Shown: piece after piece, positions 1 through 59,691 of the stretch
Layout: each line of letters opens with the position of its first letter
Numbering within the stretch: the first letter of the stretch is position 1
NCBI GenBank assembly: GCA_900617105.1
Contig: UYFQ01000506.1
Span: 310,001-369,691, forward strand
Direction of reading: 5' to 3'
DNA length: 59,691 nt
Source of the DNA: Hydrurus foetidus
Lineage: Eukaryota
Notes under the pieces: model-generated
Seen by the model: only the letters and a program-made list of their open reading frames with translations
Told to the model about the DNA's origin: nothing
Database searches by the model: none
Made by a program: the position numbers and the translations under genes

Positions 1-368
1 GATCACGACGAGGTTCTTCGGCTTGCGCCGGACCGCCCAAATTCCTGGAGCCACGCTGGCTGGATCCGTGCGCTACGCAACATCGAACTTGAACGGGCCC
101 TGGCCTATTCCAACAAGGCCGTGGCCTTGAGGCGACGATCGATCCAGTCGACACGCGGGTTTTGTGCATTACCGGCGCTGGGTGGGCCATGGCGTTGGCC
201 GACTACGACTCTGTCCTTAAGGCTTATCCCCGTTCAGCCAGCACGCTTTATATGCGAGGGGTCGTCACGCATGGAATCAAGGCGTCCGGCGACGCGGACC
301 TCGCCGAGGCGCGAAAACTCGACAAGCAGATCGAGGTCAGGTGGACGGCGAGAGGCGTGACGCCGTAG
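1..368 (+). CDS. TPR-repeat protein, 3' part (frameshifted)
   Basis: Frames give ...WIRALRNIELERALAYSNKAVAL... and ALADYDSVLKAYPRSASTLYMRG...GDADLAEARKLD, TPR-like helices; stop at 366-368. Confidence 0.65.
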
Positions 369-380
369 CGATTCAACCGA

Positions 381-500
381 TCAACTGAAAGCCGCCTGGC
401 TGATCAGACCCAGGGATAGCCACAGAGCCACGCCGAACATGGCGAGGTAGGCGCGGGGCATACGCCGGTGGTTGATCGAGTAGATGCGGCGCATGAGCAT
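381..500 (-). CDS. putative 39-aa small membrane protein
   Basis: ATG at 500 to TGA at 381: MLMRRIYSINHRRMPRAYLAMFGVALWLSLGLISQAAFS; basic N-terminus plus one hydrophobic helix. Confidence 0.45.
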   Translation of the reverse strand: MLMRRIYSINHRRMPRAYLAMFGVALWLSLGLISQAAFS

Positions 501-592
501 GGATCGCCCGACGGCCTGTTTCTTCGGAGAAAGAAACGTCGCCGGATGATTTTGATGCGTCGGAAGGTCATTTGCCCGAGGTGGCGCTGGCC

Positions 593-628
593 AAAGAAAA
601 AGGGCGGGACCTTGCGGTCCCGCCCTTC
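593..628 (-). terminator. rho-independent terminator of groESL
   Basis: Hairpin aagggcgggacc-ttgc-ggtcccgccctt with A-run on + (U-run on -) just after the groEL stop. Confidence 0.85.
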
Positions 629-662
629 GTCTTGTTGGTTCAGCAGGTGCTGACCGGACTTC

Positions 663-2315
<1,653 letters not shown>

Positions 2316-2362
2316 TCAAAAGAGAAATAGGGGGTTGGAAAGTCGTTCGGACGGAGGAGGGC

Positions 2363-2653
2363 TTAGGCCTCGACCACGCCCAGAACGTCGCTTTCCTTCA
2401 TGATCAGCAGGTCTTGACCATCGACCTTCACTTCCGTGCCCGACCACTTGCCGAACAGGATGCGATCGCCAGCCTTCACGTCCAGAGCGACGACGTCGCC
2501 CTTGTCGTTACGGGCGCCGGGGCCGACGGCGACAACTTCGCCTTCTTGCGGCTTTTCCTTGGCGGTGTCGGGGATGATGATCCCGCCCTTGGTCTTGGTT
2601 TCTTCTTCGACGCGCTTCACGAGGACGCGGTCGCCCAGGGGACGAAATTTCAT
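2363..2653 (-). CDS. groES: co-chaperonin GroES
   Basis: [14 protein letters not shown]...[16 protein letters not shown]. Confidence 0.99.
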
Positions 2654-2712
2654 AGGATGTTCTCCGTCGGGACGGTTAGAATTAGGGATCGCCAGCGAGG
2701 GAAGCACTGCTG

Positions 2713-2739
2713 TTAGCAGTCGCCCCCGGTGAGTGCCAG
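2713..2739 (-). promoter_or_regulatory. CIRCE element (HrcA operator)
   Basis: ttagcagtc-N9-gagtgccag against consensus TTAGCACTC-N9-GAGTGCTAA, upstream of groES. Confidence 0.9.
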
Positions 2740-2860
2740 CGCCGGGCAGGAGGTAGTGCCGGGGGATGGCGGAGTCAAGGATTGCGCCCTCCGATTCTGG
2801 CGCGCCAAATGCCCCGCGCCGCCTCGGCGGCCAGCCAGGACAGGCTTAAGGACAGGCTTG

Positions 2861-3256
2861 ATGAAACGTTTTCTACCCTCGGCCCTGGCGGCCAGTCTGG
2901 GCCTGATCCTTGTGGCGGGTTGCGTCAGCGCGCCCCCGCCACCGCCTGGTCCCGCGACGGTTTCGGACGCTGGACCGGTCGTTCTGGCGCCCGGGCAGGC
3001 GCTGCGGATCGAACTGCCGCTGAACGCCGGCACGGGCTATTCCTGGCGGCTGGATCGGGAGGCGGACGGCACGGTTCTGAGCGGCGGCTCCAGCCAGACC
3101 ACCAACGCCGCCCTGCCGGGCGGGGCGATCATGACGATCTTTACCTATCAGGCCACGGGGCGCGGCACGGCCGAACTGTCCTTCACCCTCAAGCAGCCGT
3201 GGATGCCCGACACGGCCGGCGACACCCGACGGGTCTTCAGGGTGCTGGTCAAATGA
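2861..3256 (+). CDS. lipoprotein with chagasin-like (inhibitor I42) domain
   Basis: Lipobox LVAGC; motifs NAGTGYSW, PGG, QPW. Confidence 0.8.
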   Translation: MKRFLPSALAASLGLILVAGCVSAPPPPPGPATVSDAGPVVLAPGQALRIELPLNAGTGYSWRLDREADGTVLSGGSSQTTNAALPGGAIMTIFTYQATGRGTAELSFTLKQPWMPDTAGDTRRVFRVLVK

Positions 3257-3589
3257 TCGATCATATCACCCTGGGCGTGGCGGATTTTGATCGCTCGGCG
3301 GCCTTCTGGCGACACGCCCTGGCGCCGCTGAGCCGTCCGGCGTCTCCACCGTGCCGCCGGTCACCCCAGGCCGTTCCATCGCCGGCAGGATGCGGCGTGG
3401 CGTTTGGCCAGACCACGGCCCAGGTCGACGCTCTTCATGCGGCCGCTGGCGGCGGGCGGGCGAGACAACGGTCCGCCCGGACTTCGCCCTCATTGTCATC
3501 CAGACTATGACGGCGCTTTCGTGCTGGACCCGGACGGGTTCAACATCGAGGCCGTCTGTCATGGCGCCGCGCCCGCGGCGCCCGTCTGA
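3253..3589 (+). CDS. VOC/glyoxalase family protein (frameshifted)
   Basis: MIDHITLGVADFDRSAAF... and ...YDGAFVLDPDGFNIEAVCH in different frames. Confidence 0.85.
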
Positions 3590-3614
3590 ACCGACCTCAA
3601 GGAGCGCCCCGCGC

Positions 3615-4031
3615 ATGTCGAGCTATGCCCTGTCCCTGCTGCTGGCCGTGCTCGCCTGCGTGATCGGTGGCGCGCTGGGCGGCATCGCCCTGGCCAGGCC
3701 GGCCCAGGGGCTTGGCATGGCGGGCCTCGCCCAGGGTGAGGCCACGCTGCCCCCGCTGCTGGCGGAGGGACGGGCGTTCGGCGGCCTGCTGGTGCTGTCG
3801 CATGCCGGGGCGGCCCTTTATCTGGGCTACCAGCCGGGGATTGGCGCGGCGATGGCCTTCGTCCTGGCCCTGGCCTGGTTCGGCGTCGCACTGGGTCGCG
3901 CCGCTTCGCTGCTGATCGACAAGGCCGGCGGCCGGTTCAATCTGGGCAACCTCGTCTTCGAGGTGCTGATCGGGACCACCCTGGCGCTGCCGTTTCTCAA
4001 TCCCGCCGTCTGGTGCTGCGCGGCGGGATGA
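3615..4031 (+). CDS. small multi-pass membrane protein (DUF4345-like)
   Basis: Four hydrophobic segments; EGRAFGG and GR..SLLID motifs. Confidence 0.65.
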   Translation: MSSYALSLLLAVLACVIGGALGGIALARPAQGLGMAGLAQGEATLPPLLAEGRAFGGLLVLSHAGAALYLGYQPGIGAAMAFVLALAWFGVALGRAASLLIDKAGGRFNLGNLVFEVLIGTTLALPFLNPAVWCCAAG

Positions 4032-4527
4032 TGAGGCGCGCGCCCTCGTGCCTTAGCAACCACGCCTTGCGCTCGAGACCGCCGCCATAGCCGGTGAGCG
4101 CGCCTGTGGCGCCGACCAGCCGGTGGCACGGCACCAGGATCGCGATGGGATTGGCGCCGTTGGCCGCGCCCACGGCCCGGGTCGCCGCAGGCTTGCCGAT
4201 CCGCGCGGCGAGGGCGGCGTAGGTCGAGGTGGTCCCGGCCGGTACGTCGAGCAGGGCGGTCCAGACCAACCGCAAAGGCCGCCGTCGGTCCCAGGGCAGA
4301 CGCCGCCAGCGTCCGCCGAAATAAGCGCTCAGAGACTGGCGAACTGGCGCCGGCGCCGCGCCATTTTCCGGAGACAGGTCGCCATAGTGCAGGCGCAACA
4401 GACCCATGCGCGGCATGTAGTCGTGAAAATCCAGTGCCCGCACGGAGCCGGTCTCGTCGGTGACCAGCAGGATCTCGCCCAGGGGCGAGCGGAGGCGGTC
4501 AAGGCGGAGGCGTGACGGGCGGGTCAT
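3997..4527 (-). CDS. ogt: methylated-DNA--protein-cysteine methyltransferase
   Basis: RAVGAANGANPIAILVPCHRLVG...GYGGGLERKAWLL.HE. Confidence 0.9.
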   Translation of the reverse strand: MTRPSRLRLDRLRSPLGEILLVTDETGSVRALDFHDYMPRMGLLRLHYGDLSPENGAAPAPVRQSLSAYFGGRWRRLPWDRRRPLRLVWTALLDVPAGTTSTYAALAARIGKPAATRAVGAANGANPIAILVPCHRLVGATGALTGYGGGLERKAWLLRHEGARLIIPPRSTRRRD

Positions 4528-4581
4528 GCAGAGTTTATCCGCGATCGCGAAGCTGCAGTCCGCCCGAATTTTGCGATCATT

Positions 4582-4596
4582 GTTCACTGTTTGTTC
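4582..4596. promoter_or_regulatory. LexA/SOS box (alphaproteobacterial GTTC-N7-GTTC)
   Basis: gttc-actgttt-gttc, exact match, between the divergent ogt and DUF559 genes. Confidence 0.65.
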
Positions 4597-4613
4597 AAGT
4601 CGAGATACATTCT

Positions 4614-5057
4614 CCCTTCCCCCTTGATGGGGGAAGGGCCGGGGATGGGGGTGATGCGGCATGTCCGACAAGCCGAAGCCAAGTCACGCGCCCGGCGCGA
4701 TCCGCCGGGCGCGCAGACTGCGCCGCGACATGACGGTCAGCGAGAGGAGGCTATGGGAAGCTTTGCGGGCCTTGAACCTGCACATCCGCAGACAAGCGCC
4801 GATCGGCCGCTACGTCGCCGACTTCGCCCATCATGGCGTCAAACTGGTCATAGAAGTGGATGGCGGTCGGCATGACCTGCCCGAGGCGCAATTGCGAGAC
4901 GCCGAGCGCGACGCGTGGCTGACCGCGCAGGGTTATAGGGTCATGCGGGTTCGGGACCGCGATGCGTACGAATATCCGTACGACATCGCCGAGCGTGTCG
5001 CGGCTGAGATTCAGCGGTCACCCCCATCCCAACCCTTCCCCCATCAAGGGGGAAGGG
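4614..5057. mobile_element. DUF559 gene flanked by ~40-bp hairpin-containing terminal inverted repeats
   Basis: Left arm cccttcccccttgatgggggaagggccggggatgggggtga (4614-4654) is the near-perfect reverse complement of the right arm (5018-5057). Confidence 0.7.
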
Positions 5058-5062
5058 CTTAG
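4661..5062 (+). CDS. DUF559 / Vsr-like PD-(D/E)XK endonuclease
   Basis: ARRLRRDMTVSERRLW..LR, RRQAPIGRYVADF, LVIEVDGGRH, RDAERDAWL..QGYRVMR. Confidence 0.92.
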   Translation: MSDKPKPSHAPGAIRRARRLRRDMTVSERRLWEALRALNLHIRRQAPIGRYVADFAHHGVKLVIEVDGGRHDLPEAQLRDAERDAWLTAQGYRVMRVRDRDAYEYPYDIAERVAAEIQRSPPSQPFPHQGGRA

Positions 5063-5066
5063 ACGA

Positions 5067-5565
5067 TCAGCGAATACCCGGAACGTGCAGGGCCGCTTCT
5101 TTCTCGGCCTTCTGCTTGAAGACCAGGTCGCCGTACTTGCCGTATTCCATGCGGGCGATGGTGCGCTGGTGCACTTCATCCGGGCCGTCGGCCAGGCGCA
5201 GGGTGCGGATGCCGGCATAGGCCTTGGCGAGACCGAAGTCGGTGGTCACGCCGCCGCCGCCGTGGGCCTGGATGGCGTCGTCGATGATCTTCAGGGCCAG
5301 GCGCGGGGCCGCGACCTTGATCATGGCGATCTCCAGACGGGCCGACTTGTTGCCGGCCTTGTCCATCATGTCGGCGGCCTTCAGGCACAGCAGGCGGCAC
5401 ATCTCGATGTCGATGCGGGCGTCGGCGACGCGTTCTTCCCAGACCGACTGGTCGGAGATGAACTTGCCGAACGCCTTGCGGCTCATCAGGCGCTTGCACA
5501 TCTTTTCCAGCGCGACTTCCGCCGTGCCGATGGTGCGCATGCAGTGGTGGATACGGCCGGGGCCA

Positions 5566-5597
<32 letters not shown>

Positions 5598-6372
5598 TTC
5601 GCCCAGCAGCAGGGCGTCTTCCACCGGAACGCGGACGTTCTTGAGGATCACCTCGGCATGGCCGTGCGGGGCGTCGTCATAGCCGAACACCGGCAGCATG
5701 CGGACGATCTCGATGCCGGCGCGTCCAGCGGCACCAGGACCTGGCTCTGCTGAGCGTGGCGGCTGGCGTTGTCGGGTCGGTCTTGCCCATGACGATGGCG
5801 ACCTTGCAGCGCGGATCGCCCACGCCCGAGGACCACCACTTGCGGCCGTTGATCACATAGTGGTCGCCGTCGCGCTCGATGCGGGTCTCGATATTGGTGG
5901 CGTCCGAGGAGGCCACGTCCGGCTCGGTCATCAGGAAGGCGCTGCGGATCTCGCCGTTCATCAGCGGGCGCAGCCAGCGCTCCTTCTGCTCCAGCGTGCC
6001 GTAGCGCATCAGCACTTCCATGTTGCCGGTGTCGGGTGCCGAGCAGTTGAAGACTTCCGACGCGAAGCCGACCTTGCCCAGCTGCTCGGCGATCAGGCTG
6101 TATTCCAGGTTAGTCAGTTGCACGCCCTCGAAGACGAAGGTGTCGTCGACGTGGGTCTAGCCGCTGTGCGGCGGCATGAAGAAGTTCCACAGCCCGGCCG
6201 CCTTGGCCTTGGCCTTCAGTTCCTCGACGACCTGCACGACCTTCCAGCGCTCGGCGCCGAGGACGTTCATCTCGGCCTCGTATCGCGGGATGGCCGGCAC
6301 GATGTGCTCGTCCATGAACGCGGTGACGCGATCGAGGAATTGCCGCTGCGTGGGGGAGATGTCGAAATCCAT
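5067..6372 (-). CDS. acyl-CoA dehydrogenase (frameshifted)
   Basis: [49 protein letters not shown]. Confidence 0.95.
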
Positions 6373-6392
6373 GGCGCTTCCCAATCCCTGTC

Positions 6393-6410
6393 TTCAAACG
6401 TTTGTTTGAA
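6393..6410. promoter_or_regulatory. PsrA-like palindromic operator
   Basis: ttcaaac-gttt-gtttgaa dyad about 20 bp upstream of the acyl-CoA dehydrogenase. Confidence 0.65.
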
Positions 6411-6499
6411 GTGGTTGTAGCACCGGGCTGACGCGGACGGCAAGATGGGATGGCAAGCAGACTTGCAGCCGTGGGGCGGCGCCCTTCAAGATGCCCGCC

Positions 6500-7101
6500 A
6501 TGAACATCCAGATTCTCCCCCTCAACGGCCGCCATGTGCGGCTGGAACCCATCACGCCTGACCTGCCCGGGCCCTGCGCGACGAATTGCGCGCCGCGATC
6601 GACTGCGATCCCGCCAGCTGGGAAATCATGTCGACCAACGGCTGCGGCGAGGGCTTCGAGGACTGGTGGGGCGCGCTGCAGGGCGAGACCCAGCGCGGCG
6701 AGCGCATCGGCTTCGCCATCCGCCGGCTGTCCGACGGCAAGGTGGTGGGCACGTCCAGCTATCTGAACATCCGCCGCCTGCACAAGGGTCTGGAGGTCGG
6801 CTCGACCTTCCTGCATCCGGACGCGCGCTCAGGCCCGATCAATCCGGAGAGCAAGCGGCTGATGCTGGGCCACGCCTTCGCGGCCGGCGCCATCCGGGTG
6901 GAGTTCATGATCGATGTCCGCAATGCCCGCAGCCAGGCGGCCATCACAAAGCTGGGCGCCGACAAGGACGGCGTGCTGCGCAATCACAAGATCACCTGGA
7001 CGGGCCACGTGCGCGACACGGCCGTGTTCTCGATTACCGACGCCGATTGGCCGGGCGTCAAGCAGCGGCTGGACTTCCGGCTGACGGAGACGTTCGTCTA
7101 G
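6500..7101 (+). CDS. GNAT (RimJ/RimL-like) acetyltransferase (frameshifted)
   Basis: RHVRLEP..., LEVGSTF, NPESKRLMLGHAF, DVRNARSQAAITKLGA. Confidence 0.85.
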
Positions 7102-7242
7102 ATCAAGGTTTGCTGCGAGCAATGAGTCTCATCTCAATGCTTCACGGTTTTGAGCGAGCTTTGGCTTGAATGATCGCCCCTATACCCAATTTGGGGGCGG
7201 GCCCAAGGTGTTGGTAACCGTCATGCTGCAAGTCTTCGCTGC

Positions 7243-8436
7243 ATGGGTGGCATGGCATGTTTGAGAATCTGCATTGAACATGGCGCACAAGACGCGTCTG
7301 CGGATGGCGTCACGCCGGGCAAGATCGATCGCACCGCCGCGCTGTATGTCGAGAGCCGCTGGCCGCCGCCCCGGCGTTTTGGTCAGGTCGCGCCCGGGGC
7401 CTATGTTCTGGTCGACCCTAACGCCGAGTTCCTGGATGGCGAGGAACTCAAGCAGATCGCCAGCGAACTTCAGCTGCGCCTGTTCGGCACTCAAGGCCGA
7501 GAAGACCTGTGCATGCTCACCTATGAGGGCGACGAGACCCAGGTGCTGCGCTTTGCGTGCCTGCCCGAGGTCGAACTGCTGTCCATGAGGGGCGGAGAGC
7601 CACCGCCGCCCGTCGGGCGCACCCGCGTCGTCACGCGAGATGGGGTGCAAGAACTGGCCTCCTGGGGCTCGACGCCGCGCAACGTCGCCCAGGCCGCCGT
7701 TGGACCTCTCGACGGGCCGCGCCTGGGATGGCGCGGAGTCTACAATCCCGTCACCGAGTATTTCGAGGCCAGCCAGCCGCAATTCATGCTGCGGGAGCCT
7801 GAAAAGACGGTCCCGGACGACAGCCAGTACATGCGGTCGGATCTGGCGATGCTGGATGCGAACGTCGCCGCTCTCGAGCAGCAGCCGGGTCTGCGCTTGC
7901 AGACCGATTTCCGGATGTGGAGCCTGGTCCGCACCAGCCTGCGCGAGGCCTATCAGGCCAGGCTGTCGTCCCTGTCCTGGTCGGTCGCCGATCAGCTGAG
8001 CGCCCAGGTCTATGAGACGCCGCGCGACTTGCCGTTCTCGGCCATCGCGCCGTTGCGCGATCTGCTGCGACCGGTGTTCCAGCGAATTGAACTTCGGATC
8101 GAAGATGCCGGGTTCAACGTCCGGGCCGTCCCGGCCAATCTGATCGACGGCGTGGTCCTGCAATTGTCAGGCTCCGACGAACTCCAGCGCCTGCTGAGCC
8201 TGCGGCGGTTCCTGTCTGCGCGTCGGCAATATATCGACCTAAAGCTGCGGCAAGGCGTCACAGGCGTGCGATCCCGCCGCGAATTTGACCTGTGTCGCGA
8301 GCTCAGACTGTCCTCGGTGAGCGGACCTTTTGTCACCGCTCCGTTCAGCGAACCCCTGCTGGAACAGGCGTTCCCGCATCCGGGTTTGCCGTTCAGGAAG
8401 GCTCCTCCGTCCGCCGAAAACCAAGGGTTGAGTTAA
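7243..8436 (+). CDS. hypothetical protein with degenerate EAL-like C-terminal domain (paralog 1)
   Basis: GWRGVYNP...FEAS and GVTGVRSRREFDLCREL...VSGPF resemble first and last EAL elements; N-domain shared with next gene. Confidence 0.65.
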   Translation: MGGMACLRICIEHGAQDASADGVTPGKIDRTAALYVESRWPPPRRFGQVAPGAYVLVDPNAEFLDGEELKQIASELQLRLFGTQGREDLCMLTYEGDETQVLRFACLPEVELLSMRGGEPPPPVGRTRVVTRDGVQELASWGSTPRNVAQAAVGPLDGPRLGWRGVYNPVTEYFEASQPQFMLREPEKTVPDDSQYMRSDLAMLDANVAALEQQPGLRLQTDFRMWSLVRTSLREAYQARLSSLSWSVADQLSAQVYETPRDLPFSAIAPLRDLLRPVFQRIELRIEDAGFNVRAVPANLIDGVVLQLSGSDELQRLLSLRRFLSARRQYIDLKLRQGVTGVRSRREFDLCRELRLSSVSGPFVTAPFSEPLLEQAFPHPGLPFRKAPPSAENQGLS

Positions 8437-8488
8437 TGCTCGCAAACGAGTGTCCCTAACCAATTGGCGATGAATCGCTGGTAGGTCA

Positions 8489-9781
8489 GTGACCATGACC
8501 GCGATCGCCTGTTTGCGCCTGCTCATCGACGATGACGCCCTCCCGGCCTTGCGGGCCCAGGAGGCGGCGGACGCCTATCTTAAGGCGCGCTGGACGGCGC
8601 CGCGCCGATACGGCGCCGTGGCGCCCCTGGCCTTCGTTCTGGCCGACAACCGCGCCAAGCAACTGGATCCCGTCGAGATGCAGGCCCTGGCCGCCGAGCT
8701 GGAGGCCAGCCTGTTCCCCGGTCGCAAGAGCGGTCAGGTCTGTTTGCTGACCTTCGAGGGCGATGAGAGCGCGGTCCTGAAATTCGCCAGCCTGAGCCAG
8801 GCTGAACTGGCCGGTCTGGTGGCCGGCGAGGGTTATGGCGGCCCCGCCGGTCGTGTGCAGGTGGTCACGGCCGAAGCCATCCGCGCTGTGCCCAGCACGC
8901 GCGAGGAGGCCCTCGAGGCCAAGGCGGCGGCTGTCGCCCCGCCGGCTCCCATCACGCCGCCGCCTGCCGTTCCAGCGGCCGCCGCCGCGCCTGAGACCGC
9001 TGCGGTTCAGGTCGAGACGCGCGCGCCTCAGGTCCCGGCTCCCGAGCTGGCCGCCCGGGCCAAGCCGGCGCCGCCTCCGCCTCCGCCGCCATCCAAGACC
9101 GGCTGGTGGGGTCTCTATGATCTGCCGGCCGAGGCCTTTGTCGGCTCGATGATCGGTCTGCGCGCCGATCTCACCGACGCGCCCCCCGAGGCGGATTCAG
9201 CGCTGCTGACCCGCGACCTCAGCTGCCTCAACGACGCTCAGACCGCCCTCAAGACCGCGCCTTTCGGCGACTTCTACGTGCCGTTCGGCTTCTGGAACCT
9301 GACCACGCCGCACGCCCAGGACGCCTACAAGACCCGCCTGTCGCGCTATCCGCTGGACCTGCAGCCCCGCCTGGGGGCCAGCGTCTATGGCACCCCGCGG
9401 GAGGCCTCGCTGGGTCTGGTCAGCCAGATCCGCGCCTTCCTGAAAGGCAGCTTCGCCTTCCTCGACCTCAATGTGGTGGATCCGACCTTCCCGGTGCACA
9501 CCCTGCCGCCCGAGCTGATCGACAGCGTCACCCTGACCCTGACCGGCGAGGACGAGCGCGAGCGCCTGAACAAGATCCTGAAGTTCGTGGAGCGCCAGGG
9601 CGTCTATCGCGGCAAGGGCGTGGCCCAGTGCGTGGCCGGCGTCAGCAGCGCCAACGAACTGGACGCCTGCCGCCAGGGCGGCGTCGCCCGGGTGCAGGGC
9701 ACGGCCATCACCGGCTTCCTCGACAAGCCCGTCGCCCAGGCCGAGGGCGCGCCGCTGGCCCAGGCCCGCGACGCGGCCTGA
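8489..9781 (+). CDS. hypothetical protein with degenerate EAL-like C-terminal domain (paralog 2)
   Basis: Shared ACLR..RW..PRR.G.VAP..CLLTFEGDE; Pro/Ala linker; CVAGVSSANELDACRQGGVARVQG. Confidence 0.7.
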   Translation: MTMTAIACLRLLIDDDALPALRAQEAADAYLKARWTAPRRYGAVAPLAFVLADNRAKQLDPVEMQALAAELEASLFPGRKSGQVCLLTFEGDESAVLKFASLSQAELAGLVAGEGYGGPAGRVQVVTAEAIRAVPSTREEALEAKAAAVAPPAPITPPPAVPAAAAAPETAAVQVETRAPQVPAPELAARAKPAPPPPPPPSKTGWWGLYDLPAEAFVGSMIGLRADLTDAPPEADSALLTRDLSCLNDAQTALKTAPFGDFYVPFGFWNLTTPHAQDAYKTRLSRYPLDLQPRLGASVYGTPREASLGLVSQIRAFLKGSFAFLDLNVVDPTFPVHTLPPELIDSVTLTLTGEDERERLNKILKFVERQGVYRGKGVAQCVAGVSSANELDACRQGGVARVQGTAITGFLDKPVAQAEGAPLAQARDAA

Positions 9782-9917
9782 TAGAACCGCTTCATCTGGG
9801 CCTGCCCGTGGGCGCCCAGACGGATGTGGCCGATCCGGCGACCGCGATGGATTTCCACGCAACAGCTCCGTCGTTCCATGCCAAATGTCCTGCGCTTGCG
9901 GTCGGCCTCAACGGCGC

Positions 9918-9947
9918 TTGACCCTCACGTCGCGTGATCCCTGATTG
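9918..9947 (+). promoter_or_regulatory. MerR-type promoter with spacer dyad
   Basis: -35 ttgacc followed by palindrome tcacg-tcg-cgtga, upstream of the MerR gene. Confidence 0.7.
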
Positions 9948-9974
9948 ATCGTCTCCAGTGAGAGAGAGGACGAT

Positions 9975-10739
9975 TTGAGCACCTACACGGTCAAGCAGAT
10001 GGCGAGGCTTTCGGGCGTCTCGGTGCGGGCCTTGCACCATTACGACGCCCTGGGTTTGCTGAAGCCCAGCGCCGTGGGCGGCAATGGCTACCGCTACTAC
10101 AGCCGGGACGATCTGCTGCGGCTGCAGCAGATCCTGTTCTATCGCGAACTGGAGACGCCCTTGCGCGACATTCAGGTCGCCCTGGATGACCCCGACTTCG
10201 ACGCGGCGTCGGCCTGCGCGCACCGGGTTCGGCTGACGGCCGAGGCCAGGCGCTATGACCGGTTGGTGCGGGTGATCGACCAGACTCTCGAAGCCCTGAG
10301 CGGAGACGAGACAATGGATGACAAGACGATGTTCCTGGGGTTCTCCCGGAAAAGCAGGCCGCGAACGAGGCATGGCTTGTCGAAACCTATGGCGGCGACA
10401 TGCCTGAGCGCATTGCGCAGTCGAAGGCCGGCATGAAGGACTGGACCGTGCGCGACGGCACGGCCTTTCAGGAGGAGTCCAGGGCGATCGAGCACGATCT
10501 GTCCGGGCGTTGACCCAAGGCCTGCCGGCCGATTCCGAGGTCGTGCGGACGATCATGCAGCGGCACTGGAACTGGGTGGCCAAGGCCTGGAACCGCAAGC
10601 CGGACCCGGCGGCCTTCGCGGACTTGGGCGGCTGTATCTGGAGGTTCCGGAGTTCACCGCCCGCTATGAGGCGGTGTCGCCGGGGCTGACGGAATATCTG
10701 GCCGAGGCGATGCGGGTGTTCGCGGAGGGCAGGGGCTAG
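9975..10739 (+). CDS. skgA: MerR family regulator with TipAS-like domain, SkgA-like (frameshifted)
   Basis: YTVKQMARLSGVSVRALHHYDALGLLKP...GYRYY; C-terminal frames resemble TipAS; symbol inferred from position next to mutL as recalled for C. crescentus. Confidence 0.7.
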
Positions 10740-10745
10740 CTGCCC

Positions 10746-12632
10746 CTACCGCCGCCCGAACAGCCGCTCGATATCGGCGAGTTTCAGCTCCACATAGGTC
10801 GGCCGGCCGTGGTTGCACTGGCCCGAATGGGGCGTGGCCTCCATCTCGCGCAGCAGGGCGTTCATCTCGGCCCCGTTCAGGCGGCGGCCGGCGCGGACGC
10901 TGCCGTGGCAGGCCATGGTCGAGCACACTGCTTCCAGCCGCTCCTTCAGCGCCAGGGCCTGACCGTTCTCGGCCAGATCGTCGGCGATGTCGCGCACCAG
11001 GCCGGCGGCGTCGGTCTTGCCCAGCAGGGCCGGGGTCTCGCGCACCAGCACCGCGCCGGGGCCAAAGCTCTCGATCACCAGGCCCAGGGCCGCCAGTTCC
11101 TCGGCGCGGGCCAGGATGCGCTCGGCCTCGGCGGGGTCCAGGTCCACCACCTCGGGCAGCAGCAGGGTCTGTCGCGCGACGCCGCCGGACTCCATCTCGC
11201 CCTTCATGCGCTCATAGACCAGGCGCTCGTGGGCGGCGTGCTGGTCGACAATGACCATGCCGTCGCGGGTCTGGGCGACGATATAGGTCTCGTGCACCTG
11301 GGCCCGGGCCGCGCCCAGCGGGAAATCGACGGGGTCGAACGGCGCGGCGGCATAGTCGCCGGCCTGTGGATAACTTCGCGCCGCGTCGCCGTTCTGGACC
11401 GCTTCATAGGCCTGGCCCAGCACGTCGCTGAAGCCGGGCTCGACCCGGGCCGACACGTCCGACAGGCCCGGCAGCCCCTGCGGACGCGGCGGCGCCCAGC
11501 CGCCCTCGCGCCAGGCCGAAAAGCCGGCCGGCGAAGGATCGGCGCGGAACTGGAACGGTGAGCCCCCTTGGGCGCGGATGCTGTCCAGCGCCGCTGTCGC
11601 CACCGTGGTCGAGGCCCGGTGCCCGGCCCCGGCCAGGGCATGGCGCAGCGCCCCGACGATCAGGCCGCGCACCAGGGCCGGATCGCGGAACCGCACCTCG
11701 GCCTTGGCAGGGTGGACGTTGACGTCGACCTCGGCGGTGTCGAGCGACACATAGAGCGCCGCCGTCGGGTGGCGGTCGCGGGCCAGGAAGTCGGCATAGG
11801 CGGCGCGCAGGGCGCCCTGCAGCAGGCGGTCACGCACCGGGCGGCCGTTGACGAACAGGTACTGATGAGCCGCGTTGCCGCGATTATAGGTCGGCAGGCC
11901 CGCAAACCCGGTCAGGCGCACGCCGTCGCGGGTCTGGTCGATCTCGATGGCATTGTCCTGGAAGTCGCGACCCAGCACGGCGGCCAGACGCGCCAGACGG
12001 CCTTGCGGTCCCGGATACTCGGGCGGCAGGCGCAGCACCCGGCCCGTCGATATCCAGTGAAAGCCGACCGCCTCATGGGCCATGGCCTGGCGCTTGATCT
12101 CCTCGGTGATCGCCAGGGCCTCGGCGCGCTCGGACTTCATGAACTTCAGCCGGGCGGGGGTAGCGTAGAACAGATCCCGCACCTCGATCCGCGCGCGTGC
12201 GGACCGGGGAAGGCGGCGGGGCCACCTGCCGACCTGGCCGCCCTCGACCAGAATCGAGTGGGCGTCCTTGGCTCCCTTGGCGCGGGAGCTGATCTGGAGG
12301 CGGGCCACCGAACCGATCGAGGGCAGGGCCTCGCCCCGGAAGCCCATGGTGTGGATGCGCAGCAGGTCCCACAGACCGTCGGCGTCGGGGGCCAGTTTCG
12401 AGGTGGCGTGGCGCTCGATGGCGACGGGCAGTTCCTCCGCCGACAGGCCCATGCCGTCATCGGCCACCAGGATGCGGGTCAGGCCGCCGCCATGGGCTTC
12501 CACCTCGATGTGGGTGGCTCCGGCGTCGATGGCGTTGTCGACCAGTTCCTTGATGGCGCTCGCGGGCCGTTCCACCACCTCGCCGGCGGCGATGCGGTTG
12601 ACGGTTTCCGGGGGCAGTCGAAGGATCGGCAT
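10746..12632 (-). CDS. mutL: DNA mismatch repair protein MutL
   Basis: [51 protein letters not shown]. Confidence 0.99.
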
Positions 12633-12772
12633 GGTCGGGCTTTCGAGGCGGGGCGGCGAAGCCGACCTGGCATTGCGTCTTCGTAATTTGACCCGGCGGG
12701 CGCCGGGCCCTTCAAGTCACGGAAGGCCGATCATTCTAGATCGATTCCACCACCCTTCGAGGATCAGAGATA

Positions 12773-13774
12773 GTGACGATCGGCTCCAAAGCATCCCAGA
12801 TCGCCGCCCTCGCCGGCGCGCTCGCCTTGCTGGGCGGCGCCCAGGTCCAGGCCCAGTCCGCGCCCATCGACCTCCAGCGGGTCGATCCGGAGGCCAATCT
12901 GGTCGAGGAACTGGTGGTCAACGCCAAGCTGCCGGGTCCCGCCTGGTGGAAGGTGTCCGACGCCGACAGCACCGTCTATGTGCTGGCGGTGCCGGCCATT
13001 GCCCCCAAGGGGTTGGCTTTCGACACCTCGGTGATCGAGCGGCGGCTGGACGGCGCCAACCGCCTGATCCTGGCGCCGGAGCCCAAGATCAATGTCGTGC
13101 GCGTCGTCAGCCTCGCCATGGGAGGCCGTCGCTACTTCCTGACCGACACCCCGATGCGCCAGACCTTGCCGCCGGACCTTCGCGCCCGCCTGGAGGCGCG
13201 CCTGAAGATCGCTGGCGAGGACGCCGACAGCATGGACGACATCAAGCCGGCCTTTGCCGGATTCCTGGTCGCCAACATGAAAACAGGCGGCTCGGTTTCG
13301 ATCAGCGGCGGCTCGGTCGGCGATCGCATCGAGAAGATCGCGCGCAAGGGTGACCTGCAGAAGCGCCCGAAGGTCCAGGAGCTTGAGGGCTATGATGTGA
13401 TCGACGCGCTGAAGGCCGTGGGCTCGCTGCCCAAGACCCAGCAGGAGTTCTGCCTGGACGCCGGCCTGCGCGAGGCGGATGCGGGCGGTCCCGGGATCGA
13501 AGAAACGGCCCGGCGCTGGGCCCAGGGCGACGTGGTCAAGCTGGCCGCCGCCGACCGTGGCTATCAGGCGTGCCTGTCGGCGACGCCGCGGGTGGCGACC
13601 GAGATCCGCCAGACCATCGACCGTTCGACCAGCGCCATCGAGGCGGCGCTGAAGACCCCTGGCAAGTCGGTGGCCCTGGTCAATTTCCGTCCTCTTCTGG
13701 CCGAGCAGGGCGTCCTGGCGCGCTTGCGCGCCAAGGGCTTCACGGTGACGACGCCGGCCGATAGCGCGCCCTAG
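12773..13774 (+). CDS. TraB/GumN family exported protein (paralog 1)
   Basis: Signal peptide; GPAWWKVSDADSTVYVL; GVLARLRAKGFTV. Confidence 0.8.
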   Translation: MTIGSKASQIAALAGALALLGGAQVQAQSAPIDLQRVDPEANLVEELVVNAKLPGPAWWKVSDADSTVYVLAVPAIAPKGLAFDTSVIERRLDGANRLILAPEPKINVVRVVSLAMGGRRYFLTDTPMRQTLPPDLRARLEARLKIAGEDADSMDDIKPAFAGFLVANMKTGGSVSISGGSVGDRIEKIARKGDLQKRPKVQELEGYDVIDALKAVGSLPKTQQEFCLDAGLREADAGGPGIEETARRWAQGDVVKLAAADRGYQACLSATPRVATEIRQTIDRSTSAIEAALKTPGKSVALVNFRPLLAEQGVLARLRAKGFTVTTPADSAP

Positions 13775-13836
13775 GCCAAGCTTTGGCCGCAAGGGCCGTG
13801 TCATGATCGTCTGATCAATCAGGGAAGCCGACCATC

Positions 13837-14768
13837 ATGAGATCTGCAGTTCTGGGCGCGGTGCTGACCGTCTTGTCGCCGCTCGTCTGCCACGCTCAGG
13901 TTCCTGAAGACCCGAGGCCAATCTGGTCGAGGCGCTGGTGGTCAACGCCAAGCTGCCCGGGCCGGCCTGGTGGCGGATCTCCGACGGCGACACCACGATC
14001 TACATGCTGGGCACCCTGGCCTCGCTGCCCAGGGCGCGGCTGGGATACGTCGGTGCTGGATCGCCGGCTGGACGGCGCCTTCGCCCTGATCCTGCCGCCG
14101 GTCGGCCGGGCGGGCGTGACCGACATCCCCGCCATGCTGAAACTGCGCGGCAAGCTGAAATCCGACCAGCCGCTGGACGCCGCCACGCCAGATCTCGCGC
14201 CTCGGCTGGCGAAGGTTCGCGCCCAGCTGGGCAAGAAGCCCGACGCCTATCGCGAATGGAGCCCGCTCGGCGCCGGGATCATGATCGCCATGGACTATCA
14301 GAAGACCACCAGGCTGGACTCGGGCGAACCCGAGCGCACGGTCGGCAAGCTGGCGCGCAAACATCGGGTGAAGGCCAAACCCGCCGGGACCTACAAGGCC
14401 ATGCCGGTGATGAAGGCGGCGGTGCGCGATCACTCCGACGAGGCGGGGCAGTTGTGCCTGGAGGGCGTGCTGAGCGAGGCCGAGGCCGGAACCGCTGCGA
14501 CCCGCTCGGCCGCCGCCGCATGGGCGCGGGCGACGTGCGCGAGGCCGTTGCCGGCCCACGCAATTTCCAGCGCTGCATCCGCAGCCTGCCGGGCATGGTC
14601 GAGCTGGAACAGCGGGCCATGGACGACGAGGTCGAGGCCCTGACCCAGGCGATGAAGACGCCCGGACACGCCGTGGCCCTGTTCTCGATTCGCGGCCTGG
14701 TGGCCCAGAACGGCCTGCTGGACCGCATGCGCGCCCGGGGCTTCACGGTGCGGACGCCGGGGGATTGA
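13837..14768 (+). CDS. TraB/GumN family exported protein (paralog 2, frameshifted)
   Basis: GPAWWRISDGDTTIYMLG; GLLDRMRARGFTV. Confidence 0.8.
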
Positions 14769-14785
14769 AACGATCTGGACGACTC

Positions 14786-14906
14786 GCTCCTCCTATCCTG
14801 ACCGCTATCGCGGTCGTCCTCCCCCGGAGGGGGAAGATGAGGTCGGCGCGTTTCATCTTCCCCCTCCGGGGGAAGACGGCTGCGAAGCAGCCCGTAGGGG
14901 GCAAGT
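14786..14906. repeat. palindromic intergenic repeat (CIR/REP-like), family shared with 48590-48688
   Basis: Inverted arms cctcccccggagggggaagatga / tcatcttccccctccgggggaag; about 40 bp near-identical to 48594-48636. Confidence 0.75.
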
Positions 14907-14916
14907 TCGCGGAACG

Positions 14917-14951
14917 AAAAACGGCCCGGAAGCTCTCGCCGCCGGGCCGTC
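14917..14951 (-). terminator. rho-independent terminator
   Basis: aaaacggcccgg...ccgggccgt hairpin downstream of the lipoprotein gene. Confidence 0.65.
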
Positions 14952-14974
14952 GAATTTTCGGATGTCGCTAAAGC

Positions 14975-15544
14975 CTACAGGCCCGGCAGCTTGATCCGGG
15001 TCTGCTTGTCGCGGCTGATCACCACCTTGCCAGGGCCCATCAGGGCCTTGAGGCGGGCTTCCTCGGCGCTGGCGTCGACCACCAGCGGGGCGTTGGCGCC
15101 GGTTTCGGTCGCGGTGGAGGCCACTTGCGCCGCCTTGTCCTTTTTCCAGAACATCACCTTGGAGGCGAAGCTCTCGTCCTTGTGGGCCAGGTCGCCGGTC
15201 TCGTCGTCGACGACGAAGCGGATCAGCGGGTCGGCCTTCTCGACGCCGGCGCGGGCGACCAGCAGCTTTTCACCGTCCGAGCGGCCGGCGGCCATGCTCT
15301 GGCCGATCAGGGCCTGACGGGCGGCGCTTTCGGGCTGCAGTTCCTGCGGGCGGGGCTCGCCGGGGGCCGGCGGGCGCAGGGCGTAGTCGGGCGGAACCAC
15401 CAGCGGAGCCTTGGTGACGACGCGGAATTCGTCGGGGACCACCTTGCTCATGCCGAGCGCCTTGGAGGCTGATTGGCAACCGGCGAGGCCCGTGGCGGCC
15501 ACGGCGGCCAGAACGCTCAGGGTCGCAACCCGATTGAAACTCAT
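14975..15544 (-). CDS. DUF3035 family lipoprotein
   Basis: Lipobox LAGC; PDEFRVVTKAPLVVPPDYALRPP.PGEPRPQE. Confidence 0.85.
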   Translation of the reverse strand: MSFNRVATLSVLAAVAATGLAGCQSASKALGMSKVVPDEFRVVTKAPLVVPPDYALRPPAPGEPRPQELQPESAARQALIGQSMAAGRSDGEKLLVARAGVEKADPLIRFVVDDETGDLAHKDESFASKVMFWKKDKAAQVASTATETGANAPLVVDASAEEARLKALMGPGKVVISRDKQTRIKLPGL

Positions 15545-15640
15545 GAACCGATGCTCCAGCGGGCCCGTGCGGGCCAAAATTTCGAGCGCTCTCGATACGA
15601 CATCAGCGCGCGGGCGCCAATGTCTCTTGCGATTGCGGCC

Positions 15641-16153
15641 TTATTCGGTCGGATGGGCCAGCTTGTCCTCGCCCGTCAGGAAACTGTCGAGCAGCAGGAA
15701 GGCCACGCCGACCGAGATGCCGGCGTCGGCGATATTGAAGATCCACGGGAAATAGAGGTCGCGCACGTCGATGAAGTCGGCGACCGCGCCATAGACGATG
15801 CGATCGATCAGGTTGTTGCCGATGGCGCCGCCGATGATCAGCCCCAGTCCGATGGCCATCAGCGGCCTGACCGCCTTGCGCGCCCAGATCGCCAGGGCCA
15901 CCACCACGACAGCCGAAAAGCCGGTCAGCAGCCAGCGGCTCCATTCGCCGTGGCCGTTCAGCAGGCCAAAGCTCATGCCCCGGTTCCAGACCATGGTCAG
16001 GTCCAGCGGACCGGGCAGGGGCAGCGTGCCCCGGGCCTGCAGGTCCAGACCGTGCAGGATCCACAGCTTGGACGCCTGGTCGAGCGCCACGGTGGTCACG
16101 GCGATGGCGTAGGCGATCCAGCCGTGGCGGGTGATGTTCAGGCGTGTCGTCAC
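15641..16153 (-). CDS. lspA: lipoprotein signal peptidase II
   Basis: LDQASK, WNRGMSFG, GGAIGNNLIDRI..GAVADF, FNIADAGI. Confidence 0.97.
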   Translation of the reverse strand: MTTRLNITRHGWIAYAIAVTTVALDQASKLWILHGLDLQARGTLPLPGPLDLTMVWNRGMSFGLLNGHGEWSRWLLTGFSAVVVVALAIWARKAVRPLMAIGLGLIIGGAIGNNLIDRIVYGAVADFIDVRDLYFPWIFNIADAGISVGVAFLLLDSFLTGEDKLAHPTE

Positions 16154-16190
16154 TTTGGCGGCCGCTCTCTCGTGAAGCTTGGACGTCTAT

Positions 16191-16355
16191 CTGAAATCCT
16201 CTCCCAGAGGGAGAGGAGGGACCCGCCGCGTAGCGGTGGGAGGTGAGGGGTTACGCCGCAACCGGCGCGCCGGCACGCCGTCCTGCGTCCGTAACCCCTC
16301 ACCCTCCCACGCAAGCGTGGGTCCCTCCCTCTCCCTCTGGGAGAGGGCTGAAATC
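16191..16355. mobile_element. MITE-like inverted-repeat element flanked by an 8-bp direct repeat
   Basis: Terminal hairpins cctctccc-aga-gggagagg at both ends, long inverted arms; ctgaaatc at 16191-16198 and 16348-16355. Confidence 0.7.
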
Positions 16356-19305
16356 AGGCTTTCTGGCTATCCCACCATGCCACAGCTTCGGCGTCGCGAA
16401 GGCTAAGCTCCGGATAGCGCGGATCGGTTCCGACCTCGGGCAGGATACGCCACGAGCGGGCGCATTTGTGACCTTCGGCCAGCTTCGGATCGACCGACAC
16501 GCCCTTGACCTCGTCGGTCGTGAACGCCCCGCCCTCGCCGGCGATCAGGGTCGCGGCGCTGGTGCGGAACACCTCGGCGGCGTCGAGGCCGTCGAAGGCG
16601 CTCAGCAGGTCAGGCTCGCTGACATGCACCACCGGCGCGGCCTCCAGGGCCGATCCGATGCGCTTTTCGCGGCGCTCGACTTCCAGGGCCCCGGTCACCA
16701 CCGACATCACCGTCTCGACCTTGGCCCAGCGGGCGGCCTCGGCGGGGTTTTCCCACTGCGCCGGCGTCGCCGGCATCACCCGCAGGCTGTTGGAGCCCGC
16801 CTCGGGGAAGCGCGTCATCCACGCCTCTTCCATGGTGAAGCTGGTCAGGGGCGAGAGCCAGATGGTCAGGCGCTCGAACACATAGTCCAGCACGGTGCGA
16901 TAGGCCCGGCGGCGCAGGGACGACGGCGCGTCGCAGTACAGGCTGTCCTTGCGGATATCGAAGAACAGGGTCGACAGGTCGCCCTGGCAGAACTCGATCA
17001 GCGGCCGCGTCACATCAGCGAAGCGATAGGTCTCGTAGGCGGCGCGGACCTGGCCATCCAGCTCCCACAGGCGGTGCAGGATGAACTTTTCCAGCGGCGG
17101 GAAGTCGTCGTAGTTCGTCACCCGCTCGGCCTCGTCGAAGCCGGCCAGGGCGCCCAGCAGGTAGCGCGTGGTGTTGCGCAGCTTGCGATAGGCGTCGGTG
17201 GTGGTGGCCAGGATGGTCTTGCCGATCCGCTGGTCTTCCGAATAGTCGACCATCGCCGTCCACAGCCGCAGGATCTCGGCGCCGCTTTCCTTGGTGACGG
17301 TTTGCGGCTCGATCGTGTTGCCCTTGGACTTGGACATCTTCTCGCCGTTCTCATCCTGGGTGAACCCATGGGTGAGAACCGCCTTAGCGCGCGGCCGCGG
17401 GTGCCGCAGCCTTCCAGAAGCGACTGGAACCAGCCGCGATGCTGGTCCGAGCCTTCCAGATACAGGTCAGCCGGCCAGTGGCTGTCGGCCCGGCCCTCGA
17501 TCGTGAAGGCGTGGGTGCAGCCGGAGTCGAACCAGACGTCGAGGATGTCGCCGACCTTTTCGTACTGGGCGGCGTCATAGGCCTCGCCCAGGAACTCGGC
17601 GTCGGGACGCAGGAACCAGGCGTCGGCCCCGCCTTCGCGGATGGCCGCCAGGATGCGGGCGTTGACGGCCTCGTCCATCAGCGGCTGGCCGCTGTCCTTG
17701 TCGACGAACATGGCCAGTGGCGTGCCCCAGGCGCTGGCGGCTGACCAGCCAGTCGGGACGGCTTTCCACCATCGAGCCGATGCGGTTGCGACCGGCGTCG
17801 GGTGGAAGGCGGTGTCGGCGATGGCCTGGACGGCGGTCTCGCGCAGGGTCTTGCCGCTGTCCAGCGGCTGATCCATGCGGATGAACCACTGCGGGGTGTT
17901 GCGGAAGATGATCGGGGCCTTCGAGCGCCAGCTGTGCGGATAGCTGTGCTCGACGCGGCCGCGGGCCAGCAGGTTTCCGGCCTCGATCAGCTTGTCCATG
18001 ACCGCGCCGTTGGCGGGGCCGAACTTGCCGGCCTTCTTGCCCTCGGTCTCGATGACCTTCAGGCCCGCGAACAGCGGCACGTGCGGGAAATAGGCGCCGT
18101 CGGGATCGACGGTGTCGGGGATGGAATCGAGGCTGTAGCCGCTCTTCAGCCAGACCAGATAGTCGTCCGCGCCGTGGCCCGGGGCGGTGTGGACAAAGCC
18201 GGTGCCGGCGTCGTCGGTGACGTGGTCGCCGGCCAGTAGTGGCACCTCGAAGGCAAAGCCTTCGTCGAACTGGGCCAGCGGGTGGGCGCAGATCAGACCG
18301 GTCGGGTCGATGGGTTCGACCCGGCGCCAGGTCGCGACCTTGGCGGCCTTGCGGACATCGTCAGCCAGCTTGTCGGCGACGATCAGGCGATCGCCGATCT
18401 TCGACCACGGGGCGAACTCGAGGTTCTCCTCCAGGGCTTCCACCTCATACAGGCCGTACTCGACCTTGGGGTTGAAGCTGATGGCGCGGTTGGCCGGGAT
18501 GGTCCACGGGGTGGTGGTCCAGATCACGACGCTGGCGTCGTTGGGCGGCAGGCGGAAGACATTGTCGCCGGCCGGATTGCCCGACAGCGCGTAGTGCTCC
18601 TCGTCATAGACCTTGACCGGGAACTTCACCCACACCGTCGGCGAAACATGGTCGTGGTACTCGATCTCGGCGTCGGCCAGGGCCGTGCGCTCGACAGGGC
18701 TCCACATCACCGGCTTGGAGCCGCGATAGAGCTGGCCCGAGGCAGCGAACTTGTGGAATTCGGCCACGATCGTGGCCTCGGACGTGAAGTCCATGGTGGC
18801 GTAGCGGTTCCACCAGTCGCCCAGGATGCCCAGGCGCTGGAACTCGACCTTCTGGGCCTCGATCCAGCCGCCGGCATATTCGCGGCAGCGCTTGCGGAAC
18901 TCCTCGGCCGGGACCTCGTCCTTGCGGCGGCCCTTGGCGCGGAACTCTTCCTCGATCTTCCACTCGATCGGCAGGCCGTGGCAGTCCCAGCCGGGCACAT
19001 AGTCGACATCATAGCCGAGGGCGAAGCGGCGCGGACCACGAAGTCCTTCAGCGTCTTGTTCAGGGCGTGGCCGATGTGGATCGGGCCATTGGCATAGGGC
19101 GGGCCATCGTGGAACACGAACAGCGGCGCGCCGTCGGCCTGGCGCTTGGCGCGCACCGCGCCGTACAGGCCTTGTCGGAGAGGGCCGCCCAGCCCTCCAG
19201 GATCTCGGGCTCCTTCTTGGGCAGGCCCCCGCGCATCGGGAACGGGGTGTCGGGAAGGAAGACGGTTTCGCGATAGTCGCGGGCGGGCGTGGCGTCGTCG
19301 GCCAT
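16354..19305 (-). CDS. ileS: isoleucine--tRNA ligase (several indels)
   Basis: [50 protein letters not shown]. Confidence 0.98.
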
Positions 19306-19464
19306 GGGAGAGCTATCCAGCTGGGAAGTTCGGAAAAGGGGTGCGGGTCTTGATCCCGGCGCGCGCTCGAACCTGCGTCCAGCGTTACGCCGGGCGGATA
19401 ATTCGCGAGGATTTCCGAACGAAGTCATGGTCTGGGGATCTGAGGATGGCATTGCGGGCAAGCA

Positions 19465-19570
19465 AGATGCTCCTCCGAGCGGGGCGAGCTGAGGAGCGAG
19501 CTGCTCGCTGACTGATGGGCCGCGCGATGGCCCCTCCGGCCCTTCGGGCCACGCCCCCCCAGGAGGATCT
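19465..19570. repeat. degenerate CIR/REP-like palindromic repeat
   Basis: Ends agatgctcct...aggaggatct; internal ggcccttcgggcc and gcgagc-t-gctcgc hairpins. Confidence 0.55.
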
Positions 19571-20658
19571 CTCCCCCGCTTCCTCACCTTCGGCGTGATC
19601 GACACCGTCATCAGCCGGCCCTCGCGGATCAGGGTGAACAGCGTCGGCTTGTTGATGGCGTGGTGGTCCAGGGCTCGCAGCAGGTCGTCCAGGCCGGTCA
19701 GGATCTGGTCGCCGGCCTGGATCAGCAGGTCGCCTTCCTTGACGCCGGCCTTGGCCGCCGGGCCGCCGGCATCGACGTGCGCGACGAACACCGCATAGGG
19801 CTGGGTGACGCCGGTGGCGCGGGCCAGGCCGGCGGGGATGGGGGCCTGCTGGGCGATCAGGCCGATCGAGCCGCGTCGCACGAAGCCGTGGTCCAGCAGT
19901 TCCTGGATCACATAGGTGGCCGTATTGACCGCCACGGCGAAGCACAGGCCGCGATAGCCGGCGATCACGGCGGTGGCGATGCCCACCACCTCGCCGGCGG
20001 AATTGACCAGCGGCCCGCCGCTGTTGCCCGGATTCAGGGCGGCGTCGGTCTGGATCAGGTCCTCGATCAGTCGGCCGCGCTCGCCGCGCAGGCTGCGACC
20101 CAGGGCCGAGACCACGCCGGTGGTCACTGTGGCCTCAAAGCCCAGCGGCGCGCCGATGGCGATCACCAGCTGGCCGCGTCGCAGCTTCTTGGAATCGCCC
20201 AGCCTGGCGATCGGAATGTCGATGTTCTGGTCGACCTTGAGGATGGCCAGATCGGTGTCGGGATCATCGCCCACGCAGCGCGCCGTCAGGCTGCGGCCCT
20301 CGGCGGTGATGACCACGTAGCGGGTGGCCCCCTGCACCACATGGCTGTTGGTCAGGATCAGCCCGCCCGGGGCGAAGGCGAAGCCCGAGCCGATGCCCTG
20401 CATGCGCGGGTCTTCCAGCATCGGATGCACGCGGACCACAGCGGGCCCCACCACCTCGACCGCGCGGACCACGGCGTTGGAATAGGCGTCCAGCAGGTCG
20501 CCATTGGGCAGGGCGCAATAGCCGCCCTCGACCTCGACGGCCTTGCCGGTGTCGAACACGAACTGGGCGTCGGCCGGATAGGACAGAATCTCGTGACGGC
20601 GCTTGGGCGCCGGGCGGCGCGCCCTGGCGAAATGCTCGTACTTGCGCGCTTTCAACAT
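19570..20658 (-). CDS. trypsin-like serine protease with PDZ domain (HtrA/S1C-like); 3' end uncertain
   Basis: GSGF, TNSHVV, DLAILK, QTDAALNPGNSGGPL; C-terminal PDZ. Confidence 0.9.
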
Positions 20659-20767
20659 CCCGCCCCCGTGGTGGTTAATGGAGGTTAACGGGGTGGGGCG
20701 ACGGGGGAAAGCTTTTCTCCTCCGCCGTGTGTCGGGCGGGACGCGCTAGGTGCTCCCCGGAGCCCGG

Positions 20768-20939
20768 GGCTATCGCCTATGGATGCCGCCTCCAGAAAAA
20801 GTTGTCATCCCGGACAAGCCTGGCGAAGCCGGGCGCCGATCCGGGACCGCCGGAAGCGCTGCGTTCAGGCGTCGGTCCCGGATCTTCGCGCTGCGCGCTC
20901 GTCCGGGATGACAGCCCTTGTTGGTCATAGGCGATAGCC
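20768..20939. repeat. nested palindromic repeats: inner GTCATCCCGG-type element (20803-20913) inside a 14-bp inverted-repeat pair
   Basis: Inner tgtcatcccggac...gtccgggatgaca; outer ggctatcgcctatg / cataggcgatagcc. Confidence 0.75.
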
Positions 20940-20966
20940 TCTCCCTCTCTGGGGGAGGATCCATAT

Positions 20967-21907
20967 CTAAAACCCCGGCGCCACGATCGCTCGGGCCTGG
21001 GCTTCATCGCGGCGGATCTGCTCGACCATCAGCTCGATGCTGTCGAACTTCAGTTCCGGTCGCAGGAAGGCGATCAGCTGGGTTTCGATGACCTGGCCGT
21101 AGAGGTCCTCGTCGAAGTCGAACAGCCAGGTTTCCAGACGCGTCTCGACCGTGCCGGTAGTGGGATTGTTGCCCAGATTGGCGACGCCGGGCACGGCGCG
21201 GCCGTCCGGCAGGCGGGTTCGGGTGGCATAGACGCCGAGTTTTGGCACCACATAGTCGATGATCTCGACATTGGCGGTGGGGAAGCCCAGCTGGCGGCCC
21301 AGTTGCTGGCCGCGCCGGACCACGCCCTCGATGGCGAAGGGCGGCCCAGAATCCGCGCCGCAGTCTCCGGATGGCCTTCGCGCAGGGCGTCGCGGACGCT
21401 GGTCGACGAGAACTTGTCGCCGGCCTTGCCCGCGACAGGCTCGGCGATCGAGACGCCAAAGCCGTGCTGGGCGCCATAGGCCTTCATCCCCTCGGGGCTG
21501 CCGGTGCGGCCCTTGCCGAACGAGATGTCGAAGCCGGCGGCCACGTGCTTCACACCCAGGCCCTCGACCAGAACCTGCTCGACGAACTCCTTGTCCGAGA
21601 AGCTGGCCATCTGGAAGTCGAACGGCAGCAGATACAGGATGTCCACGCCCATGCCGGCCAGAACGCGGGCCTGCTGCTCGGTGGTCATCAGGCGGAAGGC
21701 CGGCTCGCTCGGACGAAACAGCCGTCGCGGATGCGGGTCGAAGGTGACCACGCCCAGCGGCGTCTTCAGGGCCAGCGCCGCCCTGGCCGCCTCGGCGATC
21801 ACCTGCTGGTGGCCGCGATGCACGCCGTCGAAATTGCCCAGCGCCACGGCCGCGCCGCGCTCTGCGGACGACAGGTCCTTCCAGCCGTGAACGATTTTCA
21901 GCGTCAT
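20967..21907 (-). CDS. ribF: riboflavin kinase/FMN adenylyltransferase (frameshift ~21345)
   Basis: GNFDGVHRGHQ, GRQLGFPTAN, GVANLGNNPT, ETWLFDF. Confidence 0.97.
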
Positions 21908-22329
21908 CAGACGGCCTTGCGCGGAACCATGATCAGGGCCTCGCCCTCGACCACCGGCTTGCCGTTGACCAGACAGACCGTGGCCAGGGTGACGCGGGCC
22001 TTGGCCGCGTCGATCTCGGTGATGGTGGCCCGCGCGGTGACTTCATCGCCGATCTTGACCGGCCGCTTGAAGCGCAGCGACTGCGACAGATAGATCGCGC
22101 CGGGGCCGGGCAGGGTGGTGCCGATCACCGCCGAGATATAGCCGGCCGACAGCATGCCGTGGGCGATGCGCTCGCCAAAGCTGGTGGTCGCCGCGAACTC
22201 GGCGTCGAGATGCACGGGGTTGTTGTCGCCGGTCACGGCGGCAAAGGCGATGATGTCGGCCTCGCCGACGGTGCGAACCAGATCGGCGCTCTGGCCGACG
22301 CTGAGCTCTTCAAGAAACAGACCCTGCAT
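21907..22329 (-). CDS. MaoC family (R)-specific enoyl-CoA hydratase, PhaJ-like
   Basis: FAAVTGDNNPVHLD...RIAHGML. Confidence 0.9.
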   Translation of the reverse strand: MQGLFLEELSVGQSADLVRTVGEADIIAFAAVTGDNNPVHLDAEFAATTSFGERIAHGMLSAGYISAVIGTTLPGPGAIYLSQSLRFKRPVKIGDEVTARATITEIDAAKARVTLATVCLVNGKPVVEGEALIMVPRKAV

Positions 22330-22388
22330 GACGCGTTACCCTGCGGTTTTTTGTGCTTTGCGGCGCAATCTAGCGGCTCGTTCGGTCT

Positions 22389-23251
22389 TCACCAGACCAG
22401 ATCGCCCACGGCGTGCGTGGCCCCGACCTTGTCGGCCGCCAGCAGAGCCAGCACGGCCTCGGGATTGAGCAGGCCGTCCGGGCCGATGGCCTTTTCGCCA
22501 TGGATGCCCTTGGCGATGAACAGGCAGGCCAGCTTCTGGTTTTCTGCGCCCAGAACGTCGGTGATGACGCCGTCGCCGATGCACAGCACGCGGTCGCGGT
22601 CGACGGGCTTGCCGGTCAGTCTTTCCGCCTCGGCGATGGCCAGGTCATAGATCGGCGCGAAGGGCTTGCCGGCCATGATCACTTCGCCGCCCAGGTTTCG
22701 TACAGATCGGCCAGGGCCCCGGCGCAGAAGATCAGCCTGTCGCCGCGCTGCACCACCCGGTCGGGATTGGCGCAGATGAAGGTCAGGCCGCGCTTGGCGG
22801 CGATCGCCAGGCGATCACGATAGTCCTCAGGGACCTCGGTCTCGTCGTCGTAAAGGCCAGAGCAGCCGATGAAGTCGGCGTCCTCGCAGGAGGCGCTGAG
22901 GTCAAGATCAAGGCCGGCATAGAGCGGGGCGTCGCGATCCGGGCCGATCCGCCAGACCTTGCCCGGGGCGCGGGCCTCCAGCAGGGCGCGGGTGGCGTCG
23001 CCGGAGGTGACAAAGCCGCTCCAGGCCGCGCGCGGCACGCCCAGGCTGTCCAGTTGCGAGACCACATCATGCGACGGGCGCGGCGCGTTGGAGATCAGCA
23101 CCACGGGACCGACCTGGGCGCCCCATTGCACCAGGGCCTCGCAGGCCTCCGGAAAGCTCTGGACGCCGTTGTGGATCACGCCCCAGACGTCGCAAAGCAC
23201 GATGTCGTAGCGGTCGCGGAGAGCCGAGAGGCGGTCTGGAAAATCCATCAT
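22389..23251 (-). CDS. HAD-IIA family hydrolase (frameshifted)
   Basis: CDVWGVIHNG, SNAPRP, CANPD, GKP, IGDGVITD. Confidence 0.9.
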
Positions 23252-23392
23252 GGGGGCGGCGGTACCGGTCGGGAGCAGGGGCGTCAACGCTGGAAGGCTC
23301 AGGTGTCGTCGCCGCGCGCGCTTTGCAAGAGGTCGCACTTTCGCCGATCAGTGTTCTGTGAGTATGCTCCAGCCAAAGCTGGTGAGGGCCTG

Positions 23393-23959
23393 ATGGCGAT
23401 TCTGATCCTGGGACTTGTGCTGTTTTTCGGCATTCACAGCATGCGCATCGTCGCTGGCCCATTCCGCGACGCCCAGGTCGCGGCCAACCCCGGTCGATGG
23501 AAGGGACTCTATTCGCTGGTCGCGGCCGCCGGCCTTGGTCTGATCATCTGGGGCTGGATGCAATACCGGCTGATGGCCCCGCAGCTCTATGACCCACCGG
23601 CCTGGGGTCGGCATGCCGCCATGGGTCTGATGCTGCCCGCCTTCATCCTGCTGGCCGGCTCCAACGGTCCGGTCGGACGCATCAAGGCGATGGTGCGCCA
23701 TCCGATGCTGATCGGCGTCATCCTGTGGTCGGCGGGGCACCTGGCGGCCAATGGCGACCTGGCCTCGGTGCTGCTGTTCGGCAGCTTCCTGGCCTATGGT
23801 GTGATCGACCTGATCTCGGTGCTGCTCCGCAACGCGCCGCCGCCTGTCGCGACCAAGCCGCTGGCCGACCTGATCATGGTGGTGGCGGGGACGGTGCTCT
23901 ATGTCCTGTTCGTGCTGTTCCTCCACCGGATCTTCTTCGGGGTGTCGCCGCTGGGCTGA
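23393..23959 (+). CDS. NnrU family membrane protein
   Basis: LGLVLFFGIHS, WKGLYSLV, VRHPML.G..LWSAGHL.ANGD. Confidence 0.9.
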   Translation: MAILILGLVLFFGIHSMRIVAGPFRDAQVAANPGRWKGLYSLVAAAGLGLIIWGWMQYRLMAPQLYDPPAWGRHAAMGLMLPAFILLAGSNGPVGRIKAMVRHPMLIGVILWSAGHLAANGDLASVLLFGSFLAYGVIDLISVLLRNAPPPVATKPLADLIMVVAGTVLYVLFVLFLHRIFFGVSPLG

Positions 23960-24648
23960 GGCTTAGTGGCATCGTGGAAGATCACGCCCAGGGTGCGCCT
24001 TCGGCCTGAGCGGATCTCGCTGACACCATGCCGCAATATCCGCCGATGGACGCCGCGCGCGCCTTCGGCCGGCCGCTCGCGGACCGCGAAGATCACGCCT
24101 TCGCCCTGGCGCAGGGGCACGACCTGCGGGGCGGATTGCTGGCGGGGTCTCTGTTCGACCAGCACGAACTCGCCGCCCTCGAAGTCGCGGCCGGGCTCGT
24201 CCAGCAGGAAGGCGGCCTGCAGCGGGAAGACCTGCTCGCCATACAGGTCCTGGTGCAGGCAGTTATAGTCGCCCGGGCCGTAGGTCAGCATCAGCGGGGT
24301 GGGCCGCACCTGGCCGGCCGCGTGGCAGCGGGTCAGCATCTCGTCCAGGGTTTCGGGAAAGCGCCTTTCCTCGCCCAGACGCTGCGCCCAGCGATTGGCG
24401 ATCCAGGCCAGGGGCGGATAGAGGTCCTCGCGCAGGGCCTGGATCGGTTCGGGCAGGGGATAGGCGAAGTACTGATACTCGCCCTTGCCAAAGCCGTGGC
24501 GGGCCATGGTCACCTTGCTGCGGAACAGCTCAGGCCGCGCATAGAGCGCCGTCAGATCGGCGCAGGCCTGCGGGGTGAACATCGGGCCGGTCAGGGCCCA
24601 GCCGCGGGCGTCCAGTTCGGCGGCGATCCGCTTCCAGTCCAGACTCAC
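23899..24648 (-). CDS. 2OG-Fe(II) oxygenase (DUF2086-like); true stop probably near 23960
   Basis: MARHGFGKGEYQYF, HQDLYG, RHGVS..RSG.R.TLGVIFHD. Confidence 0.88.
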   Translation of the reverse strand: MSLDWKRIAAELDARGWALTGPMFTPQACADLTALYARPELFRSKVTMARHGFGKGEYQYFAYPLPEPIQALREDLYPPLAWIANRWAQRLGEERRFPETLDEMLTRCHAAGQVRPTPLMLTYGPGDYNCLHQDLYGEQVFPLQAAFLLDEPGRDFEGGEFVLVEQRPRQQSAPQVVPLRQGEGVIFAVRERPAEGARGVHRRILRHGVSEIRSGRRRTLGVIFHDATKPQPSGDTPKKIRWRNSTNRT

Positions 24649-25370
24649 GCCGCCTCGCGCGCCAGCAGGGCGGCCTTGCGCTCGACGCCCCAGCGATAGC
24701 CCGACAGGCCGCCGTCGGCGCGCACCACCCGATGGCAGGGGGTGATCACCGCCAGCGGATTGGCCCCGCAGGCATTGGCGACCACGCGGGAGGCGGTCGG
24801 CCGGCCGATGGCGCGGGCGAGTTCGGCATAGGACACCGTCTCGCCGGCCGGAATCTGGCGCAGCATCGCCCAGACCTCGCGCTGCAGGTCGGTGCCCTGG
24901 TCGTCTAGCGGCACGTCCAGGCGGCTCTCCGGGCGGTCGATGAACGCCGCCACCGCAGCCAGATCGGTCTTCAGGCCATCCGGGTCGGCGACCAGTCGCG
25001 CTGCGGGGAATCGACGCTCGAGGTCGGCCGTAAGCCCGGCGGCATCATCGCCCAAGGTGACTAGGCGCAGGCCCTTGTCCGACCGGGCGACCAGCGTCAG
25101 GCCCAGGCTGGATGCGACGATGGCGTAGCGCAGCACCTCGCGTTCGAGATCGGGCTTGCAGCGCAGGCAGGCGCGGAAGCCGGCGTCGCGGGCGCTTTGC
25201 CTTGTGGCGTGAAACGCGACGTTCTTGCGCAGGGGCCGTCCGCCGCAGCTGGCGACGCAATAGATGCCGGTGGTGCGCACGGCGATGTAGAAGGCGCCCT
25301 GGGCGGCGCGGTCCTTGCGGCGCATGGCGTCCCAGCGCGCGTCATCGTCTGGATAGGTCGAAGCGGTCAT
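24645..25370 (-). CDS. ada: Ada-type protein (N-terminal Zn site plus methyltransferase)
   Basis: TTGIYC..SC..R, GFRACLRCKP; NPLAVITPCHRVV. Confidence 0.88.
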   Translation of the reverse strand: MTASTYPDDDARWDAMRRKDRAAQGAFYIAVRTTGIYCVASCGGRPLRKNVAFHATRQSARDAGFRACLRCKPDLEREVLRYAIVASSLGLTLVARSDKGLRLVTLGDDAAGLTADLERRFPAARLVADPDGLKTDLAAVAAFIDRPESRLDVPLDDQGTDLQREVWAMLRQIPAGETVSYAELARAIGRPTASRVVANACGANPLAVITPCHRVVRADGGLSGYRWGVERKAALLAREAA

Positions 25371-25450
25371 CGGAACATCTCCTCGAGGGGAAGATGCGCC
25401 CGACGGATCAGCCGGTCATTCCGAAGCTTGCGGCCAGATACCCGAAACTG

Positions 25451-26713
25451 TCACCAGCCTGAGGCGCGCCGGCGCAGGGCGCCGCGCATGAAGTCGACCG
25501 GCGGCTCGGCCTCGGCCAGCACGGCGTCGCGGATGGCGCGCGGCTCGCCGAACAGGTGGCCCTGGCCATAGCCGATGTTGAGATCCAGGATATCGACGAT
25601 CTGCTTCTCGGCCTCGACCTTCTCGACGATCACCTCGATGCCGTAGCGGCGCGTGAGGGCGGCGAAGTCGCTGGCGTTCAGGTCGGGCAAGGAGGCGATG
25701 ACCAGCTTGCCATCCTGCTCCTGCAGCTGGTCCAGCATCATCTGGGCGCCGACCTTGAGGAACTTGACGTCGGCGCGGGCCAGGTCCTGGAAGTCGAGAT
25801 CCAGGTCATTGACCTTGTCGAGGCTGAAGCTGAAGCCCAGGCTGGCCAGACGCGACATGTGGCGGGCTTCCACCGCGCCACGACGCTCGAAGGCGGCCTG
25901 GCCCAGTTCGAAGATCACCGCGCCGGCCAGGTCCTTGTTGGCCTGCATGAATTCCAGGAACTGCGGGAAGAAGCTCTCGTCGGCCAGGCTGGCCAGCGAG
26001 ATGTTGCAGAAGATCCCGACCTTGCGGTCCTGCTTGGCCAGCCGCCGCACGATCTGCACGCAGCGGAACAGCAGCAGGTTGTCGATGGCGGTCATCAGGC
26101 CTTCCGGCTCGGCGACGGCCAGATACTCGGCGGGCATCATCACCCGGCCGGTCTCGTCGCGCAGGCGCGAGAAGCTCTCGTAGAACACGGTCCGGCGCTG
26201 GGGCAGGCTGACGATCGGCTGCAGATAGAGGTCGACCCGGTTCTCGGCCAGGGCCTCCTGCACGACCTGCAGCATGACGTTGGACTGCGGGGTGCGGCCG
26301 CGAACCTCGACGCGGGCGGCGGCGACCTGGTGGGTCAGCTGGTGCTCCAGCCGGTCGTTCATGGTGGCGATCAGGTCTTCCAGCTGGTGGACCTCGGTCG
26401 ACAGCTCCTCGGAACGGCGCTGGGCGTCGATCGCGACGCTCTCGACCAGTTCGGTCATCCGGGCGTCGATCTTCTCGATCTGGTCCAGCAGGATGGCGTG
26501 AGCTTCGCGCACGGTGTCGATGTCCATGCGGGTGCGCGCGGACTCGAAGGTGTTGGCGATCATGCCGTGGAACGCAAAGCACAGGCCCAGCGTGCCGATG
26601 AAGGCTGACAGACCGACAGCCGGAGCCGCCCCCGTGCGCCACAGCACCAGGGAGATGATCAGAGCCAGACAAAGATAGGCGCCCGTAAGCAGCGCCAGCA
26701 TCAGCCTTCGCAT
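25451..26713 (-). CDS. tipF: TipF-like flagellar polarity factor: membrane-anchored coiled coil plus degenerate EAL
   Basis: Two N-terminal TM helices, coiled coil, EAL domain with ESF in place of EAL; divergent from feoAB. Confidence 0.85.
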   Translation of the reverse strand: MRRLMLALLTGAYLCLALIISLVLWRTGAAPAVGLSAFIGTLGLCFAFHGMIANTFESARTRMDIDTVREAHAILLDQIEKIDARMTELVESVAIDAQRRSEELSTEVHQLEDLIATMNDRLEHQLTHQVAAARVEVRGRTPQSNVMLQVVQEALAENRVDLYLQPIVSLPQRRTVFYESFSRLRDETGRVMMPAEYLAVAEPEGLMTAIDNLLLFRCVQIVRRLAKQDRKVGIFCNISLASLADESFFPQFLEFMQANKDLAGAVIFELGQAAFERRGAVEARHMSRLASLGFSFSLDKVNDLDLDFQDLARADVKFLKVGAQMMLDQLQEQDGKLVIASLPDLNASDFAALTRRYGIEVIVEKVEAEKQIVDILDLNIGYGQGHLFGEPRAIRDAVLAEAEPPVDFMRGALRRRASGW

Positions 26714-26869
26714 CAGTCCGTCCACGCGAATCGTTACAGGCAATCAGACCGGTCCAGGCCTCAAGAGTCGAACAGATTAACGCCCCTGCGCCATTCCGCC
26801 TCGCTCCTCAAGAGGCCGGGCATCATAACTCAACCTTGCGAGAACGCCGCATCGACAGCGCGGCCCTGA

Positions 26870-26889
26870 ACTGATAATCACTCGCAAGT
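26870..26889. promoter_or_regulatory. Fur-box-like site upstream of feoA
   Basis: tgataatcactcgcaa directly before an iron-uptake operon. Confidence 0.6.
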
Positions 26890-26905
26890 TTTCACGGGAG
26901 TCCCG

Positions 26906-27235
26906 ATGTCCGACGGTCTTGCCCTGGTTTCCGGCCTTGACGCCATTCTTGCCGATCCGCCCTGCGCGCGTTCGCTGGGCGATGCTTCGCGCGGCGACAA
27001 GGGGGTGATCGTCAGCGTCACCGGCCAGACCGGCGCGGCCGAGGCCGTCGATGCCGAGGAACTGGAGCGGCGGCTTCTGGAGATGGGCTTTGTCGAAGGC
27101 GCGCGCGTCGAGGTCCTGCACGAGGGCCTGTTCGGCCGCGACCCTATCGCTGTGCGGGTCGATGACACCCGCGTGGCCCTTCGCCGGCGCGAGGCGCGTG
27201 CGGTGACCGTGCAGTTTGACGGGACCCAGTCTTGA
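26906..27235 (+). CDS. feoA: ferrous iron transport protein A
   Basis: RRLLEMGFVEG...DPIAVRV...ALRRREA. Confidence 0.95.
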   Translation: MSDGLALVSGLDAILADPPCARSLGDASRGDKGVIVSVTGQTGAAEAVDAEELERRLLEMGFVEGARVEVLHEGLFGRDPIAVRVDDTRVALRRREARAVTVQFDGTQS

Positions 27236-29125
27236 CCACCGAAACCGCTATTTTGACCTCCGCCTCCCTTGGGCCGGCGCGGATCGCCCTGGTCGGCAAT
27301 CCCAATTCCGGCAAGACCGCCCTGTTCAACGCCCTGACCGGCAGCCGCCAGAAGGTCGCCAACTATGCCGGCGTGACGGTTGAGCGGAAGGAAGGGGTTG
27401 TGACCACCGCCGCTGGCCAGACCCTGCGCCTTCTCGACCTGCCCGGCACCTATTCCCTGCGCGCGCGCAGTCCCGACGAAGTCGTGACCCGCGACGCCAT
27501 CCTCGGCCGCCTGGCCGGCGAGGCCGCGCCTGACGTGCTGATCTGCGTCGCCGACGCCACCAATCTGCGGCTCGTGCTGCGTCTGGCGCTGGAACTGAAA
27601 CAGGTCGGCCGGCCGTTCGTGCTGGCGCTGAACATGTACGACATCGCCCAGCGCCAGGGCCTGCGCATTGACCTGGAAAGGCTGGGCGCCGAGATCGGCG
27701 CCCCGATCGTCACCACCGTGGCGACCCGCAAGCGGGGTCTTGATGACCTGCTCGCCCAGGCCGAGGCCCTGATCCTCAGCCGGGCCGGCGAGCACGCCAG
27801 CACCTGGCGCGAACCCGACGCGGCCGAAATCCGCGCCGCACACGCCGAGGCGCAGCGTATCTTCAAGGCCTGCGTGAAGCCGCCGGAGCGACCCGACACC
27901 GTCACCAGCAAGATCGACGACGTGCTGCTCAATCCAGCGGCCGGCCTGTTGATCCTGGGCCTGCTGCTGTTTGTGATGTTCCAGGCGGTGTTCACCTGGG
28001 CCGAGCCCCTGATGGGCCTGATCGAGGCGGGCTTTGCCGGCCTGAGCGCCCTGGTCGCCGCCGTTCTGCCCGACGGCCTGCTGCAGAGTCTGATCACCGA
28101 CGGCCTGATCGCCGGGGTCGGCAGCGTGCTGGTCTTCCTGCCGCAGATCGTGATCCTGTTCTTCTTCATCCTGCTGCTGGAAGACAGCGGCTACATGGCC
28201 CGCGCGGCCTTCCTGATGGACAAGATCATGGGCGGGGCGGGCCTGCATGGCCGGGCCTTCATCCCGTTGCTGTCCAGCTTCGCCTGCGCCATCCCCGGGA
28301 TCATGTCGACGCGGGTCATCGACAACAAGCACGACCGGCTGACCACCATTCTGGTCGCGCCGCTGATGACCTGCTCGGCCCGCATCCCGGTCTATACCCT
28401 GATCATCGCCGCCTTCATTCCGCACACCACCGTCTGGGGCTTTCTGAGCCTGCCCGGTCTGGTGATGTTTGGTCTCTATGCCAGCGGGATCGTCAGCGCC
28501 CTGCTGGTTTCGTTCGTGATCCGCCGGGTGTTCTGGCGCGGCACGGTCGAGCCGTTCATGATGGAGCTGCCGACCTATCGCTGGCCCGAGCCGCGCAACG
28601 TGCTGATGAACCTGTGGACCCGCGCGCGGATCTTCATCAGCCGCGCCGGCCGCATCATCCTGCCGCTGATGGTGCTGGTCTGGGTGCTGTCGACCTTCCC
28701 CTATCCGCCGGAGGGCGCGACAGGTCCGGCCATCGACTACAGCTTCGCCGGCCGCATCGGCCACTTCATCGCCGGTCATGGCCCCCATCGGCTTCAACTG
28801 GCAGATGACGGTGGCCCTGATCCCCGGCTTCGCGGCCCGCGAAGTGGCCGTGGCGGCGCTGGGCACCGTCTATGCCGTCGGCGGCGACGACGAGGCGGGC
28901 ACCGCCCTGGGCGGCCTGCTGGCCAAGCAGTGGTCGCTGGCCACGGCCCTGTCGTTCCTGGCCTGGTACATCTTCGCCCCGCAGTGCGCGGCGACCCTGG
29001 GCGTGGTCAAGCGCGAGACCAATGGCTGGACCTGGCCGACCGTGATGTTCCTGTACATGACCGGCCTGGCCTATCTGGCCTCGTTCGCGACCTATCATAT
29101 CGCCGTGGCCATGGGGGCGGGGTAG
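27232..29125 (+). CDS. feoB: ferrous iron transporter B (frameshift ~28775)
   Basis: GNPNSGKT, NYAGVTVE, DLPGTYSL, gate domains, PQCAATL. Confidence 0.97.
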
Positions 29126-29220
29126 GGAGCCATCGGTTGCAGGCCGCTATGTTGCGCCTGGCTGACGAGGGCCACGGCTTTCTCGGCCTATGATGCCGAA
29201 CGGTGTGGTAGCCGCCGGTC

Positions 29221-29894
29221 CTAGCTTGCCGGCGAATGATCATCCGGGCGAACGCCACGGGCCAGGGCCAGTTCGGCCTGGAACATGGTGAGCTGGATGG
29301 CCGTCATCACGACCAGGGTCAGCCACCAGGGGCTCGCCAACGCCCCTGAAACCGTCCCACAGGATAAGGCCGACCAGCACCGCCTCGACCGTCCAGAAGC
29401 TGGGCGGCAGAGCGCCGCCGCCGCCGAGCGACGGAACATTCATGCCATAGGCCCGGCCAAGGGCCGGCGGCAGGGCTACGAAGGCCGTCGGGCCGCCAAG
29501 CGGGCGTGCAGGAACATCGTCCGCCGGCAGGCGTCGCCAGGATGAAGAGCAGGCTGAACAGGGCCAGCGACCAGACGTCGATCCAGGCCAGGGTCGACGC
29601 AGCAGCACATCGAAATGCGAGGCCGGACCCAGCATGTCGGTCACCAGCGTGAAGGCGCTGACGACGAGTGCGGGCGCGATGACCAGCGAGGTCCGGCCGA
29701 TCCAGCGGTGCCCAGACTGTGGCCCTGCCCGATTAGCCAGCTCTGGATGACCAGCATGACCATCCAGCTGGTCGCCAGGAGGCCGTGGATGATGCGCAGG
29801 GGATCAGGGGACCCGCCCCGCCGGTAAAGCTTGGCCAGAAGCCAAGAAGCGTGACGGCGAACGCCAGCAAAAACGCCAGATAGAGATGCCGCAT
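29221..29894 (-). CDS. multi-pass membrane hypothetical protein (frameshifted)
   Basis: MRHLYLAFLLAFAVTLLGFWPSF... hydrophobic segments across several frames. Confidence 0.55.
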
Positions 29895-29943
29895 AGGCTC
29901 GCCCCTAGATAGGCACGTTGCGCAATAGTGTCCTTTCGTCTGG

Positions 29944-31167
29944 CTAACCCGCCCGCGCCAGCCCCTTGCCATAGGCCAGCCGCCGCCAGACCCACTCCAG
30001 CGGGCCCATCGAGAACTTCGACAGCCACAGCGGCGACCAGATCAGCTGCACCCCCCAGATGATCGCGACGATCACCCAAAGGTCCACGCGGTTGGCGTCG
30101 CCATACAGGCCCAGTCCGCGCCCGCCCCAGAAGATCGTGGTCATGATGATCGACTGGCTGATGTAGTTGGTGAAGGCCATCTGACCCAGGCGGGCCAGGG
30201 GCGTCAGCAGCTTGCGCAGCAGGTCCAGCTTCAGCAGCAGGATCGCCAGCGACGCATAGCCCAGGGTGATGGGCAGGGTCAGGAACTCGAAACCGATCTG
30301 CAGGGCCCCGCTGGAGCGCGGCTGGGCGAAATCAATGAGCAGCTTCTCGCGCGACTCCATGCCGGTCACCCACAGGCCGACCGCCCCGAAGGCGACCAGA
30401 AGGGCATAGACCCAGCTCGGAGCGCGCCCGGTCAGGAAGCCCCACTTGTAGAGCGCCATGCCCAGCATCATCAGGGCCCCGGTTCGCCAGATCACGACCA
30501 GCAGGCTGACCGGCTGCAGGAACATCCAGGCCTTGAAGTTGACGCTCATGGCTCCGGCCAGGCCGGACTTGACGGTGGCGATGGCGGCGGCGACAGCGGC
30601 CGGGCTACCCTCGGCCATCTGCTTGATCACCTCGGCGCGGGTCTCGGCCGGGGCATAGTCCAGGGCCATGATCGGCAGGATCGCCAGGGCCGACCCCAGC
30701 AGGATGATCGTGATGGCGACGATGAACAGGGTGCGCGGCTTCCAGGAGCGGAACAGCAGCACCACAAAGCCGGTCACGGCATAGAGCAGCAGAATGTCGC
30801 CATACCAGATCAGCAGGCCGTGGATCAGGCCAAACAGGGTCAGCCAGCCCAGGCGGCGCCGCAGCAGCGCCCCGCGCGGCTTGTCGCTGCGTTCGCCGCC
30901 GACCAGCAGCAGCGACACGCCAAACAGCATCGAGAACAGGGTGACGAATTTGTAGTGGAAGAAGGTCTGGACCACCCACCAGGCGTCACCCTCGGCCCCG
31001 TCCATCGAGAAGGGCGAGAGTTTGGGCGTCATATAGACGTCCATCGGCAGGGCGAAGGCCACGGCGTTGACCGCGAGGATGCCCATGACGCCCAGGCCCC
31101 GCAGGACGTCCAGGCTCATATGGCGATCGCCGGCCGTCACCGGCCGCAAGGTCTGTGTTTCGGTCAT
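29944..31167 (-). CDS. DUF418 (YeiB-like) membrane protein
   Basis: LDVLRG..V.GIL, FSMLFG, GDIL..YA, GQMAFTNYI.QS, GPLEW.WR. Confidence 0.92.
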   Translation of the reverse strand: MTETQTLRPVTAGDRHMSLDVLRGLGVMGILAVNAVAFALPMDVYMTPKLSPFSMDGAEGDAWWVVQTFFHYKFVTLFSMLFGVSLLLVGGERSDKPRGALLRRRLGWLTLFGLIHGLLIWYGDILLLYAVTGFVVLLFRSWKPRTLFIVAITIILLGSALAILPIMALDYAPAETRAEVIKQMAEGSPAAVAAAIATVKSGLAGAMSVNFKAWMFLQPVSLLVVIWRTGALMMLGMALYKWGFLTGRAPSWVYALLVAFGAVGLWVTGMESREKLLIDFAQPRSSGALQIGFEFLTLPITLGYASLAILLLKLDLLRKLLTPLARLGQMAFTNYISQSIIMTTIFWGGRGLGLYGDANRVDLWVIVAIIWGVQLIWSPLWLSKFSMGPLEWVWRRLAYGKGLARAG

Positions 31168-31196
31168 CGGCGTCCCCCTTTGGAGACGCCGCACGC

Positions 31197-32075
31197 CTAG
31201 CGCGTGGGAACCGGCGTCTCGCCCCGGTAGTCATAGAACCCGCGTCCGGCCTTTTTGCCAAGCCAGCCGGCCTCGACATATTTCACCAGCAGCGGACAGG
31301 GGCGGTACTTGCTGTCGGCCAGGCCTTCATGCAGCACGTTCATGATGCTCAGCACCGTGTCCAGGCCGATGAAGTCGCCCAGTTCCAGCGGGCCCATCGG
31401 GTGGTTGGCGCCCAGCTTCATGGCGGTGTCGATGGCGTCGACCGTGCCCACGCCCTCATACAGGGTGTAGATCGCCTCGTTGATCATCGGCACCAGCACG
31501 CGGTTGACGATGAAGGCGGGGAAGTCTTCGGCGTTGCTGGTGATCTTGCCCAGCGACTTGGCGAAGGTCACGGCCGTCTCATAGGTGGGCACGTCGGTGG
31601 CGATGCCGCGAATGATCTCGACCAGCTTCATCAGCGGGACGGGGTTCATGAAGTGCAGGCCGATGAACCGCTCGGGGCGATCGGTGGCCGAGGCCAGGCG
31701 GGTGATCGAGATCGACGAGGTGTTCGAGGCCAGCAGGGTGTCGGGCTTCAGGTGCGGCTGCAGGCTGCGGAAGATGGCCTTCTTGGTCTCTTCGTTCTCG
31801 GTGGCCGCCTCGATGGCCAGATCGGTCTGGCCCACGGCGTCCAGGCCCTCGGCGGGCTTGATTCGGGCCAGAGCCCCGGCCATGGCGGCCTCGTCGATGA
31901 TGCCGCGACCCACCTGGCGGGCCAGATTCTTCTCGATCAGCGCCAAGCCCGCGTCGATGCGGTCGCGCGTCACGTCGTGCAGCAGAACCTCATAGCCCGC
32001 CAAAGCGCAGACATGCGCGATGCCGCAGCCCATCTGGCCAGCGCCGATTACGCCGACAGACTTGATTTCACTCAT
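31197..32075 (-). CDS. hbd: 3-hydroxybutyryl-CoA dehydrogenase
   Basis: GVIGAGQMGCGIA, ASNTSSISIT, HFMNPVP, GANHPMGPL. Confidence 0.93.
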   Translation of the reverse strand: MSEIKSVGVIGAGQMGCGIAHVCALAGYEVLLHDVTRDRIDAGLALIEKNLARQVGRGIIDEAAMAGALARIKPAEGLDAVGQTDLAIEAATENEETKKAIFRSLQPHLKPDTLLASNTSSISITRLASATDRPERFIGLHFMNPVPLMKLVEIIRGIATDVPTYETAVTFAKSLGKITSNAEDFPAFIVNRVLVPMINEAIYTLYEGVGTVDAIDTAMKLGANHPMGPLELGDFIGLDTVLSIMNVLHEGLADSKYRPCPLLVKYVEAGWLGKKAGRGFYDYRGETPVPTR

Positions 32076-32203
32076 GAACGCCAAGCCTTCGCCTGATACG
32101 GCGCCGGGACCGTGGTCCGCGCCCTGAATTGTGATGACTTTTCTAGCACGAGAAAGCACGCCCTCGCCAAGGCTTTGCTGCGACGCAGCGCGGAAGTATT
32201 GCG

Positions 32204-33241
32204 CTATCCCGCAGGCGGGTAGGGATGCGCCCGGCCTTCAGGGTCTTCCACCGTCCCATCGTCCAGATAACCGGGGCCCACCGGGACCTTTCCGTGGCCG
32301 CCGGGGATGTCGAGAATATAGGTCGGCTGGCACAGGCCCGAGATCGCGCCGCGCAGGGCCTTCATCAGCGCCTGGCCCTCGTCGATCGTGGTGCGCAGGT
32401 GGGCGGTGCCGGGCGCATAGTCGTGATGGTGCAGGTAATAGGGCTTGATCCGCGTCTCGACGAAGGCCCGCATCAGGGCGCTCAGGGTCTGGGGATCATC
32501 ATTGATTCCGGCCAGCAGCACGGTCTGGCTGATCATCGGGATGCCCGCATCGACGATCCGGCCGCAGGCGGCGCGGGCGGCGGGCGTCAGCTCGCGGGCA
32601 TGGTTGGCGTGCAGCGCGACATAGACCGCCTTGCCGCTGGCCTTCAGCGCGTCGACCATCTCGCCGGTGATCAGCGTCGGATCCACGGCCGGCACGCGCG
32701 TGTGGAAGCGCACCACCTTCACATGTTCGATCTGCGCCAGCCGCTCGCCGATGTCGCGCAGGCGGCGCGGCGACAGCACCAGCGGATCGCCGCCGGTGAC
32801 GATCACCTCCCAGATCTCCGGCCGCGCGGCGATATAGGCGAAGGCGGCGTCCAGCTGGGCGGGCGACAGGGTCTTGAGCCCCTCTGGACCCACCATCTCG
32901 CGGCGGAAACAGAACCGGCAATAGACCGCGCAGGTGTGGGTGGGCTTGAGCAGCACCCGGTCGGCATAGCGATGGACGACGCCCTCGACCGGGCTGTGGG
33001 TCAGGTCGCCGATCGGGTCGGGATCCTCGCCGGGCGTCGAGACCAGCTCGGCGACCTGCGGCAAGAACTGGCGGGCGATGGGGTCGGCTTCGTTGGCCGG
33101 CTCGATCAGGGCGGCCATGTCGGCGGTGATCGCCACCGCATATTGCGCCGCCACGCGCTCCAGGGCCGGCAGGCGCTCGGGAGCGATCAGGCCGGCGTCG
33201 GCCAGGGCGGCGGCGCTGCGAAGGGTGTGGGCGGGGGGCAT
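32204..33241 (-). CDS. epmB: lysine 2,3-aminomutase-like radical SAM enzyme (EF-P modification)
   Basis: VHRY.DRVLL, CAVYCRFCFRR, TGGDPL; next to epmA and efp. Confidence 0.9.
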   Translation of the reverse strand: MPPAHTLRSAAALADAGLIAPERLPALERVAAQYAVAITADMAALIEPANEADPIARQFLPQVAELVSTPGEDPDPIGDLTHSPVEGVVHRYADRVLLKPTHTCAVYCRFCFRREMVGPEGLKTLSPAQLDAAFAYIAARPEIWEVIVTGGDPLVLSPRRLRDIGERLAQIEHVKVVRFHTRVPAVDPTLITGEMVDALKASGKAVYVALHANHARELTPAARAACGRIVDAGIPMISQTVLLAGINDDPQTLSALMRAFVETRIKPYYLHHHDYAPGTAHLRTTIDEGQALMKALRGAISGLCQPTYILDIPGGHGKVPVGPGYLDDGTVEDPEGRAHPYPPAG

Positions 33242-33249
33242 GGGAGGGG

Positions 33250-34350
33250 CGGGATATGGCGGAAAAGGGCTTGGGAAGCAATGTCGAGCCCTCGCCCAGC
33301 CCCGGCGCCCACATCACCTGATCCACCCGCGTGGCTCCCGCCGCCAGCATCGCCAGCCGGTCAAAGCCCAGGGCGCAGCCCGAAGCCTGGGGCATGATCG
33401 CCAGAGCCGCCAGGAAATCCTCGTCGAGGGGATAGCGCTCGCCATAGATCCGCGCCTTCTCGTCCATCTCCATCACGAATCGGCGGCGCTGTTCGACCGG
33501 GTCGGTGAGCTCGCCAAAGGCGTTGGCCAGCTCCACCCCGCAGGCATACAGCTCGAAGCGCTCGGCCACGCGCGGATCGCCCGGCTTGGGCCGCGCCAGG
33601 GCGGCCTCGGCCACGGGATATTCGCACAGGATGGTGGCGCGCCCGACGCCCAGCCGGGGCTCGACCTTCTCGACGATCACCCGGCTGAAGACATCGGCCC
33701 AGCTGTCGTCATCGGCTACGCGGATCCCCGCCGCCCGCGCCGCAGCGGCCAGGGCGTCGCGGTCGGTCTGGCCATCGGGGCCCAGGCTGGCCAGCAGATC
33801 CACGCCGGCATGACGCGCGAAAGCCTGCGCCACGCTCAGCCGCTCGGGCGGGGCGAAGGGATCGCAGTCCAGGCCCCGGAAGGAAAACCGCCGCGTCCCC
33901 GCCGTCTCGGCCGCGATGGCCAGCAAGGTCGCGCAGTCGTCCATCAGCACCTCATAGCTTCCGGCCCGGTACCATTCCAGCATCACGAACTCGGGGTGGT
34001 GCAGCGGCCCGCGCTCGCGATTGCGCCACACCCGGGCGAAATCGAAGATCCTCGCCTCGCCCGCCGCCAGCAGCTTCTTGCAGGCAAATTCCGGCGAGGT
34101 GTGCAGATAGAAGGCCTGGTCCGGCTCGCCCGTCAGGCTGGTCAGGGTGGTCGAGAAGGCATGCAGATGGGCCTCGTTGCCGGGCGACACCTGCAGGGCG
34201 GCGACCTCGACCTCGACGAAGTCCTGGCCTCGAACCAGCCGCGCACGGCGCGGTGATGGCGTTGCGCGCCAGCAGGAAAGGCCGGCGATCGGCGTGAACC
34301 GAGGGCGTCCACCATGGCGACCTGGGGGGAGAGGGGGTGTCAGCAGCCAC
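33250..34350 (-). CDS. epmA: EF-P lysine aminoacylase (frameshifted; ends approximate)
   Basis: [47 protein letters not shown]. Confidence 0.92.
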
Positions 34351-34472
34351 GGGGCCTCCGCATAGTAGAGACTGGCGATCTTGCCGCGTTCGCTATAGGA
34401 GGGCGGTCACAAGATCTCTACTCCATTCGCGCGGCCGCCCGGGCAGCGCCCGAAAGCCTAAGGACTGAAGAA

Positions 34473-35038
34473 GTGAAGGTAGCCGCCAGCTCGCTCCGCA
34501 AAGGCGCCGTCGTCGATATGGACGGCCGCCTGTATGTCGTTCTGACCGTCGACAACATCCACCCCGGCAAGGGCACCCCGGTGACCCAGCTGAACATGCG
34601 CCGCATCAGCGACGGCGTGAAGGTTTCGGAACGCTACCGCACCACCGAGCAGGTCGAGCGCGCCTTTGTCGACCAGCGCGACCACACCTTCCTGTACCAG
34701 GACGGCGAGGGCTTCCACTTCATGAACCCCGAGAACTACGACCAGGTCGTGGCCAGGCGGACGTGATCGGCGACGCCGCGCCCTATCTGCAGGAGAACAT
34801 GACGGTCCAGCTGTCGACCCACAACGACATCCCGATCGCCATCGAACTGCCGCGCACCATGATCCTGGAAGTCGTCGACACCGAACCCTCGGTCAAGGGT
34901 CAGACCGCCAGCTCGTCCTACAAGCCGGCCCTGCTCAGCAACGGCATCAAGACCACCGTGCCGCCCTATATCGCCGTAGGCGTGCGGGTGGTGATCCTGA
35001 CCGAAGACAACAGCTACCAGGAACGCGCCAAGGACTGA
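34473..35038 (+). CDS. efp: elongation factor P (frameshift ~34755)
   Basis: HPGKGT, FLYQD...[21 protein letters not shown]. Confidence 0.96.
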
Positions 35039-35066
35039 TTGGCCTCTTCCTTTCGACGACGACAAG

Positions 35067-35104
35067 AAAAGGCCCGGCGGTTACCCGCCGGGCCTTTGTT
35101 TTTT
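35067..35104. terminator. bidirectional rho-independent terminator
   Basis: aaaaggcccggcgg-ttac-ccgccgggcctttgtttttt between convergent efp and the TonB receptor gene. Confidence 0.85.
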
Positions 35105-35150
35105 GGACCGGTGCGATGGGCGACAGACCCACCGCACCAGGCTGGACGGG

Positions 35151-37599
35151 CTAGAATTCAGCCGCGAGGGTGACGAAGCCCTGGCGCGGCGGCTGCGGGA
35201 AGGCGGTGTAACCGCCCGAGTTGCTGGTCACGCCGGCCGTCGAGACGCCCTTCTTGTCGAAGAGGTTGGTGACGTTGGCGGACAGGCGCAGACCCTTCAG
35301 CATGCCCGCGTCGGCGACGTCGAAGTTGTAGCCGGCCTGCAGGTCGACCAGCATCATCGCCTTGACCGACAGGTCGTTCAGATAGGTGACGTAGCGCTTG
35401 CCGACATAGTCGCCGCTGATCTGGGCGTCGAACTTGCCCAGATTGACGCGGGCGATGGTCTTGTTCATCCAGCGCGGCGTCAGCGGCACGAACTTGCCGC
35501 CGGTGGCCACGGTCACCGGCGTGGAGACGCCGTTCACCAGGGTCGTGCCGCTCTGGTAGTCGCTGTCGTACTTCGACTCGTTGAACGAGACGGCGTTGTA
35601 GATCTGGAAGCGGGGGCCGAACTTGATCGTGCCCGCCACGTCGAGGCCCTTGGTGGTCACGCCGCCGACATTGGCCAGGATGGCCGGCGCCGGGTTGATG
35701 AAGTTGAACGGCGCGATGTTCAGCAGGCGGTTGCTGAACTTGACGTCATAGGCGTTGATCTGGCCCTCGACCCCGGTGATCGGGCCCCAGGCCACGGTGC
35801 GACGCGAGCGCAGGCCCGCCTCGTAGGTCCAGGAGGTTTCCGGCTTCACCGTCTTCTTGAACAGCTCGAAGGCGGCCTGGGTGCCCAGGCTCCAGGCCGA
35901 GAAGCCGTAGAAGCCGCTGCCCGCGCCGTACGGAATGAACTGGCGCATGTTCTGCTGCACGTTGACGAAGACCTGATCGTTCTCGGTGGCGTCCCACAGC
36001 AGGCCCGCCTGCGGCAGGAACCACTTGTTCGATCTGATGCTGCCGGTCGGGTACTGCACCGGCACGGCCACGGTCGGCAGGTTCTTCTGATTGATCGGGA
36101 ACTTGCCCGTCGCGTCCTGGAGGCTGGACTTGAAGCCGGCCTGCAGCAGCAGTTTGGCGTCACGCGCCACTGGTCCTGCAGGTGCAGCTGGACGTCGTTG
36201 ACGAAGAAGGCGTTGGCGTACTGGGTCAGCACCTTCTTGCCGCGCGGCACGTCGTACGGCGACAGGTTGTTATTGTCCTTGGTCATCGGATACCAGGCGC
36301 GCTGCTGGGCCGGTTCGTTGTGCTCGAACCACAGACCGCCCTTGATCTGGTGATCGCCCAGCGTCCACTCGACCGTCGAAATCGCGCCCGGACGGTTGAT
36401 GCGGTACTCGGTGGTGCGCACCGCATAGCCGCTGCCGCCGAACAGGTTGACGATGTTGGTCAGGGTGGCGGGGCTGGTGGTCGAGCCGACCAGGAGGCCC
36501 GGATAGTAGGTCGCGAACAGGCCCGGCAGACCAGCGGTGTTGACCGGCCCCGACACGATCCCGCGGCCGAAGTTGTAGTGATAATAGGCCTGGTTGGTCC
36601 AGGTCAGGTTCTCGGTCGGCTTCCAGGCGTACTTGACGTACGCCAGGATGTCTTCGCGCTGGGCGGCGCTGAAGCAGTTGGAGTAGTTGTTGCCCTGGGC
36701 CGGCGGCGGGGTGCCCGGACCGCCCGTCAGGTTGGCCGTGCAGCCGGCCAGATCCGGATAGATGAAGGCGCGGGTGTAGGGCTTGAAGCCCTGGGCCGCA
36801 GCGGTCTGCTGGTTGCCCATGGCCGTGGCGTCTTCGTTCGGCTCAACCTTCATCTGCCAGTCGGCGTAGAAGGTCAGCTCGCCCTTTTCACCTTCGTGGA
36901 CCAGCTTCAGGTTGACCTGGTGGCCACGCTGATGACCGTCGAAGTCCCAGGCCTTGGCGTCCTGGCGCAGGTACGACAGATAGCCCTTGAAGCCGCCGGC
37001 CATCTCGCCCGACTCGGCGCGCAGGAAGGTGCGCGAGGCGTCGTAGCTGCCGAAGGTCTGGTTGACGGTCAGGCCGCGTTGCGCCGACGGATCCCGGCTG
37101 AAGGTTTCGATCGCGCCGCCCAGGTTGCTGGTCGAGGGCACGCCCAGCGAACCGGCCCGACGACAGGGTGACGCGCGAGACGTTCTCGCTGGTCACGGCG
37201 CGCGAGACCGACAGGCCGTTGTAGCCGTACTGCTGGTCGCCCAGCGGCACGCCGTCCATCGTGAAGCCCAGCTGCTGGGTCGAGAAGCCGTGCACGAACA
37301 GCGACAGGTTCTGCTCGTTATTGCCCCACGGATCGGCGGTCCGATAGACGACGCCGGGCAGGAACTGGATGGTTCAGCGGGCTGGCGCCGGGGAGGACGC
37401 GCTGGATCTGCTGGCTCTCCATGGCGACGGCCGAGCGGGTTTCGCGCGTGCTGGTGACGACCAGCTGTTCGACCTCTGTCGATTCCGGGTTCGCCGGTGT
37501 GGTCGTGTCGGCGGCGTGGGCGCCGGTCGCCAGAAGGGCGCCGGCGGCGACGCCGCACCAAAGCCGCGCGGAGCGGCTGATCAGTCGATCAAAAGTCAT
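35151..37599 (-). CDS. TonB-dependent receptor (frameshifted)
   Basis: Signal peptide, EQLVVT TonB box, plug GFTMDGVP, NVTNLFDK, C-terminal Phe. Confidence 0.93.
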
Positions 37600-37660
37600 A
37601 TCTACCCCCGAGAGCGCGTTTCGGCGCACAGTGTTTCAGGGCGCGTGAGTATGGGTCGCG

Positions 37661-37700
37661 CGAGACGGTACTGCGACAGTCCTGCGACCTTGGCGTGAAG
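37661..37700 (-). promoter_or_regulatory. Pho-box-like 11-bp-periodic direct repeats
   Basis: On - strand ttcac, gtcgc, gtcgc, gtctc at exact 11-bp spacing upstream of the receptor. Confidence 0.5.
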
Positions 37701-38022
37701 GCGCGTGTTCAGGTCTGATGATCCCGGCGGATCGCCGTCTCGGCCACGAACCCGTCGCGCGGCTTCAGCCGTTTCGCCAGCTTGGGATTGTCGGCGCGCC
37801 GGACGAAAGGGTGGCCGGTGTCGGCCTCGACGGCTCTGGCCGGCCGGGCGCACCACCCGTCGGCGGCGTGTGGACAAGACCAGAAAGCGCTGTAGAGCTT
37901 TAGGTTGCCGGTCAAGGTCAGGGCGCACACCGCCTGGACCGCGACCCACGGCCCCCAACGGGCGATGTCTGAAGCTTGCGTTCCTCAAAGCAGGCTCAGG
38001 CGCCAGAACGGAGGTTTGAGTC

Positions 38023-38547
38023 ATGACCACGGTTCAGAGCACGCCGTTTCCCTCAAGCTCGCGGCTGGCCGAGATCTTTCCGACCAAGGCCTGGTTTCAC
38101 GACAGCTACGCCGCTCCGCTGACCCGCACCGACCTGTCGATGCCCGATCTGTTCTTCGCCATTTTTGCGCATCATCCGGACTGGCTGAAGGGCCTGCTGA
38201 TGGCCCGCAACCGGGTGGCGTCGCGCTTTGGGCTGGAGGCGCCCAGCGATGCCGATATCCGCAACCCGGTGCAACGCGCAGACTATCGCGTGGGCGAGAC
38301 CATCGGCCCCTGGCCGATCTTTGCGCTGTGGTCCGAGGAACTGGTCGCGGGTCGCGACAATGGCCACCTGGATTTCCGCGTATCCCTGTCCCGCCAGCAG
38401 GGGCCCAAGGGCCGGACGATCACGGTCAGCACCGTCTGCCACCCGCATGGACTGGCCGGAAAGGCCTATCTGCTGGCGGTCGCGCCGTTCCACAAGCTCG
38501 GCGTCAGAGGCCTGCTCGCCGACGCAGCGGCGCACGGCCGGATATAG
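38023..38547 (+). CDS. DUF2867 family protein
   Basis: FHDSY, P.WL..L..ARN, G.F..., GRDNGHLDFRVS, G.AYL..V.PFH. Confidence 0.85.
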   Translation: MTTVQSTPFPSSSRLAEIFPTKAWFHDSYAAPLTRTDLSMPDLFFAIFAHHPDWLKGLLMARNRVASRFGLEAPSDADIRNPVQRADYRVGETIGPWPIFALWSEELVAGRDNGHLDFRVSLSRQQGPKGRTITVSTVCHPHGLAGKAYLLAVAPFHKLGVRGLLADAAAHGRI

Positions 38548-38862
38548 ACAACAGCTGGACGCGCGCCCCCGCCCTTGCGCCACCACTTAGCGGCCGAGCC
38601 GGGTACCGCGCGCAATCTGAGCGGATTTCCCTGAGCGGGCTTTCTTCGCCGCCGACCCGCGCCCCGTCGCGGGATCCCACCCTAAAACCCTTGGTGGAAT
38701 TGGAGCTCTGGCTGAGGGTCTCAGGCGCGGGGTAGCGCCCGCGCCAGGGCGCTGAGGCGCCAGCCCGGCAGCGACGGCCCCTTGACCGCGGGGGGCGATC
38801 GGACGGCCCTTCGCCGCGAGATTTAGGGATGGCGCCCTTCGGCGCGAAGGTGGGCGCGCTCC

Positions 38863-38994
38863 CAAGTCCTCTCCCTGAAGGGGGAGGCGATCACGAAGTG
38901 ATCGGAGGGGGTAGTGCTGCTGAGCCATTGCGGTCTTCCCCCACCGGCCCCCGATCAAGTCGGGGACCGCCTCCCCCTTCAGGGGGAGGACTTG
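38863..38994. repeat. palindromic repeat with terminal inverted repeats, copy 1
   Basis: caagtcctctccctgaagggggagg...cctcccccttcagggggaggacttg; inverted copy at 49256-49378. Confidence 0.8.
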
Positions 38995-39045
38995 CGGGGA
39001 TACGCCGTGCTCAATCCCCGTTCTTTTGAGAACAAACCCCAGCCC

Positions 39046-39107
39046 AATCAACCGCTTGTAAAATAGTTGATCGCGCCCATCAGACGCGCTCAAACCTCCC
39101 GTATTCT
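39046..39107 (+). promoter_or_regulatory. IHF-consensus site plus putative -10 (copy 1)
   Basis: aatcaaccgcttg fits WATCAANNNNTTR; tattct at 39102-39107; block conserved in copy 2. Confidence 0.5.
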
Positions 39108-39109
39108 TG

Positions 39110-39505
39110 TCCCACCTCGTCGCGAGGAAAGGGCGCAAGGCCAGCGACCATTGCGGCGGCGGGGGGTGATCGAGCGGGACTGGGGTCGAGGGGGATACTC
39201 GACCGGTCCGGGGATCCTGGCGTTGCAGGACCCGCCCGCCGTCGGCGTGGATGGGGATCAAGGCGAGTGTTGGTCAGGATTGGCCCCACGCCCCCCGACC
39301 TCCGGGACTTCGGGAAACCGAAGCTTCCGGGTTCCGGTAAGGCCCCAACTGGGCCACCCGCTGGGACGCTGATGGATAACGACCACGCGGAGCGCTCGGC
39401 TTCGTCGAAACGGTATTTTCTATCTCTCATCCGGACGTGGTCCGGACGCTCCGCGACCCTTTCCACCCCCATCGGCGGTTTTCCGCGCGAGGTGTGAAAC
39501 CGTGT
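39110..39505 (+). ncRNA. candidate large structured RNA, copy 1
   Basis: No credible ORF; conserved blocks and covarying stems relative to 48695-49130 (-). Confidence 0.55.
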
Positions 39506-39544
39506 CCGTGCCCCAGGTTGTAAGTCCAGGCTGCGCCCAAACAG

Positions 39545-39572
39545 AAAGGCCCGGAGTCGCCTCCGGGCCTTT
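39545..39572. terminator. rho-independent terminator after etfA, possibly bidirectional
   Basis: aaaggcccggag-tcgc-ctccgggccttt. Confidence 0.8.
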
Positions 39573-39594
39573 CCAGGGTCTTGTGGGCGCAAGC

Positions 39595-40534
39595 CTACTT
39601 TCCGGCGGCGGCGAGCGCGTCCATCAGTTCGGGCACCGCGGTCTTGTAGTCGGCGACCAGGCCGAAATCGGCGACCTGGAAGATCGGGGCGTCGCTGTCC
39701 TTGTTGATGGCGACGATGATCTTGCTGTCCTTCATGCCGGCCAGGTGCTGGATGGCACCCGAGATGCCGATGGCGACATACAGGGCCGGCGCCACGACCT
39801 TGCCGGTCTGACCGACCTGATAGTCGTTGGGGGCGTAGCCCGCATCGACTGCAGCGCGCGAGGCGCCCACGGCGGCGCCCAGCTTGTCGGCCAGGGGCTC
39901 GATCACCCGCTGGAACTCTTCAGCCGAGCCCATGGCCCGACCGCCGGAGACGACGATCTTGGCCGCCGCCAGTTCGGGGCGGTCGGACTTGACCATCTCT
40001 TCGCTGACGAAGCGGGTCTTGTCGGCTTCCGCGCCGGAGGCGTTCTCGACCGGGGCCGAGCCGCCCTCTTCCGCCGCCGCAAAGGCGGTGGGACGCACGG
40101 TGATCACCTTCTTGGCGTCCGAGGACTGGACGGTTTCGAGGGCGTTGCCGGCATAGATCGGGCGCACGAAGGTGTCGGCCGAGACGACTTCCACGATCTC
40201 GCTGATCGGGGCGACGTCCAGCTTGGCGGCGACGCGCGGCGCGAAGTTCTTGCCGCCCGACGGGCCGGAACCAGGATCGCGTCGATAGTGGCCGGCCAGG
40301 GCCAGCACGGCGTCGGCTTGCGCCTCGCCACGCTGTGACCCAAGGCGGCGCTGTCGGCCAGCAGGACCTTGCGGACACCGCGATCTTGGCGGCCATGTCG
40401 GCCACGGCCTTGGCGTTGTGGCCCATGACCAGAACGTCCACGTCGCCCGAAAGCTTCAGGGCGGCGGTGACGGTCTTGTGGGTGCCATCGCGCAGGTGCG
40501 CGTTGTCGTTATCGGCGACGACGAGAACAGCCAT
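39595..40534 (-). CDS. etfA: electron transfer flavoprotein alpha (frameshifted)
   Basis: [44 protein letters not shown]. Confidence 0.97.
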
Positions 40535-41281
40535 CTAGAGCACTCCCGCGAGATTGAGCTTGGCCACCAGGTCGGCGGCGGTTTCGACCTTGATGCCGGC
40601 CGAGCGCTTGGCCGGCTCTGCGACCTTGAGGACCGTGAGGCGCGGCGTGATGTCGACGCCGTAGTCGGCGACCGTCTTGCTGACGATCTCCTTCTTCTTG
40701 GCCTTCATGATGTTGGGCAGGCTGGCATAGCGCGGCTCGTTGAGGCGCAGGTCAGCGGTGATCACGGCCGGCAGATCGACGTCCAGCACCTGCAGGCCGC
40801 CGTCGACTTCGCGGGTGACCTTGGCGGTGGAGCCCGAAACCTCGAGGGCCGAGGCATAGGTGGCTTGCGGCCAGCCCAGCACGGCCGACAGCATCTGGCC
40901 CACGGCGTTGTTGTCGCCGTCGATCGCCTGCTTGCCCATCAGGACCAGGCCGGGTTGCTCTTCGCCGATCACGGCGGCCAGCAGCTTGGCCACGGCCAGG
41001 GGCTCGGGATCAGCGTCGGTGGTGATCAGGATGCCGCGATCGCCGCCCATGGCCAGGGCCGTGCGGATGGTTTCCTGGGCTTGAGCCGGGCCGATGCTGA
41101 CGATGACGATTTCGGTCGCCACGCCCTTTTCCTTGAGGCGCACGGCCTCTTCGACCGCGATCTCGCAGAAGGGATTCATCGACATCTTGACGTTCGCCAG
41201 ATCGACGCCCGTTTGATCGGCCTTTACGCGGACCTTCACGTTGTAATCGATAACCCGTTTAACCGGGACCAGGACCTTCAT
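40535..41281 (-). CDS. etfB: electron transfer flavoprotein beta
   Basis: [43 protein letters not shown]. Confidence 0.98.
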
Positions 41282-41515
41282 CGGGTTTCACGCCTCCAGG
41301 CTGCGTTTTCTCTAGCGTTGGCACGGGAATTACCCTTTTTGCACCGCAACGCAAGTTTCCCTTCGCGTAAGCGTAAAGCATTAGCCTGCGCGGGGTTCAA
41401 ACAACTGTACGATACTTCGCTGAAGGCGTCCGCCGGCCGTTGCGCCATCGGCGCGAAAGGCCCGGCCGAGGAAAGGACTGGTCAGCTTTGCGGTCGGCAA
41501 CTAAACAGCCGGGCC

Positions 41516-41774
41516 ATGAACCGCACGATCAATCGCCTGAAAATCATCTTCGTCGGCCTGTTCCTGGCCAGCAGCGTCGGCGTTTTGGGCTACCACCTTC
41601 TGGTCTGGCTCCAAGGACCGCTGCGAGGCGCGCGGCGGGGCCTGGGCTGGGCGCTGGCTCAAGTGCGGCACGGTCTATTCGATCGAGACCCTGACGCGCC
41701 GCCCGGCCAATGTGCCACCGATCAACAACGAGCGACCCGCTCCCGCCACCCCGGCCGCGCCCGAGAAGAAATAG
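41516..41774 (+). CDS. small single-TM protein with a Cys pair (frameshifted)
   Basis: MNRTINRLKIIFVGLFLASSVGVLGYH..., then PKDRCEARGGAWAGRWLKC... Confidence 0.55.
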
Positions 41775-41778
41775 GGGC

Positions 41779-42347
41779 CTAGCGGGTCGCGCCAGGCTTC
41801 CACAGCACGTCGGCCGCGCCCTTGTCATTGGCCCATCGCGCCGCGACGAACAGCAGATCCGACAGGCGGTTGATATATTTCAGCGCGGGCTGTCCGACGA
41901 CTTCCCCGGTTTCGACAACTGCACCACGACACGCTCGGCCCGGCGGCAGACCGTCCGCGCCACATGCAGGGCGGCCGAGGCCGGCGACCCGGCCGGCAAC
42001 ACGAACGAGGTCAGAGAGCTCGCCGTTCAGGCGGTCGATCTCCTGTTCCAGCCGCTCGACCTGGCTCTCGACGATTCGCAGGGGCTCCCAGGCGGGCTTT
42101 TCGTGCTGCTCAGGCGTGGCCAGATCCGCGCCCAGGTCGAAAAGATCGTTCTGAATGCGCTCCAGCATGGCGTCGAGCTCAGGATCACCTGCGGTGTGTT
42201 GTCGCGCCACGCCCAGGAAGGCGTTGGTCTCATCGACGCCGCCATAGGCCTCGACCCTCAGCGAAGCCTTGCTGACAGGCGCTCCCGTGGCCAGGCGCGT
42301 TAAGCCGCCATCCCCGTGCGGGTGTAGATCCTGCTGAGCGAGACCAT
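41779..42347 (-). CDS. PduO-type cob(I)alamin adenosyltransferase (frameshifted)
   Basis: IYTRTG.., [29 protein letters not shown]. Confidence 0.9.
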
Positions 42348-42373
42348 GGGTCGCAGACCGCCGTTATCGTGTT

Positions 42374-42571
42374 TTAGCGCGTGCGCCACCAATATGCGGC
42401 CACCAGCACGATGATAGCCACGAACTGCAGCACCACGCGAAGCCGCATCAGCTTGTTGGAATTGGAGCGGCCAAAGTCACCGCCCCTGAAGAGTGCATAG
42501 AGCCCCCCGCTGAGCGCCAGAAGCACCGCCAGCAGCGCGGCTGGAACGAGGAAGTCGAAGAGTCTGTCCAT
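42374..42571 (-). CDS. twin transmembrane helix small protein (HIG1-like)
   Basis: GLYALFRGGDFGRSNSNKLMRLRVVLQ. Confidence 0.88.
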   Translation of the reverse strand: MDRLFDFLVPAALLAVLLALSGGLYALFRGGDFGRSNSNKLMRLRVVLQFVAIIVLVAAYWWRTR

Positions 42572-42883
42572 GAGCTTGACGATAGGCGCTTGGCAACCTT
42601 TTGGCCACTGAGCTTTGCATTGGCGAAACGGTGTCCGATGAGCGAGTTCGCCGAACGGGTTCGTTGAGTGCATTTGTCGCAGTGGCAATTTGAGAACGGT
42701 AACATATATAGAAAACAAGCCGATGTTCGGTGATTTTAGTTCTACCTAGCGGTTGCTATCCCACGGCTAGGGCGTTAAGCCCCCCGCTTAAATTTTTTCA
42801 AGTATGCGTTCGTTGAACACGATCATCTCCTCACCGCAGATCGTTCAGCGCTCATCCCCAGCGGGGAGGCAGGAGAAAACAGA

Positions 42884-43108
42884 ATGGCAAAGGCCGCTAC
42901 AGCCGTCGCCGCGTTCTCCGCGTCCGAACGCGAAGACGCCATGGCGGAAGTCCGCCAATTGATCACCGACCTGCGCGACGCCGCGCAGGATGGCCGCCAA
43001 CTGGCGCGCCGCTACGCCGACGTTCTTCAGAACGTTGTCGATGACTATTGCACTGAGTTTGAGAAGCGCGCCGAGGCGGCCCTCGCTCGACTGGAGGCCG
43101 CCGCATGA
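42884..43108 (+). CDS. 74-aa helical hypothetical protein
   Basis: Strong RBS aggag; ATGA overlap with the downstream TetR gene. Confidence 0.65.
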   Translation: MAKAATAVAAFSASEREDAMAEVRQLITDLRDAAQDGRQLARRYADVLQNVVDDYCTEFEKRAEAALARLEAAA

Positions 43109-43752
43109 GCTTTGTATCCGTCAATATCGAGTCGGCCACCGACTCTCCCGTCAAGCTGACCCGCCGGGCCCTGGCCAAGCAACGCACGCGCGAACGCGTC
43201 CTGTCGGCCGCCCGCCGTCTGTTCAGTGAGCGGGGCTATGAAGGCGCGACCATCCGTGACATCGCCCAGGCTGCGGGGATGTCGACCGGCGCAGTGTTCG
43301 CCAGCTTTGCAGACAAGACCGAGCTGTTCGACGAAATCCTGACCGCCGACTACGAAGTGATCTACGCCCAGATGGTTCAGGCCGCCCGCGCCGCCGTCAC
43401 CGTCGATGAGGCCCTGCTGGGTCTGTTCGGCGTCGCCTACAGCTTCCATGTCGACCAGCTCCCGCTGCTGCGCGCGAGTATCGCCGTGTCGTGGACCCGC
43501 AACGAGGCCGCTGAGCGGCGCGCTCGTGCGGATCTCAAGCACATCTTCCGCCTGATCGGCGAAATCACACAGCGTGGTATCGATCAAGGTCAGCTGAAGA
43601 GCGGCATCGATGCAAAGCTCTTGGCTGAAATGACTTGGGACGTGTATGTCGCCAACTATCGTCGCGCCGTCTTTGATGGCTGGACGGTAGAAGCGTTGCT
43701 CGCGCGGCTTTCAGATCAACTGAAAGTCATTTTTGCGGGCGCTCGCGCCTGA
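43105..43752 (+). CDS. TetR/AcrR family regulator
   Basis: RERVLSAARRLFSERGYEGATIRDIAQAAGMSTGAVF. Confidence 0.93.
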   Translation: MSFVSVNIESATDSPVKLTRRALAKQRTRERVLSAARRLFSERGYEGATIRDIAQAAGMSTGAVFASFADKTELFDEILTADYEVIYAQMVQAARAAVTVDEALLGLFGVAYSFHVDQLPLLRASIAVSWTRNEAAERRARADLKHIFRLIGEITQRGIDQGQLKSGIDAKLLAEMTWDVYVANYRRAVFDGWTVEALLARLSDQLKVIFAGARA

Positions 43753-43825
43753 TTTAGAGGGCGCCCCGTTGGGGCGGGGCGTCCTTGATCATAATTAGAC
43801 GCTGGCGTGTTCGAGGGGGACGGGC

Positions 43826-44434
43826 TTGGGCGTAAGGGACGACCAGAAACAGGCGACGCGCGAGAAGGTCCTGGAGGCCGCTCGCGACCTGTTCAACGAT
43901 GTCGGCTACGAGGAAACGACCATCCGCGCCATTGCGGAGCGGGCGGGGGTCTCGGTCGGCAGCGTTTTCACGACCTTTGTTTCGAAGGCCGAGGTGCTCA
44001 GCCATGTGATGGAGGGGCGGCTGGACGAGCTGTATGCGCAGTTCGACCGGGTGATCCCCTATCTGCGGGGCACGGCGATGGACCGGCTATGCTCGTTCTT
44101 CGCCATTCACTACGAGTTCGAAACCCGGCGGGTGAAGCTGTTCCTGGCTCACATCGCCGCCGCCTATAATCCCAGCATTGACCCCGGCGTCACGCCCTAT
44201 GGTCGCAATCAGCGTCTGACCGGGATGTTGCACGACATCCTCGAAGAGGGTGTCCGACGAGGCGAAATCCGCGCCGATCTCGATCAGGTGCTGGCCATCG
44301 AGATCCTTCGGGCCGCCTATGCCTGGAACTATCGGCTGGCGGCCGCCGACGCCAGCACGGCTGATGCGTCCGTGATGTCGGCCACCATGGACCGCCAGAT
44401 CCAGGTCATCGTCGAGGGCTGGCGACCGCGTTGA
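43826..44434 (+). CDS. TetR/AcrR family regulator
   Basis: REKVLEAARDLFNDVGYEETTIRAIAERAGVSVGSVF. Confidence 0.93.
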   Translation: MGVRDDQKQATREKVLEAARDLFNDVGYEETTIRAIAERAGVSVGSVFTTFVSKAEVLSHVMEGRLDELYAQFDRVIPYLRGTAMDRLCSFFAIHYEFETRRVKLFLAHIAAAYNPSIDPGVTPYGRNQRLTGMLHDILEEGVRRGEIRADLDQVLAIEILRAAYAWNYRLAAADASTADASVMSATMDRQIQVIVEGWRPR

Positions 44435-44444
44435 GGTCGACCGG

Positions 44445-46047
44445 TCAAGGCTGTCGCGTCAGCCGCAGGTCCTGATAGTCGAACGAGAAGTCGGCCAGGG
44501 GCGAGACGGCCCTGGCCAGGGCTGACCTCACGGCGCCGTTCTCGACGTCGAAGGTGATGAAGGCGTCCTCCTGGGTGCGGTCGTCGAAGACCGTCTTGAA
44601 GGTCTCGCCGTCGAACAGCTCCAGCCTGCCCTGCAGGGCCGGGGTCTTGTCGAACGAGACCGTCAGGCCTTTCGCCTTCTTGCCTTTCGCCTTTCCGATC
44701 GTGACCGTGCCGTACCAGGGGTCGCGATAGACCCCGACATAGGCGTCGAGCGGCAGGCTGGGCGGCTTGCCGCCGCCCTTGGGCGTGGCGGCGTCGGCGG
44801 CGTCCTTGGCGGTCTGGACGTCGTTTTCGGCCTGGACGCGTTTGCTGGAGGCGATCCAGTCGAAGTCGCTGCGGCCCTGCAGGCGGTCAGGACCGCCGTA
44901 GCGCAGTGCGCGCAGCACCGGGTTTTCCTCGGCGTTGGTCATCACCATGATGCCCGACTTCCGACCGGGCAGCAGGCCGGTATAGGAGATGAAGCCCGCC
45001 AGGCCGCCGGTGTGCCAAAGCAACCGCTCGCCGCGATGGTCCTGCACGAACCAGCCCAGGGCATAGGCCTGCATCGACGGACGCACGGGGTTTTCCGCCG
45101 TCGGGCCATCGGACGAAGACGTGATGGTCTGGGGCTTCCACATTTCGCGGGCGGTGGCCTCGCTCCACAGGCGCTTGCCGTCGGGCAGGGCTCCAGGGCC
45201 AGTTGCACCTTGCATCCACTTGCCGATATCGGCCGGCGTCGTATTGACCCCGCCCGCAGCGGCGGCCGAGGCGAAGCTGTCGTCAAAGGGCAGGACCGTC
45301 TGCGGGCCCATGCCCCGCACCGGCAACCCAGGCGGCAGTGCGGCTCGGCCCGGCGGGTCTTGTCGACCTGGGCCGGGGTGGTCACCGCAATGGTCATGCC
45401 CAGGGATCGAGAATCCGGCTCTTGATGAAGTCTTCCCACGGCTTGCCCGTGACGGCGGCCACCACCTCGCCGGCCGCGACGTAGAGCACGTTGTCATAGG
45501 CGTAGCCGCCCCGGAACGGGCTGCCGATCGGCAGGTATTTGAGCCCGGCCACGACGGCCCGGCTGTGGGTCGGGGCGGGCCAGATCATCAGGTCGCCGGC
45601 CCCGAGCGTCAGGCCGCTGCGGTGGACCAGCAGGTCGCGCACGGTCATCAGCTTGGTGACCACCGGGTCGCTCATCGCGAAGTCAGGCAGGTAGCGGGTG
45701 ACCGGCGCGTCCCACTCGACCTTGCCGTCCTCGACCAGCATGGCCAGGGCCGCCGCCGTCATGGCCTTGGTGTTGGAGGCGATGCCGAAGAGGGTGTTCT
45801 CGTCGCACCGGGCCGGAGCGCCCAGACGCCGGACGCCATAACCCTTGGCCAGGGTGATCTGGCCGTTCTCGACCACGGCGACGCCCAGGCCCGGCTGGTC
45901 GGGAGGCGGCCATGACCTGCTGGGCGTACGGTCGACCGCTGCGGCGACCGAGCCGGTTTCCCGGGCCTTGGCGGAGGTCCCGAACGCGGCGAGCCCGCCG
46001 GTGGCCAGGGCGGAAAGCAGGGCGGCGCGGCGGGTCGTGGCTATCAT
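44445..46047 (-). CDS. Tat-exported serine hydrolase (beta-lactamase family, DUF3471-like tail; frameshifted)
   Basis: TRRAALL signal, IASNTK (SxxK), YDN, HTGG. Confidence 0.88.
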
Positions 46048-46151
46048 GGTGCGTCCTTGGGTGCTGGCGCAGGCTAAGCTGATGCTCGCCGGGCCGACAA
46101 GGGGCATGAACGACCGCTCATCCCGGTTATCGCGGGAATAAGCGGTGCGGA

Positions 46152-47817
46152 TCAGTTCCCGCCGTCCAGCAGCCGCCTTGCGATCACCTGGGCCTGGATC
46201 TCGCCGGCGCCCTCGAAGATGTTGAGGATCCGGGCGTCGGCCAGCACGCGGCTGATGACGTATTCGGTGGCGAAGCCGTTGCCGCCGTGGATCTGCAGGG
46301 CGTTGTCGGCCGCGGCCCAGGCCACGCGGGCGGCGATCAGCAGGCCATGCCGGCCTCAATGTCGCAGCGCTTGTCCTCGTCCTTCTGGGCGCCGGCGAAC
46401 AGGTCAGCGGTCGTCCCGCCCATGGATCTCGGCGGCCCCATCGCCAGCTTGTTGGCGCGCGCGGGAATTCGAAGATCGCCTGGCCAAACTGCTTGCGGTC
46501 CATCGCGTAGGACAGGCCCACCTCCAGCGCCGACTGGGCCACGCCGACGGCGCGGGCGGCGGTCTGGATGCGGGCGCTCTCGAAGGTGGCCATCAGCTGC
46601 TTGAAGCCCTGGCCCTCGACCCCGCCCAGCAGGTTTTCGGCCGGCACGGTGAAGCCGTCGAAGCCCAGCTCATATTCCTTCATGCCGCGATAGCCGATCA
46701 CGCCGATCTCGCCGCCGCTCATGCCCTGGGCGGGGAAGTCGTCGCCGTCGACGCCGCGCGGCTTGGGGGCCAGCAGCATGGAGAGACCGCGATAGTCGGT
46801 GGTGGCCGGATCGGTGCGGACCAGCAGGGTCATCACATCGGCGCGGGCCGCGTGGGTGATCCAGGTCTTGTTGCCGGTCACGACATAGCGGTCGCCCTCC
46901 AGCGCCGCCCGGGTGCGCAGGGCCCCGAGGTCGGAGCCGGTATTGGGCTCGGTGAACACGGCCGTGGGCAGGATCTCGGCGCTGGCGATGCGCGGCAGCC
47001 AGTACTGCTTCTGGGCCTCGGTGCCGCCGGTCAGGATCAGCTCGCCGGCGATCTCCGAGCGGGTGGCCAGGGATCCGACGCCGATCCAGGCGCGCGACAG
47101 CTCTTCGGAGACCACGCACATGGCGGTCTTGCCCATGCCGCTGCCGCCATATTCCTCGGGGATGGTCAGGCCGAACACGCCCAGGGCGCCCAGCTCCTCG
47201 ACCAGCTCGATGGGGATCAGCTCGTCCTTCAGGTGCCATTCGTGGGCGAAGGGCGTGACCTTTTCCTCGGCGAAGGCGTGGAACTGGTCGCGGATCATCT
47301 CGAAGGTTTCGTCCAGGCCGGTGTTTTCCAGCGTCGGACGGCCGCGCGCTTCGGCCAGACGCCGGGCGATGGCGGTCTTGACCGCCTGACCGCCGCCCTG
47401 GGTCGTCAGGGTGACCAGGGCCGGGGTCGAGAGCAGGTCGAGGCTGGCGCGATCGGGGGTCAGGTCGCCGGGGCGGATGATCTCGCCCTGGTTCATGGCG
47501 ATGCCGCCGAGCTGGACGGCGTATTCGGCGAACAGCAGCTGGGCCAGCGCCTCGATCTGTAAAGCGGCCGCTGGCCTGCACCAGCCGGCCACCTGGTTGA
47601 GCAGCTCGGCATAGGCGGCGTACCAGCCAAAGCCGTGAACCACGTGCTGTTCCAGGTCGGCCAGCTTGCGATCGACCTTGCCGTCCGGCCCGGCGATCCG
47701 GGCCTTCACGACCGGACCTTGTCGACAAGGCCTGGGCGGCCGTGGCAATTCGCGCAGCAGGCCTGTCAGGCCGGGGAGAATGATCGAGCTGTTATCTTGA
47801 GCGACCGTTGCGGTCAT
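46152..47817 (-). CDS. mcd: acyl-CoA dehydrogenase, (2S)-methylsuccinyl-CoA dehydrogenase-like (frameshifted)
   Basis: N-terminal extension; VVSEELSRAWIGVGSLATRSEIA, FTEPNTGSDL, GYRGMKEY; ccr nearby. Confidence 0.75.
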
Positions 47818-47922
47818 GACTTGCTCCCCTGCGCCAAACAGTTGTTTTCTTTCACTCTGGCGCTTTTCGCACCTGCGAGCAATGCCGCAGCGCAGCATAG
47901 AGCCGCAAAACGGGGAAGAACC

Positions 47923-48549
47923 ATGCTGAAAGTCCACCACCTCAACGAGTCCCGGTCGCAGCGCATCCTGTGGCTGCTGGAGGAACTGAGCGTTCCCTAC
48001 GAGATCGTGTTTCACACCCGCGACACCACGACCCGCTTGGCCCCGTCGTCGCTGACCGACGTGCATCCGCTGGGCAAGTCGCCGGTCATCGTGGATGGCG
48101 ACCTGACCGTGATCGAGTCCGGCGCGATCATCGACTATGTCATCCGTCGTCACGGTGAAGGCCGGCTGGCCCCCGATCCGGCCAGCGCCGACTACGACCG
48201 CTATCAGCAGTGGCTGCACTATGCCGAGGGCTCGGCCATGCTGCCCCTGATGCTCAACATGTATGTCGGCCGGCTGGGCGAGGGCGGCGCGCCGCTGCAG
48301 CCGCGCATCCAGTCCGAGATCGCCAACCACCTGGCCTTCGTCAATGACAGCCTGGCCGGCCGTCAGTTCTTCGTCGGCGACAGTCTGACCGGCGCCGACA
48401 TCCAGATGAGCTTCGTGCCCGAGGTCGCCAAGGCCATGGGCAAGCTGCCGGAGTATCCGCACATGGCCGCCTGGATCGAGCGCATGCACGCCCGCCCGGC
48501 GTGGAAGACCGCCCTGGACAAGAGCGGTCCTTACGCCCTGGGTGCATAG
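47923..48549 (+). CDS. glutathione S-transferase family protein
   Basis: HHLNESRSQRILWLLEEL, HPLGKSPV, ESGAI, ADIQMSF. Confidence 0.95.
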   Translation: MLKVHHLNESRSQRILWLLEELSVPYEIVFHTRDTTTRLAPSSLTDVHPLGKSPVIVDGDLTVIESGAIIDYVIRRHGEGRLAPDPASADYDRYQQWLHYAEGSAMLPLMLNMYVGRLGEGGAPLQPRIQSEIANHLAFVNDSLAGRQFFVGDSLTGADIQMSFVPEVAKAMGKLPEYPHMAAWIERMHARPAWKTALDKSGPYALGA

Positions 48550-48589
48550 GGCCGGTCAGTTTCAGCCGCCTCGCGCTCCCGACTCGGTT

Positions 48590-48688
48590 GCTTCGCGGTC
48601 GTCCTCCCCCGTAGGGGGAAGATGAGGTCGGCGCGTGTCAAATCCCCCTCCGGGGGACCCCGGTCGCGAAGCCCCCATAGGGGGAAGT
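48590..48688. repeat. palindromic intergenic repeat, second copy of the 14786-14906 family
   Basis: cgcggtcgtcctcccccgtagggggaagatgaggtcggcgcgt shared. Confidence 0.75.
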
Positions 48689-48694
48689 CTGGCG

Positions 48695-49130
48695 GACACG
48701 GGCTCTCAGCCTCACGCGGCATCAGCCACTGAAGTTGGGGAGGCGCGAAGCGGCCGGGGCGAACCCGGATGACCGTGATGTGTGTTTTGCGTTTCGGCTC
48801 GACCTGTCCGCTTCGCAGAAGCTGTTCTTGCGTGAGGATCGGGCCAAGCGAGCGTCTTTCAGCTCTGATACCCAAGAGCCCCCGTACGGGCGCGCACCAA
48901 GGTCGATCGGCTAACCGTCTCGACCCCCGACGATGCGCGATAGGCGGGTTTACGATCCCTCGCCCTGTTGCTCCGCGCTGTTCCTCCGACGAGCCTTCCG
49001 GTGGTCCCGGATCAATCCAACGAACAGACCACCTTCGTCCTCGCCGCGTGACCGCGCGGCCCCGCTCAGCTCCATCCCCATCGCCGCTGTTGGGCCGGAT
49101 CCAGGCGCCTCCCCCTGCGACAGGGACAGC
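48695..49130 (-). ncRNA. candidate large structured RNA, copy 2
   Basis: Same ordered blocks and stems as 39110-39505 with compensatory substitutions. Confidence 0.55.
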
Positions 49131-49134
49131 TCTG

Positions 49135-49196
49135 ATTATGCAGGCGGTTTGAGCGCCGAGGATTGGCGCGATCAACTATTTTACAAGCGATTGATT
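49135..49196 (-). promoter_or_regulatory. IHF-consensus site plus putative -10 (copy 2)
   Basis: - strand aatcaatcgcttg (49196-49184); cataat (49140-49135). Confidence 0.5.
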
Positions 49197-49255
49197 GGGC
49201 TGGAGTTTGGTCTGCAAAGAACGGGGATTGAGCGCCCTCTATCCCCGTGCGGCCT

Positions 49256-49378
49256 CAAAGTCCTCCCCCTGAAGGGGGAGGCGGCCGGAGGCCGGTGGGG
49301 GAAGACCCCTCCGGCTCAGCAGCACTACCCCCTCCGATCGCTTCGCGATCGCCTCCCCCTTCAGGGGGAGGACTTGGG
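49256..49378. repeat. palindromic repeat with terminal inverted repeats, copy 2
   Basis: aagtcctccccctgaagggggagg...cctcccccttcagggggaggacttg. Confidence 0.8.
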
Positions 49379-49401
49379 AGCGCGTCCCGTTCCCGTCGCG
49401 A

Positions 49402-50240
49402 CTACTTGTTCCCGGAATAGGGCACGCCCTTGACGGTCTCGTCATAGGCAGTCGGCGGGTTGTCCGGCAAGTTGAGCAGCTTGGCCTTGGGCGCGCTCAG
49501 TTCCCGCACCCGCCAGGCATTGGGTCCAACGCGCGTGAAGACCGCCTCGGTCTGTTCGCCGCTGCTGGTCAGCTCCATGCCCGGATTGGCCTCGTCGCTG
49601 GCCGGACGCAGGCAGTAACCCTTGATCTCGGTGTCGCTGACCCATTTCATGGTCAGGCAGCGCGACTTGAACTCGAATTTGCGATGCGGCTTGCTCGACC
49701 AGTCGAGCAACTGGGTGCGGGCGCGGGCGTCGTCGCCGGCCTCCCAGGTCTCGTCCTGGCCTGAGCTGGCCAGCACGGCGCCACGCCACTCGCCGAAGGG
49801 GACAGATTCGATTTCGACGCCTCGCTTGTCGTAGAGGGTGATGCCGGGCCCGTCGGGCGAAGCGAAATAGTCAGTGGTGACCTCGTAGACGGACTGCACG
49901 CCGTTGACGGTGGGTATCTGGATGACATTGGTCAGCAGGCCAGGTTTCTGTCGTCATCACGGTGAGGGCGGCCACGCCACTGTGCTGCAGCGTCAGGGTC
50001 GGACCCAGGCTCCCGGCTGGCCCAGTTCCTTCAGCAACCTCGCCGACGCGCCCCGCGTCACGTGCGGCGCACAGGTCGAACTGCGGCAGCTCCGGGCCCG
50101 CGCAGCGGCGGACGTCGCCGGTGCGACAGGCTTGGCCGCTTCGGCCGGCGGCTTGGCGGCGCCGGGGAGCTTGTCACAGCCGGACAGGGCGGCGAGGACG
50201 GCCAGGCTGCGAGCGTCACGGATCTGGACTGGAACGACAT
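49402..50240 (-). CDS. hypothetical lipoprotein, paralog A (frameshifted)
   Basis: LAALSGC lipobox; C-terminus TRVGPNAWRVRELSAPKAKL...PPTAYDETVKGVPYSGNK. Confidence 0.7.
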
Positions 50241-50481
50241 GGGGTCCCTGGGGCGACTGAAATGGCGGGCGCACCCTAGCCAGAACCCAAGGGTGAGCAA
50301 GGCGGCGCCTCGTGTGGTGTGTGCGGGCGACGCTTTCCGCAGGATGCGTCTGTCCGCACTTGCCCTGCCGTCGCGGAGCTTGTCCTCGGCGGCCCGCGCG
50401 ACCCGGGCGACTGGCCGGAGGGGAAGATAAGGTTGTAGCGGTCAGGAGGTCGGCAACGGCCAGGGCCCGAGGCCTCGGCGA

Positions 50482-51326
50482 CTATTGATTGCCCGAATAG
50501 GCCACGCCCTTGACGGTCTCGTCATAGGCCGTCGGCGGGTTGTTCTCGGCGTCCATCAGCTTGGCCTTGGGAGCCCGCAGCTCGCGCAGGCGCCAGGCGT
50601 TGGGCCCAACGCGCGTCACGATCGCATCAATTTCCTCGTCATGGCCGTTGAGCTCAACGCCGGGTGAGGCGTCGTGCAACGCAGGACGCGAACAGAGGGC
50701 CCTCAGCTCTGTGTCGCTGGTCCAGCGGGATGCGTTGCAGCGCGCCTTGAAGACATATTTCCGGTGTGGCGTCTTCGTCAGGTCGTGCAGCTCGAGGGTG
50801 TTGTTGCCCGCAGAATCAATGTCGTAGGCCGAATCGTTCCAGGAGATCGCCGCGATGGCGCCGCGCCAGTCCGCCCAGTGGCCATAGGTCTCGATCTCGA
50901 CGCCGTTCTGGTCGAACAGGGTCACGGAGGGATCATCGACCTCCTCCGTGAGGCTGTGACCGACTTCATAGTGGAGCTGCTCGACGCCATCGCGGGTCAT
51001 CTTGAAGACCCGTTGCAGAGTCCACGCTTGGCCTTCGGGGTTTTTCAGGGACAGCACGACCTTGCCGTCGCGCCGGATCGTCAGGGTGTCGCCCTGGCGC
51101 GCCTCGGGTTGGCCCAGTTCCTTGAGAACCCGAGCCTCCTGGTCGTTCCCGTCAGGCGGTTTCCGCTTCCACATAGGCGGGCCCTGCCGCGCTTCTGGAT
51201 CGGCTGAGCGCGGCGCGTCGCCGGCCTCGCGGCGCCGGGCGGCGCTGGCTTCTGGTCGCAACCCGCCGCCAGCAGCAGCGCGGCCGTCAACAGCATCCCG
51301 CGTGCGGGCTTCACTTCAAGAGCCAT
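50482..51326 (-). CDS. hypothetical lipoprotein, paralog B (frameshifted)
   Basis: LLAAGC lipobox; C-terminus TRVGPNAWRLRELRAPKAKL...PPTAYDETVKGVAYSGNQ. Confidence 0.7.
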
Positions 51327-51556
51327 GATCTTTTTCCCCGGGGCGACGCCCCCTGCGCCGATATCCGAGCCGCAAGCCGGGCGCAATCGCGCACAACCCG
51401 ATTTGACAGCGGCCACGCAGGGCCCGCCCGCATTTTTTTCAACATGAACGAACTCTGTCAGAGCGGTCCCCGACCCCGTTCAGCTTCACCCTGTCATGGT
51501 CTGTCTCACGGGGTTGATGACCCCGGACACATTCCATCGGGACAAGGACTATCGAC

Positions 51557-52115
51557 ATGACCAGCCTCAAGACCTTCAAGACCATCGCCCTGACCCTGGC
51601 CGCTTCGGCCAGCGCCCTGACCTTGAGCTCGACCTCGGCCTTCTTCCGCCGTCGAGCAGCGCCTGGGCGGCGTCGTCGGCTGCCAGGCCCGGGCAGAAGC
51701 AGGAAACCGCCGCCGTGATCGGCGCCCTGCTGGGCGCCGCCGCCGGCTCGAACCTGGCCAAGAACGATCGCGGAACCGGGACGGCCATCGGCGCTGTCGT
51801 CGGCGCGGGGGCCGGCTCCTTCGTCGGCTGCTCGAGGTGAAGAACGACGCCTGTCAGGCTGTCGGCGGCGCCTACAAGTATGACGGCGTGCGCTTCGCCA
51901 ACGCGGTCCGGCCCAGCTGGTGACCAGAAAGCGCAAGTATGTCGCCCGGTCCAACCTGAACCTGCGCGCCTTCGGCCTCGACCCGCGATGCCTACAGTGG
52001 GCGGCGCCGCCGGCCAGACCTTCCAGGCCCTGGGTCGCACCGATGACGCGGATCCTGGTCGGCCAGGACGGCGTCGGCGTATTACGTCTCCAGCGCCTAT
52101 GTCTATCGCGCCTAA
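51557..52115 (+). CDS. exported glycine-zipper protein with SH3-like tail (frameshifted)
   Basis: Signal peptide; GALLGAAAGS...GTAIGAVVGAGAGS; NLNLRA. Confidence 0.65.
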
Positions 52116-52119
52116 GTCA

Positions 52120-52720
52120 TAGAGGTCTGAGCGCGGCTTCCGTCCTCCTCACCGCGCTCCATGCACGAGCCCGTCTGGTCCCCTGACCAGGCGGGGCTTT
52201 ACTTGCCGGACCTCAACTGAGGGCGCGACCCCGCCCCACCAGGCCCGCTGGACCACGACCAGCGCCCAGTGCAGCAGGGACTGCTGGCCAAAGCGAGCCC
52301 GTCCGATAGCGCAGGATCGCGCACGCCAGCCCAGCACCGCGCAGCACAGCAGGAAGTCGGGCCGCAGGAACACGCCCGCGGCGGCGGGGAGAAATGTCAG
52401 GGCCTCGGCCACGTGCCAGACAGTGTAGAGGCTGGTCGAGATACCGATCCACAGCGCGGGCCTTGGCGACTGTCGCGACCCGGCGTCAGTGCCCCAAGAC
52501 GATTTCCTCGCCCAGCCGGAACGAACAAGACCGTCAGTACCCGCAGCGGCAGACCCGGCTGGGTGGGGGTTGTGTGATAGAGTCCGGTGGAAAAGCCGAT
52601 GGCGGCCATCACCGGCAGGGTGGCCGCGCAGACGGCGGCGCAGAACAGCCAGCCGCTGGCCGAGGGCAGGGTGACCAGGCTGCGTCCCAGCCGCCCGCCC
52701 AGTCTGGTGATCAGGTCCGC
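52120..52720 (-). CDS. CPBP/Abi family intramembrane protease (frameshifted; ends approximate)
   Basis: Hydrophobic segments; LFVPA followed by GEEIV; LWH; LLHW. Confidence 0.6.
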
Positions 52721-53824
52721 CAGCGCAGCACGGTGTCCTTGACGGGATTGACGAAGGCCCGGCCCTCGGCGCGGCTGGCCTGCCATTCGCGCTTGCACTG
52801 CTGGTACCAGCGCGCCTGCTGGTCGGCGTCGCCCACCCACATCAGCGGCGGGTTGGACTGCAGGCCCTGGCTCTGGACGCCGACAATATAGCCATCCTGG
52901 CGCAGGAAGGCCCGGGCCGCGATGCGGATGATCGGATAGAGCGCCGTGAAGGCCCAGTGATCGGACCACATGATCTGGTTCATGCGGGTCTTGTTGGCGT
53001 TGATCGGCGTCATCGCCGACAGGGCCAGCACCTGCTTCTTGCCCACCGTCACATGCTCCCAGCGCAGGCCGGGCAGGCGGAAGGTGATCTCGGTCAGGGG
53101 CTCGCCGCCCAGGATGGCATAGGCCTTGGAGTTCTTGGACGGCTCGTGCCGCACCATGGTGAAGCCGGCCTCCGACGGGGCGAAGCGCTTGGTCTTTTCG
53201 TGCTGGCTGGCGGTGGTGCGCCACCACCATTGCTGATGCACATAGGGGCCATGGGCCGGATCGATCAGGCCCAGCACCGCGTGGTCGATATGGATGTCAT
53301 AGTCCAGGGCGTCGACCAGCTTGGGCTTGCCGCCCACCACGCCGGGAATGACCGGCGGGGATCGGCGGTTCGCCGTCGAAGCGGGCGTCCGATGACATCC
53401 AGATCCAGACCAGGCCCTGCTGCTCGACGATCGGATAGCGGCGCACCCGCACCTTGCTGATGTCCAGGTCGCTGTCGGCGGTCAGGGACGGGATCGCCGT
53501 GCAGGCGCCGTCCGTGCCGAACCGCCAGCCGTGATAGGGGCACTCGATGCTCTCGCCGCCGTCGGCCTCGGTCCTGACCTTGCCGGCCGACAGGGCGGCG
53601 GCGCGGTGCGGGCAGACGTCGCGGATGGCATAGGCGACGCCGGCCTTCGTACGGCCCAGCAGCACCGGCTCGGCCAGCAGCTCGCGGTGCTCCATCTTGC
53701 CCGGCTTCAGGTCGGGCGACAGGGCCGCGACGTACCAGGCGTCCATGACGAAGCCTTCGCCGAACCGGGCGGCGGGAGCGGACTTGGAAGCGGACTGGGG
53801 AGCGGGCGAAGCGTCGTCGGGCAT
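52711..53824 (-). CDS. Rieske non-heme iron oxygenase, VanA-like (frameshift ~53350)
   Basis: DVCPHRAAALS...CPYHGW; D.AHGPYVH. Confidence 0.9.
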
Positions 53825-53876
53825 GCGGGTCTTATAGCCCAGTTTGCTGACTTTCACGACGCTTTGGGGATGGGGC

Positions 53877-55347
53877 CTACCGCGCCGCCGCCGTCTCGAC
53901 CAGGCGCTGATAGAACCGCACCATCCGCTCCACATTGGCCAGGCTGATATGCTCGTCGGTGCCGTGGATCATCTTGGTCTCGTCGATCGACAGCACCAGT
54001 GGCTGGAAGCGATAGACGTCGCTGGCCACCGGGGCCAGGTAACGGCTGTCGGTGCCGGCGGTGACCAGGCCGGGCACCACGGGAGCCTGGCTCTCGTCGG
54101 CGGCCAGGCTGGCCAGGGTCTTCCAGGCGTCTGAGCTGGTCGAGGAAATCGGCGAGGGCTCGTCTGGCGTCTTGGTCCAGGCCAGCTCGACCGGCAGCTT
54201 GCCGACGGCGTCCTTGGCGCGAGCCATGACCTTGGCCGAGGTGTCGCCCGGCGCGATGCGGTAATTGATCCAGGCGGTGGCGTCCTGCGGCAGGACGTTC
54301 TCCTTGGGCGAGCCCTTCAGCATGGTCGGGGCGATGGTGGTGGCTGGCCGCGCCGGCCGGGGTCTTGGCGGTGACCTTCACCAGCAGGGGCGCGAACAGC
54401 CAGGTGTTGGCGGCGAACACCCTGACCGGCAGCGAGGCGTGCGGCGCGATCGATTTGAGCATGTCGGCGCCCGGGCCGGCGAACTTCATCGGGAAGGGCT
54501 TGTCGGTGATGGCCAGCACGGCTCGCGACAGCGTCGCGACGCCGGTCTCCGGCGGCGGCGCCGAGGAGTGGCCGCCGACAGCCGGGGCCGTGACCTTCAG
54601 GGTGGCATAGCCTTTTTCGGCCGTGCCGATGATCGCGGTGGGCTTGCCGGTGACGGGATGGTCGGAGACCACGGCCATGCCCTCGTCGAGCACGAACTGG
54701 GCCTTGATCCCGCGCGCCTTGAACAGGGCCGCCGCCGCGACCGCGCCGACGCCGCGCACCTCCTCGTCATGGCCGCTGACGATGATCACGGTGCGCACGG
54801 GCTTGAAGCCGCCGGCCGCCAGACCGTCCAGCGCCTCGAACAGGGTGATCAGCGAGCCCTTGTCGTCGATCGCGCCGCGACCCCAGACGGCGTTGTCGGC
54901 CACCACGCCGTCAAAGGGCGGATGGGTCCACGAGCCTTCGCTGCCCGGCGTCACCGGCACCACGTCCTGGTGGGCCATCAGCACGATGGGGGCCAGGGCC
55001 GGGTTCGAGCCGGGCCAAGTATAGACCAGCGTATGCTCGGCCAGCACCTCGCGCTGCATTGCGGCGTGGGCGGCGGGATAGGTGGTCTGCATCCAGGCGT
55101 GCAGCTTGTCCCACTCGGCCGGCTGGTCGTCGGCCCGGTCCTGGTGGCTGATGGTCTGGAAGCGGATGGCCTGGGCCAGGTTGGCGGCGGCCTTGGTGGT
55201 GTCGACCGTGCGTCCGGCGGCCAGCCTGGCCCCCGCCACGTCGACCGCGGCCGGAGCCTTGAAGGTCGCGGTCCGCACCGCCACGACGCCGGCCACGGCC
55301 AGCACCAGTCCAACAGCCGTCAAGCCGGCCTTGCCCGCAAATCCCAT
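53877..55347 (-). CDS. M20 family metallopeptidase (frameshift ~54340)
   Basis: MAHQDVVP, GRGAIDDKG, HDEE, GGHSS.PP, AGTDSR, IHGTDE. Confidence 0.92.
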
Positions 55348-55437
55348 CACGCATCTCCCCCGAACATTTGTTCGAGACTGTGCGATCGCGCGGGCGATTG
55401 CCAACCTTCCTTTGCGGCGGGTCTGGCGCGGATCGCT

Positions 55438-56711
55438 TTAAAGCGCCCCGCTCAGCTCCTGCACCTCTTCAAACGTCCGCAGACCCGGCCGCTGGGCGCA
55501 GACCAGCACGCCCATGTTGCCGGGCAGATGCTGGTTGGCCAGCATCTTCTCGTGGGCGGCGGGGATGTCGTTCCAGGGGAACACTTCCGACAGGCACGGG
55601 TCGACGCGGCGGTCGATGACCAGCTGGTTGGCGGCCGACGCCTGCATCAGGTTGGCGAAGTGCGACCCCTGCACGCGCTTCTGGCGCATCCACAGGAAGC
55701 GGGCGTCCATGGTCAGGTTGAAGCCGCTGGTGCCGGCGCAGATGGCGACCATGCCACCGCGCTTGACCACGAAGACGCTGACCGGGAACGTCGCCTCGCC
55801 GGGGTGCTCGAACACCATGTCGACGTCGCGATTGCCGGTGATCTGCCAGATCGCCTTACCGAACTTGCGGCTTTCCTTCATGTAGTCGTTGAATTCGGGG
55901 CCATTGACGGTGGGCAGCTGGCCCCAGCAGTTGAATTCGTTGCGATTGAGCACCGCCTTGGCCCCCATCGACAGCACGAACTCGCGCTTGTCTTCGGAGC
56001 TGACCACGCCGATGGCGTTGCCGCCGGCCACGGCCGCCAGTTGCACGGCGAACACGCCCAGACCGCCCGAGGCGCCCCAGACCAGCACGTTCTGAGGCCG
56101 CAGCTCATGCGGCTTGTGGCCAAACAGCATGCGATGGGCGGTGGCCAGGGTGAGGGTGTAGCAGGCGGCTCCTCTCTTCAGAATCGGGTGCTTGGGGCGC
56201 GGCAGCAGCTGGCGCGACTGCACCCGGCAGAACTGCGAGAAGCTGCCGTCCGGGTCTCGTAGCCCCAGATGCGCTGGCTGGTGGAGAACATCGGGTCGCC
56301 GCCGTTGCACTCCTCGTCGTCGCCGTCGTCCTGATTGCAGTGGATGACCACCTCGTCGCCCAGCTTCCAGCGCTTGACCTTGGCGCCCACCGCCCAGACG
56401 ATGCCCGAGGCGTCGGATCCGGCGATGTGGAAGGGCTGCTTGTGGCCGTCCAGCGGGCTGATCGGTTCGCCCAGGGCGGCCCAGACGCCGTTGTAATTGA
56501 CGCCGGCGGCCATCACGAGGACCAGAACCTCGTCTTCGCCGATGGTCCAGGTGGGCACCACCTCGACCTGCATGGCCTGGGTGGGCTTGCCGTGGCGCTC
56601 CTTGCGGATGCTCCAGGCGTACATGTTGGCGGGCACGTGGAAGGGCGGAGGGATTTCGCCGATCTCGTAGAGATCCTTCACAGGCGACTTCTCAAGCGTC
56701 GTGGTCGTCAT
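55438..56711 (-). CDS. ccr: crotonyl-CoA carboxylase/reductase (frameshifted)
   Basis: VMAAGVNYNGVWAALG, HIAGSDASG, IWGYE, WGASGGLG, FEHPGE.TF, WMRQKR.QGSHFAN. Confidence 0.95.
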
Positions 56712-56979
56712 GTCACTCCCCGTTTCCTTCGGCCCCGTTGTTCGTTGCGTTGCAACAACGTCCGAAAGCTCAACTCGGCTGCGCGCGGGTGGTCACAATG
56801 GCAAAAACCGATCGCCAACCCATCGTTTTTGGTTCCGAGGCGGACAAATCGACCTCGAAGCGGCCTAAGCTGAGACAACTGTTTGAAACTGGCAAGCGGA
56901 AACTTGTGCGACGCAACATGAGCGTCGCCTTGTCGCAGACAAGGCTGTTCAAGCGGCTGGCGATCGGCGAGGCTTGGCC

Positions 56980-57700
56980 ATGAGCCCGACCCTGCATGTC
57001 TCCCGTCCCCACGCCGCCATCGTCCTGCTGGAACTGGACGGGCCGCCCGCCAACGGACTGGGCATGGCGCTTCGCCTCGCCCTGGAAGGGCCTGGACGCG
57101 ATCAATGCCGACCTCGACGTGCGGGCGGTGGTGCTGACGGGACGCAACGGCGCGTTCTGCGGGCGATGATCTGCGCGAGGCGGCCGGAGCGGCGCGGGCC
57201 AGCTGGAGGCGGTGCTGGGAAGCGCCAACGTGCTGATGGACAGGGTCGAGGCCTGCCGCGTGCCGATCATCGCGGCCATCGACGGCTGGTGCCTGGGCGG
57301 CGGGCTGGGCTGGCCTGTCTGCATTTATCCGCATCGCCAGCGACCGGGCCAGTTTCGCGGCCTCGGGGGTGAATATCGGGCTGATGGCGTCGGTGGTCCG
57401 CCTGCCGCGCCTGATCGGCGAGGCGCGGGCCAAGGCGCATCTGCTGACCGGCGCCAGCTTTGATCCGGCCCGGGCTCTGGCCGACGGGGTGGTGAGCCAG
57501 GTGCAGGCGGCGGAGGCGTTGCTGCCGGCCGCCCTGGAGCTGGCCGACCGCATCGCCTCGCGCGCCCCTGGCGGTCGAGGCCGCCAAGCAGGCGGTGGCC
57601 GGGGGCAGGGCGGATGTGGCCGCGCTGGTGGCCAGCGCCGACCATGCCGGGCCGTCGCCGCGTTCATGGCTAAACGGCCGGCGGTGTTCAGACACAAGCC
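56980..57700 (+). CDS. enoyl-CoA hydratase/isomerase family protein (frameshifted; end approximate)
   Basis: PPANGL, PIIAAIDGWCLGGG, RLPRLIG. Confidence 0.8.
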
Positions 57701-57815
57701 AGAAGATCGCCGGGCCAGAAGATCGCCGGGATTGATCGACCGCAAAGCCGGCCGCCGCGCTCCGCGCAGGATGTGGGTGGCGCCAAGAGGTCAATTTCGC
57801 TGGAAGTCCTGAGCC

Positions 57816-58060
57816 ATGAGCAACACCCCACGAACTTTGCACGAAGAGTTTCCCAGGACGCCGACCGCATCCATGCGCTGAAGACCAGCGACGCCCACTT
57901 CGCCAAGCTTGTTGAGGGCTATCACGACGTCAATCGCGCCGTGCACCGCGTAAGGAGACCAACATCGAAGCAGTGGCCGACGCCGTCCTTGAGGGACTTC
58001 AAGAAGCAGCGGCTGGAGCTGAAGGACAAGATCGCTGCGGCCCTGGCCAAGCTGGCCTGA
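57816..58060 (+). CDS. YdcH/DUF465 family small protein (frameshifted)
   Basis: MSNTP.., FPQDADRIHALK.SDAHFAKL..YH.VNR, KKQRLELKDKI. Confidence 0.8.
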
Positions 58061-58082
58061 CGGGACACGCGCCTGGCGGGGC

Positions 58083-59376
58083 TCAGGGGTTCTTGAGCCG
58101 CCAGGCGCGATAGCGCTTGCCCTGGGCGCGCTGCTTCATCTGCTGGCCCGCCAGGGTCAGAACGGGCGAGAGCTTGCGCGCCGGGGCCTTGCCTGCCGCC
58201 AGGCGGTTCATCTGCGCCTTGGTCAGGGCCATCACGGCCAGGCCGGAGAGCTCGCGGCTTTTCCAGCTCACTTCGGGCAGGGTGACATCCAGGCCCTCGG
58301 GCTTGCGCCAGGCCTTGGGCAGGTCGGGCGCGAAGGCCAGGGCGCGGGCGATCCCCACCACCGGCACGCCCGGCAAGGCGCCGTCGACGCCAGGGCCGCC
58401 AGGGCGACCTCGCGTCGGCGCACCCCGCCGGTCACCATGATCGGCATGCTGGCGACCTTGGCGATGTCGCGAGCGAAATCGACGAAATAGGCCTCGCGCG
58501 CGGCGGTCGAGGTCTTGGGGCCGGCCTCGCCCTCGCCCTCGGCCTCGTTTTGGGCCGAGCCCTGCATGGCCGGGCTCTCGTAGCTGCCGCCTGAAAGCTC
58601 GACGAGGTCGACGGCCATGCCGTTCAGCTGTTCCACCACCCAGCGGGCGTCATCGGCGTCGAAGCCGCCCTTCTGGAAGTCGGCCGAGTTCAGCTTCACG
58701 GCCACGGCGAAGCGCGGCGAGACGCGGGCCCGCACGGCCTTGATCACCTCGAACAGCATCCGGGCGCGGTTCTCGCGCGAGCCGCCCCAGGCGTCTTCGC
58801 GGCGATTGACCAGGGGCGAGAGGAACTGGCTGAGCAGATAGCCGTGGGCGGCGTGGACCTGCACGCCGTCGAAGCCGGCTTCCTCGGCCCGGCGCGCGGT
58901 CACGGCGAAGCGCTCGACGATCGCGGCGATCTCGGCGGCGGTCAGGGCGCGGGGCTGGGCCAGCAGGTTGGAGAACTTGCCGATGTCGACCGGCACCGCC
59001 GACGGGGCCACTGCGCCCTGGCCGAGGTCGGCATAGGTCTGGCGGCCGGGATGGTTGATCTGCATCCAGACCTGACCGCCGCCCGACTTGGCCTCGCGGG
59101 CCCAGGTCTCGAACAGAGCCAGGCGGCGCGCCGCGTCAGCACCACGCCGCCCGGACCGGTCATGGCCGAGGGATCGACCATCACATTGCCGGTGATCTGC
59201 AGGCCAACCCCGCCCTGGGCCCAGCGCCGGTACAGGGTCCACAGCGCCTTTCCGGGAACCTGGCCCTCGGCGGCGAGATTCTCCTCCATCGCCGCCTTGG
59301 CGATGCGGTTGGGCAGCACGGCGCCGTTCGGCAACGCCAGGGGCGCGAACAGGGGTTCGAAGGCGGCGGTGAGCAT
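58083..59376 (-). CDS. NADH:flavin oxidoreductase (old yellow enzyme family; frameshifted)
   Basis: NRIAKAAMEE, QINHPGRQ, GFDGVQVHAAHGYLLSQFLSP, KLNSADFQ. Confidence 0.93.
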
Positions 59377-59409
59377 GACGTCTTGACCTTGGCTTGGTGG
59401 GTCACACCT

Positions 59410-59439
59410 TCTACACCTTCAAGCTAGGTTGAAGGTCAA
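59410..59439 (-). promoter_or_regulatory. MerR-type operator/promoter
   Basis: Dyad accttcaa-gctagg-ttgaaggt overlapping -35 ttgacc on -, between divergent oxidoreductase and MerR genes. Confidence 0.75.
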
Positions 59440-59462
59440 GCGCCCTTTCGGAGGCCTGTGGA

Positions 59463-59691
59463 ATGAAGATCGGCGAGATCGCCAAGCGCGCGGGAGTGTC
59501 GGCCTCGCGCATCCGGTTCTATGAGGCGCAGGGCATCCTGCCGCCCGCGCCGCGCGGCGCGAACGGCTATCGCGACTATCCCGAAAGCCTGATCGCCACC
59601 CTGGGCTTCATCGAGCAGGCCCAGCGGCTGGGTTTTTCGCTCAAGGAGATCGCCGGCCACGCGACCCTGGAGGGCAAGGTCTGCGACGCCC
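59463..59691 (+). CDS. MerR family regulator (runs off window)
   Basis: MKIGEIAKRAGVSASRIRFYEAQGIL...NGYRDY...AQRLGFSLKEI. Confidence 0.92.
   Translation, partial: MKIGEIAKRAGVSASRIRFYEAQGILPPAPRGANGYRDYPESLIATLGFIEQAQRLGFSLKEIAGHATLEGKVCDA

Follow-up and report, generated by a model that had tools for sequence, protein, structure and literature searches.

A DUF559 gene between two hairpin arms

The window, the whole 59,691-nucleotide stretch of DNA analysed here (59.7 kb), contains a unit of 450 bp in which a DUF559 gene is placed between two inverted hairpin arms. The locus is organised as follows.

3997-4527, minus strand: ogt-like methylguanine methyltransferase gene, divergent host neighbour (Pfam PF01035, PF02870)
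4582-4596, plus strand: perfect GTTC-N7-GTTC box, the Caulobacter LexA consensus, in an AT-rich stretch accompanying the cassette at this site
4614-4654, plus strand: left arm, 41 nt, a 10-bp hairpin (4614-4638) followed by a G-rich tail
4661-5062, plus strand: DUF559 gene, 133 aa (Pfam DUF559, E 4.9e-27)
5018-5057, minus strand: right arm, 40 nt, an inverted copy with tail and hairpin (5033-5057), translated as the C-terminus
5067-5699, minus strand: acyl-CoA dehydrogenase (ACAD) gene, 3' part, convergent host neighbour (Pfam PF00441)

The inverted-repeat alignment of the two arms has 38 identities, 2 mismatches and 1 gap. Their alignment score of 65 compares with a mean of 21 and a 99th percentile of 35 in 1846 control window pairs of the same size, which bears out the original prediction that inverted arms of 40-41 bp with 10-bp hairpins enclose a 133-aa DUF559 gene. 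Each arm forms a 10-bp C-run/G-run stem with a 5-nt loop (∼-13 kcal/mol as DNA). The reading frame runs on across the right arm, as had also been proposed: the stop codon lies 3 nt past it, and the last 14 codons (residues 120-133) consist of the right arm and its flank. Contigs from public runs reproduce the cassette, those of run X1 over 4433-5060 with 0 differences (X1 is possibly the window's own source) and those of run X3 with 5 differences across 4631-5046; the cassette is therefore not an assembly artefact. The arm-bracketed DUF559 cassette is real and does not reflect chance. Several genes at 663-7100 of the window (acyl-CoA dehydrogenase, ogt and an acetyltransferase) look frameshifted, and related contigs carry single-base insertions, which suggests assembly indel errors outside the cassette. 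Rfam returned no match in the window or in loci L143 and L144.

The predicted structure (pLDDT 85 overall, below 50 at residues 124-133, the arm-encoded tail) has the Vsr-like PD-(D/E)XK fold that the original prediction had named. Foldseek matches it to 3hrl, to the catalytic domain of I-Bth0305I (3r3p; E 2e-4) and to Vsr (1vsr; E. coli Vsr 1cw0, E 4e-3), and a profile search reaches 3r3p with an E-value of 1.2e-5. The score against the curated Vsr model TIGR00632 is 14.5 bits, far under the cut-off of 97.85. Residues E28, D54, E65, D67, H71 and D80 are invariant in 48 aligned homologues, from which L069 and L084 were excluded for internal stops. The product is predicted to be a DNA-nicking enzyme. 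It is a single domain of 133 aa without an N-terminal DNA-binding region in the predicted structure, and no cytosine methyltransferase gene adjoins it at this locus, where its neighbours are ogt and the acyl-CoA dehydrogenase gene. Judged by a dN/dS of ∼0.13 (range 0.08-0.26 in 16 in-frame homologue comparisons), the gene is intact and under purifying selection; the values for L023 and L044 (0.64 and 0.44) are artefacts of an out-of-frame alignment. Carriage of DUF559 by phages was considered and rejected, with just 2 weak matches in 50,697 records.

The tail of the left arm likely doubles as a ribosome-binding site: an in-frame ATG or GTG lies 6-9 nt past its GGGGGT in 16/18 of the closest homologues and in 0/13 of the more distant ones. 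The window holds three GTTC-N7-GTTC boxes, a motif described as the LexA consensus of Caulobacter (PMC12907096), and one of them is the box at 4582-4596. At the ogt/ACAD junction this box is present in genomes G001, G084 and G038 and absent from G116 and from the gene-less orthologous junctions. Expression of the cassette at this site would thus likely be SOS-inducible. As a general trait of DUF559 cassettes, LexA control was rejected, since an upstream box occurs at 3/76 homologous loci, all at the ogt/ACAD site, against 7/1016 control windows, and at 1/21 loci of a class-wide sample. A GAAC-N7-GAAC box also lies upstream of a cassette of another type in G001 (L004, type 3; see below).

Distribution of the cassette and its arm families

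The original prediction likened the layout to that of RAYT genes flanked by their REPs and proposed a survey of DUF559 flanks for inverted repeats. Paired arms (score of at least 40) were found at 66/80 homologous loci, compared with 10/1846 control windows, and the layout is general; the 80 loci were retained out of 169 confirmed relatives. The remaining 14/80 have no paired arms. In the class-wide sample (61 evenly chosen genomes of the class, from which 21 full-length loci were fetched), arms were present at 15/21 loci and 0/106 controls. The named loci and genomes were drawn from the same collection, so that these counts are not independent. The reading frame enters the right arm by more than 10 nt in 40 of the 66 arm-bearing loci.

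The 80 loci fall into 31-34 distinct flank clusters, and the cassette in the window is intergenic. The close clade is concentrated in clusters of 20, 14, 7-8, 5, 3 and 2 loci plus singletons. Of the two findings named beforehand as adverse, a general lack of flanks was thus not seen, but residence at fixed syntenic loci was, for much of this clade. In the nearest genome, G001, the cassette is single-copy, and no young copy was found of the type-1 cassette, as we call the one in the window. On this flank evidence, the type-1 gene moves rarely and stays long at one site by inheritance; with a single copy and a clade at a handful of old syntenic sites, the earlier description of the element as autonomous was overstated. 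Coevolution of arm and protein was rejected as something these data show, as the correlation (rho 0.47 over 66 loci) dropped to 0.13 with one locus per site (71/999 permutations) and was not significant once syntenic duplicates were removed.

DUF559 paralogues number 1-10 per genome and have different arms. G001 has five such genes, namely one of type 1, three near-identical ones of type 2 (L001-L003) and one of type 3 (L004), and each type has its own arm family. Of its 15 type-1 hairpin copies, 2 belong to the cassette and 13 lie at 11 other sites. All 11 gene-less sites consist of an arm, a spacer of 27-72 nt and an inverted tail, and 7 retain TGCGGC, as found after the left arm of the cassette. 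These gene-less doublets measure ∼110-155 bp. A search for RAYT/Y1 (PF01797) gave 0 matches in G001, and the same search matched in 6/14 control genomes.

In the window, no third copy of the type-1 hairpin or tail was found outside the cassette. Six gene-less elements had been singled out there as resembling its arms, with the cassette as their possible driver. The elements do exist at those places, but their likeness to type-1 arms is generic (scores 13-28, shuffle maxima 20-27), and most belong with other types:

16191-16347, no strand: gene-less doublet, type 2; score 52 against a shuffle maximum of 27, and 13-14 against type-1 arms; matches the arms of the G001 cassettes L001-L003
38863-38994, no strand: gene-less doublet, type 3; score 131 against a shuffle maximum of 26; matches doublets around L004
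49256-49376, no strand: gene-less doublet, type 3; score 160 against a shuffle maximum of 28

The element at 19465 matches type-3 arms weakly, and those at 14786 and 48590 match none of the three arm types well. The proposal that the type-1 cassette drives these six elements is thus not borne out.

The arm families also show some further features. The elements at 14786-14910 and 48590-48690 form an 'inside-out' doublet family with central hairpins and outer tails, for which there is no matching gene among the five DUF559 genes of G001. L001-L003 have common flanks beyond their arms, ∼27 bp on the left and 3-25 bp on the right, edged by similar GGGT-rich motifs, as though copying had taken donor flanks along or had happened within another cassette system. 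A multicopy element of ∼560 nt (window 38995-39493 and ∼48940-49250; L144:2300-4400, minus strand, positions 54-611) has type-2 cassettes and type-3 doublets at one of its ends; in five congeners it matches dozens of times per genome, with no Rfam match and no obvious gene. Type-1 hairpins are missing from a stretch of 1.6-2 Mb in each chromosome of G001 and G084. Lastly, 5 of the 7 GIY-YIG matches in G001 (L328-L332) are enclosed by inverted hairpins that belong to other repeat families (scores 72-166), which looks like a parallel nuclease-plus-repeat system.

Repeat abundance and site occupancy

A correlation between repeat abundance and the cognate DUF559 allele had been proposed as a check. 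In a sample of 121 congeners, both repeat families were counted and both genes scored; reversed-pattern controls gave 0-1. Cut-offs were set from score tables, at E ≤1e-32 for the type-1 gene (41 genomes, three with broken genes) and E ≤1e-35 for the type-2 gene (53 genomes). Gene absence here means no match with one query, from which true absence may differ, and gene-less repeats were counted as the total minus two arms per gene. The median number of type-1 repeats is 17 in genomes with the type-1 gene and 2 in those without (17 and 1.5 after leaving out two ambiguous genomes). For type-2 repeats, the medians are 8 with the type-2 gene and 0 without. The cross terms are small, with 6 versus 4 type-1 repeats in genomes with and without the type-2 gene, and 3 versus 2 type-2 repeats in genomes with and without the type-1 gene.

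For phylogenetic correction we used a single-gene tree, built from ACAD in the 105 genomes that gave a usable match. PGLS on this tree gave cognate terms with t = 5.8 (type 1) and 3.4 (type 2), and cross terms with t = 0.6 and 0.3. Independent pairs pointed the same way for type 1 (20 higher, 6 lower and 3 tied of 29, p 0.005) and, with p 0.07, for type 2 (12 vs 5 of 17). The correlation thus holds after correction and is clade-specific: in these genome counts, the abundance of either arm family is predicted by the presence of its own DUF559 clade and not by that of the other. Type-1 carriers have ∼10x more gene-less repeats, and the enzyme therefore likely spreads that repeat family.

Exceptions occur in both directions. 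At least 10 hairpins are found in 13/78 genomes without the type-1 gene, and in 8/54 when only gene-less genomes that are at least 95% complete are considered, including 45 hairpins in the complete genome G009; 5/41 carriers have 4 or fewer. Conversely, 25/26 hairpin-free genomes are also without the gene. The ACAD tree contains 29 presence changes among 35 carriers.

Gene-less junctions between ogt and the acyl-CoA dehydrogenase gene, which had been suggested as a place to look for empty sites, were found in relatives. The DUF559 gene is present there in 5/97 genomes with enough sequence, and other congeners have doublets of several other families, a lone hairpin (L093 in G010) or nothing (L100). 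At a second site of the type-1 clade, G002, G004 and G009 have nothing, G001 has another gene and G028 has half a hairpin (L323). Both the lone hairpin of L093 and the half hairpin of L323 still have the right flank of the cassette, and the cassette was probably deleted at these sites. Five gene-less doublets of G084 correspond in G001 to 20 unrelated bases, another repeat family (twice), a gene and a GIY-YIG cassette (L330); for the G084 doublets L146-L149 and L160, orthologous G001 sites were not located.

By eye, no target duplication was seen at the compared filled and empty sites, where spacer bases are exchanged instead. Since the flanks are only 87-98% identical, short target duplications may have decayed. 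Orthologous spacers (the ogt/ACAD junction, L092-L116; L154/L282; L157/L284) carry different repeat families in different species and have been rewritten entirely, up to the start or stop codon. As unrelated repeat families overwrite the same spacers, a host process may lie behind the replacement signature. The single copy, the long residence at few sites and the lack of target duplication together argue that the cassette is more like a REPtron than like an active insertion sequence.

Proposed mechanism and relation to known systems

We lean slightly towards a model in which the DUF559 protein recognises and nicks its own arm family, the presumed substrate being the extruded hairpin. The nick would form no covalent intermediate and would be resolved by host repair or recombination. 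Here, repair would copy the arm-bounded unit into an intergenic spacer, overwriting the adjoining spacer bases. Gene-less doublets would then arise through internal deletion, seeding the arm family around the genome and outliving the gene. We know of no strand-transfer chemistry for a Vsr-type domain, and mobilisation by the DUF559 protein is something we infer from the comparisons above.

The rival readings turn in part on VsrA (CCNA_02930), a DUF559 protein of Caulobacter crescentus on which the SOS response of scmA mutants depends in vivo. Its LexA box lies ∼133 bp into the annotated ORF, and its authors propose a mismatch-repair enzyme that nicks T:G mismatches, with a nucleolytic specificity they state to be not characterised (PMC12907096). 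The published vsrA start primer matches 7/127 congeners. At these orthologous sites, 4/7 have a DUF559 gene reading into a downstream hairpin doublet and 3/7 have no gene, one of them being a clean empty site. In L320, the VsrA orthologue (53/117 identical), the box is found at +133, the end-primer sequence is present and the frame continues into a hairpin arm. The box, the read-through into a doublet and the gene-less sites make it likely that VsrA belongs to the same class as the DUF559 cassettes, with arms on one side only.

If the VsrA proposal applies here, the protein would be a host repair or hairpin-processing nuclease, its arms would hitch-hike and be kept as ribosome-binding site and transcript-end structure, and the doublets would be spread by something else. 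This account can draw on the strong purifying selection, the long residence at fixed sites, the adjoining LexA box and repair gene (ogt), the placement of the tail as a ribosome-binding site and the VsrA genetics. It does not, however, predict that a clade tracks only the genome-wide count of its own arm family, that presence changes so often on the ACAD tree or that paralogues with different arms accumulate within a genome, and the VsrA specificity it would build on is uncharacterised by the paper's own statement. We consider it unlikely.

Cause and effect could also be reversed. Abundant repeats would then favour keeping or capturing a cognate nuclease, which resolves or polices hairpins or whose toxicity the repeats titrate, and the gene would make no copies. 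High repeat numbers without the gene (45 in G009, 64 in G115) and 46 repeats beside a broken gene (G095) fit this idea, but the doublets retain inner sequence of the cassette, as deletion derivatives would, and nearly all hairpin-free genomes also have no gene, which makes it improbable in our view. Likewise improbable in our view is that a different enzyme (an IS transposase, a RAYT or a GIY-YIG nuclease) moves the arms in the manner of MITEs and the gene is passively carried along: a GIY-YIG cassette does occupy the site of a G084 type-1 doublet and type-2 copies do have up to ∼27 bp of common flank, but compared sites show no duplicated target by eye, G001 has no PF01797 match, GIY-YIG genes have their own, different arms, and other genes are seldom bracketed in this way (10/1846 control windows).

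Extending the nick-and-repair model, DUF559 cassettes could be a class of their own, namely selfish, SOS-responsive elements by which hairpin repeats spread with no transposase involved, and in which every clade maintains a repeat family of its own. They would then be the missing partners of CIR/RIME/BoxC-type repeats, VsrA would be the enzyme of such an element rather than of mismatch repair, and the damage in scmA mutants would reflect off-target cutting. We put this forward tentatively and would ourselves sooner doubt it than rely on it. Even in the case of REPs, the spread of short intergenic hairpin repeats has yet to be explained (PMC8266576). The genus is tractable and has three DUF559 clades with three arm families that can be told apart, which allows a direct test of cognate against non-cognate pairs. 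The model also suggests what DUF559/YcjD may do and casts the published VsrA phenotype, for which there are deletion strains, in another light.

Among known systems, VsrA has the DUF559 domain, the same acidic and histidine residues and a GTTC-N7-GTTC box just upstream of the domain; it differs in locus and arm family and in having arms only downstream of the gene, and the passages concerned in its paper make no mention of repeats (PMC12907096). E. coli ycjD, also a DUF559 gene, likewise has its end within a hairpin of the C-run/G-run kind; another of these, with a G-rich tail, follows ∼170 nt beyond, and the repeats are probably BoxC. Unlike the cassette, ycjD has no upstream arm of this type, and its hairpin matches the type-1 arm in 27/37 columns, a score of 23 that is not above shuffle maxima. 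By description rather than by sequence, the doublets are like the CIR1-4 repeats of the same genus, Caulobacter, which are intergenic elements of ∼110-150 bp with two hairpin arms and a linker; a review states their mobility mechanism as unknown and, in the part concerned, names no mobilising enzyme (PMC2229807). Unlike CIR, the arms have no GANTC in their loops, the sole GANTC in 4601-5070 lying at 5008, outside the arms.

The catalytic fold and the E-D-H-D residues are those of the EDxHD homing endonuclease I-Bth0305I (3r3p; PMC3239194) and of E. coli Vsr (1cw0). Unlike EDxHD homing endonucleases, the cassette lacks an N-terminal DNA-binding region and is neither housed in an intron or intein nor tied to a single conserved homing site, and unlike Vsr, it has no adjoining cytosine methyltransferase and scores below the family cut-off. 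With insertion sequences and MITEs of the DDE type it has terminal inverted repeats in common, but in the comparisons made by eye, spacer bases were replaced and no target-site duplication was seen.

In the literature covered, which left aside subscription journals and bioRxiv supplements, we found nothing that connects palindromic repeats with genes of the DUF559, YcjD or Vsr-like kind; this includes the parts consulted of PMC10969869, PMC2267715, PMC1189080 and bioRxiv 2024.08.01.606150. The closest parallel is the REPtron (RAYT/TnpA-REP with REP/REPIN/BIME). Here, too, a mostly single-copy, housekeeping-like gene lies between two inverted palindromes, gene-less doublets occur elsewhere, and the presence of the gene correlates with the abundance of the cognate repeat (PMC2817692, PMC8266576). 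Unlike in REPtrons, the enzyme is a Vsr-like PD-(D/E)XK protein (Pfam DUF559 only) instead of an HUH/Y1 tyrosine transposase, a C-run/G-run stem with a G-rich tail takes the place of a conserved GTAG head at arms or flanks, the frame reads through the right arm, and the sister type-2 clade is multicopy. Taken together, the cassette varies the REPtron design by using another class of nuclease, and this variant is apparently unpublished.

Follow-up and report, generated by a model that had tools for sequence, protein, structure and literature searches.

A conserved intergenic cassette that occurs twice in a 59,691-nucleotide stretch of the Hydrurus foetidus assembly (GCA_900617105.1, contig UYFQ01000506.1, positions 310,001 to 369,691 of the forward strand; hereafter the window) is very likely the promoter of a structured RNA gene, and the palindromic repeat that stands beside it is almost certainly not a fixed part of the element. 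A GGGGAT hairpin, a site resembling the IHF consensus and a -10 hexamer lie at fixed offsets before the RNA while the repeat varies, and in a relative the RNA family as a whole is transcribed very strongly, starting just behind the -10. On balance we lean towards a mechanism in which the cassette is the IHF-bearing promoter arm of a multicopy structured RNA gene of Caulobacter and its relatives and the repeat an interchangeable neighbour. IHF would bind about 60–70 bases upstream of the start, bend the DNA and aid a promoter without a good -35. The RNA, whose fold is supported by covariation (a hairpin at the 5′ end, a long-range stem enclosing the variable middle, a junction in the core and pairing of the 5′ loop with the 3′ end), would form homodimers through a palindrome in its 5′ loop, each subtype best with itself, and would act as an abundant self-assembling scaffold for protein, not as an antisense RNA or mRNA. 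Spread and turnover of the copies would take place at the DNA level, through homologous recombination and gene conversion that link intergenic repeat clusters and shuffle repeat, cassette and RNA domains separately. Taken alone, the cassette is an ordinary promoter region, and its interest is owed nearly entirely to the RNA downstream.

Alignment of window positions 38855-39107 on the forward strand with 49135-49385 on the reverse strand confirmed the inverted pair of about 250 bp reported by the first-pass annotation; inverted repeat pairs within the window are 82% (I1) and 91% (I2) identical. The annotation had also described an exact IHF consensus match in both copies, an ATCAA..TTGAT dyad and -10-like hexamers shortly before the first stem of the RNA, and each of these is present. 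The IHF match, WATCAANNNNTTR, lies at 39046-39058 (forward) and 49184-49196 (reverse), two exact occurrences where 0.13 would be expected in the window and a count reached in none of 100 shuffles, and the dyad has a 15-base spacing in each copy. Including the A-tract and TTGAT, the predicted IHF sites extend over 39046-39071 (forward) and 49171-49196 (reverse). The hexamers occupy 39102-39107 (forward), where they mark a likely promoter without a canonical -35, and 49135-49140 (reverse), with the first stem 4–7 bases further on. Neither cassette copy has a -35 resembling TTGACA, and a consensus scan for sigma-70 promoters and terminators returned nothing.

Upstream of each IHF site, a GGGGAT-N12-ATCCCC inverted repeat (38996-39019, forward; 49223-49246, reverse) forms the left border of the conserved cassette. 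Beyond it lies a palindromic REP/CIR-like repeat of kind A (kinds A–E are labels of this analysis), at 38863-38994 on the forward strand for copy 1, with arms at 38863-38892 and 38965-38994, and at 49258-49375 on the reverse strand for copy 2, of which a different variant is found at the orthologous locus of G001, the genome nearest to the window and the one used for our census and orthologue comparison. Copy 1 is preceded by a remnant of a further intergenic repeat, the 'left block' (38802-38861, forward), a motif that is found upstream of many G001 copies and not at copy 2, and that often precedes the palindromic repeat. Downstream run the two structured RNAs, the only copies that our model detected in the window. 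Copy 1 (39112-39505, forward) comprises a 5′ hairpin, a core (39374-39466) with a G-poor linker (39414-39429) and a terminal bulged hairpin; copy 2 (48695-49130, reverse; core 48733-48830) belongs to another subtype and has a palindromic repeat of kind E, with no strand assigned, behind its 3′ end (48593-48690, where 48593-48656 is 88% like 14808-14871). Copy 1 is flanked by a DUF2867 gene on one side and the 3′ end of etfA on the other, and copy 2 sits behind a glutathione S-transferase gene. A coding explanation of the cassette was rejected, as frames across it span only 22–31 amino acids and longer overlapping ORFs are not common to both copies.

Several other features of the window were recorded. 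The etfA gene is split over two overlapping frames, 39595-40308 and 39920-40534 (region 39595-40534), probably through a sequencing indel, and 45394-48489 is a similar run-on frame. More palindromic repeats lie without RNA at 4614-5057, 14808-14892 and 16198-16346, two of them of kinds E and D. There are tandem gene duplications at 49398-49644/50478-50724 and 12887-13762/13911-14765, the first pair having no Pfam match and varying in number between genomes. Seven letters in the loop of the RNA's middle hairpin (39190-39196) are identical to the left border of the cassette (38996-39002), which may be chance, a protein site or a guide, and GGA occurs in several other loops of the RNA.

A cassette search of G001 gave 40 scored matches among 56 candidates, and a search with the 3′ part of the RNA gave more: the RNA core was present in 53 of 54 fetched loci, and 52 copies were parsed, a number that is a lower bound for this genome. 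CATAAT or TATTCT stood at the same offset in all 32 copies anchored on TTGATC (30 from G001 and the 2 from the window). At 56 bases before the hexamer, 9 of the 52 G001 copies matched the IHF consensus exactly, 22 with one mismatch, 6 with two or three and 15 with four or more; the full ATCAA-TTGAT dyad was present in 23. The annotation's placement of an IHF-like site and a -10 at a fixed distance from the RNA therefore holds in most copies, with 31 of 52 in G001 within one mismatch at -56. In those 31 sites the four free consensus positions took 14 different values, with TCAA and the T before the purine kept. Across the family, 74 of 173 distinct copies carried a site within one mismatch in the interval from 75 to 40 bases upstream of the hexamer, where shuffles gave 1.4, although all our shuffle controls overstate because the RNA copies are kin. 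Family sites mostly lay at -56 or -57, a few others were at -68 or -69 or sat on the opposite strand, and 54 of the 173 copies had none within two mismatches. Both in parsing copies and in the 173-copy analysis, the -10 was found by a pattern that requires its A and T.

The left border of the cassette is sharp. Column conservation rose from about 0.4–0.7 to 1.0 at the GGGGAT hairpin in 35 G001 copies selected by this motif, and the hairpin was present in all 32 rows anchored on another motif, although it is reversed or missing in several RNA subtypes. We also noted that in some subtypes the IHF-like site is on the other strand or is displaced upstream by about 13 bases, and the arms of the GGGGAT/ATCCCC hairpin come in reverse order (L037, L038, L083, L148 and L199; L039-L043, L082 and L168). 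Judged from the sequence, IHF probably binds the predicted site upstream of the RNA. In the accessible text of a C. crescentus study (PMC11150451), IHF activates a promoter with a non-consensus -35 and ChIP-seq yields 430 IHF peaks.

The annotation had proposed that the promoter feeds the RNA, and in a relative transcription indeed begins just behind the -10. When run X24 was mapped on locus L168, from a record named Caulobacter vibrioides, 219,113 of 10,431,536 records (2.1% of reads) mapped at 88% likeness, giving a depth of about 44 on the cassette that climbed to as much as 168,000 on the RNA; read starts accumulated at 1233 and 1238, downstream of the hexamer at 1214-1219. On a second locus, L294, coverage rose from 0 on the cassette to about 100,000 on the RNA; there the reads began at 1295-1297, and the hexamer lies at 1273-1278. 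Read starts in the relative thus lie 7–12 bases behind the predicted +1. The expression level comes from one study and one unstranded run, in which the reads of all paralogues, with or without an IHF site, add up on one reference. In both mappings depth fell 30–40-fold at the linker, some 60–70 bases before the predicted 3′ end, either because the transcript really ends there or because the folded 3′ part was copied poorly. Two Ribo-seq runs gave a depth over the RNA of under 12-fold, mainly on the promoter strand.

The RNA is folded and 300–450 bases long. Its 5′ hairpin shows strong covariation, with G-U pairs that favour the promoter strand. The G-rich strand of the hairpin loop is complementary to a strand near the 3′ end, a pseudoknot-type 5′–3′ pairing (39126-39133 with 39457-39464 in copy 1, forward; 49108-49115 with 48737-48743 in copy 2, reverse), and a second long-range stem closes off a middle region that differs greatly in length and sequence among copies. 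When partner strands were exchanged between copies, none of 60 swaps reached the mean pairing of the own partners for any of these three helices. In the core, 97.6% of cells were paired and both sides had changed in 5 of 14 pairs on an alignment fitted to the model; on a free alignment the figures were 95.9% and 3 of 14. CGAAAC is near-invariant in the core, and the G-poor linker takes 139 forms in 172 copies, with G at 108 of 2,841 bases. This linker (39414-39429 and its homologues) differs even between near-identical copies, and it is where read depth collapses in both mappings. Single-sequence folding was weak (z of -1.93 and -0.96 for the two window copies) and gave other folds.

The 5′ loop contains a palindrome of at least 4 bases in all 173 copies, in 17 different sequences (39139-39142 in copy 1, forward; 49097-49102 in copy 2, reverse). 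It reaches at least 6 bases in 127 copies, against 36 when shuffled (a contrast overstated by kinship, as above), and is only 4 bases long in 46 of the 173. Since the loop changes in sequence yet stays palindromic, we regard it as a predicted dimer signal, and there is a reasonable case that the RNA would form homodimers through it. That the RNA would then act as a scaffold is a more tentative proposal.

Of 151 genomes of the family, 40, from 6 of 25 genera, gave matches to a covariance model of the RNA's 3′ core, with 1 to at least 28 matches each; five closely searched genomes hold 9–15 copies, and G001 holds at least 52. With few exceptions, the named records that carry the RNA belong to Caulobacter or Brevundimonas. 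Among 120 genomes from five other families of the order a broader model detected no copy, and outside the family two class samples gave only a weak match (E 0.0065) that on reading lacks the core; 28 candidates per genome were scored, so that remote kin may be missed. Phage and plasmid collections gave no RNA match, and a single pattern match on a viral contig was rejected as chance, as it lay inside a coding region. Inspection by eye revealed no hammerhead, group I, group II or RNase P motif. Neither window region matched Rfam at gathering and E-value thresholds, the repeats giving only sub-threshold, miRNA-type matches.

In the part of a C. crescentus ncRNA list available to us (PMC4117421, entries to CCNA_R0197), no entry overlapped in place and strand at any of four loci mapped by neighbour gene (bioB, parE, asparaginase and ketodeoxygluconate kinase), a comparison that assumes that the C. 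crescentus strain carries copies at those loci. The accessible sections of PMC11005374 and PMC11109978 do not mention such an RNA family. We found no published description, which the 2003 CIR paper, the 2008 tiling-array sRNA paper, subscription papers or bioRxiv supplements could hold. The family thus seems to be without an entry in Rfam or, at the four loci checked, in the C. crescentus list.

Comparison with orthologous loci in G001 changes how the window pair is to be read. The annotation had held the cassette to be better conserved than the RNA, which is true between the window copies (cassette 82%, repeat 78%, RNA 53%), whereas against the G001 orthologues the pattern is reversed, with cassettes at 83–85%. 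At the copy 1 locus the RNA is 94% alike and a repeat of kind B replaces kind A (44%); at the copy 2 locus the RNA is 96% alike, the cassette 85% and the repeat 70%. Because the RNA is kept at orthologous loci while the repeat is swapped or altered, gene conversion is the best reading of the likeness between the window cassettes. In five more genomes the element is absent from the copy 1 site, but the left neighbour there is different. The copy 2 site holds another RNA subtype in G123 and a truncated copy in G003, and is empty in G010, G011 and G005. For five further G001 loci, 4 of 19 orthologous flanks were filled and 15 empty, a count that leaves out two flanks cut by contig ends and two paralogous matches, and that may reflect gain or loss. 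The repeat is present at empty sites L318, L324, L328, L332 and L337, and L328 and L332 also keep the last dozen bases of the RNA. Most empty sites have a different left neighbour, and no clean insertion junction was therefore seen. The copy on the parE side is common to several Caulobacter genomes, as are copies by GNAT, Lrp-type and asparaginase genes (L049, L057, L084, L178 and L270), so some insertions are old and kept.

The separate assortment of repeat, cassette and RNA domains points to gene conversion, with repeat clusters as landing sites, and we marginally favour gene conversion as the main route by which the element would spread. Neither terminal repeats nor a target duplication was seen in the nine copies inspected for them, the longest inverted match being 4–6 bases and the longest direct match 3–5. 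A different route, which we consider unlikely, is that cassette and RNA, without the repeat, are a non-autonomous transposon whose GGGGAT and terminal bulged hairpins are read in trans by an HUH-type transposase, with IHF bending the left end and insertion favouring REP-like repeats. The sharp left border at a hairpin, the hairpins at both ends, the lack of a target duplication, the repeats at several empty sites and a copy number from 1 to over 50 would all fit such an element. Against it, several subtypes lack the left hairpin or have it reversed, some loci are common to several species, and no transposase recurs in the top clusters of 999 ORFs beside 265 copies.

The same set of 999 ORFs, which we clustered before reading the top clusters, likewise contains no recurring integrase, reverse transcriptase or nuclease partner, and no IS110 recombinase, TnpB or IscB appears among clusters of three or more. 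Three copies (L008, L022 and L094) have a DUF559 endonuclease-like gene immediately upstream. An enzyme encoded elsewhere might use the RNA as a guide or template of the bridge, omega or telomerase-like sort, with the variable G-poor linker in that role, but we consider this very unlikely. The diversity and low G content of the linker, its position inside a conserved core with the near-invariant CGAAAC and the pseudoknot-closed fold are what such an RNA might show. However, the linkers match neither flank nor ends, as judged by eye, no partner enzyme stood out among the clustered ORFs beside the copies, the phage and plasmid collections gave no match, and the sole linked protein family is of 61–118 amino acids without a long form.

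That protein family, of no known kind and about 90 amino acids long with an Arg/Pro-rich start, lies directly behind the RNA in 8 of 8 matches (L093, L094, L097, L098, L100 and L315-L317), twice in two genomes, and occurs in 6 of the 151 genomes, all of one genus. At 50% identity it forms 58 clusters, 57 of them of 61–118 amino acids and one an unrelated low-complexity repeat, and it has neither a Pfam nor an Atlas match. The protein may be a binding partner or cargo of the RNA. Other small, mostly basic ORFs lie behind single copies (L037, L078, L024, L070, L307, L025, L086, L087 and L090); those at L037 and L078 have a common C-terminal motif, those at L024 and L070 are homologous, and those scanned had no Pfam match. 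We think it highly improbable that the RNA serves as a protein sponge or as the long structured leader of a small-protein gene, comparable to type I toxin mRNAs, and that copies lacking an ORF are derived. The 8 of 8 association, the small basic ORFs behind some copies and the GGA in several loops speak for it, whereas the protein family is confined to those 6 genomes while the RNA is found in 40, no sense ORF follows either window copy, the proteins are not hydrophobic, and ribosome footprints on the RNA are sparse.

In the mechanism that we favour, the palindromic repeat has no fixed place. Among the 52 G001 copies, the repeat preceding the RNA is of kind A (9 copies), B (12), C (7), D (8) or E (8); one copy has another hairpin there, and 7 show none of the patterns, one of these (L052) resembling a D variant. 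Kind A itself occurs at about 20 places in G001, 9 beside the RNA and 11 without it. The annotation had proposed that repeat, IHF site and RNA move as one module and suggested a genome-wide search for independent occurrence; such independence was found for the repeat, which stands without RNA, and in part for the IHF block, as some RNA copies lack the site. The single module is contradicted by five unrelated repeat kinds or none, by kind A without RNA at 11 of 20 places, by its replacement at the copy 1 orthologue and by the absence of the site at -56 from 15 of 52 G001 copies, and we regard it as largely refuted for the repeat, which likely serves only as a landing site. A mobile module that comprises the repeat, the IHF site and the RNA and relies on a transposase aided by IHF, as in BIME-1/RIB or IS ends, is the least probable of the explanations considered: the same repeat kind and exact IHF site in both window copies, a perfect hairpin that precedes 122 of 167 copies, compared with 33 for a control stretch, and site occupancy that varies between species accord with it, but the repeat is swapped under an unchanged RNA and the longest inverted or direct end match in nine copies is 3–6 bases.

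More tentatively, and as a possibility rather than an expectation, Caulobacteraceae may have a class of large self-pairing RNA among their most abundant transcripts that was missed in C. crescentus because its copies defeat unique read mapping. Such RNAs would carry a subtype-specific palindromic 'dimer code', swap domains with paralogues, be expressed from an IHF-bent promoter and land in REP clusters without an enzyme of their own. A tractable host with IHF ChIP-seq, start-site maps and deletion tools makes the function, the predicted dimer and the spread of REP-linked non-coding elements directly testable.

Several known systems share features with the element. In E. coli BIME-1/RIB, an IHF site lies between two inverted REPs. 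The likeness to these that the annotation drew is loose: a REP-type palindrome does stand next to an IHF consensus match, exact in both window copies, but the site is not between inverted REPs and lies 52 bases beyond the right arm of one repeat, followed by the -10 and the RNA. IS110/IS1111 bridge RNAs and IS200/IS605 omega RNAs combine a mobile distribution, REP neighbours, a pseudoknot and a variable single-stranded loop. The RNA described here resembles them in all four respects, with a mobile-element-like distribution, but differs in having no recombinase, TnpB or IscB among ORF clusters of three or more beside its copies, a variable loop unmatched to the flanks (by eye) and an intact upstream promoter.

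According to the accessible text of PMC2229807, Neisseria Correia/NEMIS elements are non-coding repeats with an IHF site, promoters, 24-bp terminal repeats and a TA duplication, and Caulobacter CIR repeats are two-armed intergenic palindromes of about 110 bp. Like Correia elements, the element here is non-coding, has an IHF-like site and promoter, and varies in presence at orthologous sites; unlike them, it has no 24-bp terminal repeats or TA duplication, and its promoter drives an internal RNA of 300–450 bases. The palindromic repeats resemble CIR repeats in layout, being two-armed and intergenic. Among large bacterial RNAs, OLE, ROOL and GOLLD are abundant and oligomerise, as described in the available part of 10.1101/2024.12.08.627333, and HYER1 and HYER5 dimerise through palindromic pairing, according to the accessible part of PMC12990946. 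In contrast to all of these, the family described here has no Rfam match, is smaller, exists as tens of mosaic copies and has no tRNA, phage or intron context, and its oligomers are predicted.

The closest parallel comes from Pseudomonas, the extended TwoAYGGAY RNA (RF01731), which the accessible text of bioRxiv 10.64898/2026.09.22.753630 describes as a multicopy, intergenic structured RNA with tens of copies per genome, strain-variable presence, a pseudoknot and REP arrays at a fixed position. The RNA studied here is likewise multicopy and of pseudoknot type, with REP repeats at a fixed position. It differs in that it has no RF01731 match, with 0, 1 and 2 AYGGAY words in 105, 55 and 13 of 173 copies, and in that it is longer, has its repeat upstream and of many kinds, and has its own -10 and IHF-like site and a palindromic loop. 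The family stands beside TwoAYGGAY as a second, unrelated case of a multicopy RNA tied to REP repeats.

Follow-up and report, generated by a model that had tools for sequence, protein, structure and literature searches.

Large structured RNAs are rare in bacteria, and most of the known ones are either ribozymes or RNP machines. Among the large noncoding classes, OLE, GOLLD, ROOL, HEARO, and raiA are multi-helix, pseudoknotted molecules of hundreds of nucleotides, and HEARO is also multi-copy and mobile. The bridge RNA of IS110 and the omega/reRNA non-autonomous units of IS200/IS605 are structured, non-coding, promoter-bearing, and repeat-associated, and type III toxin-antitoxin systems place tandem pseudoknot RNA repeats upstream of a ToxN, CptN, or TenpN RNase. 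Regarding catalytic RNAs, the HDV-like ribozymes are built as a nested double pseudoknot with P1.1, and their catalytic C lies in J4/2, ahead of the 3' strand of P2.

Two described families come closest to the element reported here. The CIR repeats of Caulobacter are ~110 bp long, with two arms and a GANTC site (reviewed in PMC2229807). CIR1-CIR4 and our element share the clade, the intergenic position, and the multi-copy state, and the two-armed palindromes that flank the element resemble those described in that review; however, the element is 3-5 times longer, promoter-driven, and pseudoknotted, and lies beside such palindromes, in a comparison based on published descriptions. The Extended TwoAYGGAY RNAs of Pseudomonas (RF01731; bioRxiv 10.64898/2026.09.22.753630) are alike in being dispersed structured RNAs with tens of copies per genome in variable number, in having a 3' pseudoknot and a fixed position beside REP arrays, and in that their function is not known. 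In contrast to them, our element has neither AYGGAY loops nor a match to RF01731, its fold differs, with a pseudoknot that embraces the whole molecule, it has its own promoter cassette and a swappable middle, and no doublet arrangement was seen.

The window is a stretch of 59,691 nucleotides (positions 310,001 to 369,691 of contig UYFQ01000506.1, assembly GCA_900617105.1, deposited as Hydrurus foetidus), and it holds two members of what is apparently an undescribed RNA gene family. Our preferred reading, to which we give a probability of about 0.4, is that these dispersed large RNA genes behave as a non-autonomous selfish cassette linked to palindromes. Its RNA would bind protein, as a scaffold or RNP on which the persistence and spread of the copies depend.

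Two Copies of an RNA Gene

39114 to 39508, plus strand: copy 1 of the RNA gene, subfamily A (start at 39114 predicted; 3' end approximate)
48693 to 49128, minus strand: copy 2 of the RNA gene, subfamily B

Both sequences were verified where a first-pass annotation had placed them. Copy 1 is intergenic, with a DUF2867 gene on one side and the convergent 3' end of etfA on the other, and copy 2 is intergenic between an unnamed ORF and a glutathione-S-transferase-like gene (the latter named by inspection). The first pass had called the copy-1 stretch gene-free, and the ORFs crossing either copy all lack the GC3 of real genes. The copies are 63% identical in the 5' domain, 50% in the middle, and 58% in the 3' domain, and in pairwise alignment the ~250 bp of upstream DNA are much more alike between the two than the RNA bodies. 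No third copy was found in the window.

Two points of the first-pass description had to be revised. Its two-copy RNA is instead a family, with at least 50 copies in the nearest genome, and, of the ordered blocks that it listed, the two middle ones, CA(A/G)GGCGAG and C(C/T)CGCT(G/T)GG, are not kept in alignments across the family. It had also overlooked the shared upstream DNA (palindrome, hairpin, IHF-like site, and -10 box) and the long-range helices P2 and P3.

A Pseudoknotted Core with an Exchangeable Middle

39114 to 39167, plus strand: P1 stem with nested P1a, holding a purine bulge at 39126-39136
39126 to 39464, plus strand: P2 pseudoknot, purine bulge 39126-39136 with pyrimidine tract ~39452-39464
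39166 to 39386, plus strand: P3 helix (39166-39172/39380-39386), closing the variable modular middle
39387 to 39454, plus strand: P4 helix closing the 3' domain, with CGAAACGG motif 39406-39413, linker ~39415-39430, and P5 39431-39445
39466 to 39508, plus strand: terminal variable hairpin and 3' motif, no U-tract
49073 to 49128, minus strand: P1 of copy 2
49105-49115/48737-48746, minus strand: P2 of copy 2
49067-49073/48818-48824, minus strand: P3 of copy 2
48809-48816/48745-48752, minus strand: P4 of copy 2
48754 to 48768, minus strand: P5 of copy 2

Folding of single sequences gave z values of -1.27 and -1.26, which are not significant; the evidence for the structure is comparative. The first pass had proposed a 5' stem (39114-39123/39156-39167), a helix in which G-C is exchanged for A-U (39387-39394/39447-39454), and a CCGG hairpin, and all three are present and pair family-wide. 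The two strands of P2 lie ~330 nt apart, and P3 is a 7-bp helix that spans ~200 nt. In permutation tests made without correction for phylogeny, cognate P2 duplexes averaged -20.5 versus -17.2 kcal/mol (38 distinct types; none of 100,000 permutations gave so low a mean); cognate P3 duplexes averaged -11.5 versus -7.3 kcal/mol (27 types), with the P3 sequence fully turned over between subfamilies. Pairing of the post-P1 strand with the apical loop, an alternative to P3, was rejected (p 0.996). Within the 3' domain, 93.5% of 643 cells are paired, compared with 29-49% in slid controls, and 24 double changes occur versus 6.0 in shuffles (0 of 500 as high).

Across species, subfamily A has double changes in 34 of 107 predicted pairs, and in these pairs G-U cells outnumber A-C cells by 234 to 12, in a prediction whose method itself allows G-U. 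The sense strand folds more stably than the antisense in 10 of 11 cases. At lenient cut-offs, the core helices can form in 143 of 144 elements and are intact in 49 of 49 copies of the nearest genome, a near-universality that is partly built in, as the elements were chosen by matches to both domains. Collectively, these comparisons, none of them tree-corrected, support a pseudoknotted core, P1-P5, that appears to be conserved by compensating mutations. The middle enclosed by P3 varies from 99 to ~340 nt across the family, and whole elements from about 300 to 540 nt.

The linker of the 3' domain measures 14-18 nt in 96 of the 101 distinct versions compared, a set without the B-type, and has 2.9% G in a genome with 67% GC. 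It is the sole hypervariable single-stranded tract, and this nearly G-free composition fits an unstructured linker better than a programmable guide, so that the guide-type RNA suggested by the first pass finds no support.

A new or rearranged ribozyme would be another way to account for the core. The P1-P2-P1a nesting is analogous to the HDV-like order, the topology is pseudoknotted, and CGAAAC(G), which recalls the hammerhead G block, occurs in all 144 Caulobacteraceae elements (partly selected on it). This explanation appears very unlikely to us. In the hammerhead, as described in PMC10085705, block C (CUGAnGA) lies next to stems I and II and block G (GAAA) between stems II and III; in our elements, CUGAnGA occurs in 7 of 144 on the sense strand and 5 of 144 on the antisense. 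The stems flanking CGAAACG lack covariation support, and the motif is missing from the version of the element found in a second family (f154, below). Regarding the HDV-like fold, the P1-P2 order matches, but only 0-3 nt separate P4 from the 3' strand of P2, and there is no C-GAA junction before that strand; nor did Rfam return any ribozyme match. Group I and II introns, including permuted ones, were rejected, with 0 of 144 elements matching the R, S, and D5 patterns that were used. Domain V has an AGC/CGC triad; the AGC of P4 is replaced by GGC in 9 of 43, where the opposite strand has changed along with it.

Promoter, Palindromes, and Transcription

38863 to 38994, no strand: CIR/REP-like palindromic repeat between genes, with two arms of 30 nt, upstream of copy 1
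38996 to 39027, plus strand: hairpin with T-rich tail (common to 36 of 50 copies)
39046 to 39058, plus strand: IHF-consensus-like site (11 of 50 copies match exactly, and 33 of 50 have the ATCAA core)
39102 to 39107, plus strand: predicted -10 box, 6-7 nt before the first P1 base
49258 to 49375, no strand: palindromic repeat upstream of copy 2, same type as that of copy 1
49135 to 49246, minus strand: upstream cassette of copy 2 (hairpin 49223-49246, IHF-like site 49184-49196, -10 box 49135-49140)
48575 to 48688 (edges approximate), no strand: second palindrome type, directly downstream of copy 2

These counts refer to 48 copies of the nearest genome and the two of the window. A -10-like hexamer, in one of three interchangeable forms, stands 6 or 7 nt before the first base of P1 in 50 of 50 copies; no canonical -35 was seen, and a sigma-70/terminator scan found nothing. 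The T-tailed hairpin at 38996-39027, for which that scan made no terminator call, is possibly an insulating terminator, and the site at 39046-39058 resembles the IHF consensus. A motif search of supplementary files 1-12 of Zhou 2015 (PMC4287350) returned no such promoter.

A long palindrome of one of several types (scored as a perfect 12-bp inverted repeat within 300 nt) lies upstream of 43 of 50 copies, compared with 12 of 400 background tiles and with 11 of 50 copies on the downstream side. The orthologous site of copy 1 in the nearest genome has a palindrome of a different type. The palindromes flanking the window copies contain no GANTC site. DUF559 (Vsr-like) genes are found between the arms of, or beside, the palindrome types that precede the RNA (L095:3400-3880; L007; L034; L284; L312), and the palindromes look like nuclease-less derivatives of DUF559 cassettes. 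Further upstream, a conserved module with a long internal inverted repeat precedes the palindrome in about one third of the copies of the nearest genome, 250-480 nt before the -10 box (L021, L024, L027, L029-L033, and others), and part of it is present at 38790-38850 of the window. In that genome, the palindrome fronting one copy has an IS481-family transposase gene immediately upstream of it (L005:2152-3348), and the end of the same element precedes a second copy (L377:700-1030).

Evidence of transcription came from six RNA-labelled metatranscriptomes of six studies, all of which have contigs on the copy 1 RNA at a depth of 2-50; these contigs are low-depth and unstranded, and come from runs picked because they contain the stretch. 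The 5'-most pieces among those listed stop at 39111-39135, near the predicted start. All six lack cover at 39023-39069, a kind of gap that was not counted as silence, whereas a further run without a recorded kind (X20) covers all 29 bins; one of the six (X14) also has cover on the upstream palindrome. These data point weakly to transcription from the predicted promoter near 39114.

The same observations bear on whether the element is simply a DNA-level repeat of MITE or REP type, with hairpins acting in single-stranded DNA and transcription being incidental. Its repeat-like distribution and palindrome linkage would suit such an element, but the -10 spacing is fixed, the helices are long-range, nested or pseudoknotted, and rich in G-U on one strand only, the sense strand folds more stably in 10 of 11, and the contigs from RNA libraries stop near the predicted start. 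As terminal inverted repeats and target duplications are also missing, we regard this explanation as highly improbable, and the selfish cassette working through its RNA is preferred.

Family Size and Distribution

The nearest genome (G001; 4.05 Mb in one contig) has 21 copy-1-like, 11 copy-2-like, and 17 ends-only copies, i.e., 49 analysed copies that fall into 9 middle types; of four extra matches, one was confirmed with both domains, which brings the number to at least 50. Among 81 congeneric genomes at least 95% complete, the 3'-domain motif occurs in 55, with 4-39 matches in 49 genomes, 1-2 in 6, and none in 26, and the reversed-pattern control matched once. Within the family of the window's genus, 34 of 151 genomes and 10 of 27 genera are positive by BLAST, and 36 of 151 genomes by the motif. 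Broken copies are few; one has its 5' half replaced by AT-rich foreign DNA (L294:950-1500).

A GTDB-wide scan with a loose pattern listed at least 120 loci, and among the 120 listed, 24 score at least 58 bits with the covariance model built here, the other 96 being chance or weak. The titles of 21 of these 24 name Caulobacter, Brevundimonas, or Caulobacteraceae, and the remaining three, each of them possibly misbinned, belong to an Alphaproteobacteria MAG, an Alsobacter MAG, and a Lysobacter scaffold of 505 bp. Order-wide, the model had matches in 12 of 21 genomes of the same family, in 2 of the 20 searched from family f154, and in none of 60 further genomes. The f154 matches represent a version that has diverged in sequence while keeping the plan; it is multi-copy, with 23 matches in one genome (G368), and has its own G-C/A-U exchange in P2. 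This version was found in one genus (6 of 6 genomes, against 0 of 75 others in that family), and the 5' domains of the two versions were too divergent to be aligned for a second model. A class-wide search, which scored 22-34 candidates per genome and may miss diverged relatives, was strong only in two genomes of the same family; it gave two 30-bit matches elsewhere, one of them a short 3'-domain look-alike without the 5' domain. Viral contigs, plasmids, and phages were searched and gave no family match.

Turnover of Copies and Exchange of Middles

Both window sites are filled in the nearest genome. At the copy-2 site, another congener (G096) has the same flanks with a C-type copy in place of subfamily B. 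Sites without the element were seen in other congeners, in four of them for copy 1 and in three for copy 2, and one (G065, L098:3850-3900) retains at the otherwise empty copy-2 site a short relic of the 3' motif, which suggests loss by deletion. Many loci are shared: 11 of 16 in G096 are common to the nearest genome, and some extend to more distant congeners.

At 9 of 12 orthologous loci of these two genomes, the middles differ (identity 0.78 or less), and at 3 loci the middle matches a non-orthologous copy at 0.89-0.98; this swapping at shared loci points to gene conversion. The gap between leuB and bioB holds a 121-bp palindrome in G096, and palindrome, promoter, and RNA in the nearest genome; at this filled/empty junction one palindrome is replaced by another plus the cassette, without duplication. 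Terminal repeats and target duplications were looked for and not found (longest 6-7 nt), and derivation from a MITE or an IS was rejected because of such short repeats and this replacement junction. As the untranscribed upstream DNA travels with the gene, and RVT_1 has no match in the nearest genome, the spread appears to proceed by DNA.

The surroundings of the copies also change. The ~3.7 kb upstream of copy 1 (35036-38716, including the DUF2867 gene) have no counterpart at the orthologous site of the nearest genome (L087/L088), and G096 has yet other genes there, so that this flank of the cassette turns over fast. Upstream of copy 2 are tandem paralogous ORFs (49402-49899 and 50482-51261, minus strand) without Pfam match; in G096, the end of such a paralog also precedes a B-type copy near the copy-1 site, which suggests local rearrangement between inverted copies.

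The main rival of the selfish cassette is a host-beneficial scaffold or sponge RNA, whose dose would be raised by gene number and whose uniformity would be kept by concerted evolution, as in rRNA operons, and which would titrate an abundant RNA-binding protein through the G-free linker and A-rich loops. The -10 box in 50 of 50 copies, the core intact in 49 of 49, the loci common to species, and the absence of a mobiliser gene among those sought all agree with it. However, the element was not found in 26 of the 81 congeners at least 95% complete, nor in most genera of the family, the copy number goes from 1 to about 50, filled and empty sites together with palindrome linkage are typical of repeats, and the depth in metatranscriptomes is low (2-50, with depth being a poor measure there). 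We therefore hold the host-beneficial RNA to be rather unlikely, and continue with the selfish cassette.

Coding Capacity and Downstream Genes

The first pass had argued that selection acts on RNA structure and not on protein, and this is supported by the covariation, by element lengths spread over all three frames (61, 39, and 44 of 144), and by the fate of the lone sense ATG in the copy-1 type, which 3 of 16 nearly identical copies have lost. On the grounds of these lengths and lost start codons a protein-coding gene was rejected; a 29-aa sense ORF and the overlapping ORFs of 101 and 170 aa are not conserved.

Its other suggestion, a long regulatory leader, fails for the family taken together, although it may apply to a subtype that is followed by a small ORF. 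The nearest downstream gene is in sense orientation for 79 and in antisense for 64 of 143 copies, and the neighbours are unrelated housekeeping genes (74 flanking ORFs scanned), on which grounds a riboswitch or 5' leader was rejected for the family generally. Apart from orthologs and 4 DUF559-like genes, no recurring protein family was seen among 281 flanking ORFs.

Small orphan ORFs stand behind a minority of the copies. One ORF family of 77-111 aa with an Arg-rich N-terminus was matched 12 times, in 8 of 251 genomes. In 11 of these cases the ORF directly follows one RNA subtype (within about 250 nt), at sites several of which are unrelated; the remaining match is partial and overlaps an apparent truncated 5' domain. 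The ORF family has 71 database homologs and a confident predicted four-helix model (pLDDT 85.8), without Pfam (over cut-off), PHROG, PDB, or Atlas match (best fold Z 4.1). Other, unrelated orphan ORFs, of 65-150 aa with basic N-termini and RBS-like motifs, stand directly downstream of divergent copies (L039, L066, L072, L252, L282, L293, L058, L315, L325, L349), that of L039 being confined to 3 close genomes plus one weak match; they are possible de novo genes fed by the cassette promoter.

It is conceivable that the ancestral unit was promoter, RNA, and small ORF, as a type III-like antitoxin/toxin pair or a structured translational leader, and that the ORF-less copies are amplified orphans. 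The presence of the ORF family behind the RNA at every one of its 11 true loci, which are spread over 8 of 251 genomes and several unrelated sites, its homologs and helical model, and the other orphan ORFs behind divergent copies all speak for such a unit, and the order of promoter, pseudoknotted RNA, hairpin, and small ORF resembles type III systems in this one subtype. Nevertheless, we judge it unlikely, given that the ORF family was not found in the nearest genome or in 29 genomes of the window's genus (0 of 29), that it has no Pfam, PHROG, or PDB match, that 64 of 143 copies face a convergent gene, and that the RNA lacks the tandem repeats of type III antitoxins. The element is a single large RNA, its ORF an 80-110-aa helical orphan, and most copies are ORF-less. 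As a member of type III itself the element was rejected: it has no tandem repeats, and the downstream ORFs have no Pfam match over cut-off.

Tests against Known Classes

The first pass could match the RNA to no known family, and Rfam 15 likewise gave nothing: the window has 0 matches at the gathering threshold, and at relaxed thresholds the element stayed unmatched in 6 related loci. With E up to 10, the region 38950-39600 returned only a 16.8-bit miRNA hairpin, and ARAGORN 0 genes. Thus 6S, RNase P, SRP, tmRNA, riboswitches, ribozymes, group I/II introns, OLE, GOLLD, ROOL, HEARO, and TwoAYGGAY were rejected by the absence of an Rfam match. A ZMP/ZTP riboswitch (58.4 bits, above gathering) lies about 450 nt downstream of one B-type copy (L016:2545-2625) and is unrelated to the element. 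The element differs further from OLE, GOLLD, ROOL, HEARO, and raiA in having no embedded or adjacent nuclease ORF and in being missing from the phage and viral collections searched.

Regarding mobile systems, an IS110 bridge-RNA element was rejected as no DEDD recombinase (PF01548) was found in G001, G110, or G368, and a retron, DRT, or other retroelement ncRNA as no reverse transcriptase is linked: RVT_1 (PF00078) has 0 matches in G001, and no RT is among the recurring neighbours, in a search that very divergent RTs could escape. Y1_Tnp (PF01797), the HUH transposase of REPIN/RAYT and IS200/IS605 elements, was not found in G001 or G110, and is present in G368 and in the element-free genomes G028 and G109. 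The element also differs from the IS110 and IS200/IS605 units in that two high-copy genomes have no IS110 or Y1 match, and in having no target-matching guide and a G-free variable tract. DUF559 and GIY-YIG genes occur alike in carriers and in G028 and G109, and 2 of the 5 DUF559 genes of G001 are directly upstream of copies. None of RVT_1, Y1_Tnp, IS110, DUF559, and GIY-YIG, each searched in 5 genomes, separates carriers from non-carriers.

A full-text literature search, including sequence motifs, found no description of the family; subscription journals were largely uncovered by it, and supplements of motif collections could contain the family. The published C. crescentus ncRNA table (PMC4117421) lists unnamed ncRNAs of 400-520 nt and a short ncRNA just upstream of recF, where the nearest genome has a copy. 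Matching copies to these ncRNAs by length and neighbour led to the 415-nt CCNA_R0109 inside rpoC, a case that shows how length alone misleads. The family is placed outside the known classes because none of the membership tests that were run assigned it to one. There is also a real, if minority, chance that, when a partner comes to light, the RNA will be recognised as a variant of a mobile-element RNA already described.

A Model for Spread

The first-pass alternative of a large multicopy ncRNA or mobile RNA is the one that has held. A repeat-like distribution, empty sites, palindrome linkage, and DNA-level exchange, on the one hand, and a conserved fold and promoter, on the other, are best joined by a selfish RNP cassette. 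In its favor are the multi-copy-or-absent pattern among the 81 congeners and in the f154 genus, the empty sites, the palindromes at 43 of 50 copies versus 12 of 400 tiles, the 2 of 5 DUF559 genes upstream of copies in the nearest genome, the swapped middles at shared loci, and the constraint at the RNA level (P2, P3, and the G-U excess). Against it stand the failure to find a mobiliser or recurring neighbour gene, the absence of terminal repeats and target duplication, the age of many loci (11 of 16 in G096 are in the nearest genome), which fits retention by the host equally, and the lack of any match in viral contigs, plasmids, and phages, so that no horizontal vehicle was seen.

According to this model, the unit of palindrome, hairpin, IHF-like site, promoter, and RNA gene would move as DNA, and its targets would be intergenic sites at gene ends that otherwise hold a palindrome. 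Movement would probably occur via break and repair started at the palindromes, with another copy as the template; the palindrome-riding DUF559 and GIY-YIG nucleases are candidates for the break, and the same repair would swap the middles. Regarding the RNA, we infer that stacking of P1, P3, P4, and P2 may produce a closed core able to accept whatever folded middle is present, and that protein may be loaded at the G-free linker of 14-18 nt.

A bolder proposal is a new class of selfish element based on a large ncRNA, i.e., a promoter-bearing, protein-free cassette whose pseudoknotted RNA, as an RNP or itself catalytic, would drive its own copying and exchange at palindromes without RT, IS110 recombinase, or RAYT; this we consider doubtful.

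Outlook

The family combines a fixed pseudoknotted core, a freely exchangeable middle of 100-340 nt, and intact copies that number in the tens, each with a predicted promoter; the genus in whose genomes it occurs includes a major model organism. In RNA-seq analyses that keep only uniquely mapped reads, copies that are nearly identical would probably drop out. The tolerance of inserted middles makes the RNA a natural scaffold for structure work and engineering. If the cassette is selfish, it would represent spread by DNA without a recognised transposase or RT; if instead it benefits the host, it would be a missing, and probably abundant, RNA of Caulobacter biology.

Follow-up and report, generated by a model that had tools for sequence, protein, structure and literature searches.

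The window analysed here, a stretch of 59,691 nucleotides, contains two inverted copies of a dispersed, ORF-less unit. The unit combines a predicted promoter with a multi-domain, pseudoknotted RNA scaffold that is supported by covariation, a loop that switches among palindromes, and exchangeable interior hairpins. On balance, we regard it as a selfish, promoter-bearing RNA cassette, which would multiply as DNA, through gene conversion that starts at neighbouring repeats, and would make a self-associating RNA; we hold this reading with about even confidence.

Copy B (minus strand, 48695..49130) and copy A (plus strand, 39113-39464) are inverted relative to each other and lie about 9.2 kb apart, and a covariance model of the 3' domain detects exactly two copies in the window (Table 1). 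A previous reading made from the sequence only had named stems and hairpins of copy B and a second, inverted copy about 9 kb away; the named features were all found where it had placed them, on the minus strand, and the second copy is copy A. The objection that the two blocks might be no more alike than shuffled DNA does not hold: their RNA bodies align with a score of 153.6 versus 114.5 ± 9.2 in dinucleotide shuffles (maximum 143.9 of 300), their upstream leaders with 157 versus 33.7 ± 4.6, and their ordered-block pattern was found in 0 of 2000 shuffles. The leader of copy B is 82% identical to that of copy A over 119 nt; leaders are common to the copies and travel with the RNA unit. The sequence-only reading had overlooked this 110-bp leader and the -10-like hexamer that goes with it, as well as the pseudoknot, the palindromic loop and the repeats on either side.

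The single-sequence minimum free energy fold of copy B is unremarkable (z = -0.96), and the evidence for structure is therefore comparative. Within the window, frameshifts interrupt etfA and a gene for an acyl-CoA dehydrogenase (39595-40534 and 45394-48489), which suggests indel errors in the assembly; single-base differences in the window copies thus need cautious reading. Two tandem paralogous lipoprotein-like ORFs (49398-49899 and 50478-51261), 73% identical over 247 nt, have no Pfam match and are patchy among relatives.

Table 1. Features of the two copies and their surroundings in the window.
Feature	Positions	Strand	Remark
Copy B, 5' stem P1	49072..49129; 49129-49117 with 49084-49072	-	Loop carries pseudoknot strand and hairpin P2
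Copy B, conserved GAGCGGG	49061..49067	-	GCGGG probably forms the 5' strand of P3, the stem that closes the variable domain
Copy B, modular interior	48817..49060	-	Exchangeable hairpins, several with A-rich T-loop-like loops
Copy B, P5, long irregular 3' stem	48745..48816; 48816-48808 with 48753-48745	-	CGAAAC bulge and hypervariable G-poor single-stranded segment
Copy B, CGAAACG	48796-48790	-	
Copy B, pseudoknot 5' strand	49107..49114	-	Purine run
Copy B, pseudoknot 3' strand	48737..48744	-	
Copy B, palindromic loop L2	49097..49102	-	GGATCC; predicted intermolecular kissing loop
Copy B, predicted sigma-70-type -10 hexamer	49135..49140	-	CATAAT, 7-8 nt before P1
Copy B, leader	49141..49250	-	GGGGAT..ATCCCC hairpin 49247-49222; ATCAA..TTGAT inverted repeat 49195-49171
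Copy B, 3' hairpin and short tail	48689..48732 (hairpin 48732-48712)	-	Tail ends near CCGTG; likely RNA 3' end
Copy B, upstream hairpin-doublet palindromic repeat	49258..49375		REP/CIR-like
Copy B, downstream hairpin-doublet repeat	48570..48688		Second type, partly decayed
Copy A	39113..39505	+	Scaffold of copy B, different interior subtype
Copy A, -10-like hexamer	39102-39107	+	TATTCT
Copy A, palindromic loop	39139-39142	+	GGCC
Copy A, pseudoknot	39126-39133 with 39457-39464	+	
Copy A, leader and upstream repeat	38864..39101 (repeat 38864-38994)	+	
Glutathione S-transferase (GST) gene flanking copy B	47923..48549	+	Convergent; Pfam GST_N, GST_C
Lipoprotein-like ORF upstream of copy B	49402..49899	-	No Pfam match

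About 200 distinct copies with swappable modules and at least seven loop codes were gathered. Among 203 distinct 3' domains, 162 also had a 5' domain, with a median length of 377 nt. From 5' to 3', the unit consists of a leader (45-110 bp), the -10-like hexamer, P1, GAGCGGG, the modular interior (some 100-250 nt, depending on the family member), P5, the 3' strand of the pseudoknot and a 3' hairpin. The -10 slot holds a YAY-type hexamer with a final T in 47 of the 58 non-redundant copies, compared with 5.8% of shuffles, and no clear -35 element was seen upstream of it. In P1, 99.1% of the cells are paired and five of nine pairs show two-sided change, rising to nine of nine in a set of 40 diverse copies. 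Its covariation reaches 0.564 against 0.235 in shuffles; such shuffle controls ignore relatedness, hence they do not give probabilities, but slid-partner controls, which keep relatedness, are also exceeded. The loop of P1 contains the small hairpin P2 as well as a run of purines that forms a pseudoknot with the 3' end. For this pseudoknot, the cognate Watson-Crick stem measures 7.65 bp over 55 distinct pairs, compared with 5.75 ± 0.21 for shuffled partners (maximum 6.42 of 1000). A candidate stem P3 joins GCGGG to CCCGC downstream and has the compensated variants ACGGG/CCCGT and GCAGG/CCTGC. In the interior, A-rich T-loop-like hairpins were found in 27 of 58 copies and twice on the opposite strand, with a motif list drawn from the same data.

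At the 3' end, the sequence-only reading had proposed an outer stem with a hairpin inside it. The stem stands, whereas the inner hairpin is better replaced by a long irregular helix: covariation is 0.207 for the long P5 helix (0.122 shuffled) with 22 further pair types, and 0.155 for the hairpin alternative (TCCGG..CCGG; 0.088 shuffled) with eight. G-U pairs occupy 126 cells of P5 and A-C mismatches 46, which identifies the RNA strand as the one chosen in the sequence-only reading. The tip of P5 carries a hypervariable segment, with 150 distinct loops among 197 and a G content of 4.8%. In subtype B and in some divergent members, this G-poor segment is found on the 5' side of the CGG apex helix, and in the other subtypes on its 3' side, a local swap within P5 (window 48790-48766 versus 39405-39433; L305, L313, L299). 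Internally deleted or half copies occur at L138, L390, L248, L110 and L151, one of which joins promoter and P2 directly to P5.

That the unit is a DNA-level MITE or a single-stranded DNA structure, with the RNA incidental, is accordingly hardly probable. It is dispersed among other MITE-like repeats, and the inverted repeat in its leader could bind a protein. However, the strand-specific excess of G-U over A-C, the fixed distance of the -10 hexamer and the covariation of pseudoknot and palindromic loop all argue against a DNA-level element. Its ends may do so too: a terminal inverted repeat is limited to a match of 5-6 bp, and no target duplication was seen in a comparison of genomes whose junctions have diverged.

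The loop of P2 (L2) contains a palindrome of at least 4 nt in 64 of 65 distinct variants and of at least 6 nt in 50 of 65. Column-permuted controls yield 36.1 (maximum 46) and 13.2 (maximum 27), respectively. The cores of these palindromes are GGCC, GAUC, GUAC and AGCU, and the variants include GGATCC (copy B), GGCC (copy A), CGGCCG, TGGCCA, CGTACG, GGTACC, CAGCTG, AGGCCT and TCCGGA. In a further set of 29 loci, some of which overlap earlier ones, seven could not be parsed; 18 of the 22 parsed loops are palindromic, and in the other four a single substitution breaks the palindrome. The 49 rows of G001, the nearest complete genome, contain six loop codes side by side, some of these rows being redundant. 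Palindromic-loop switching has been reported as a signature of intermolecular kissing loops in OLE and GOLLD RNAs, and switching of loop L9.3 of OLE among GGCC, GAUC and AGCU as evidence for an intermolecular bridge (10.1101/2024.12.08.627333). Since adjacent bases cannot pair within one loop, and given the OLE-type switching among palindromes, the RNA likely self-associates through L2.

G001 (4.1 Mb, one contig) holds 53 copies by a strict 3' pattern, for which the reversed control gave 0, and at least 57 in all: the 5'-domain model accepted all 57 candidates scored. At about 550 bp each, 57 copies represent near 0.8% of this genome. The strict pattern matches 20 of 201 genomes of the family and 23 of 41 of the genus, with 1-54 copies in each of these 23 (0-54 over all 41). 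The models reach more divergent members and recognise copies in 14 of 21 family genomes of an order-wide sample, in seven of 32 of another set, and in 21 of 81 family genomes from six of 25 genera. With the best 30-57 candidates per genome scored, so that remote relatives can be missed, the model found no copy in other families, be it of the same order (80 genomes) or of the class (48 and 149 genomes). Named genomes gave at least 120 matches; the 80 listed are Caulobacter, Brevundimonas, Caulobacteraceae, Caulobacterales and unassigned alphaproteobacterial records, together with three rows of one assembly under the unverified label Alsobacter, which pass the model, and one Streptomyces row. 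The pattern matches in this Streptomyces row and in G345 failed the covariance model and were rejected as members. No copies were detected in viral contigs (IMG/VR, by pattern), or in phage records (INPHARED) and plasmids (PLSDB) by blastn.

This distribution bears on the main rival explanation, a host-beneficial ornate RNA (a protein sponge, decoy or OLE-like stress scaffold) whose gene is amplified passively by repeat-driven recombination and whose dosage or loop diversity is selected at host level. Near-universal presence in some genera (five of five genomes in g13, nine of nine in g2), strong purifying selection on structure and a conserved promoter hexamer favour such a role, and the hypervariable G-poor loop could be a bait. 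On the other hand, the model finds no copy in five complete or near-complete members of the genus (G109, G028, G047, G706, G714), the copy number spans 0-57, and single loci turn over quickly. We therefore consider a host-beneficial RNA rather doubtful.

The turnover can be followed at orthologous sites, which are filled, empty, truncated or occupied by another subtype. The site of copy B next to the GST gene is filled in the window, G001 and G703 and holds only the 5' half of the unit in G679. In G686 and G687 it is empty, with 20-30 bp between the matching gene pair, and these genomes hold 25 and 30 copies elsewhere. The remaining 23 of 29 GST orthologues have neither the unit nor the lipoprotein-like neighbour gene. 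Four further G001 sites, compared in five genomes, are empty, contain a repeat only, or carry another subtype oriented alike. A remnant of the tail persists at one 'empty' site, so that some absences reflect loss and not insertion elsewhere. The compared sites yielded no clean insertion junction, and filled and empty sites show no target duplication, in genomes that are 84-96% identical and whose junctions have diverged. Moreover, the copies are mosaic: four-gamete incompatibility among type-A copies of G001 increases with distance, from 0.15 (1-10 nt) to 0.46 (more than 80 nt). Clustering of the ORFs around the copies confirmed that the neighbouring genes are unrelated. Together with copy counts and presence or absence at orthologous sites, this agrees with the earlier view of a repeated unit that spreads independently and has a conserved scaffold and a variable interior.

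In two genera, a copy occupies the site directly behind parE (L047, L124, L233, L299), convergently at three loci and co-directionally at one. A published map of C. crescentus has an 868-bp gap after parE with the untranslated hypothetical ORF CCNA_02053, and this gap may hold a copy.

Hairpin-doublet repeats abut 104 of 131 copies, lying upstream (within 300 nt) of 93 and downstream of 46, and none of 205 control windows. Five repeat types occupy about one distance from the RNA start. At both orthologous sites the repeats differ or invert between the window and G001: the upstream repeat of copy B is inverted there, and a different type takes the position of the upstream repeat of copy A. Neither side carries a repeat in 27 of the 131 copies, nor at one copy in G711, and the repeats are thus not required. 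In the window, such repeats also occur without the RNA unit (14817-14905, 16327-16347, 20804-20959, 34335, 53352). At many copies, the repeat-leader block is directly preceded by a separate MITE-like repeat of 120-150 bp with GAGAT(T/G)TA(A/G)GG ends (window 38680-38830; L014, L020, L069, L075, L081), which results in nested repeat clusters.

The repeat types that abut the copies are also found around small GIY-YIG genes and around a DUF559 gene, each of which lies between a pair of its own type (L325, L328-L330, L333, L335, L025). This resembles the repeat-ssnA-repeat architecture of Ssn GIY-YIG nucleases with NTS/SRM repeats described in PMC11893778. GIY-YIG genes are present in five of five genomes and DUF559 genes in 39 of 41; in G001, two of the five DUF559 genes lie within 0.5 kb of an RNA copy. 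G109, in which no copy was found, still has six GIY-YIG and 11 DUF559 genes, and these nucleases are therefore not specific partners of the unit.

Four of eight listed RNA runs were examined for metatranscriptome contigs, and three, each from a different study, gave short contigs within the unit (335, 231 and 168 nt). The 335-nt contig has a depth of 15.2 beside a GST contig at 4.35, and two contigs extend beyond the predicted start and reach the leader. These contigs, which show neither strand nor ends, weakly hint at transcription. The shares in metatranscriptomes are low (0.11-0.16 in the runs recorded as RNA) and cannot be taken as evidence for a habitat.

The unit is outside every RNA family tested. 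Rfam 15 gave no match in the window at the gathering score; at E<10 only miRNA-model noise on a flanking repeat and sub-threshold fragments appeared, and at E<0.5 ten diverse loci had no relevant match. Likewise, a decayed protein-coding gene, the alternative named in the sequence-only reading, is not supported, since the five overlapping ORFs have no Pfam match. None of 197 complete copies carries an ORF. The protein partner and the guide function that had been suggested also failed to appear: clustering of the ORFs around 203 copies returned only spurious frames of the unit, orthologous neighbours and DUF559 at four loci, and the variable loops match their own flanks no better than chance (6.55 versus 6.52 ± 0.09 nt), nor does the P2 region. 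The 3' tail gave a borderline value (9.21 versus 9.05 ± 0.09), which is due to the adjacent repeats.

Stand-alone omega-RNAs and bridge RNAs are precedents for scaffold or guide RNAs that act apart from their protein gene. By analogy, the copies could be stand-alone scaffolds or guides, with the variable loop as guide, that serve an RNA-guided nuclease or recombinase whose gene lies elsewhere and has escaped recognition. The pseudoknot joining the 5' loop to the 3' end, the size of 320-420 nt, the many dispersed ORF-less copies and the single hypervariable unpaired segment would fit such a role. However, the loop comparison above covers own flanks only and found no match, and the loop is compositionally biased. 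The TnpB zinc ribbon was found in none of five genomes, and the RRXRR domain of IscB in none of five, though control genomes gave no match either. IS110 (PF02371) has no match in G001, G096, G687, G121, G132 and G015, and is missing from G001 and seven more of 12 genomes. Y1_Tnp is absent from four element-rich genomes including G001 and present only in G109, where no copy was found. We consider the scaffold or guide explanation unlikely.

Large inserts in peripheral stems, pseudoknots and conserved unpaired motifs are typical of ribozymes. With its size, its pseudoknot, the unpaired CGAAAC and GAGCG motifs and its tolerance to inserts in peripheral stems, the unit resembles a catalytic RNA, such as an ORF-less intron-like or self-cleaving element moving through an RNA intermediate. 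Nevertheless, this is very unlikely: no Rfam ribozyme or intron matches, reverse transcriptase (RVT_1) has no match in G001 or G687, CGAAAC is altered in divergent members, and RNA-mediated movement would lose the external promoter and leader that travel with the copies.

Several known systems were rejected individually. For HEARO and the IscB omega-RNA, no model matches, and the predicted start lies directly at P1, 7-8 nt after the internal -10 hexamer. A TnpB omega-RNA or non-autonomous IS200/IS605 element would find both TnpB and Y1 transposase unavailable in the element-rich genomes, and an IS110 bridge RNA is opposed by the lack of PF02371 in the copy-bearing G001 and of loop matches to own flanks. 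A group II intron or retro-element has neither an Rfam match nor RVT_1 in G001 or G687. The hammerhead ribozyme core comprises CUGANGA together with GAAA; here CGAAAC is conserved and CUGANGA is not, and Rfam has no match. The family models of OLE, GOLLD and ROOL do not match, while the palindrome-switching loop that marks these RNAs is present. A repeat-flanked Ssn unit does not apply, as an ORF is lacking; in the same genomes, Ssn-like genes accompanied by repeats of this kind lie elsewhere.

HEARO and other omega-RNAs of IS200/IS605 occur in many dispersed copies, some of them without an ORF. The unit is similar to HEARO, whose size and role are given in 10.1101/2024.12.08.627333, in being a pseudoknotted RNA (about 350 nt for HEARO) in many dispersed copies. 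It differs in that its promoter lies inside the unit, that no guide is derived from the flank, and that Rfam, TnpB and Y1 transposase searches of G001 gave no match, nor did that for IscB, where the control was silent. With OLE, GOLLD and ROOL (10.1101/2024.12.08.627333), it shares a multi-stem covarying structure of a large bacterial non-coding RNA and a loop core switching among GGCC, GAUC and AGCU. In contrast to these, it is smaller, has another topology, exchangeable interiors and tens of dispersed chromosomal copies, and lacks an Rfam match, a linked protein and any phage or plasmid copy found. Both repeat-ssnA-repeat units (PMC11893778) and REP/RAYT systems also place cargo beside hairpin-doublet repeats at gene ends; in our case, however, the cargo is an RNA gene, and five repeat types are found, usually on one side only and sometimes on none. 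The two-armed flanking repeats of 110-130 bp resemble CIR of Caulobacter in size and layout; CIR have two arms, a length of about 110 bp and a GANTC site close to a loop. GANTC is missing from the upstream repeats in the window and present in the G001 counterpart and once downstream, and CIR corresponds to the flanks only, the 400-nt unit lying outside the description in PMC2229807. MRSC-65-2, a covarying motif with dozens of copies per genome that was read as selfish, is a single long stem (PMC11109978), whereas the unit is multi-domain and pseudoknotted and has its own promoter.

Full-text searches of the literature gave no description of the unit. Overlap with annotated C. crescentus ncRNAs is possible, as the published table gives no sequences (PMC4117421); the size-matched CCNA_R0109 was rejected as a counterpart because it lies inside rpoC. 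The main texts of two genome-wide motif screens (PMC11109978, PMC8632094) do not name Caulobacteraceae genera, and their supplements list hundreds of repeat candidates that could include the unit.

For the selfish cassette copied by gene conversion, we propose the following course. The unit would be transcribed from its own -10 hexamer into an RNA of 320-420 nt, which would form homo-dimers or larger assemblies via L2, with the loop sequence serving as subtype address. A nick at adjacent hairpin repeats by repeat-flanked GIY-YIG (Ssn-like) or DUF559 nucleases could start gene conversion; in this way the promoter would be copied too, and no target duplication would arise. The folded RNA may persist because it helps the unit to spread, for instance by acting as the scaffold of a GIY-YIG or DUF559 nuclease. 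However, the data do not explain why a selfish DNA cassette should need so constrained an RNA. A bolder version is possible, although we would put it forward only tentatively: a class of selfish elements whose sole product is an ornate RNA that dimerises or forms cages via subtype-specific palindromic loops and swaps interior modules, and in which the RNA, alone or with an Ssn/DUF559 nuclease, drives copying to over 50 sites in one genome with no transposase, reverse transcriptase or known RNA-guided nuclease.

Bacteria have few classes of large structured RNA, and time and again these have proved to be ribozymes, guide scaffolds or RNA-only assemblies. The unit offers a test of orthogonal kissing-loop codes in natural RNA oligomers and of how REP-like repeats and Ssn/DUF559 nucleases move cargo, a question open since CIR and REP were described, and its rich natural variation lies in a culturable, genetically tractable family.
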